In this document: positions 1-64,000 of the stretch, in pieces
Layout of the letters: every line of letters begins with the position of its first letter
Numbering within the stretch: position 1 is the stretch's first letter
DNA from: Diadema antillarum
Taxonomy: Eukaryota
DNA: 64,000 nucleotides
Direction: 5' to 3'
Assembly (NCBI RefSeq): GCF_040938485.1
Contig: NW_027271112.1
Location: 1-64,000 of the forward strand
The notes under the pieces: model-generated
Seen by the model: the letters and a program-made list of their open reading frames with translations, nothing else
The model's database searches: none
Told to the model about the DNA's origin: nothing
Made by a program: the position numbers and the translations under genes

Positions 1-25172: not shown

Positions 25173-26280
25173 AATGTAGAGTCTAGGTCTAATTAAGATG
25201 TTACAGTCTCTGATAAGAAACAGGTTTGATTGTCATAGACTGTTTCCCAAATGCAGGTACATGTAGTAATATTCAGCTATTTCAATGCAATGCCTTGTTA
25301 ACAAATACATGTAGATTTATATTCATGTGAATGATAATTCAATTTCTACATGAGACATACCAAGTGCTAAACATAATATCTTGCATCAGTAAAATGTGTA
25401 AATGAAGAGACAATTTGAATATGCATCAAATACGAACAGCAGCATTTTTTGACATTCTTTGATCCTGCATAGGCCTACCATTTTGTTTTATGTTTAATAT
25501 AAATAGAGCAAAATAATTTCAACTTCAGTTTTGTTGGCTGATTTTTTTTTTCTTCTCAAAATTTTTAAAAGTTTGTAAAGTTGTATCTTGTGCCATGATG
25601 TTTGATTTTAATCAAAAGTTCTTAATTTCTTTCTTTTCTTTCAGATGACTGGTGCCATGTAGTAGCGAAGAACTGGACTGTCTCAGAAAAGAAAAGGAAA
25701 AGTACAGGGTCGTGTACATCACCAACGGATGTGAATACAATGGTAATGTAGAGTCTAGGTCTAATTAAGATGTTAAAGTCTCTGATAATAAACAAGTTTG
25801 ATTGTCGTAGACTCTTTCCCAAATGCAATTAGTAATATTCAGCTTTTTCAAAGCAATGCCTTGTTTACAAGGACATGCAGATTTATTCATGTGAATAATA
25901 ATTTAAATTCTACATGAGACTTACTAAGTGCTAGACATAAGATCTTGCATCATTAAAATATGTAAAAGGCGAGACAATTTGAATATGCATCAAAAACAGC
26001 AGTATTTTTTTGACATTCTTTGATCCTGTATACCGTTTTGTTTTATGTTTAATATAAATAGAGCAAAATAATTTCAACTACAGTTTAGTTGGCTGATTTC
26101 TTTTTCTCAAAATGAAAGTTGTATCTTGTATCATGATGTTTGATTTTAATTGAAAGTTCTTAATTTCTGTCTTTTCTTTCAGATGACTGATGCCATGCAG
26201 TAGCGAAGAGCTGGACTGTTTCAGAGAAGAAGAAAAAAGTACAGCATCGTGCTGATCATCAAGGAAAGTGAATACAATGG
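25173..26280 (+). repeat. Diverged tandem duplication (~540-570 bp unit) containing an exon-like cassette
   Basis: AATGTAGAGTCTAGGTCTAATTAAGATGTT at 25173 and 25745. Colinear homology continues to GTGAATACAATGG at 25731 and 26268. Confidence 0.9.
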
Positions 26281-27029
26281 CTTAGGAAAGAAGACAATCT
26301 ACAGATAGGATAGAAGGGAGAAATTGGGATGAAGGGCGACAACATAAGGACGGTATATCTACAGTGAAATGTGATTGTAAAGTGGAAACATGAAAGGAGA
26401 TCCTAAGATTGAAGGTGAAAACAAGGCATTCCATTCTGTGATGTCGTAATTACAATTTTGCTACACTTTAATAACACTACAGAGAGACATTTATATCAAG
26501 GAAAGCTTCATGTGGATATGGAATGTTAGATTTTTTAAAGTGTTCATTGGTATGTATTTCATGATAATAAATCTTGAAGGTTTTGTGTGGTAATCATAAC
26601 CTTGTGATAAATCTTGATAGATTTCTAAGTGCACATTGGCAATATTTAGATGATGCTGTAATCAGATTAAGTTCTGTTCTCCTTTATTCTTTTATTTATT
26701 ATTTTGTTGTCTTCAACCCACTTTGAATGTGTCACGTATGATTCTTATAAACATGGGAACATGCACTCCATGTAAATGATAGGACTTATAACAAATTGAC
26801 ATAATTATTCAACCATCACTAGACAGTTCTGTTATAAGATGTTCTTTATCTAACTAAAATTGTAAATTATGATACGTGTATGTTCCCATGCAAACTCACA
26901 ACAAAATACAGAAATTTGATTTCTTTTAATAATAATTCATTATGTCTCTAAATTTACAATTAAAGAAAGTGATTGCAATGAGGATGTCAAACATCGTATA
27001 TTAAAATAATAGATTATTCATTGGTCTCC

Positions 27030-27185
27030 ATCCGTAGTAACGCACGCAACAGCAGTGTGCAGTTTGTAGGCTGCTGTGAAAAAAAAAATCACACGCAGCC
27101 CAAGCAGGATTCGAACCACGACCTCTGGATTACTGGACCAGCGTCATAACCACTAGACCACCGGAGTGCCCTGGCGCTACCTTTA
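27030..27185 (-). mobile_element. tRNA-derived SINE head (pseudo-tRNA, Thr(AGT)-like loop)
   Basis: Minus-strand A box TGGTCTAGTGG (27150-27160) and B box GGTTCGAATCC (27107-27117). The acceptor stem pairs poorly, so this is not called as a tRNA gene. Confidence 0.7.
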
Positions 27186-28179
27186 CACATGAATAATTAA
27201 GTATAGAAGGGCTTGGGGGCGCTTCGAAGTTTACTGCTCTTATTAAATATGTACATGTCATTTGCAACTCAACTAAAGATGATTAAACACACTGAAATTC
27301 TTACTTTAAATGATATTCATAATCTGTTTTTTTTTTTCTTTAATAGCTTGGGATGTACACTTTATACACTGTATTGGTCTACATTTCGCCTACAATATGG
27401 AATTCTTTACTTCGAGACGTTTGTTTTTAACAAACAAAAAATTAAGAGTCCTTTAAAGGTGCTGTAAAACAGTGGTGTTTGTTTGTTTGTTTGTTTTTTG
27501 GTGGGGGGGGGGGGGAGTCAAATTAGCCTTGGCCCCTCTCCGCCGTCTTTTTTTTTTCCTTTAGCTGCATATTTTTTAGTCATCACATGAAAATTCGTCT
27601 GCATCCACCCCGTAGTTTTGCTGATGACCTTTCTTTTTAATTATTTTAGCCACACACAATTTTGGCTGAATTTCCCCAACCCTCTTGTGAATTTGCTAGT
27701 ACATGTACTAAAACACATTCTCAGAATGTGTTTATAGTACTGGTGGATTAAGGATTCACAGGGAGGGGGGGGGGGGGGGTCGGCCAAAATTTCTCTTTTC
27801 TCATATGTAACAAGCCTTCGGGGCGAAAGGCTGATATTATGGGCTTTCTACACACATTTTTAGATGCTAATTATTGGTTAACATGAGCATGATCATTTAT
27901 GTTGTGATTAATTTGTTTCCTTATATATGTATGACTTCTATTAGAGACTTAATTGGCTTGGCACTCCTTACATCGACCTATTTTAGACACCCATTTCCCT
28001 CTCTCTCTCGTGCTTTTTCTCTACTGTCCTGTGAATAGTGTAACTACATGTACATGCAGTACCTCTTCTCTTTTGTATGATACACATCAAGTTTTTATCT
28101 GAGCATATGGGTGTTGCAGCACTCTCAAGCTTCATGCATATGCAGCAACATCTTTGTGTGGTCATATACATACATGTAG

Positions 28180-28323
28180 TTATGCTTGATATATTAATTT
28201 GAGAATGTTATTCTTTCTCTTGTATATGTTCCGTCCGCACTCTATAGATGTTTATGCTTGATATATTAATTTGAGAATGTTATTCTTTCTCTTGTATATG
28301 TTCCGTCCGCACTCTATAGATGT
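28180..28323. repeat. Near-perfect 2 x 72-bp tandem duplication
   Basis: TTATGCTTGATATATTAATTTGAG..CACTCTATAGATGT at 28180 and 28252. Confidence 0.95.
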
Positions 28324-30623
28324 AAATGTACGATGTAAGATTTGGTGTGCATGTTCGAACTGTGTTCCTCTTTTTGTGAACACACAAGAACTGATATAAT
28401 AATGAACTTGAATTACACATATTCTTGAATCTTGATTCCATCTCCATTTGCCATTAGATATGTATTGATTTATGGAGCTCTTCCACAATTGTTATCCTTC
28501 CCATTGTCATTACTCATCTCTGAATAATTCAAATTTGATATTCTATTGAGGACCTATGTTTCTTCGATTACATAATGTACCTCTTCAATATATTGCTGCA
28601 AAAGGCATAATAAAACATGACCATTATTATATATTTAAAATGAAGCTTGAAATTCTGATAGTGTCGATATTCATGTATTTTTAGGAGTTTATCAGTTTCG
28701 AAGAGTGCATGCAGGATGAGTTTATGTTTTTATATGATCAGGTGCAGCTATCATAGAATCTGTTGAGCAGGAAAGAGAAAGATGGAAAATGAGGAATTAT
28801 GAGTGAATTCGCATGCGAGCCAAATGACAATAATGACACTGATAAAAATTGTGACAAAGTAAATGTCACAAATATGTGGAATAATAAGAAATAAAGAAAT
28901 TAATATATTATTTCAGAGAAAGAAATAACAGAGTGCATGCATGAGTATGAAAGATGAGTAAATACGAGTAATTATTATTGACTGGCACGTCTTTTTCCCA
29001 AGATTTAGCGGTATCCTTCATCTTAGAACAAACATTCATAATTATTATGAAAGAAGTGAACTGAATTTGAATTAAAAATAATGTGAAAAAATGAAAAAGT
29101 AAGTTAATTAAGTAAAAAAAAACAGTAAAAAGTAAAAAATATGAAACACAGTATACCGAATACATGTATTACCAAATGATAGATGTCCAAATGCAAAAGT
29201 GTTAAATAATAATATATCCACAAAAAAAAGGGGGGGGCAAAGAAATCTTTGGAACGATCAACCACAGCTATAATAACAATACATGCGTGTACTAAATGAA
29301 GATGAAAACAATGACAACACTCTTTTTAGAACAATTAAGAGAAACTGGCTTGTATTATCATCTTGATTATCACTAAATGTATTGTAATTATCACAACAAT
29401 CATTACATGACAATTAATTTCAATTAATAAGGTTATTGTTGATAAGCAGGTATAGCCCTAATAGTATTTGTATATAAACACATACGAAAATGAAATAGCG
29501 ACGGTTCGTAAATACACGCGTATTGCACGTTACCTATTGTACAGGCCCTACAGCGCGGGTCTCACGAACCGGCGTAATACAACTTACGTCGGTTCGTGAG
29601 ACCCGCGCTTAAGTACATAACCTATGGTGCGCGCAAGAAACGATGGATTTACGAACCGACGCAGTGAGTTTGAAGACAGAAATATCGTAAATTTTTTGAA
29701 TTCACACTAAAATTACACTATGGATAGGAAGAACAACTTCCACTCTCATCACCCTGTCAAAATTTTCACACACAAGACAGGAAAAGTCATTGAAAACGTT
29801 GTCTAAAACTTGTGAGATCTTTAAACGCGATTTTCTCAGAACTGCATTTTCGCTCAAAAACGAAATAGCGTCGGTTCGTGAAAACGCCGACGATATTTGT
29901 ATCCGAGTGCAAACGTTGGGTTATACACTGTTTAACGTAATCTCTCTCTCTCTCTCTTGCTATATGAAAAGTGTCAACCATCTTCCCCAACACTTTACTA
30001 TTTTGAACTTTGTCTTTATGTGTGATCACTGACAAGGTCATTTTTTATTACTGTATTTCTCTGCAATATACGTATTTTCTTATTGCTCTCCCCTCTCTCC
30101 ATCTCTCATGCACTCTCGTTTCTGTGACATTTAAACCGGCGGCTACATTGATACGACCCGACATCGTGCTGACTTATTGTTCTTGACTGTGTATGTCAGC
30201 ATAGCTCGAGTTGCACATGAAACCACACAACAGCCGAGACAAAGACATTCCCACAAGTTATCACTAAGCGCGCTCGTCACTTGATACATATTCACTCTTC
30301 ATGCGGAATGTACATTCAGTTTGGCAAGTCTTCACATTAAGAATGTGTGAACATCCACTGCTGCTGTCATAAATTGAGCTCACTTTTCACTTGTTCATCG
30401 TCTGAATCTACACCGGGACTACTGTTGATCGGGATGTCATATCTTTGCCCTGAAGGTGAAATTCCCTACCCAAGTCTGATTATCACAAGTTTCCGGTTGT
30501 GTATATATCATTCCTGTTCAAGTTGTTGGATATAACATAATGATGAGCGGTTGGTGAAAGTTTGAAACTACACTTTGTATGAGCATCGGATAAACGTGTA
30601 TGTTATGTAGAATGTGATCTCTA

Positions 30624-30690
30624 GCCGCGGTCACACTGGCAAACGATCTCGACGTTCAAGATCTCGATCTTTTACCAGTGTGACCGCGGC
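30624..30690. mobile_element. Minimal 67-bp hairpin MITE (PIF/Harbinger-like termini)
   Basis: TA|GCCGCGGTCACACTGGCAAA ... TTTACCAGTGTGACCGCGGC|TA. Confidence 0.7.
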
Positions 30691-30788
30691 TAATGCAAAC
30701 ATAAAAAGGGACTTCAAGGTACATTCAGAGCCTTCTAGTACATAAGACAAGGACGCCCTCATGTGGAGAGTACCCTCAAGCCCACTAA

Positions 30789-30878
30789 TGCTGAACCAAA
30801 GAGATTTTCCCCAGTGAGAAATCTCTTTGTGCTGAACACAGGTCACTGATCTCTACTCTCGAGACCAGTGACACAGGT
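30789..30878. mobile_element. Two adjacent CA..TG palindromic inserts with 8-bp TSDs (putative P-superfamily excision footprints)
   Basis: TGCTGAAC|33 bp|TGCTGAAC and ACACAGGT|27 bp|ACACAGGT. Confidence 0.65.
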
Positions 30879-30914
30879 GCACAATATTAACGCGCGTGCG
30901 CGCGCGCCCACACA

Positions 30915-30945
<31 letters not shown>

Positions 30946-31943
30946 CACACACACAGGCACACGCACGCACGCACAGAGAACCGAACTAGCTTATGAAAGC
31001 CACTCGTTGCAAGAAGTATTTTGTAAAAGCTACAAAAACTTTTTAATTCAGCTCCTATGCACTCTAACACCCTGATAACAACTAAAACATGATTGCAAAG
31101 CAAAGAATAATGTCTCATCAATCTCAATTTTTTTCCCTTGCAAGAAAGGAAATTCCATTACAAAAAAAAATTGTCTAAACTTCAATAATTTAGACTTTTT
31201 CTACGTGACCAGCAATTTCTTGTCTCTCCTCGCAACAGAGAATAAAATGTATTACTGGTATCAGATATATATACTGCACACTGAAAATGTACAGGAACTT
31301 ATCAACAACATATACTGTGACTTACAACTTTTCACATTTTTGAAACCTTGCTCTTTCAGAGAACAAAGCCATCATTATTGGCACATCAAGACGAATTGGG
31401 GAATATTTCATCTGGGAACCCATTTCCCTTAGATAGAAATCACCAGCCAACATCCATGCAGCTGTGAAACTGATAACTTGCTCTCTGACTGAGCTTAAAT
31501 CTCGGTATGATGATCACAGAGAAGTACAAGCATCACACTATAAAATTCCTTGTGCACTGTTGTCACTACAGGATATATATTCTGACAATTAGATGCATTG
31601 GAACAGATACAAAAGTTGCTAAAAGAGATGCACATGAAAAAATACCATGTGAAACCAAGCATGTTCTAATGATGATGTAAGAAGACCAGTATGGATTTCC
31701 ATCCTCAACCCGCAAAGAGGTACCAGAAAAATTACCTCACTGCCCTAAACCAACATCTACCCACAATGACACACTATGATAAACACTACCCACATTCTCT
31801 ATGAGTCATACACAACTTACCAGTTGTTGTTAACCCTGAATGTACCAAGACACTTGGCTGTAACTTGATTTTTCATCAACATTCAGATATTTTCTCCACA
31901 CTTACACCTAACTGTAAGTTAGCCAGCCCAACAGCCATAACTA

Positions 31944-32104
31944 CAGTAAACCTTGCTTAAGTCAACCTTGCATAAGTCAAATAATCGCATAAGTTGAAGG
32001 TCTTTTCAAGTCCTCTTCTCTTTATATTCTATTGATTTTAATCCCACATAAGTCAAATTTTCCCTAAGTCAAAGCTATTTCTTCAGTCAAAATAGATTCG
32101 ACTG
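31944..32104. mobile_element. Tc1/mariner (pogo/Tigger-like) MITE
   Basis: TA|CAGTAAACCT ... AGATTCGACTG|TA with repeated TAAGTCAA subterminal motifs. Confidence 0.65.
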
Positions 32105-33844
32105 TATGTACCTCTGTCCAGCAGGAGGGCCATGGTGACACAAGAGGGATTAAGGGGATTACATAATCTCTATTCATTGGCAAATCAAGTTTCTGGACAT
32201 CTGTGCCAGTGGGGAAAGAAATTGCTCCTGCTGATGTGCCAACTGGCGAACAAAGCACATGTAGGGATCAAAAGTGTCAGTCAGTTCAATTTTATGCTTG
32301 CTGATGTATACACAAAATCATACAGACTGATGTCTGCTTAATAATATACTTTGTATCAAAGCTAAACATCACATTATGGTGTATCTGTGTTATATCTGAA
32401 ATGACCCATCTCCCAGGGTACAATTTAGTATTACCTATGGTATATCAGACTTTATTTTGTGCAGTAGGCACAGATTAAGGTTTATTCTGCACATTCAAAG
32501 GAAATTGCATCCAATGTCAGACAGTGTGCACCGAATTAGTCCATTACTATTCACTACCTTGTGAAGTTCAACAGAAAACATACCACTTCAAATATCCCTT
32601 GCTTGCATTTCACAGGTAGTACTGAGACCGTAGTTTGTATATTTGCTTTTTACACAAATATGTTTCATATACGTTCGATTACAAATTAGAAAATTGTAAT
32701 AAACATGTATGATATAGGCGTGGAAAAATGCTAACTTTACTCAATATTGGGATTGTGAAAGCACATTTACGAGTTGTATTGGGAAAAATCATATCACAAG
32801 AATACAGTATAGTCAGTTAACACTTCAGAGAAATAATAAGCCATACTTCACAAAGCTTATACTGGCACCGATGTTATATTTGCTTTGCAACTTTATATAA
32901 ATCTATGTACATAGAATTTATACATACATGTATGCTGTGGGTAAGAGATGTGGAATTCGTACACAGGTTAATCAATTCCTTCTGAATTCAACACTGATGT
33001 GAAATAATATATATTCCTACACTTTGCATCTTATTACATCCCACCCATTGATATACATCACAACATGTACCTGTTAGACATGCCTACACTTTGTGCACTT
33101 TCAATGACATTTGATTTGATTTGATTTGATTTATTTGTTCTAACATAGTTGTTATATCATAGTCATAGTGCACGTGGACAAAATCTGAAAGAAGAAAATG
33201 CTTGAAACCAAGTACCATTTTTGATCTCCCCCAATGGGCCAAAATGTTGTCATTTTGTAGCATCTCCATATACAAAAATCAAAAGTGTCACTGTGTATAT
33301 TCAAACCATATAAGACATGCAAAAAAATACAATTGCTTTTCAATGAGTATTCTCTTACATTTTGCATAATTGCTTTTCTGCATTTGTAGGGTAAAAGTCA
33401 AATGAGAGCAAATCTTTGAATTTCATAATACTTTTCACATTGTTATCCGCGGTGTTGATGAAGAAAATATAGCAGTGTGCATGTTTGCACAGAAAGGAAG
33501 AATTGTTAATTATGTTGCCAGCAACAAACCCTAGAGCTTCTTAAGTCACTGGGTATGGTATGTACATGACTACAGGTACATGACTACCAGAGTGAGTACC
33601 ACAGTGTCCAAAAGAATGCATTGTGAATGGAAAAAAAAAAAGAGTGCTTTCATCATGGAAAGAATAAATGTTGTCAGCAACACTATACTAGAGTAGATAT
33701 GGCATACAGGAATACCACATTATTGCAATACCGGTATTTGTGCGTTGTATGTGGAAAAGAAAAACTGTCGAAAAGCATTAATTACTACTGAATAAGAGGA
33801 GCTGGAAATGCTCTGCTCAAGTGATTTGATTTGCGCTTTGAATA

Positions 33845-34084
33845 CTGTATACGCCGAAAATTTCGCGAGCTTTTTATTTTCGCAAATTTCACAAGTCGGG
33901 TGCTATTCGCGAAATTAAAAACACGCAAAAATATTAACTCTGATCCCGATTTGGATGTGACGTACGCATGTACATTTCTCCGTTCAGTGCAGGACTCCAC
34001 GATTGCGAATTTAACCACTCGCAAAATCGTCAGGAATTCCCAATTCGCGAAAATTTAGACTCGCAAAATATATGGCGTATACAG
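33845..34084. mobile_element. TA-flanked MITE rich in TTCGCGAA motifs
   Basis: TA|CTGTATACGCC ... GGCGTATACAG|TA. A related element lies at 54161-54374. Confidence 0.8.
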
Positions 34085-34267
34085 TATATCATTTCTTACA
34101 TGGGTTCTCGATAGAAAGGTGTGAGCATATCTCTTGCCTCAATTATTATCATGCAATTAACAACATCTGTGCCATTTATTGTGCATGCCATTTGCTATCA
34201 AATCAAATCACACACATGAAGGAACTAATACAGCATGTGCTTACTGTACCAGCTCTTCAAACATACA

Positions 34268-35053
34268 TCATACAGACTGAACTGTTTTGCCACTGAACTG
34301 TATGACGGCATGCTCCCCAGTGACCATCCACTTCTCATTGGCTGCCCCCAGCTGCTCAGCCACACCCTCCCTGAGCCCAACCACCACGTCCGCCTTCAGA
34401 GTCCTGAGGGCACACAGCGGAGCTGGGTGGAAGCCACACAGAGCTTCGTCAAAGGGTGTGGTGTGCGGCCAGTACCTGTCCGCCACCAGTTTCCGATAGT
34501 TCAGGTCGCCCTTGAATAGAATGAGGTCCGCCTTGCTCAGCTCGGCATACAGATCTGGCGCCACTGCTGCCATGCTGCTGAACTCACAGTAAGTTGTCCA
34601 GAACGAATGCTCTTGCAGCACACAGGTCCCTTCGGCCACACGCTGCTTGAAGCGCTGCCCTAGAGACGTTATCGAGTTGTTCGCATTCCCCTGCAGCACA
34701 TCCAGGGTCCAGTCGAAGTCATGCCGGACGACATCGCTGATAAACCACGGCATGGCCTTCATGTGTAGATGAACCTCGTTGATAAGGTTGGTGCGAAACA
34801 GGAAATCGACCAGGACCAAGTCTGTGAAGAGCTCAAAACCAGCATTGTCCAAGACCACATCAAGTCTGACCTTCTTCCCAGTAGTGCTCTTTGCAGCCTC
34901 ACATGCGCTACTCAAGACTTGCCAGAGATTCTGCAAGCTGTTTACCAGGATCTTGGGCTGGAGAGTGGATAGCTGAGCTACAGGACTCAATTTTTGGTAC
35001 TGTTCTCTTCCTGCTGAGATGGAGAGGTCACACTTGTTTCCCCAAAGTGATAT
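34268..35053 (-). CDS. ARMT1: ARMT1 terminal exon 5
   Basis: ISLWGNKCDLS, VLDNAGFEL, PWFISD, FKGDLNYRKL and RTLKAD are DUF89/ARMT1 motifs. Full CDS 1365 nt (454 aa). Confidence 0.97.
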   Translation of the reverse strand: MSLWGNKCDLSISAGREQYQKLSPVAQLSTLQPKILVNSLQNLWQVLSSACEAAKSTTGKKVRLDVVLDNAGFELFTDLVLVDFLFRTNLINEVHLHMKAMPWFISDVVRHDFDWTLDVLQGNANNSITSLGQRFKQRVAEGTCVLQEHSFWTTYCEFSSMAAVAPDLYAELSKADLILFKGDLNYRKLVADRYWPHTTPFDEALCGFHPAPLCALRTLKADVVVGLREGVAEQLGAANEKWMVTGEHAVIQFSGKTVQSV

Positions 35054-35764
35054 CTGAAAAGCAAAACAGTTTCATTTATCATGATTTCAAAACTTGATGC
35101 CGTTCAGGTATAAGAGGTCTGATCTCTGCATAATCATCTTCATACTATTACACCACACATAACTTCAGCACAAATTTGTACAACTGAGATTTACGTCTTT
35201 AACTTTACAGTTTCATTCTGCTATCACATTGACAAAATGTTTGTGCAGATTAAGTGTATAGCAATTCCTACTTTACCCAAGCCAACACTGAAACGTTTAC
35301 ACCAATGAGTTAAAAACTTTGCCACTTCTGAATACCTTATCTAACCTACCACATCTGAATCTCACACAATGACATCGTCTTTTCAGGGCATACCAAAATG
35401 CTAACCAAAAACTTGAAATAATCTACATTAGCTATCATGCTTATATGTATATTCATAATACTGTAGTTTGTTACAACATTTATAATTTCTGAGAAAATGT
35501 ATTGAGACTGTTCTCATGCATGTGTGTACATGTGAGACATACATGCTTTGATTGTTCATTACCTGAGATAGAATCAAATTGGCTGCTAACCTGTACAGTG
35601 GCCACAGATTTATAAGGCCAACCATTTTTGTTTTTCTTGAGCAACTGCTGTACGGACGTTTGACCATATCTGATAATCTTGTGCACAAAATCAAAGCAGG
35701 CCGAGAATACAGAATAAACAAAGAAGAAACAAACGAGAAAAGAAGTGTTTGTAATTGGCCCTAC

Positions 35765-35915
35765 CTGGACAAACTCAGCAAAGCTTTCAAAGCAAGCCCC
35801 TTTCTCAGTCACTGCCTGGTCCAGGTAGGAGGTCAAGGTGACCATGGCATCCTGAGAGGAGTGAAGGGATGCCTGCTTCAGGTGCCTAAACTGGTCAAAG
35901 TCCTTCAGACACTTG
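35765..35915 (-). CDS. ARMT1: ARMT1 exon 4
   Basis: DFDQFRHLKQASL..FAEFVQ. AG/GT boundaries, phase 2 to 0. Confidence 0.9.
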
Positions 35916-36392
35916 CTGCAAGGAGGAAAGGGATAACAATGGGAAATCGATGCCATGACCCAAATATGACTCATGATGTGCGAGTATCATGATGATGAAC
36001 AAATGAATGAATCATATATGAATATGCCTACCAGGGAAAGTTTTTTGAGGTGTCTACGCATTATGTTTTCCTCAGTTATGACTTTCGGACATTGGAACCA
36101 TAAACAATTTCTGAACATTTGTTTACTTTGCTTTTATTTTCACTCTCTCTAGATGATGCTGCTTCTCTGCAAACAAAAGAAATATATAAGTGTCATTCTG
36201 AGGTGAATTATTCTGTAAATACATTCAAACATTGAATGATTTGACAAAAGTTATATGTGTCCTTGTGGAATAAATGCTACCATTGGTCTGGTCATTATAT
36301 ATAACAAAAACTTTTGACATGTCAAATTTTGAGGATCAATTTAATATAACTCTCTTGATTTTAAGCAGTTTGAAAACATCACTATCACCTAC

Positions 36393-36631
36393 CTGAGATG
36401 AATGGCCTCATTGATGGCTCTATACATGTAGCACTCAACATACAACCACGCCGACTTGAACCAGCTTGGGGCCACCCCATCACACCGCTTGGTTTCCTCC
36501 TCAAAGTAACGATTCCACAGAGGAACATCTGATCCACTGTCCTTGAGTAGAGCCAGGGGCTTGTCAGTCTGCATGTGGTTCTTCAGGGCGGAGAGCTTGC
36601 CAACAATCTGTTTGCAATCCTCTCCACCTTC
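36393..36631 (-). CDS. ARMT1: ARMT1 exon 3
   Basis: LSALKNHMQTDKP..WFKSAWLYVECYMYRAINEAI. AG/GT boundaries, phase 0 to 2. Confidence 0.95.
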
Positions 36632-37227
36632 CTGTGAATGCAAAAACAGAAATGCTGTCAACCACTGCTTCCAGCGTAGTGCGTCAGGACCACTGTTTAT
36701 CAAACTTTCTACAAAGTTAGGTGGAATATGACTGGAAAACTATTTGTGATTACTGTGCTACTGATTGAAGTTTTGCTTAAAAAGCATGAGAGGAATTATG
36801 GAGAATATGTCAGGCAAGCTTACCGATTTATCATGGAATCCCTTTATGTAACAGATTTGCATTATAAAATATTCATCACCCTACCATAAATGCATTTAGA
36901 GAAAGGGTAAGGTAACTTCAAAACTTGCTCTGCAACAGCAGCTTCATGCTTAACACTGACCACCATGATTAAGGTTATGTATCTGTGATTGAAAGTAAGT
37001 GAAATAAAATCAACAAGTTTACAACAGGAACATTCAACTTCTAATCATAAGATGGAAGGAAGGAAAGGAGACTTAAGAATGTAACTGATTGTTGCAAATT
37101 ACTTGCCAACTATCTGGGAATCATTGAAATTCTGAACGTCTTTGAGGTTGACAACATTGTGACTCCTCATTACCTTTAACCTGCAACTTCAGCCTTGCAA
37201 AGACTTAAAAACTACTTGGGATCTCAC

Positions 37228-37333
37228 CTGACCATGCAGCTCAACTGCCTCCTTGCGATACTTGTAGACTGTATCAATCACTTGTGTTAGAATTACTGGT
37301 AGACGGCCACTTACAGTATCAAATGCAAAGCTC
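37228..37333 (-). CDS. ARMT1: ARMT1 exon 2
   Basis: SFAFDTVSGRLPVILTQVIDTV matches human SFAYLTIKDRIPQILTKVIDTL. AG/GT boundaries. Confidence 0.92.
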
Positions 37334-37760
37334 CTGTGCAGAAATAATAAAGATGAGGAAAATATGAGGAAAATAGTGATTGACTACTTAAGAAGACTAC
37401 AGTCACAGTAATCAGCTCTCTCTATTCCATTTCCCCCTTTTCACAAAATTCTAATTCTGGGACTTGTATTCAGCATAAAAAGTGAAGAATAGCATTTGTT
37501 TTGGCTCAACTTGGCAGACAGCTGTAAAATTGAAGCCCTCATCAGATTTTTTTCTCTCTCACTTTTGTTTTCTGGTTCTGCTACTGTCTTCACAATAATC
37601 ACAGCCTTCGGTCAGCTGTGGCGAGTGCTAATCTAAACAAAAACTTCTGTTTCCTGCACTCCTAATGGAAAGAATACAATATGCAATGTTTACTGAGTTT
37701 AAAGGAATAAGTGCTTGGTACTGCAAAATCAGAAAATAGCATGCTATTTTCTGAGTTTAA

Positions 37761-38143
37761 AGGGATCGTTTATTTTTGGTTGAGACTTAACTTCAGGTTT
37801 TTATCATTTTTTGGTGAGATAGAGAGAAACCTCTTATGAAATATGTAAGAGCATGTAATTCCACGAGGATTTCCACGTTTATTTGATGAAAATTGCTTTT
37901 GAAATGGCTGAGATATCCAAAAAAGAGCAATTCTAATAAAGTGTGAGACCCACAATTCATTACAATCATTTTGTTTTACTTTGTGTTTGGATGTTTCAGC
38001 TATTCCAAACCAGAATTTCATCAAATAAACCTTGAATTTCTCTTAAAATGGCATGCTCTGTACTATTTCAAAAGTGTTTTCTTGGTATCTCACAAAAAAA
38101 GTTAAAGCCCAATTTTCATCTCGACCAATACTGTACCATCCCT
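37761..38143. mobile_element. Kolobok-type MITE, copy 2
   Basis: TTAA|AGGGATC ... GTACCATCCCT|TCAA. Internal homology to 6652-7048 (TTTATTTGATGAAAATTGCTTTTGAAATGGCT). Confidence 0.75.
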
Positions 38144-38873
38144 TCAATGAGACAGAAGTACCAAAAAACCAATCTGTTGGTTGAATGAAATCTTAAACAT
38201 TAATTTTGTTACAGATTGTTGGTGAAATGACAAACACTATACATTCTGCTCTTCATGAAATTTCAATGATGTAAATATTGAGCATTAAGTCACTCAGTGC
38301 AGTCTACCTGTAATGAAAATGATTCATACCCAGTACTATTCTTTCAACGAAGTCTCCCATAATGGTCACAAGAGGACATAAATATTTTATACTACGTAAA
38401 TATTTTGTTTGGAAAAACAATCACAAGAAGGATTGCAGATAACAACTACACAAATTCCATTTTAAAATGCTCCTCAAGAGTCAGACTGAATAACAAGGCA
38501 TTCAATTCTGCTAAGATTGAAAATTGAAGTCTGAAATATTCAGGTTTCTTTGAAATGCTGCTCATCTGATCTAAGCAGTCCCTTCAGAATTGTTTCTTAC
38601 CCACACTCCTAATATCTACAAGCTCCATCTAATTTTGAAAAAAGCCATTATCCACTGTATGGCCGTTGTAGTGGCATAAAATAATCCCATCCCTAGGTTG
38701 CATTCAGCAAGGCCCCACCTAACCGCAACAGCAACCCCAACACATTTGCGTTGGATTGTTACTGGTTACAGCGCCCCAGAGTTACGCCCCACCTAATCCT
38801 TTTAGCACAAAAATAGTTGTACAGGGCCTGGCCTCCCTGGGCCTATGTACCGTAGTACACTACTAAGTGGAAG

Positions 38874-39051
38874 TAGGGGCAGATCCAGGAATTCTGTAAA
38901 GGAGAGGTGCCTTCACAGAATTAAAGGGGGGCTCATGGCGCCCCCTATCCCCCATTTTTTCTTTTTATTTCTTTTGTTTTTAAACAAAAAAATAAAAATA
39001 AAGAGGGGGTGCACGCTTGGTGTGCTCCTCTCTGCTCTGGATCTGCCACTA
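38874..39051. mobile_element. MITE with TAGGGGCAGATCCAG TIRs and 5-bp TSD
   Basis: GGAAG|TAGGGGCAGATCCAG ... CTGGATCTGCCACTA|GGAAG. A partial relative lies at ~58945-59061. Confidence 0.75.
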
Positions 39052-39349
39052 GGAAGAATTCAATATACCGGTACCACTCTACCAGTAATTTGAATTGTAA
39101 GAGTTTATTGGCACAAGTGACAAGGATAGGTCTAGACTCTATATAATTTTCATAAAGAAAGATTCTTTCACTGCACTGATAAATGACGCAGTATAACGTC
39201 TAGACGGAGTGAGTTGACATTGATGACAGTGTTACTGGTACAATATTGAAATATTTAGACTTTTCAAAGCATCAAGCAAATGAAATAGACTCATTTAAAT
39301 TTTCAGATCCGGTGCTATCATACAAAAAAGTACTACAGTAGTAACCTAC

Positions 39350-39432
39350 TCCCTGTACTTGGCAGATAGTCTTTCTGGTAAAGGAATCTTTTCCTTGTCT
39401 GCACATCCATGATCTCCTGTTGGGGCTTCCAT
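39350..39432 (-). CDS. ARMT1: Damage-control phosphatase ARMT1 (C6orf211), exon 1 of 5
   Basis: MEAPTGDHGCADKEKIPLPERLSAKYR, donor GA|GTAGGT (phase 2). Joins exon 2 to give LSAKYRESFAF, matching the ARMT1 N-terminal motif. Confidence 0.8.
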
Positions 39433-39823
39433 GTTCTCCACCGACAAGACCTGGGATTCTCCCTGTTTATATATCTGCGGTTAAAATCTGTTGGAATGCA
39501 GATGAAGGCTAATTCTAAGCCAAAGTTTGAACCTGCACGAAAGGAACAGTGGTAGTGGTGATGCGATGTGCTGCTTGATACGGCGCGCCGCGAGCGAGTA
39601 GTCGGCTCGGATCGGTCGCCCGGCCCGGCGGCCGGCTCGAGTTCCGTCCTGCGAGGAGAGGCTAGCCACCGTGCCGTACGTACACATACAGCCGCCCGCA
39701 TGTGATGTATTGTACATGCACGTGAAATTCCCGGCTCTATGGCCCTATCGTCTGGATGGAGACGAGGTTGGGAAGATAGCAGACTTCTTTTACTTCGAAG
39801 CAATTTGTTGAAAATCTGTCGTG
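39433..39823. promoter_or_regulatory. Probable bidirectional promoter / 5-prime UTR region of ARMT1 and NAA80
   Basis: 391 bp between divergent ATGs; GC- and CpG-rich compared with the flanks. Confidence 0.7.
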
Positions 39824-39939
39824 ATGGGTGCGGTAAACTTCAACATTTTCACCATAAAAGCTTTACACGAAAACAAAGAGCTGACAGATGACTGCGTTCA
39901 ACTTTTGAATGACGAATGGCCTCGAAGCAAAGCAGCAAG
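39824..39939 (+). CDS. NAA80: Actin N-alpha-acetyltransferase NAA80 (NAT6), exon 1 of 4
   Basis: ..ELTDDCVQLLNDEWPRSKAAR matches human ELLDACADLINDQWPRSRTSR. Donor AG|GTAAGC. Confidence 0.9.
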
Positions 39940-41894
39940 GTAAGCGTAAGCGATCCTCCGAAGCGAAGACAGTCGACATGATTATGCAAGACTCATTACA
40001 GAAGACCGTCATCACAATGCTGTAGTCCCATCTATGTATATTTACGTTTTACATATAGAAGCCCTACTACTCTCGAAAAATCTCAAAAAGAGCAAGGGGA
40101 ATTCACGTTTACTTAGATCTGGTTGCTTACAGAATCACAGGGCTGTGTATTGCCCACTACCAAATAATTGGAAGTAAATCAGATGTTCAAATACTCCTCT
40201 TTCTCTCTCCTAAACTGGCCAGTTCAAGACTCACGACATGTGGTGATGACAGTGATGTGTATTGTGACTCCAGAATGCATGTGAGGCATGTGTGTGTGAA
40301 ATTGCCAGGCATGACATGCATTTGAATTTCAATAGGGAAATATGTCTAAACTTTTAATTTATATCTCAATCTATAGTCTCAGTGAGTAGATGGGAGATCT
40401 GAGTTGTTATGCAGTGCTAACGTTAGGTGGAAATGTTTGCTAGTGCAGCATGCAGTGGGGCCTATGTAACTGCGACCAGCCCCAACACGCAGTGTTGGGG
40501 CTGCGCATTGTAGCAGACATGATCATGACAGGCGAAGTATAGCGCCTAAAAATCAATATGAAATCGCAAAAATTCTGCAATATGAAGACTTACAGGTGAA
40601 GATGTAATGTTGAAGACTGACTGCGTTCAACTTTTGGTTCTGGCAATAGTCCCTTTCTGCTCGGTTTGATGAGTTAAATGCGACTCGGTCGAGAGGAACT
40701 CGGGAGAACTACATCTTATACAGTCAATGGATTTGAGATTTGTGCGCATGCGCTGGCCGTCAAGTCGTGTAGCTTTGTGGCAAGGCCTTATCATACTGTT
40801 GGCAAACCCTCTCACTGTATATTGCGTTGCTTTCTGGGTGGGTGCGCGCGCGCACGCCTTGTCAGAAGGCTAAACGCATTGCGACTCCGCCAGCACATGA
40901 ATATTTACGTGCGCAGTGTACTGCATACTGATTTCGAAAATGGTGAATGGGATGGGGAGCTAGGACTACGGACCCGTATATGGCCGTGAAAAAAACGTTT
41001 TTTCAAGATCATTGGACCAGTGTGAACAAGAACAAGGTGAACGTAGGGTATTAATTAGATAAGAATCTTATGTATACTATAAAAGTACGTTTTTTCCTCG
41101 TGATATTCGAAACTTACGGAGGTGCGAAAATCTGTGACAGACTGTGTATGTTTTTCAAGCTTACCGATATAGCACTCTATTGACTCAGGACGCTCCCACA
41201 GTGTGTAACTGTATACGGAGCGTCCCGGGGTTAGGGCCTATGCTACTTTAATGAAGTAAACTTTATACTTCAGATCGTAACTGACGTAAGAGATGTATTG
41301 GAGAAGATGGGCGTACGTAAATACTGTCTCACTCTCAATTGAGTCTCATGTCGATGTAGGTATCTTAAGTTCTGTTGGACCAAACTGCCTCAAAATGGCA
41401 CAAAATATTTTCCAAGGTGTATCGAATCACTTGTGTGTTTTAACCTCATTGACAGATAAAAGAGGATCAGAACTTTCACACTGAATTCATCTTCTGTATA
41501 GTACATATCTTAGTAATACTGGCACCACCCGTACTGTAATATTAGTTGGTATTACATTCAATGTCACAGTCACTTTGATTACACATGGCCGGTGTCAGTA
41601 TGATTCAAACTTATGAAGTCCAGCATCGTTTGTAGAAAGAAGTCTGAAGCTGTAAGTGTCTATTTTTACAAGCAAAAAGGAGTATAAAGATCTATATAAA
41701 CCCATCATGAGAGACTGATTGACTAGAGTGTTCTAAAACCCAAATATCAATTTGTCCTTCATAAAGAGTATCTCTAATGTCGTAGTCTTTTACATTATTA
41801 CAGCCATTAACTTCTGTAGCAATGCAGTATAGGTTCTAATATTGTAGAAGACATTTGCAAACTTTACTAATTTGTATCTATTGTTTTGTTCCAG

Positions 41895-42028
41895 ATTGTT
41901 TTCAGTCAGCAAATCATGTTCAACTTTACCCTACTCCCTCGTCCTTGTTGAGCATGAAGACACAGTTGTTGGATACTGCAGACTTGCCAAGGTCATAAGT
42001 GATACAAGTAGTGTCCTTGTTGAATCAG
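41895..42028 (+). CDS. NAA80: NAA80 exon 2
   Basis: LFSVSKSCSTLPYSLVLVEHEDTVVGYCRLAKV..VLVES. AG/GT boundaries, phase 2 to 1. Confidence 0.92.
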
Positions 42029-42488
42029 GTAAAATGCATCTAACACTACAGTGCAGAGAAGTCAGATAAAATTTGTGTTCATAGCATGGACCAGTAACTG
42101 TTTAAATCCAATGAAGTATATTTCAAGAATAGAAGATAGTAGATACCAGACCAATCATGAAAGGAAGGAAATGGAATTCCATTCATTTTATGACTTTAAA
42201 TGGAATCAACTGGTGACTTAAAATGATTTTAGTTTTGCCCTTTTCCTTCATTGCTTGCTGTGTATATACATTTTACATGTCCTATGTCTGAAGAGTCATG
42301 TGAAATGCTCGCATAACAATGAATATCAGAAAATGGTTTTCTTTTGAGTGTTGAGTCACACATATGAGCTCTTGTAGTATATGACATAAACATACTTTTT
42401 AATAAAGTGTATGGGTACAATTTGTTAGGAATCTTGCATGTGTACAAAAATGTGAAAAGTTTTGTGACCTTTGTCCTCATTCCTCCAG

Positions 42489-42667
42489 TTGTAGTTGACA
42501 AGAACCGAAGGGGTCAGGGCCTTGGCAGACTTTTGATGGAACTCTGTGAGAGACATGCCTTTGCATCTGGCTACAAGAAAATGTACCTGTGCACCAAAGA
42601 CAAGCAGGACTTTTACCAGCACCTGGGCTACTCATTCTGCAAAGCAGTGAACACACTGGGGGCACAG
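42489..42667 (+). CDS. NAA80: NAA80 exon 3 (GNAT acetyl-CoA motif)
   Basis: VVVDKNRRGQGLGRLLM..FYQHLGY. AG/GT boundaries. Confidence 0.95.
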
Positions 42668-43027
42668 GTGAGTGCAAAGTCTGTTCCAGTGATTATGTGT
42701 GTATAAAACAGGGTACCTGGTACTGTGTTTCTCGCACAGCATGGCTTGTGTGAAACAACCATTGTAGGAAGATTGTAAATTGTGAAGAAGTAAGCAGATA
42801 TTTGAATGGAAAGAACTGCACTTTGTGATTTGTGACATGTTCAAGATTGCAAGAGATGTATGTGTTATTGTGACCATATGTTCTCCTAATTCATATCGTA
42901 TGATGAATGTTGTATGAACTTTAAACCTTGCATCGAATTTCTCTTTCTTTAGTGCTTAACTTTTTAGATATAGCACATATTTCAAAAACATTTCGACATT
43001 TTAAAATCTCCATCAATTCATTTTCAG

Positions 43028-43357
43028 ATGCTTGAAACCTGTGACTGCTTACCATCAGAGACAAACACTTCTTTACAAGAGCAAGTGAGTTGTGCGAGCA
43101 GCTGCAGTGATGGATCTTCACGCTTTGGTACTAAAACAACAGTTGCATCGAATTTTTCATCGTGTGGTCCTCAAGCTGCCGAAAAACCCAGCAGCTGCTG
43201 TGAAAATCAAACTCAAGAGACGGCCAAATCTCAATACGGAGAATTTACCTCCTCTCCCAGTGGTCCTCCCCCTCCTCCGCCCCCTCCTCCCAAGTTGCTT
43301 GCATCTGCAAAGAACCCAGCTACTGTTATATACTGGATGATGAAGGACATTGCATAG
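43028..43357 (+). CDS. NAA80: NAA80 terminal exon 4
   Basis: Polyproline tract and C-terminal IYWMMKDI matching human IFWMEKDI. Full CDS 759 nt (252 aa). Confidence 0.92.
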   Translation: MLETCDCLPSETNTSLQEQVSCASSCSDGSSRFGTKTTVASNFSSCGPQAAEKPSSCCENQTQETAKSQYGEFTSSPSGPPPPPPPPPKLLASAKNPATVIYWMMKDIA

Positions 43358-44410
43358 TGACCACAGCATGTCCAACCAAAGTAAGTTTTTGGTAAGCAAC
43401 TCATATGTTATCATGATTATTCAGAGAAAATGTCTATGGGAATAAGGATATTGATAAGTACAGATCTAATGTAAATGGATTAAGACCAAATCACATGGAC
43501 AAACATAAAGGTGATGTGGTGTCACAGTGACTGCAAGTTTGTCACAAATTTCTGCAACAGTCAAAATATAAATGTAGCTCATCTCGGAACACTATGCTTG
43601 AACAGAATTAGATTAAAACATTGTCACTGGTAAACAATCAAATGGGACACAATACATTTGAAACCTTTTTACAATGCAAGAAATAAAGTAGAATGGAAAA
43701 CATTAGATTGACATGTCACATGTTCTACTAGGCACATTTTTAAACACACTTACATCCCAACAACCTCTTCCATAAATCTGAGAACATACCCCTCATTCCT
43801 AGGGCCATAATAACTTAAGCCTTTTAGGTGGAACTGAGTGCCTAGAAGATCTCCTCAAGTTTCCTAATGTATTTTAGAGTATGAGGGTGCAGGAGGACTG
43901 GATAGCTGTCCATCATTGGTGAGTGTATCAGGTAGAGCCTGGTGGACAGGTTCCTGTGGTGACAGGGTTCTTTTCACTTCAGATACATGGAGACTTCAAG
44001 GGTCGGCGCTATCAGATGCTTTATTATGAACGTCATTATCTCCTTTGACATGGGACTCTTCAGAGGGAGAGGGAGACCTGCATTTTTCTTCCTCTGTGTC
44101 CGGAATGTGGGAATTTACTTCCTCACAATCATGCTCTTTGGCTTAGGATCCTTTCTCCCTGTTACCTTGCTGGAGTCTGTCTCTCAATGTCTACGACCCA
44201 CAGAATGTGAGGCTCAGTTGCAGTTCAGACAGCATCCTGCTGCAGCACCCTGCTGATAGTGCCTTACAAAAATTTCTCTGCCTCTGAACAAAGGCTGTTT
44301 ACCCTGTCTGGATGTTCAGGGTCTTGGTCGTGACATTCCTCCAGGTAATGACTGACTTGTGGAAATGGATCTCGAGGCCAGGCCATGGAGCTTCACGATT
44401 GACAAACCAG

Positions 44411-44579
44411 GGGGGGTGTTTCATCAATTCAGTCTGCACTGATAGGTTGTCAGTCTCTGACAATTTCAGCAAAATCCTTGGTTTTGATTGGCTGAGATGC
44501 TCTCATCACTAACTGTTACTGTGGTAATTGTCACAAACAGACAACTTGTCAGCGCTGACAACTTTCATGAAACGGTACC
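44411..44579. mobile_element. PIF/Harbinger-type MITE with CAG TSD
   Basis: CAG|GGGGGGTGTTTCATCAA ... TTTCATGAAACGGTACC|CAG. Confidence 0.7.
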
Positions 44580-44782
44580 CAGGAGTCACTCTCTGAGTCA
44601 CACCCAATGTCAAACCTGATGTATGCCAGATAGGGGATTTTCCATTCACCTCCATGTCATAGGACAAGATCACTCAGTGGGAAGATTTCTTTTTCTAGTT
44701 CTGCACTGAGACTTTCTGATATCAGGGTGACATGGAAGCCACTGTAAGGAGACATCTAGATGCACAATTATCTGCAAAGCAA

Positions 44783-45002
44783 GGGTAGGGCAAACTTTCC
44801 CCCACCAGGCCAACAGCATATCAGGGCAATTCCCCCCTGGCTAAATACTGATTAGTGATGAGATTAGAGTAAAGATTAGGGTTAGGGTTAGGTTAGAGTT
44901 AGAGTCTGGGTTAGGGTTAGGATTAGGTTCAGGATTAGGATTTGGGTTAGGGTCAGGGGGAAGGTCTGGGGTAATTGCCCAGGGGGTAATTGCCCTGGAC
45001 CC
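44783..45002. mobile_element. TIR element carrying an internal degenerate (TTAGGG)n array
   Basis: GGGTAGGGCAAACTTTCCCCC ... GGGGGTAATTGCCCTGGACCC. TTAGGG-like units at ~44876-44952. Confidence 0.65.
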
Positions 45003-45038
45003 CATCAGGTACATCATCATTTAAAACAATTCCTAGTG

Positions 45039-45290
45039 TTGCAACTGATTGAGAAATTGCCCTACATTGACGTAAATAAACACTGAATTGATCAGTGTTT
45101 TAGTAGTAGCCATGATAAAAATCATGGGTGTACATACTCGAGCAAGATTCGAACATACGACCTCCTGATCACCAGACAGGCCCCATCTCCACTAGACCAC
45201 TGAGCTATTGCCCAACAGCAAGTGTTGGTTCTAATCCTTATAGCATGCAGCGGGTACTGCGTAATTATTTAAATTCATGAAATTCTTCCG
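45039..45290 (-). mobile_element. tRNA-derived SINE-like element, copy 1
   Basis: Minus-strand A box (45189-45199) and B box GTTCGAATC (45146-45154). 3-prime body with two hairpins ends TCAATCAGTTGCAA. Confidence 0.75.
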
Positions 45291-45304
45291 TCGAGATGTT
45301 TTCA

Positions 45305-45515
45305 TTGCAACTGATTGACAAATTGCCCTACATCGACGTAAATAACACTGAATTGATCAGAGTTTTAGTAGTAGCCATGATAAAAATCATGGGTGTACAT
45401 ACTCTAGCAAGATACGAACCTACGACCTCCTGATCACCGGACAGGCTTCATCTCCACTAGACCACCGAGCTTTCGCCCGACAGCAAGTGTTGGTTCTGAT
45501 CCTTATAGCATGCAG
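45305..45515 (-). mobile_element. tRNA-derived SINE-like element, copy 2 (tandem)
   Basis: High similarity to copy 1 by eye; B box mutated to GGTTCGTATC. Confidence 0.75.
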
Positions 45516-47833
45516 AAATCTATTGCTGTTTTGGGGATGGAACTTGGGGTGGTCCTTCAGACCCCAGAGAGCTCCATCTCTGGTGCCCATTGGAGTTTCC
45601 CTGATGCTGGTGTGGGCATCTCACCAGCTTTTGGTTCACGACAGCAAGGTTCTCTGAGGAATGTCTACTGAAATGACCATCTTCCCCACATCTGTAGTCG
45701 GAAGTTTGGGTTTGACATCTGGGATGGTGTACCCTCAGCGCCAGACACTGCTTCGAAGAATTTAGTCTTCATTGAGGGAGGTGCTGGGGTGGAAGCTTGC
45801 ATCTTCATGTGGGCCTTGTGCTTGGCCAGGCAGTCTTCAATGCCCCTGGATGTTGCGATGTTTGCATCTATGTGGTTTTGGGTAACTGTTTGGAGACTCA
45901 TCCCCTTTACTGCATCCCTGTGACCTTGGGCAACTGCTTGGAGATTCCTCCTCTTTCCTGGTCTCTTTTGATTCTTATTTGCTGCGTCCTTGTACCATTG
46001 AATGATTCTAATAAGGCAAGTGAAACTAGGTGAGTTCTTCAGTAGTTCTTGAAGTCAAAGGCTCATCCATCAAACATGTCATGGATGCATGGACTGTTGC
46101 AGCCTTGTGATATGGTGCTCCCCCTATTCTCATGGCACAACAGAGAGTACTATTCAATTGCAAAGTCCAACAGCTTCTCCTGGTCTTGCTTTACCATGAC
46201 TTGGATTTTGAGCAGGTTCTCATCTTCATTCTCTGTGGATCCAATCAAAGCTTCAAGGGCTTCCACATGCTCCTTGGCAGTGCCCTGTAGATTTTTCAGG
46301 CAGAGATCATGAACTATGTTTGAAACTGATGGTAAGAGTTCCTCTCTGAACCTCCTGTTTTTCAGTCTCATCTGGGCCGGCAGCTGCCCATTTCTGGAGG
46401 TTTCTTAGGTGTGGAGCCTCCCACCCACTCTCTAGTTGAGGTTCTGATCCTGACCAATTATTTCCATCGCCCAGCTACCCAATTTGATGTCAAGGAGAAC
46501 CTGACTTCATTCACTACAACTGCACTCTCTATGCCATCGATGACCTTGCACAAAGAGATCAATATCTCCTCCATATGGATTTCAAAATCATGAGCTACCA
46601 AAAGTATGGCCTTTGTCAACAGTTTGTCCTTTTTACATAGATCCCTAGCTTGGCTACAAATTCTAGTCAGCCATGACTGACCATACTATATTTAAACATT
46701 GTCATTGGCTCCTGCAATTAACACGTTTATCAATGATTTTCAATTAACCCTATTAGCACTGAAAGTCAAGGGACAAAGGAAATTTTCCTATGATGCAATG
46801 AAACATTAACAGACCTACCAAGTCTCATGCATAAGGCTTTTTTTGTTTTTGATGAGAATAAGCCAATATATATTATATGCATGTATATACATGTGTATGC
46901 ATAAGGTCACACAATTCATAGCATAGATACTGAAGTTATAACCTCTCCCAAAAAACTCCCTAAAAAGTTTTCACTTTGCTGTGAAATTATTATTTAGGGA
47001 TCTGTGTTATCAGATAGGCCTGATTATCACAGTACCAACACTAGTTGTAGTTATTTATGGTGTTGGTGTTGCATGCAATTTGTAATGTCCCTGGAACTAT
47101 TTCAGGGAAAATATTTTATGGAATACCTCAAATGCTTTACAGATGAGGGTTTTTATAAGTTCGTAAAAGTTCAGAGCAAATACAAATGAAGTCTTCCAGT
47201 TTCTATGTTACCAGTATGTAGTATGCTGTACTCTTGCTTTCTTTTCTGAAAGACAGTACAAAGCAATTATTTTGACAACTAGTATGGCAATCATGGATTT
47301 ATGTACATCTGAATTGAATTAAAAAAAGAATAGCCATAAGTAATTGTAACCTATATTTCCTACTTGTTGTCCTCTGAACAAAATATTGACCAGTAACATG
47401 CAAATTTGTAATATACAGAGGACAATACATTATGATGCCAGTACTTTTGTTCTTATTGTGCAATCTATTAATGAATGTGTTGTGAGGCATATAAACCAGA
47501 AGAATTGATATTTTTGGCCTGACTGTAGTATGTTTCGACAGATTGTACAAATTTCCCTTGCAGTCATAGCGGTGTGTGATTGCAATTGATATTCATTTGT
47601 GTGTATGTGTATCTGTGTGTGTGTGAAACTGTTACTTGAAGCTTGCACTGGTTGTGATTGACTTTGATAATCACTGGCGCTCATACATGTAATTACTCAT
47701 TGTATTGCCGAATTTTATATGATTTACTATAAACAGGTACATGTATATTAAAATAAATGGTGCTGGTAACTTTCATGTAACGTATAGATTCCGGTAAGTA
47801 AAATTAATCATCTAGTAGACTAGTAGTGAGACA

Positions 47834-47934
47834 TTGCAACTGATTGACAAATTGCCCTACATCGACATAAGTAAGCACTGAATTGATCAGTGTTTTAGTA
47901 GTAGCCATGATAAAAAATCATGGGCGTACATACT
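47834..47934 (-). mobile_element. 5-prime-truncated copy of the same SINE (3-prime body only)
   Basis: TTGCAACTGATTGACAAATTGCCCTACATCGAC..AGTAGTAGCCATGATAAAAAATCATGGG matches 45305-45400. Confidence 0.8.
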
Positions 47935-48246
47935 GTTGATCACTACAGGTGCACAGACAGTTTCAGTTGGTTTGTGTCTGTTCTAAAAGTGGAAATTTCT
48001 TGTATTTTTTCCCCTCAGCCGAGATAAATTTGTGGTACAGGTGTATTTTGATTCTACAGACTCAAAATATAATGTACACTTGTACATGTACATGTATACA
48101 TATAACAAGCAAAAAAACCTGCATGCTTTAATTTTTCCCTAAAATAGCATTTCATGTCTTGCAAAATGCGCTAAAATTTCCATACTGCAAAATTCCCACT
48201 TTTACAGTACATATACTGGTGTATTCATGATGACCTTTATATCTGA

Positions 48247-48434
48247 AATTTTAGTAAATGTAAGGTAACCCTGCTTGTATGCTGTACTGTTTTCAAATGT
48301 TCACTTCAGTCCAGTAATACAGTGTTAAAGATGTCAGCAATTTTAGCAAATGTAAGGTAACTCTGTTTGTATGCTGTACCGGTACTGTTTTCAAATGTTC
48401 ACTTCAGTCCAGTAATACAGTATTAAAGATGTCT
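48247..48434. repeat. Tandem duplication (~92-98 bp unit)
   Basis: AATTTTAGYAAATGTAAGGTAAC..AAAGATGTC twice; copy 2 carries an extra CCGGTA. Confidence 0.92.
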
Positions 48435-49190
48435 GGTACTATTTATGAATAAAAGATAAGCAAGACTGCTTGAGATTTATTACAATGGCTGTGTGGGCTA
48501 TTTCTAAATACTGGCAAGTCCATAACATATTTTTTTGAGTCCAATGTACATGTGCATAGTACTTTCCGTATGAAAGGTGTACACACTTACACTGCTGATG
48601 ATAATACTGCCATAACTATTATCCTTGTCTGATGAAAGATTTCCATGTTAATATTTAAGTGATCCATATTTGATAGAAGTGATCAATGTCAGTACCACAT
48701 TTGTACAGATACACGTACAATATACCATTATACATGTATTAATACATGTACTGAGTACTACAATCTGCTGAAAATACAAGGAGATTCTCTGAATAAGGAA
48801 TGTAACAAGAGTCTTGATTTTCTTCCCCCAAGGGTCAATATTTCTTTGTACATTAATATTCTCAAACCCTGATACAATGTGCAGTGTATGACAAAATTTC
48901 AAGATGACCATGATTTCTCATGTCCCACGGAGTTTGTTGTATTTAAAGAAGAGTCCACAAGACACATGTGGATTGCGTGAATATAGCAATATTAGTTGAA
49001 CACATCAGTGAAAGTTTGGGGAAAATCGGACAATCCATTGAGCAATTATGAATTCTTTAATTTTGGTGCTGCAATCGCATGACATCACATATGGAAAAAG
49101 ATACAATGTATGAAGAAAATATACAGAATATTCCACAAAATTTTTAATGAAAGGTACACATTTGTTTCTTTGACTTCATACTGACATTAA

Positions 49191-49733
49191 AGGACAAGTT
49201 CACCTTCATATATACACTGTATGTGGATTGAGTGAATGCAACAAAATTAGTAGAACACAGTGAAAATTTTGGGAAAATCGGACAATCGGACAAAGTTATG
49301 AGCATCTGCGCAGTCACTGCTCTACTACAGTGTCTGATATCACATGCGTACAACAATATAAGGAAAATAAAAAGAGAATTTCGCAAAACTTCACTTTTTG
49401 AATAAAGTGCACATTTCTTCAACTTGTTGCTGATGTACGTTTAATAAGGGTAATATTATTTCCCCTGCCTTCTGAAAGAGAGCAGTCCGGTATTCTTTTG
49501 TTATGCGACAAAAGTGAAAATATGTTGATTTTTTTAAATATTCTTCTTTATATCATACACATGCGATATCACAAGCTAGAGTAGTCTTTCCACCCAGCCA
49601 TGACTGAGCTGAAACTTCAAGAATTCATAACTTTTGATCGGATAGTCCGATTTTCCTCAAACTCTCAATAATGTGTTCGACTAATATTGCTGCATTCACT
49701 CAACCCACATGCCTATGAAGGTGAAATTGTCCT
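49191..49733. mobile_element. Kolobok-type MITE with intact TTAA TSDs
   Basis: TTAA|AGGACAAGTTCACCTTCATA ... TATGAAGGTGAAATTGTCCT|TTAA (19/20 TIR match). A related fragment lies at ~48945-49100. Confidence 0.85.
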
Positions 49734-52295
49734 TTAAATGTTACGGAACGGGTAATATTACAGGTGCATTTCCCCCTCTTTTCTAGAAGAGGTAAGGCAT
49801 GTGATCTTTCATTATGCTAGAAATGTGAATATATTATACTGTATGTTTAACTTCCCTTATAATTTCTTTGCCATTTTCCATATGTGACATTACAAAATGT
49901 TGTAGTCTTTTCATCCAGCAATGGCTGCATCAACACTAAAAATTTGTAACATTTCAAAAGACTGTCATATATGTTAGCAATATTTCTAAATCTCTCGATT
50001 CACTTATATTTTGGTTCCATTTTCCTTTGTTTGACACTGCTAGTGCATGCAAAAAAACAGTGCAGAAGTGTCCTTCAATGACACTATACATGTAATTATA
50101 TAAGGTGAGCTGGGTATGCATTTTAACAAGTATCAATTCTTTCTTGAGATATTATTCTGAATTTTCAGAGAAAACCTTGTCTATGGAATACTATCACAAG
50201 AAATAAAATTGACACACTATGTACTGATACCGTGTGGATTGTGTGACATTTTAAACAAGTACAATGTATATGTGTAATTGTTTTCTATATTTGTGTCATC
50301 TTAAATTGCAAAATTTTAGAAATACCAAGGATTGCATCTGAATCACCTAAATAATATTTAATATCTTACTTGAGTTTGACAATATGTGTGTTATATTTTT
50401 TCTCCCACCACCTTCCTGATTCAATTGTAACACCCACGATACAAGATGACTTTACATGCAAATTGTATAAGGTAAATTAGTTATCAATATATTTGTTCTC
50501 TCACTTCAGCAGACACAATACATTCATATATCATATGGTTTATATCTTAACTCACAAAGTCAAACATGTATACCTTCATTTTTTAATATAATTATTTCTA
50601 CTTTCTTTAGATTAAATAATGCACACACAGTCTTATCTTTAATGAGCAATGTGCCATCAATTATTGCTAATAAATTCATTGCTGTAATGCTCAATAAAAG
50701 AAAGCATGTAAGCAATAAAAAAAGGGGCAAACATGCATTACACTTAATCAAATGAAAATATGTGTAGCTATTGCAATCAAGTCAACCTGAATGTCAGATA
50801 TCAATTTAACAACATCTAATGTGCAGCGTATTTTACAAACACTTGGTGGAATACTGTTGGAGCCTTGCGGTTAGGAAGACAAGGGCCAATAGAACTGATT
50901 GGGTTCTACTAACAAATGCCATACTTTGGAGGTCTAAAGGTACACCAGCACTCAACATCATAAACACTGACAGCAACTCATTAAGTATATTAACCACTGG
51001 CACAGAATTACTCTCGATAAACATGGCAAGGTATGTCAAGTAAGCATCCTAGTTTTTGCAATATCTCTCAATTTTCTCCATTATCTTTCCAAAATATACA
51101 CTTAGTATTGGAAATATGCATGTGGATGTTACTTTAGACAGTATTTCCTAAAGTTCTTATCATTACTTTCATCACTACTAGGGTCTTCAGAATAACACCC
51201 AATTAGCATATTTTACTACCATACCTTTCTCTAATTAAATATGCTTATCATGGATTTAATGTTATTTGCCTGTCAACAGATGTCATTATCAGCAACAGTG
51301 TTGTTTTCATTCAAGAATGCCCACAAAATACCTGCATATAACAGCAACTCACTTTGTAAGTACAGCCTCAAAATATGCTGCAGACTTTGACGACACACTA
51401 CACATGTACCATTCAAGCAGCCTTAGATGGGGGGCTGGACATTTTACATCAGATGAGTGACTGAGGAATTCAGTTTTGACATACTGTATGGTACATACAG
51501 CTGAACATGTACAGTATTTCACATGAACAGTTACCTGAAATAAATGTTTTTACCCTGTCTTTGATACACCAATACTGAGGTGAAAGAATCCAACACTGCA
51601 GTCAACTTTGCAACAGTCACATCCACTTCATCCTTTGCGGATGAGCTACATGTAATTTTGCTTTAACGTGCATTTCCCATAGACACCTACCCGAGTACAC
51701 TTGGGTCGTCAGCAGGTTAATTTGTATTTCTGCATAGGGTCAAAGTAAATGTTCAAGGTACATATTACAGTTAAGCCTGTGGTGATTATGAAGTCTTATA
51801 TTGACAAAGTTGAAGCTTATGCTGAGTTTCTTGTACTACAGCTGTACTTACAACAGTACATCTTAACATATATATTTTTGGTACATTCCATTTCATTCAA
51901 CAGAGAAGGGAAATATTATTTTTTGTTTGCGGCTGCTTTTTTTTTTTATTGAAAAACTTCCACCACATCAGTGTGATGTCTTGCTGAATGAACATATTTG
52001 GGCAAAGTTTACAAAGTTTAGCAGAATATGTCATAATTTCTTCATAAACTAGACTTTGGAGTACTGTTTCATGCATTCACTCATATTTTAGATCAACCAT
52101 GCATACAGTATTTGTACTCGTAAGTATGCAGGGCCCATGACATCAAAGTCAATTACAGACGATAATTGAAAGGCCTACAAATTGAAGAAAATGCTGTAAT
52201 GGACGTATTTAAGCTCAGCACCATCGATTATCTAATATACATATCGTAATTTAGCAATTCTGCACTTCTGATTTAAACAAATGTAAACAAAAATT

Positions 52296-52703
52296 TCAAG
52301 TTCTTGTAGTTTCTGTGCTTGAAATGTTGCCAACTTGAGCTAGTCTCTTCACAATGGTCTCAAGTTCAAACAAATGGGGGTCATGACAATTGGGCACAAG
52401 CTCCCTCATCGTGGTGGCTAGGTGAAGTACATAGTCCCGGTTCTTGCCGCTGGGACCTTCTGACCTGACTATCTGATTGGCAATCTCCTCAAGAGGGGCT
52501 GGTCCCAGGAACGCTGGGTTGCCAGGGGTGGCGATGTAGACCAGGACCTGAAATGGCTCTTGGACTGACTGCTGCTCCAGCTGCAGGGGGTAGAAGGTCA
52601 GTGCTTTGGTGGTGTACCCATTTTTCTCCCTGTAGTCCAGGTACTTTTTCACAGAGGCTATGTCACTCTCTGCGACGTGGTAAGCAATTCCCCACACTTT
52701 CTC
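52296..52703 (-). CDS. CHAC2: CHAC2 terminal exon 3
   Basis: VWGIAY, YLDYREKNGY, FLGPAPLEEIA and GPSGKNRDY motifs. Full CDS 579 nt (192 aa). Confidence 0.96.
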   Translation of the reverse strand, partial: EKVWGIAYHVAESDIASVKKYLDYREKNGYTTKALTFYPLQLEQQSVQEPFQVLVYIATPGNPAFLGPAPLEEIANQIVRSEGPSGKNRDYVLHLATTMRELVPNCHDPHLFELETIVKRLAQVGNISSTETTRT

Positions 52704-53055
52704 CTGTAAAGAGATACAAAAGATCATACAAATGTGAATCTCAGCACAACTGACCATCAGATATGGAATCTCTCCCTCAACAAAGTGGACTATCAAATAT
52801 GGATTATGAATCAATGCAAGTTATGTGTATGTACAAGTGTAAATAGTAAAAAAAACAAAACACCCAACACAAAACAGAAGATAATCAGCAATACTACCAA
52901 AACACAAAACACCATTATCATAAAGAACACTAATAACCTGGATTTTTTTGTCCTATTCTTTGTGGGGGGGGGGGGGGATTCCAATGTAACAGAATTTATT
53001 GTGAAGTTCAATATGACCATCAAAAAAGCAAAAAAAAAAAGGGAAAAAAAAAAGG

Positions 53056-53398
53056 AAAGTCTTTACCATGAACACAACAGAATGCTAGGAATGGATCATA
53101 GACAGGCCTATGTGATTGTACATTGCAGTCAACACTGCACAGTTAGTTCTTTAACTGTTGCCATGGCTGAACTTTTGGTGCCTGTGAACATTACTTTCCC
53201 CATTCTCAAAAAAAGAAGTAGAGTCTTTCAATTCATTCAAAAAAGTAAAGTCTTTACCATGAACACAACAGAAAGCTAGGAATGGATCATAGAGAGGCCT
53301 ATGTGATTGTACATAGCTGTCAACACTGCACAGTAGTTCTATAACTGTTGCCATGGCTGAACTTTGGGTTCCTGTGAACATCACTTTCCCCATTCACA
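53056..53398. repeat. Tandem duplication (191-bp period) in CHAC2 intron 2
   Basis: AAAGTCTTTACCATGAACACAACAGAA at 53056 and 53247. Confidence 0.92.
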
Positions 53399-53970
53399 AA
53401 AACAAACATGTCCCCCCCCCTCCAAAAAAAAAAAAAAAAAAAAAAAAATCCTAGACAGTCAACCTCACCACAGTTGAATCTTTAAATGTATCACAGAAAA
53501 TTCGTTGACTTACATGAATTTCGACCTGCACAATAGAATTGACACATTTATATTCAACTGGGGTATTTACACTAGCTCTCCTTCCACTTAGCCAATTTCT
53601 TGACGACTTTTGCGAGTTTGATTTGGACAAGGTTGACAGTATACTATATATATATATATATATATAGTAAAGCAAATCAAATATCCTTGAACATGGCTGA
53701 CTGGTTTGAGCGAAATATCAATGTAAACCTTGGTTCTAGCAGTGCGACAGATTCCCTATGTCTGTACAAAGTCTTTCAAAAAAAAAGAAGAAGTTGATAG
53801 CAAACACTTTAAACAAAAGGGCTGCATATGACCTTGGATGATTAACACTGAGCAATTATAATATCAGAAGCAGCAGCAGAGTTGTGAACTTGGTTACTTC
53901 CTGGATAACTTGCTCCTGAGAAGAAAAAAAACAGTTAAAAACAGTTCTCAAAGTCACAGTTTAAACTTAC

Positions 53971-54006
53971 CTCTGGATTCTCCACCAAAGTAACCACTCT
54001 TCCAGG
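53971..54006 (-). CDS. CHAC2: CHAC2 exon 2 (36 nt)
   Basis: CAG|PGRVVTLVENPE|GTAAGT. Confidence 0.95.
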
Positions 54007-54160
54007 CTGCAAATGAAGATAAAATATTCATAATAGTAATACCCATATTTTTAATTGCTCTGTATGTTTTTTTTTTTTAATATGAAAGATGTTGAAAATG
54101 TATTCATACAGTCAATTACAGAATGCTTGGCACTTGGTCAACATTATCAGGTTTAACATA

Positions 54161-54374
54161 CGGTAAAACAGGATATTATTATATTCGCGGCATGAATTTT
54201 TCACGAATTGGAGCCGACAGCCTTTTTTTGCGGGATGAAATTTTCACAAACAGCAATTGGCATTAAATGCATATAGTGTAGACAAGAACTATCGTGTGCG
54301 TTTTAATTTCGCGAAACTTGGCGCTCGCAAAATTCGCGACAAGAAAGTGCATGCGAACATTCCTCGTTTTACAG
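54161..54374. mobile_element. TA-flanked MITE (family related to 33845-34084)
   Basis: TA|CGGTAAAAC ... GTTTTACAG|TA with TTCGCG motifs. Confidence 0.7.
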
Positions 54375-54853
54375 TAGGGCCTATCTATGATTTCTTTTTA
54401 AAACCATTGATGTAATACTACTAATTCACTGCAACTCATATCATTTAACCTACTTCCGGACAAGAATTAACGCCGTGCAATGCCACGCTTGTCTTTGCTT
54501 AACAGCATGCTCCATGACCAAGTTACTGAGATGTGTTAATGACATGTTGCTATTGAAACCAGGAACGGTATGACCAAAAAGCAACATTTTTGGATCATTA
54601 CTGCCGTTGGCTCCTAAACCCCTGCCTTGGATTCCCCGAAAATTGATGAAGCAAACAAGAAGCAGTTCAAATATGTATAAATTATGTGCTGGCTAGAAAG
54701 CACGATACTGACCCTTGATGATTGAGCAACTGACATATTGTTACTTTGTTAATGTTGATTATTCACATTCATGTAAACTGTAGTTGTACAGCTCGAGCTT
54801 AGGTACAAAGGGAATATTGTACATCACATACATGTATGAAAGTAGCATATGGT

Positions 54854-55138
54854 CAGAGACTCCAACTCTCCTGCTTTCGACGGGAGATCTCCCGCCGAAA
54901 GCCCATTTTTTTGCAGAATCTCCCATTCTCCCGCTTGAAATGATTTCTTACTTAATTTCATTGTATGTTGAAAAATAAGCCTTAGATAGCACGAGAGAGT
55001 ATCTAGTTAGAACCCAAGACCGCAAGGAACTCCGTGCTCGTGATGTGCGCTTTGCGCACATCAAGTTGGAGTCTCCCGTTTGCTAGGAGTTTCAGGCGGG
55101 AGAATCTCCCGATCAGGTGCTTAGGGTTGGAGTTTCTG
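54854..55138. mobile_element. MITE with CAGAGACTCCAAC TIRs and 6-bp TSD
   Basis: TATGGT|CAGAGACTCCAAC ... GTTGGAGTTTCTG|TATGGT with many CGGGAG motifs. Partial copies start at 59723 and 63893. Confidence 0.8.
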
Positions 55139-55223
55139 TATGGTAATTTACTTTATATGCTTTTCAATTTAAACTATACCGTAATGAAAACATGAATATG
55201 ATAATATATACTTTGATATGTAC

Positions 55224-55358
55224 TTTTTCTGGAACCCCACGGTGGTCCATGCTTCCCTGCCAGAACCTACGTGCATAACCTGTCACACATCCCACAACTT
55301 TCCTAGTGAAAGGAAAGTCCGTCTTCCATGTGAGTGATCCATAGCCAAAAATCCACAT
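55224..55358 (-). CDS. CHAC2: Glutathione-specific gamma-glutamylcyclotransferase CHAC2, exon 1 of 3
   Basis: [28 protein letters not shown]; 135-nt exon, donor GTACAT. Confidence 0.95.
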
Positions 55359-56029
55359 ACTGTCTAGCCTACTGAGTACTGTGGTTCGAACGAATTGCAC
55401 CTTTCACTTCAGCACTGACAAGTTCGGTTTTGCGTAGAGGTCTATATTATTATTGCTTAGAAAATCGCGAGGATTTGCGACGTGTTCATCAGGCAAAACT
55501 CAGCGATCTGCAGCAGACATGTATGACGTAAAAACTGTACGACGACACTCAAAACTGACATGTACTAGTAATCATATCGCCTATCTGTTGGGACCAAAGA
55601 GATCGGAACATTCAGTAGACAGTATACCACTGATACATCCCCAGTCCAGGCAGTGCAGTAGCAAAGCTGTCGATACCAGCGTCCAGTCCTCAGCTGGGCC
55701 GAGAGCCACCCACACAGCGCCCGGTCGGTCGCGGTCGGTCGGCGGTGCAGCTGTTCATGAAATTTGAGTTTCTATTTCCTCTCACCTCCCTGTTATGACC
55801 GATGATGCACTTTAGACTCAATTGGCCGATGAATGGTATACAGAAAAAAAAATCGCAGCAAACAATTAGAAAAGTCCTTGGTCACAATCGAAGCGGAGAT
55901 CGAGATACCTTGTACAGTACACACGCTCCGTAAACGCGCACCACATGCATACATGTATGTACTTGTACATTGTACATATCCCATCTCATGAGTTGTATAA
56001 CCAGTCATTCGTAGCTTGTAGTGATGTGT

Positions 56030-56109
56030 GTTCACCCCACAGAACTCTTACGTTCTCTTACGTTCTGTGGTTCACCCCACAGAACTCTTAAGAGTTCTGT
56101 AGTTCACCC
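56030..56109. mobile_element. Double palindromic footprint with 8-bp target present three times
   Basis: GTTCACCC|32 bp|GTTCACCC|24 bp|GTTCACCC; both inserts begin CACAGAACTCTTA. Confidence 0.65.
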
Positions 56110-56769
56110 CCGCCCCAGTGGGTGGTACTGTGGTGGTACTATGGTGGAGGTGATGCGATGATGCAGCAAGATTTCGAAAGAGTGTGCTGTGTGTGCATGC
56201 AGTGAGCAGTGGGGTTGCTGGGGGATATGACACGTGCATTCCAACGAGGAGGAAAAGAGCATCTCTCCGCGGGCATCCCTCTCGATACGAGTCACCAAGA
56301 ACTCTCCCGCCCTACCTTTTGCTAAAGGTGCCGCTCACGGGGTGCCGCTTCGGTGAATTTCTTCAGGGCTGACCAACACACATGTGAATGGAATACATTT
56401 TTTTTTTCTTTAATGGAGGGCTTCACTGAAGCGAAGCCGTTAAAAGATCATTGCACCAATTGAGCAAAAATGTATTTTCCTTCGTGAAAACGGGGAGGTG
56501 GAGAGGTCTCTGATCCCGATTTTCGCCGGCCGATGCGTCTCCATCACATCCCAAAGCCCAAAGGCATACAAAGTAAACAGAAACGGGGGTGCTGCATTAT
56601 CAATCTTACACATAATCCTATAATGATTATACAAAGGATAAGACAGGCTGATAACAGCCTTCAAGTTCAAACTTCAGTATGAATAAATTGAGTGAACGTC
56701 AAAATTCGAGGGTGTAATTACCGATGTATTGTGGAATTTTGACATCGTGCATACTAAGGCTGACGCAGT

Positions 56770-57889
56770 TTGAAAAGAAGGATGTTGTGAAATACCTTGG
56801 TGTTATAATTGATCAACAGCTGAATTGGGATATTGAGATACAATGTGTAAGAATATTGTCAAACTGGTGAAATTTCTGGGAACCAGGTGGATCTTAAAGT
56901 AAAAAAAGGGAGATTGATTGAGCACGCCTTTTGTTTGTTAATTGTGTGATTGAAGTTTTAATGTTATGTTAACCTTCTGACCTTCATTACAACACACACA
57001 CATCACTCCATTACATAAAACCCATTATCTTATAATCAATTTTTCCCCACACAGTTATGTTAATACTTGAACTTTGAAATTGATATAATACAATTTTTAT
57101 TCTCCCATTATTTGATTATGCAGATATTATTTACGGATCATCCGGCAAAACACACAGATTAACGACAAAAATTCCAAAGTAGGGCACTGAGAGTAATTCT
57201 TCGAATAAACCCTTGTAAACCGATGTTTAGAATATTAGGAAATCCATACTTTGATGAACCTTCAAACATTAGAATCCCGGCGTATAAAAGATCAGTTGTA
57301 TATACTCCATGACATTTAAGGCCATATAAATAACTTCTCTCCACGGTATAGATGTTTAGATTTTCCAATACGCCATAAAAATCTTCATTCTGTTAGTACT
57401 CTTGTTCTCCCCAAACCAAAACTCAATACTGCCTCAAATCATTCTGTTAGTTATAGAGGATCGTGTTTATATAATAACAAATTTTCAGCTTAAGTGTATT
57501 TGTATGTGTACTTTTTCTTCTTCTTCTTCTTCTTCTTCTTCTTCTTCTTCTTCTTCTTCTTCTTTTCTCTGCAGCATACATAGATGTATATATTTGTTAA
57601 ATTTATTGATTTGGCTTATTGCCATCATGGTAATAGTGTTTATATAACTGAAATGTAGTAGTGGATGCTATTTTAATTTTGTGTAGTGTAGAGTTTTGTT
57701 GATACAAGTTTGTGTGTATAATTTGAGATATACTGAGTGTGTTTTCTGCTGGACCCCTCGGTAACTGCAGCTCCACCATGAGGGCGGAGCTGAGTAGGGC
57801 CATCCAGCCGCAGTTTCACGTATTTTGTGATGATTGCATTTTTCAATAAGAAGTGATGTACATATTTTATTTTGCGGAAATAAACTCAG

Positions 57890-57936
<47 letters not shown>
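56770..57936 (+). mobile_element. Decayed CR1/L2-type LINE 3-prime fragment
   Basis: VKYLGVIIDQQLNW (~56787-56829) and KFQSRALRVIL (~57175-57210) are RT C-terminal motifs. Ends in AATAAA followed by a (TCAA)n tail (57889-57936). An internal (TTC)n lies at 57514-57563. Confidence 0.7.
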
Positions 57937-57938
<2 letters not shown>

Positions 57939-58340
57939 GATCAGGTGCAGTTCCTATGCGGGGCATGGTGAGAAATAATGTTTATCAGTATGTTGCCCAC
58001 ATCAGAAGATGAATTTGATTCACTTCAATTTTGAAAGCAAAATTCAGTGAGGTATACCTCAAAATGGCCTCTATCTATTAGTGATAGTTGTTGTTTTTTT
58101 ATCAAAGTCGGCCACCCAGTGTGCACCTAAAGACAAACATGTATAAACCATGCACACCATCCTCCAGTCCTTGTTGCCAATACATGCATCAGAACATTTC
58201 AAGCACAATGCATGGGTGTTATTACAGCGTGTGATCGAACTTTTGTTTTCATCTTTACAAAGATATAAAAGATGATTCTTTATTATTTTATCGACACAAG
58301 AGATTATATCACACTAAGCATAACACACATTAATGAGCAA

Positions 58341-58523
58341 TACTCAAAAAATCGAGTGAAAGTGTAATGTTCACTTTTGAAGGAGTGAATAACAGAAAAG
58401 TGTAAATTTTGAGTGAAAATGTTCATTTTCACTCCAATTTCACTCTAAATTCACCGTCTTTTCTGTTATCCACTCAGTCCTTCAAGAGTGAACATTTTCG
58501 CTCGATTTTTTTTTTAAGAGAGT
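58341..58523. mobile_element. Foldback MITE (long imperfect inverted repeat)
   Basis: AAAAAATCGAGTGAAA..TTGAAGGA..ATAACAGAAAAG mirrored by CTTTTCTGTTAT..TCCTTCAA..TTTCGCTCGATTTTTT. Confidence 0.7.
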
Positions 58524-59722
58524 AGGCGTATCAGGGTAATGACCGTATAGTGCCGGACACATTATAGTCTGAGAAATAATATGTTTTAAGGTACATCCAA
58601 TATTTTACGTGTGTTTGGTTTTAAATAAAAATGTGTTCTACACGTATCAATACTGATACCAGTTGAACAGCGTATATCTCTCTATGATGGGTAAGAAAAA
58701 ATAGTAGCTTATTTTCCTATAGCAAGCTGATATATTTTTGAGGGTCTGATATTTATTGATATCACTCAGGTTCTGTATGAAAGAAAATATTTACACACTG
58801 AAATAGAATATTCCATATAGACCTATAAGCTTCATGTATACTGATTTCATGATGAGAATTCTGTGTATTACTGTCACGTCTACATGATCTGCGTGAGTTT
58901 GGGTTGTTATTGTGAGTGTATTTTTGTGCGTCCGACTGCGTCCGGATGATTCAAGAATTCCGTAAAGGGGGGGGGGGGGGCGCAAATACCCACATTTTTT
59001 CTTTTTATTTCTTTTGTTTTAACAAAAGTTAAAAAGTGGTGCCCCCCTTGATCCGCCACTGCCTTATGTATCACTTCCATGCGTATAGTTTACACATATG
59101 CTCAAAATTTATCTATATACCCTTAAAACGTGCAGCTCCTGCATGGCAATTTTACATACTCCAATTTTATACGAGTAACCCTTATTTGTCAGTACACTTA
59201 TTCCCACATATCATTTCCGTTATACAAAACGTTTAATTTTAACTGAATTATATATATATGATCATAGTCAAGTCAAGTGTAAGTCAATAAGTCAATTAAT
59301 GTAGGACCTATGTAGAATGGTCATTACTGATCCAGTCCTGGACCTGGAAAGCACGGTGATGTATCCACCGGGTGGTCAACTGATGGAAAGCACACTAAAC
59401 GATATAATATGACAACTTTTTCTGCCAACAAAATGATCCTTGTAAAAATTATGCTCTTTGGAAATCATCCAGGGCTGAATGAATGTGAAGCGTGTGATTA
59501 TAAAACATCAAATATCACGAGAAAGAAAAAAGTAATGAATATATTTCACTGTGCAATCTGGACCTGTTGGTGAATGGCAAAGCAGAAAATAAGAATAACA
59601 TAAATTATATTATTGCAAGGATAAACATGAGACAACATTCATGTCTACATGATCATCCATGATCTGCGTCTTTTATATCGCCAGTATAATATGTCAGAGA
59701 AATCTGGCACTGCCCCGTGACA

Positions 59723-60060
59723 CAGAGACTCCAACCCCAAGCACCTATACTGAACCCCTAGCAAACTGGAGACTCCAACTTGATGAGCGCGAAGCGCGAA
59801 AGTCCCTTACAATTGGGTCGATAGGGTTCTCGATGCTCTAATTCAATGATTCAATCATATATTTCGGCTTAATAAAACTTCATGTCACAAGATATGCCTA
59901 TATCATACACCTGTAGATGCTATTCATGCATGCATGCCATGTGAACTAAGGCTCCCAGTATTTTTTGGGGCGTACGATGATAAATCATTACAAGCGGGAG
60001 ACACAGAGCCTGGGCGGGAGAAAGCGGGAGAACGGGAGATTTCGCGAAAATTTGAAGAGG
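59723..60060. mobile_element. Partial/diverged copy of the CAGAGACTCCAAC element (opposite orientation to 54854-55138)
   Basis: CAGAGACTCCAACCCCAAGCACCT..CTAGCAAACTGGAGACTCCAACTTGATG matches the reverse complement of ~55050-55138. Confidence 0.65.
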
Positions 60061-60335
60061 GACAGTTGAAATCAGCCATTAATTGCTTACAGAAGGCTTT
60101 ATCATGGGAAGTCAGCATTTCAGAGAAAAAGAATGTTCACTGAAAACATTTTCCCGGAAGGACGAAGGAAACGCTGCTGTATCTTTTCAGCGTTTTCCAG
60201 CAGCGCAGAGGAATCGTCCGAGCACCGGTCGTGGATCGCGCGCGAGATGCTTGAGTTCATGTACACGCCCCCAATATATACGCGCTCGTACCTGGTGATG
60301 ATGAGGAACGCGCACGTGTAACCTGCAGCGCAGCC

Positions 60336-60341
60336 ATGATG
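60336..60341 (+). CDS. SNX6: Sorting nexin-6 (SNX5/6 family), coding part of exon 1 (Met-Met)
   Basis: GCC ATG ATG|GTGGGT, the same MM first coding exon as vertebrate SNX6. CpG-rich upstream region. Confidence 0.75.
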
Positions 60342-60446
60342 GTGGGTGTACCCTCTTTGATCCACTAGAAATTATAACAACATCCTGCTAATTGTGCTCA
60401 TGACTATTGCTCTAACTGTGCTTTTCTAATCATTTTCATTTAACAG

Positions 60447-60494
60447 GACGGAATGGAAGACAGCCAAGATCTCTTGGCAGAGGATCAGGGGAAG
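60447..60494 (+). CDS. SNX6: SNX6 exon 2 (48 nt)
   Basis: DGMEDSQDLLAEDQGK resembles human EGLDDGPDFLSEEDRG. AG/GTAAGT boundaries. Confidence 0.88.
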
Positions 60495-61819
60495 GTAAGT
60501 GTTATGGTCCTCTTCATCCCGATGTCTCCACCACACGAACTTGCCGTAGAACTGACAATGTTACCTACTAAAGCTACAGTAACATTGCGGCTCACACTGC
60601 CGATAAATGTTTTGTGTGCTATCGTATGGCCGAGAGGTCTCTCATGAGTGAGTGGTGGCTATCTAGGCTCTTGCAGCAGCAGAGGCAGAGCCTATATGAA
60701 CCAGTTCAGTTCATTGCATTGATCATCATGATCATGTTGATAGGTCTTCACCACATTGGGTTCTAGTCAATGCATGTCAGGAGTTCTAAACAGTTAGATC
60801 CTACAGAAATACCAGTTTGCAGTAGAAAGAGCTAGCAGAGCTAGTCGAGCTCTCGGTAGTAGCCAACCAAGACAGAGGCAGAGCAAAGCGATGCAGTCCA
60901 GTGCAGCAGTACAGTAGTGGCGCTACATCCATCCATCTGTCTAGCTAATTCGATTGATTGAAATGCACAAGAATAAAGTAACTCAATGGATCTAAACAAC
61001 CTGCATGGCACCAAGGTTCGACCTCGCGTACAAAATTTGACCGTGCGTAAAAGCATAGATTCTAACGTTAAACAATTAAATTACCGGTAGGCCCTAGACC
61101 GGCTACAGCTATCTACTAGTAATATACTAGATATTTTCTATAATCTAACGTAAGAAATCTGAAAATCATAATTTCAAAAATGAAATGAGGTTCGTTATTC
61201 CGAAAGTTAGTAGTACTGGAACAGTGGAAGTGAAATATGATTTGCTAAGCTATTCAACAGAAATGATGTGTAGCACAGTGTGCATTGGCATTGCAGACCT
61301 GACTGAGCGATTCCCAATCTATTGAAACACAAGTCATTGAAATGCTCCTACCCTGTTGTCATATACTTCAACTTCACTGGTAAGTCTTCAAATTTAAGAA
61401 ATTTTTCGATTTTAAGTTGATATTTGTCCGCTACTACCCTGTCATGATCCTGAAGGCTGCAGTCCGCAGCCCCATTACGCTATGCGTATGGCCCGATGGG
61501 ACTGCTGGTCGCAGTTAGTCATCATAGCCATGCATCATTCATGGGGAGTCCATGACATGGCATTGGCATAGCAATTTCTGCATCTCCCATCTGGAATGTT
61601 CAGTATAGTGCAGATATAAAGTTTATAGAAGTTCCTTGAAGTGTCTGCATGTATCCTCAACTACACTGTTAGTCATAAATGCTAGATTTATCAGAATATA
61701 ACCACACGTCAAGATTAGGAAAAAAAAAAGTACCCTCCATACAACAAAGCTCTGATTCAAGCATTTTCATACACTCATTTCAGATGTAGAATTAGATGAG
61801 ATCCTTTCATTTTCCACAG

Positions 61820-61927
61820 GCCAGGACAGAGTCCAATGTGGACCTGAACACGGACACTTCCCTCCTGGTTGACATCTCCGATGCCCTCAGTGAGAGAGAC
61901 AAGGTTAAATTTACCGTCCACACAAAA
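61820..61927 (+). CDS. SNX6: SNX6 exon 3 (start of PX domain); gene continues beyond the window
   Basis: [31 protein letters not shown], nearly identical to SNX5/6. AG/GTGAGT boundaries. Confidence 0.95.
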
Positions 61928-63892
61928 GTGAGTATGATGTATTGCACGTTGATGACCCATTCATTTGCACTCTTTACCATGTATGCAGATATATTGTTAT
62001 ATTTCATTTTTTTTCTTTTTGTCTAAAAGAAATTCCTATCAAATTATGTGCAATTTTATACATGTATGACAAAAATGTTAAATGGTTAATCAAAGCTGCT
62101 TACTATTTGTGGTATTTTGAGCACATTCAAGATATTGTAATCTCCAAATTCAGAGACAGTAGGGTCTCCATACACATAGAAGTTCTAGAACTGTAACTCT
62201 GCATATTCATTATGGGACCTGCTCAACGTTGATGATACTTGTCGATGATAATTAAGTTCATAGTAGCCATATTGCATGATGATACTGATGCAGTACCGGT
62301 ACTTTTAAAGAAGTTCAGACTTGAACGGCATCATCAGTTGCAATATTAGTAAATGAATTGAAGGACTGTCGGCTCTAAAACAACTGGAAAAGCCATATAA
62401 AATCAGATCTCATTGGAGAAAGAATATGCTGTAAATTTAAGTGATATGTGGTTCTGACTTTTCCAAGTTATCACCAATTTTGTAGTGCTAAGGTTATATG
62501 CTGTGTTACAATATTGACCTACATGTACACTGTATGCATACAATTTGTAGTTGCATGCTTGCTTGCATGGTGAAGATGGCTTTTATAAGTAGAGTCAGTA
62601 GAATCTGACAACCAGAATGGTTGAAGTTTATTAAAATTGACATCCAATATTGGTTTTAATGCAATTGGACATTCAATATTGGTTACAATCATATTATATT
62701 GGTTATAATAGTACACCAGCACATGTTATGAGGATGAGAGAATGAATATAATATTTTGATAATTCAGGAGTGCCGATGAACGGGTCACTTTCTGTACTAA
62801 AAAACTCCTGGCAAAGTGGCATGTATTTAAGATGTCCATTTTCAGTGCTAACATGCTTAAACCCAAAGCCCCCCCCCCCCCTCCCTGCAAACCTGCCAAA
62901 CTTTTAAAAAGTCTTGTTTATAGATAATAGATTGCATTTTGAAAGCTTCAATGGAAATTTATGGTAATCTACCTGTAAGTGTTTATTATAAAATAAACAA
63001 GTTAGGCAAAAGTTATGCATTCTTCTTGGACCTTAGAACATCATGAAGTAAGAAATCATCTCTGTAAAGTTGTAAGCCCCTCCATATCTAAAGTTAGCAA
63101 GATTAGTGCAAGTTTCAAAGATGACAACAGGATTAATAGTTTAGAGCACAAGTGAGCTAAACCTGCTCGTGGTGCTTGCAGATCAGAGCTACCACATTTG
63201 CATTTTTGATTTGTCATTTGTTGACCCAAACATCTTTCCTTTTTAATGTTTTAAAGTCATCACGATATGAATGAGAACCAGGCAGCATAGACTCAGTGAC
63301 ATCACTATCAGTTTTAGTTGTTACCTTTGCTATGTTTTTAAAGTTACATCGTAAATATTATAGTCATTCAGATGGAATGACAGAGTGAGTGTGGGTTATG
63401 GCAGAGTACTAAAGTGTAGAACGGGTAGCCAATGTGATCATGAGGTTACAGTAATAGAACTTTTTACATACCAGTAACCACTTTCACCATTTTTCATTTT
63501 TACCAGCACTGGTAATCCAGTCAAAGTCCCCCTTTCTTTGAGTAGCTGCCATTCCCAGGCACACATTTTTTTTTCTTTAAGTTTTTATTACAATATGCGA
63601 AACCCAGATTGAATTGGTGGTCAGCATTTCTTGTACGCATTATATTGTATTGCAATGTGTAGTGGCATACCTGTGGTGATTGTCTGTGAAGTCTGTGTCA
63701 CTGTTGTAAAAATGTGGTATAGTGGTATCATAGTTGAATTTGTTCATCTTATATGGCTGACTATTTGAAGATGAGGAATTTTAGAGAGAAAAAAAAATTG
63801 ATGCACATTACTCTAGATTCATGTAAATAATTGGTAACAATTGGTAACAATTTTTTTTTTTTTTTTTTTTTTGGGGGGGGGGGGGGGATATG

Positions 63893-63980
63893 CAGAGACT
63901 CCAACCCTAAACATCTTTTTATACAGGAGATTCTCCTGCCTTGACCCTCCCTAGCAAATTGGAGACTCTGACACCTGAAC
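63893..63980. mobile_element. Fragment of the CAGAGACTCCAAC element
   Basis: CAGAGACTCCAACCCTAA..CTAGCAAATTGGAGACTC. Confidence 0.6.
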
Positions 63981-64000
63981 ATGCACACAGTATTATGTGT

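Follow-up and report, generated by a model that had tools for sequence, protein, structure and literature searches.

Three palindromic octamers, TACATGTA, TAGGCCTA and TACCGGTA, occur in the genome of Diadema antillarum far more often than expected, and we consider it probable (roughly three chances in four) that they and related words of 7, 9 and 10 letters are the excision scars of TA-duplicating cut-and-paste transposons of the Tc1/mariner superfamily. At both ends of a Tc1/mariner element, cleavage of the non-transferred strand by the transposase falls 2-3 nt within the element, so that the donor flanks keep TA together with the first letters of the element and are then sealed by end-joining. 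According to the model, a plain TA would be converted into TA, two or three end letters, their inverted partner and a second TA, and the words generated would include TACATGTA, TACANTGTA, TACWGTA, TAGGCCTA, TAGGSCCTA and TACCGGTA. The excision origin put forward in the original prediction is well supported for the CA..TG class, where it is matched by an active-looking Tc1-type element and by MITEs, and for the GG..CC and CC..GG classes it is only plausible.

The material comprised positions 1-64,000 of contig C224 in the 1.75-Gb assembly (the whole stretch of DNA presented here, referred to as the window), the next 200 kb of the same contig and 18 further loci. The 264 kb of contig C224 served as the sample for word counts and repeat-copy comparisons, and expectations were computed both from base composition and from a first-order Markov (dinucleotide) model. 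In the window TACATGTA, TAGGCCTA and TACCGGTA are found 24, 8 and 6 times, against expectations of 1.97, 0.79 and 0.79 copies (base composition) and 1.87, 0.45 and 0.30 (dinucleotides). The original prediction had put the expectation at about two copies of TACATGTA and one of TAGGCCTA, in agreement with these values, and had placed all eight copies of TAGGCCTA correctly; its list of 14 positions for TACATGTA was incomplete, lacking those at 16881, 21827, 36423, 48089, 50087, 51647, 54829, 55950, 62059 and 62520. The octamers lie in mutually unrelated, mostly non-repetitive contexts in the window, and their excess therefore does not come from a single repeat family.

The same words stand out at larger scale. 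The 264-kb sample holds 79 copies of TACATGTA (7.8 expected), 17 of TAGGCCTA (1.7 expected) and 17 of TACCGGTA (1.1 expected), and the genome as a whole 304,942, 128,068 and 37,587, respectively, with 154,757, 11,461 and 25,268 copies of the corresponding reversed words. Over the dinucleotide expectation these genome-wide counts are excesses of about 6-fold, 11-fold and 5-fold, and TAGGCCTA exceeds its own reversed word 11-fold. The reversed word is a harsh control, given that the reverse of the neutral mixed word TACACCTA is itself 2.2 times commoner than TACACCTA (about 46,000 and about 21,000 copies per strand, respectively). Likewise ATGTACAT, the reverse of TACATGTA, reaches about 2.4 times its own dinucleotide expectation when extrapolated to the genome, and part of the CA-class excess is therefore probably compositional or microsatellite-like. 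With the exception of the microsatellite word TATATATA (169 copies, 6.7 expected), all remaining TA-NNNN-TA words in the 264 kb stay at or below 4.0 times expectation. About 52 scar-like words are present in the 64-kb window, consistent with the high density that had been proposed, and there are possibly up to half a million such words genome-wide, a figure uncorrected for repeats and composition. We also observed a cluster at C1:734284-737012, where at least 13 copies of TAGGCCTA, some overlapping, lie within 3 kb together with TACCGGTA, TACATGTA and 10-mer variants; this may be satellite DNA or a landing site that was used repeatedly.

Enrichment is limited to words whose two halves are mutually inverted, which is the signature of two joined inverted-repeat ends. 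Relative to expectation, the half combinations CA+TG, GG+CC and CC+GG reach 10.2, 9.7 and 15.1 in the 264 kb, and CA+CC, GG+TG, CA+GG, GG+GG and CC+CC reach 0.7, 0.7, 1.8, 0 and 0. Among mixed-half words in the same sample, TACACCTA is present five times where 7.3 are expected and TAGGGGTA and TACCCCTA not at all (3.6 expected); genome-wide, TACACCTA is found 20,891 + 21,125 times, near the approximately 48,000 extrapolated from the dinucleotide expectation of the sample. The longer and shorter relatives are enriched in the 264 kb as well: TACWGTA 3-fold (114 against 38 expected), TACA[AT]TGTA 7-fold, TACA[CG]TGTA 10-fold, and TAGG[CG]CCTA and TACAGCTGTA 18-fold each, with TACACTGTA and its complement amounting to 116,867 copies genome-wide. 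Among the first 50 sites of TAGGNNCCTA, GGG stands on one side in 37, and among the first 50 of TACCNNGGTA, 20 read TACCATGGTA, which suggests that the source elements of the GG and CC classes may have ended in GGG...CCC and CCA...TGG.

Scars also abut. Twelve arrays were found in which scars share one TA; in three of them a scar of the GG or CC class adjoins one from a different class (examples of arrays are given in the table). Slippage is excluded as the origin of the mixed-class arrays. Every scar supplies two fresh TA targets.

Table. Coordinates of the tandem duplication, putative scars, abutting arrays and host transposon in the window.
Feature	Position	Strand	Basis or remark
Left-hand 1.18 kb of the ~7-kb transposon, cut off from the remainder by an inserted retrotransposon	17024..18207	+	L021 350-1506 matches at 97.5%
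Right-hand 5.85 kb of the ~7-kb non-coding TIR transposon that hosts the tandem duplication	24043..29893	+	at least 20 copies, 98-99% identity
TACCAGTA, insertion of 6 bp found only in the window copy of the host element	24464..24471	.	plain TA in 8 other copies
Tandem duplication, ~570-bp unit	25167..26280	+	copy 1 25167-25743, copy 2 25739-26280; 85% identical
TACATGTA in copy 1, 6 bp longer than the TA allele, CA..TG-class scar	25258..25265	.	pairwise alignment; in 9/9 host-element copies
TAGGCCTA in copy 1, 6 bp longer than the TA allele, GG..CC-class scar	25470..25477	.	pairwise alignment; in 9/9 host-element copies
Plain TA in copy 2, paralogous partner of 25258-25265	25830..25831	.	pairwise alignment; host-element copies compared
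Plain TA in copy 2, paralogous partner of 25470-25477	26031..26032	.	pairwise alignment; host-element copies compared
TACATGTACATGTA, two CA-class scars with one common TA	48083..48096	.	
TACCGGTA, CC..GG-class scar; plain TA in the neighbouring tandem copy at 48285-48286	48377..48384	.	copies 87% identical
TACAGTA + TAGGGCCTA, two classes with one common TA	54370..54383	.	
TACCGGTA + TAGGCCCTA (reads TACCGGTA-GGCCCTA), different classes with one common TA	61082..61096	.	
TACATGTA + TACACTGTA with one common TA	62520..62534	.	

The original prediction started from two 6-bp indels, each setting TA against an octamer, between the copies of the tandem duplication at 25173-26280. Realignment (25165-25745 against 25740-26285) reproduces both at the same coordinates, and they make up two of the nine indels that separate the copies. 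The first, at 25258, is adjoined by two substitutions (GG vs AT) and the second, at 25470, by one (C vs T). A further TACATGTA, at 25306, pairs without a gap with GACATGCA of copy 2, from which it differs by substitutions only. The 264-kb sample contains no third copy of the ~570-bp unit; by analogy with other families, the scars at 25258 and 25470 would be derived insertions. We infer that excision made these particular scars, the two in the duplication included.

When all repeat copies in the 264 kb were compared with each other, 36 distinct 6-bp indels emerged, of which five independent ones have the form TA to TA-NNNN-TA, with the cores GGCC, CCGG, CATG (twice) and CAGG; 7-bp indels of the TA-to-scar form are present as well. 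In paralogue alignments, TA is set against TA-NNNN(N)-TA at 25258, 25470, 48377 and C224:96889, 88270 and 245260, with both TA copies kept. Polarity can be read only in families with at least three members, of which there are three cases: TACATGTA at C224:96889 and TACACTGTA at C224:88270, each present in one copy with plain TA in three other family members, and TAGAGCCTA at C224:245260, present in one copy with plain TA in five others. Because the long allele is private and the other members have plain TA, the scar is the derived insertion at TA in all three. Substitutions cluster beside several scars. When contigs from three individuals and one other organism (four runs) were compared with positions 46001-52000 of the window, no scar polymorphism was found, the output being swamped by three high-copy repeats; the unique parts of this region showed SNPs, a few indels and one unplaceable 6-letter gap in an alternative contig (48795-49009). 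At none of the loci examined, a small sample, was one allele seen to carry an element and another a scar.

The tandem duplication lies in a ~7-kb transposon, the boundaries of which were taken from comparison of its copies. It has a 39-bp terminal inverted repeat with ends that start TCGTCGGCG, contains no open reading frame of 90 aa or more, and is flanked by TA around the window copy, the left flanks of other copies not being TA. The number and near-identity of its copies (table) indicate that it spread very recently. Nine scar-like words are present in the right-hand part of the element. All nine aligned copies agree in eight of these words; the remaining one, at 29161, is found in eight copies, the exception being L026, where the alignment is broken by a MITE insertion. 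Since the words are common to the aligned copies, the scars are older than the spread of the transposon, and those at 25258 and 25470 appear to have arisen in its ancestor. It follows from the copying of scars along with amplified repeats that genome-wide word counts exceed the number of events. The insertion that makes TACCAGTA at 24464 is ambiguous: as the inserted AGTACC is identical in five of six positions to the AGTAAC directly after it, either a scar of recent origin or an imperfect tandem duplication of 6 bp could account for it.

Several other insertions were noted in this element. A Ty3/Gypsy LTR retrotransposon at 18208-24042 splits the window copy; it carries an intact 1366-aa pol reading frame on the minus strand (18873-22973) with reverse transcriptase, RNase H and integrase domains, and has 99% identical copies on at least four other contigs. 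The MITE in L026 (L026:6492-7062) is 570 bp long, has AGGACAAGTTCACC ends and a TTAA duplication, and is absent from eight other copies of the ~7-kb transposon, with its empty site at window 29108-29111; this clean filled/empty pair belongs to a TTAA-targeting (Kolobok/T2-like) family with relatives at window 48.9-49.9 kb. A 72-bp tandem duplication (28180-28251) and a 13-bp insertion (25563-25575) are also private to the window copy.

A search of the genome with Pfam DDE_3 (PF13358) returned 150 matches, and in many of these the frame is open over 329-392 aa. At eight loci (L031-L038, for example L031:1087-2985) we found a 1.9-kb Tc1-type element with TA on both sides, CAC...GTG ends and inverted repeats of about 197 bp, of which about ten full copies, 99.8-100% identical, exist genome-wide. 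Its reading frame (L031) is intact, with HTH_Tnp_Tc3_2 and DDE_3 domains. At least 30 loci carry shortened derivatives, about 680 and 276 bp long, that have lost internal sequence; copies of this kind commonly arise when gap repair after excision is interrupted. On sequence evidence, this element looks active and is a good candidate for a current transposon of the urchin. Its CAC ends predict the scars TACATGTA (2+2 letters) and TACACTGTA (3+2), both of which are enriched. The 264 kb also contains about twelve TA-flanked MITEs with CAGT... ends, for which the predicted scars are TACWGTA, TACAGTGTA and TACAGCTGTA, and other Tc1 families have open frames of 352, 392, 329 and 373 aa. L029 and L030, the best DDE_3 matches, have no detectable inverted ends, and no alternative-haplotype contig was found for the one 1.9-kb insertion locus for which it was sought. 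The regions C142:748641-752072 (L031) and C164:1468362-1471793 (L032) are 100% identical over 3432 bp in opposite orientation, flanks included, so that the assembly may contain duplicated or alternative-haplotype contigs. Three tandem arrays were noted on C224, at 203.5-205.5 kb (L014-L015), 212.8-213.5 kb (L015) and 250.3-251.0 kb (L019), with units of about 270, 168 and 195 bp.

The original prediction further held that the dinucleotide classes should match the termini of TA-targeting elements. A match was obtained for the CA..TG class; none was found for GG..CC, and for CC..GG there is only an ambiguous one. No TA-flanked element with GG...CC ends was found in 330 kb, even though TAGGCCTA is the cleanest signal, and in searches for TA-flanked inverted repeats that begin with GG or CC, for recurrent TAGG.../TACC... 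14-mers and for repeat boundaries all matches lay inside tandem arrays or other elements. The sole CC...GG candidate (CCCC...GGGG, C224:186725-187192) can be explained equally well by a duplication of TTA or of TA. A search with the mariner-type transposase profile PF01359 gave no match in this genome, nor in control genomes. It should be noted that the 264-kb sample is 1/6,600 of the genome, so that transposon families of fewer than several thousand copies would escape it; the GG..CC and CC..GG classes may trace back to rare, extinct or unsampled TA-targeting families.

Further candidates were rejected. A ~330-bp MITE with GGCCC ends (L013, C224:190497-190823) is flanked by ATA on both sides instead of TA; it has GGCCCGAATTC ends, and a TA-flanked inverted repeat with CAAATGAAACC ends is nested inside it. 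ISL2EU, considered as a source of the GG class, duplicates AT, not TA (PMC4482050). PIF/Harbinger elements duplicate TWA, and T makes up only 12% at position -1 of TAGGCCTA. A Minos-type footprint, TA with four end letters and TA, would appear as TACACTTA or TACAGTTA, which are present 11 times against 12.5 expected and 15 times against 12.4, respectively.

The missing sources give some room to an alternative in which the CA class alone consists of Tc1-type scars and the GG..CC and CC..GG words come from some other TA-directed insertion, either by another transposon superfamily or by a repair process or nuclease that adds fixed letters. That TAGGCCTA reaches 128,068 copies and yet has no matching family in 330 kb speaks for such a separate process. 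However, the GG and CC words share the architecture of the CA class, take part in the same kind of 6-bp TA indel and share TAs with adjoining CA-class scars; fixed, inverted letters such as theirs point to element ends, and TAGGNNCCTA and TACCNNGGTA behave like ladders derived from such ends. Moreover, ISL2EU is set apart by its AT duplication (PMC4482050), and the flanks exclude a Harbinger-type TWA. We regard a separate process as unlikely. A still more tentative extension of the excision reading is that, among about half a million fixed scars (about one per 4 kb), the GG..CC words, the second commonest class, are the main surviving trace of a TA-targeting family now rare, extinct or undescribed in kind; the odds seem to us somewhat against this.

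Explanations without transposons fare worse. The over-representation of ATGTACAT and TGTACA, the existence of (CATGTA)n-like runs such as that at 48083, and the substitutions-only relationship of TACATGTA at 25306 to its paralogue would all be expected if the octamer excess reflected base composition, microsatellite-like slippage or selection for palindromic protein-binding sites, with the indels incidental. Such causes leave unexplained the repeated clean insertions of 6-7 bp exactly at TA, the lack of enrichment of mixed-half words and the mixed-class abutting arrays, and they do not account for an 11-fold excess of TAGGCCTA over its reverse. The contexts of the octamers are, moreover, unrelated and mostly non-repetitive; we consider these causes very improbable as the main origin of the words. 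The original prediction named as evidence against itself a history in which the octamers are ancestral and the TA alleles are 6-bp deletions through TA..TA microhomology. For the indels at 25258 and 25470 the sample offers no third copy by which to read polarity, but in all three testable families the long allele is private and the rest have TA, and deletion would neither favour CATG, GGCC and CCGG cores nor explain the enrichment of the octamers. This history we think scarcely credible.

The scars inferred here closely resemble the footprints left by Tc1 and Tc3 in C. elegans, where excision with 2-nt 3' overhangs gives TA + CA + TG + TA, that is TACATGTA. In both cases the letters are inserted at TA with both TA copies kept and are the first two of CA...TG ends, and an active-looking Tc1-type transposase with HTH_Tnp_Tc3_2 and DDE_3 domains and CA...TG ends is present in the urchin; here, however, the footprints are fixed genomic features numbering hundreds of thousands rather than products of observed excision. 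More generally, Tc1/mariner footprints consist of the 2-4 nt at the start or end of the element, the canonical footprint of Sleeping Beauty being TACAGTA/TACTGTA (PMC6943129). The same 7-mers are 3-fold over expectation in our sample, where TA-flanked CAGT... elements are common, but they form a minor class, and the dominant scars keep 2+2 or 3+2 end letters, with overhangs unannealed. In rice and other grasses, excisions of Mariner/Stowaway and Harbinger elements have been described as a genome-wide source of small mutations, with substitutions clustered beside excision sites through error-prone repair (PMC5023962). Substitutions cluster beside several scars here too. That study (PMC5023962) used orthologous loci with and without the element in two species, whereas ours concerns an animal genome, uses word statistics and paralogue indels, and identifies a source for one scar class of three. 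A literature search found no published link of these octamers to transposon scars in echinoderms, and although the mechanism of excision is already known, the scale and density of the scars seem to be undescribed.

Excision scars are usually studied experimentally, one locus at a time; here they would have shifted word frequencies five- to tenfold or more. If the reading is correct, the scars preserve a tally of earlier cut-and-paste activity even where the elements themselves are gone, and they steadily supply 6-bp in-frame insertions and new palindromes. Such activity, which leaves no trace in copy number, could then be counted and dated from sequence alone, and the end letters of vanished families could be deduced. 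The scars would also mark a distinct class of 5-8-bp TA insertions in urchin variant calls and gene models, in-frame insertions of two codons included, and motif-discovery and k-mer analyses of this genome will report these palindromes for reasons unconnected with regulation.

What the first reader, a model, noticed from the sequence alone, without database searches (positions are those of the whole stretch)
30789..30878. Two abutting CA..TG mini-palindromes each bounded by an exact 8-bp direct repeat (P-element-type footprints)
Seen: TGCTGAAC|CAAAGAGATTT-TCCCCAGTGAG-AAATCTCTTTG|TGCTGAAC (33-bp insert, perfect 11-bp arms). Overlapping its right repeat is ACACAGGT|CACTGATCTC-TACTCTC-GAGACCAGTG|ACACAGGT (27-bp insert, 9/10 arms). 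Established: P-superfamily elements end CA..TG and make 7-8-bp TSDs. Drosophila P transposase cuts with a 17-nt stagger, so donor sites often retain about 15-17 nt of each TIR. Inference: two different P-like (THAP9-related) families visited and left this spot, ~100 bp from a 67-bp Harbinger-like mini-hairpin, which suggests a local insertion hotspot.
Basis: partly seen in the sequence, partly recalled or inferred. Interest (0 to 1): 0.7.

Follow-up and report, generated by a model that had tools for sequence, protein, structure and literature searches.

The report
Two transposon excision scars, side by side
The two tiny palindromes are most likely scars left where two different cut-and-paste jumping genes landed 6 bases apart and later cut themselves out; one family's end lies beside a P-element-type transposase gene, so the scars record how such enzymes cut DNA in a sea-urchin-like genome.

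Summary
Both inserts have perfect 8-bp target duplications, and the window holds 4 such structures against 0 in 20 shuffles.

Scar 1 (33 bp) is made of the two ends of a ~330-bp non-coding transposon family, F1. With exact 12-nt arms the genome holds 181 short forms, 13 intermediate forms and 64 full-length copies. The other haplotype (contig C30) has the empty site with a single copy of the 8-mer, so scar 1 is polymorphic.

Scar 2 (27 bp) is in both haplotypes and belongs to family F2. Its 16-nt terminus occurs 68 times. Two occurrences lie about 2.1-2.2 kb from the HTH-domain match (about 690 bp past the stop codon on C27) of the two best P-type transposase genes in the genome.

F2 scars that keep both 16-nt ends are only 32-33 bp long. 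This fits the 17-nt staggered cut of the Drosophila P element. F1 scars keep up to about 25 nt per end, and no transposase was linked to F1.

The neighbouring 67-bp hairpin is a TA-flanked mini-transposon, not Harbinger-like.

The same scan had already noted 7-bp-duplication scars of this kind elsewhere in this genome. This is a new member of a known kind.

The parts
30789..30796 (.). Left copy of the 8-bp target duplication of scar 1 (TGCTGAAC)
   Evidence: The C30 haplotype has a single TGTTGAAC here.
30797..30829 (.). Scar 1: 33-bp remnant of family F1, with about 19-21 nt of the left end joined to about 12-16 nt of the right end
   Evidence: The parent ends were read from full-length copies. 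A 35-bp form with the same joint is at C101:476767. The scar is absent from the allele.
30830..30837 (.). Right copy of the duplication of scar 1. Its last 2 nt are shared with the left duplication of scar 2.
30836..30843 (.). Left copy of the 8-bp target duplication of scar 2 (ACACAGGT)
30844..30870 (.). Scar 2: 27-bp remnant of family F2 (P-transposase-linked terminus), with about 16-17 nt of one end and about 10-11 nt of the other
   Evidence: Same-shape copies with their own duplications are at L017 and L019. The scar is present in both haplotypes. The terminus lies next to a P-type transposase gene.
30871..30878 (.). Right copy of the duplication of scar 2
30622..30692 (.). Context: 67-bp palindromic mini-transposon flanked by TA. 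It is not part of the scars.
   Evidence: At least 76 BLAST matches in the genome. TA flanks in 8 copies.
56030..56109 (.). Context: two scars of a third family (end CACAGAACTCTT) that share one 8-bp target, present three times

Best explanation
Both inserts are excision scars. An F2 element inserted at ACACAGGT and duplicated it. F2 is a P-superfamily transposon whose 16-nt terminus lies about 690 bp past the stop codon of a P-type transposase gene. When F2 was cut out, the cut left roughly 17 nt of each end on the chromosome, and end joining sealed them into a small palindrome. This happened before the two haplotypes diverged.

Later a ~330-bp non-coding F1 element inserted 6 bp upstream at TGCTGAAC, on one haplotype only. 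It was reduced to 33 bp in the same way.

Shown:
- the target duplications;
- the parent family of scar 1;
- the empty allele;
- the many different joints;
- the adjacency of the F2 terminus to the transposase gene.

Inferred:
- that the reduction was transposase-driven excision with a staggered cut;
- that F1 is also moved by a P-type enzyme.
For: 1. Every copy examined has its own 8-bp duplication.
2. F1 lengths are bimodal. With exact 12-nt arms there are 181 sites of 24-54 bp, 13 of 55-85 bp (several are nested or adjacent scars) and 64 full-length copies. Controls gave 0.
3. Among the 50 listed sites there are dozens of different F1 joints, some with short filler or templated letters. The same joint types occur on both the CCCC and the CCGC end variants, so they arose repeatedly.
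4. The allele on C30 has the empty site for scar 1. Allelic status follows from flanks that are 99.65-100% identical, and from contig depths of 11.4-11.7 plus 12.6-14.4 that add up to the 25.4 seen where the haplotypes agree.
5. F2 termini at C27:2482794 and C1371:252762 point into the two best PF12017 matches, 2.1-2.2 kb away. That gene carries the HTH, RNase H and GTP-binding insertion domains of P transposases. I estimate the chance of such an adjacency at about 0.002.
6. All 8 F2 scars that keep both 16-mers are 32-33 bp long. This is what two 17-nt overhangs joined at a terminal TA would give. The 17-nt stagger and 8-bp duplication of P elements are described in PMC7776569 and PMC5386867.
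Against: - No transposase was found next to an F1 terminus, neither among the first 100 listed termini nor in the 3-kb P-transposase loci.
- F1 scars keep up to about 25 nt per end, and one keeps about 55 nt. A 17-nt cut alone cannot give this.
- The DNA between the F2 terminus and the gene on C27 could not be read, and no second terminus was found on that contig.
- C27 and C1371 may be two haplotypes of one insertion, so the link may rest on a single element.
- The F1 target pattern (T three bases before the duplication, A three bases after) also fits Tol2-type hAT elements.
- No locus with a full element on one allele and a scar on the other was found.
Confidence: 0.72

Rival explanations
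1. The short forms are themselves mobile ultra-small MITEs that inserted as 27-50-bp units and made their own 8-bp duplications.
For: Identical short forms occur at several loci with different duplications. Examples are the 44-bp F1 form at six or more independent sites and the 32-bp F2 palindrome at five sites. An allele pair of empty site and scar fits direct insertion equally well.
Against: The joints are very diverse. The commonest joints sit at the longest microhomology (AGTG), and the same joints recur on two end variants, which points to repeated birth. From my own knowledge, Drosophila P elements need internal binding sites well beyond the terminal 17-25 nt.
Confidence: 0.13
2. The short forms arise in place without transposase, by replication slippage or deletion across the stem formed by the inverted ends of a resident element.
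For: Many joints lie at 1-4-nt direct repeats inside the imperfect ~30-nt inverted ends of F1. F1 retention of up to 25 nt is closer to the length of the inverted repeat than to 17 nt.
Against: Joints with filler and templated insertions look like break repair. Retention stops short of the full inverted repeat. F2 scars stop at 16-17 nt. The same scar style is seen in several unrelated families with 8-bp duplications.
Confidence: 0.1
3. Family F1 (scar 1) belongs to hAT or another 8-bp-duplication superfamily rather than to P.
For: The F1 end CAAAG fits the hAT rule YARNG (my own knowledge). The target pattern of T at -3 and A at +3 resembles Tol2 (my own knowledge). GT....AC-type targets are shared by P, Hermes and hobo (PMC2577343). 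No P transposase was found next to F1.
Against: From my own knowledge, hAT excision makes hairpins on the flanks and leaves no transposon ends. F1 scars have the same style as those of the P-linked F2 family and share a GATYTYCCCC motif near the tip.
Confidence: 0.2

Closest known systems
Drosophila P-element excision footprints (17-nt staggered cleavage, 8-bp target duplication)
   Same: An 8-bp duplication is kept on both sides. The insert is made only of the two transposon tips, with CA...TG ends. F2 scars of 32-33 bp equal two tips of 16-17 nt. A transposase with the P-specific GTP-binding insertion domain lies next to the F2 terminus.
   Different: These are natural scars, fixed or segregating, in a deuterostome genome, not laboratory excision products. 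Family F1 keeps up to about 25 nt per end. Cleavage itself was not observed.
Zebrafish Pdre2 / THAP9-type P transposons
   Same: Deuterostome P-superfamily elements with short inverted ends that start CA, and 8-bp duplications (PMC10983969).
   Different: The end sequences are unrelated. No scars of this kind are described for Pdre in the papers I read.
Microhomology-mediated miniaturisation of transposons into MITEs (Ozma/Gnome in Aedes, PMC3814204)
   Same: Internal deletion between short direct repeats leaves both ends and the duplication.
   Different: In Aedes, single deletion products then amplify as families of hundreds of bp. Here there are hundreds of independent joints, and the products are 24-54 bp.
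7-bp-duplication scars noted earlier by this scan in the same genome
   Same: Same scar architecture, and stacking at one target.
   Different: Here the duplication is 8 bp, the families are different, one terminus is tied to a transposase gene, and one family exceeds the limit of 18 nt per end reported in those notes.

Membership tests
P-superfamily excision footprint | Target duplication of 7-8 bp kept on both sides of the remnant | tested here: met
   Both scars have perfect 8-bp repeats, and so do other copies.
P-superfamily excision footprint | The remnant consists of the two termini of an element that exists in longer form | tested here: met
   F1: ~330-bp parent, 64 or more copies. F2: paired termini 2.36 kb apart on C4 and C1885, and single termini elsewhere.
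P-superfamily excision footprint | The family is mobilised by a P/THAP9-type transposase | tested here: inconclusive
   F2: the terminus lies 2.1-2.2 kb from the P-transposase HTH-domain match, about 690 bp past the stop codon on C27, and points inward. The intervening DNA was not read. F1: no link found.
P-superfamily excision footprint | At most about 17 nt of each end retained (Drosophila-type stagger) | tested here: inconclusive
   F2: met. Scars with both 16-mers are 32-33 bp, and scar 2 is 16-17 + 10-11 nt. F1: not met. Retention is 15-25 nt per end, and scar 1 is about 19-21 + 12-16 nt.
P-superfamily excision footprint | An unoccupied site with a single copy of the target exists | tested here: met
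   Scar 1: the C30 haplotype and a contig of run X2 lack exactly 41 bp. Scar 2: no empty site was seen.
hAT transposon remnant | 8-bp duplication with YARNG termini and hairpin-type footprints that contain no transposon ends | tested here: not met
   8-bp duplication: yes. YARNG fits F1 (CAAAG) but not F2 (CACTG). Both scars are made of transposon ends, unlike hAT footprints (the rule is from my own knowledge).
Mobile MITE | Copies of one sequence amplified by transposition | tested here: inconclusive
   Some identical short forms lie at several loci, but the joints are highly diverse and recur on two end variants.
PIF/Harbinger (for the 67-bp hairpin) | 3-bp TWA target duplication | tested here: not met
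   Only TA is shared by the flanks of 8 copies.

The most novel reading that the evidence does not exclude
The scars are a fossil read-out of where each family's transposase cuts. F2 shows that the 17-nt stagger of the Drosophila P element is conserved in a deuterostome P transposon. F1 records a different, longer stagger of about 25 nt, so cut depth would be a family-specific trait within (or next to) the P superfamily.
Probability: 0.25. Interest if true: 0.6.

Novelty: new member of a known kind. Interest (0 to 1): 0.45.

Why it matters
P-type staggered cleavage has been mapped directly only for the Drosophila enzyme. Natural scars that stop at 16-17 nt, tied to a P-type transposase gene, suggest the same chemistry in a distant animal. 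They also give a cheap, sequence-only way to infer the cut position of each family.

The scars show that short palindromes and small allelic length differences in this genome are often transposon traffic. Such elements also re-use the same or adjacent targets.

Tried and rejected
- **Long F1 candidates.** Four left ends had no partner within 1.5 kb (L029, L043, L044, L047). They had no right end within 10 kb and no transposase ORF, only PNMA-like and phosphatase-like hits. They are probably truncated ends.
- **Termini inside the P-transposase loci.** None of the four families' ends occurs in the 3-kb loci L054-L071.
- **Boundary of the C284 P family.** It has only 3 copies, so the boundary could not be found by BLAST.
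- **Target-site pattern as a discriminator.** GT....AC-type targets are shared by P, Hermes and hobo (PMC2577343), and T(-3)/A(+3) also fits Tol2. This does not decide between superfamilies.
- **Literature search for end-motif rules** (CANRG, YARNG). Nothing useful came back.
- **Reads.** The only joint at the scar is a 41-bp skip with a 5-nt overlap, which is the C30-type allele. No full-length F1 allele was seen, and contigs break at the neighbouring CA/CG repeats.
- **"Paralog" reading of C30.** I first took it for a paralog and rejected that after and the depths.
- **Fetching more genome DNA.** The ends of the C27, C4 and C1885 elements are therefore unread.
- **F1 MITE interior.** It shows no similarity to any P locus held.

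Full report
**Observation**

- TGCTGAAC at 30789-30796 and 30830-30837 flanks a 33-bp insert with perfect 11-nt inverted arms.
- ACACAGGT at 30836-30843 and 30871-30878 flanks a 27-bp insert with 9/10 arms.
- The two duplications overlap by 2 bp.

I scanned the window for an 8-bp direct repeat around a short insert with inverted tips. This gave 5 hits (4 distinct structures) against 0 in each of 20 dinucleotide shuffles. A 7-bp repeat gave 1 hit and a 9-bp repeat none. The other two structures lie at 56030-56109. There, one 8-bp target occurs three times around two remnants of a third family.

**Scar 1 and family F1**

- Within 3 mismatches, the 33-mer has four more copies in the genome (1.75 Gb, 2963 contigs). 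Each has its own 8-bp duplication.
- Its first 18 nt occur 729 times with at most 1 mismatch, against 2 for the reversed control.
- Thirty fetched loci show what the family is. It is a non-coding element of about 330 bp with 8-bp duplications and imperfect inverted ends of about 30 nt. There are also many short forms of 33-51 bp that consist only of the two tips.

Counts with exact 12-nt arms, with 0 in all controls:

| Total length | Sites |
|---|---|
| 24-54 bp | 181 |
| 55-85 bp | 13 (several are two scars side by side or nested) |
| Full length | 64 |

The short forms are therefore not a random deletion series.

Among the 50 listed sites there are dozens of different joints.
- The commonest, a 44-bp form, sits at a 4-nt microhomology.
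- Several joints carry filler or templated letters.
- The same joint types occur on both tip variants (CCCC and CCGC). This argues for repeated formation rather than spread of one mini-element.
- In the listed sites each side keeps 15 to about 25 nt. One site keeps about 55 nt.
- The window's scar matches a 35-bp form at C101:476767, less two A's in a run. It keeps about 19-21 nt of the left end and 12-16 nt of the right.

**The empty site**

Contig C30 (locus L002) matches the window on both sides of scar 1 but lacks exactly the 33 bp plus one copy of the 8-mer. It has a single TGTTGAAC.

I first took C30 for a paralog. It is better read as the other haplotype, for three reasons.
- Its flanks are 99.65% identical at window 16737-17024 and 100% identical at 31748-32338. 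Only a middle block is 88-90% identical.
- In run X1, window-type contigs have depth 11.4-11.7 and C30-type contigs 12.6-14.4. Where the two haplotypes agree, the depth is 25.4.
- A contig of a second sample (X2) also skips the 41 bp.

Scar 1 is therefore a segregating difference. Scar 2 is present in both haplotypes with small differences, so it is older. Comparing the two alleles gives an ancestral left arm that differs by one letter from the F2 consensus terminus.

**Scar 2 and family F2**

- The 27-mer has three more copies, each with its own 8-bp duplication.
- Inserts with the 10-nt arms and 0-30 nt between them occur at 150 sites, against 0 in the control. They fall into several subfamilies.
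- The 16-nt terminus, with two degenerate positions, occurs 68 times against 0.
- Eight scars keep both 16-mers, and all are 32 or 33 bp long. A 32-bp perfect palindrome is what two 17-nt overhangs would give if they paired at a terminal TA. This is inference, because I could not read the 17th base of a long copy.
- Paired termini 2.36 kb apart on C4 and C1885 show longer elements. These hold no match to the C-terminal 442 residues of the C27 transposase.

**Link to a transposase**

- The genome has 18 matches to the P-transposase HTH domain.
- It also has uninterrupted ORFs that carry all four P-type domains.
- The two best matches are on C27 and C1371. Each has an F2 terminus 2.1-2.2 kb away that points towards the gene.
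- The C27 gene carries the HTH, RNase H N- and C-terminal, and GTP-binding insertion domains. It has one in-frame stop. Its end lies about 690 bp from the terminus.
- With 68 termini and about 15 P-like places in 1.75 Gb, I estimate the chance of such an adjacency in the right orientation at about 0.002.
- The two contigs may be two haplotypes of one insertion, so this may be a single observation.

For F1 no such link was found.

**Mechanism**

P elements make 8-bp duplications. They are cut with a 17-nt stagger that leaves 17-nt 3' overhangs on the donor, and these are then joined (PMC7776569, PMC5386867). A zebrafish P transposon also has ends that start CA and 8-bp duplications (PMC10983969).

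F2 fits this model closely. F1 has the same scar style but keeps more per end. Either its cut is deeper, or some repair synthesis from a sister copy precedes joining. I could not decide between these.

The F1 target has T three bases before the duplication (16 of 21 sites) and A three bases after it (19 of 21). This 14-bp symmetric site has the same geometry as the Drosophila P target (PMC2577343) but different letters. It also resembles Tol2, so it does not settle the superfamily.

**Clustering**

The four scars of the window form two tight pairs. Elsewhere, F1 scars lie next to or inside older F1 scars, at C30:4094368, C126:2373599 and C311:603394. Here F1 landed 6 bp from the F2 end. Re-use of a spot is thus supported, but its cause is open (target motif, or attraction to resident ends).

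**The 67-bp hairpin**

The hairpin at 30622-30692 belongs to a family with at least 76 matches. It is flanked by TA, so it is Tc1/mariner-like, not Harbinger-like.

**Earlier notes of this scan**

I did not check these beyond what is stated. They call the genome a sea urchin (Diadema antillarum). They report scars of the same kind with 7-bp duplications and at most 18 nt per end. My F2 data agree with that limit, and my F1 data do not.

**Limits**

The ends of the C27, C4 and C1885 elements are unread.
- All 12 own-genome searches are used.
- Counts from pattern searches require exact arms, so they are lower bounds.

Noticed in passing
The C30 sequence joins window 17024 directly to 29893, so it is a polymorphic insertion.
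   Followed up: partly
window 29893-31347 vs L002: A haplotype block only 88-90% identical lies between flanks that are 99.65-100% identical. This is very high local allelic divergence.
   Followed up: partly
L002:1030-1513 (allele of window ~30655): In the C30 haplotype the TA-flanked hairpin mini-transposon is interrupted by an insertion of about 480 bp. The insertion is itself flanked by TA and has AAGG..CCTT-type inverted ends.
   Followed up: no
window 56030-56109: Third scar family (end CACAGAACTCTT). The same 8-bp target GTTCACCC is present three times around two scars, so the target was used twice.
   Followed up: partly
L014:175-218 and L015:175-218: Fourth scar family, found by chance in flanking DNA: a 28-bp insert starting CATAGAGAT, between two copies of AGCAGAAC.
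   Followed up: no
G000:C30:4094368-4094452; C126:2373599-2373683; C311:603394-603464: F1 scars that abut or are nested in older F1 scars. The duplication of the later insertion is made of letters of the earlier scar.
   Followed up: no
L054:1369-1371 (C27) and L055 (C1371): The P-type transposase gene next to the F2 terminus has a single in-frame stop inside the RNase H N-terminal domain. About 105-bp tandem repeats lie upstream of the gene (L054:2370-3020).
   Followed up: partly
L056 (C284:4300904-4304149), L058 (C849:239325-242564): Uninterrupted P-type transposase reading frames (984 and 787 aa by the search table) with all four TNP-like domains. Their element ends were not found.
   Followed up: partly
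window 30889-30979: Alternating CG and CA repeats directly follow scar 2. Read contigs break here, which limits allele calls at the scars.
   Followed up: no
F1 insertion sites (21 loci): Symmetric target pattern: T three bases before the 8-bp duplication (16 of 21 sites) and A three bases after it (19 of 21).
   Followed up: partly
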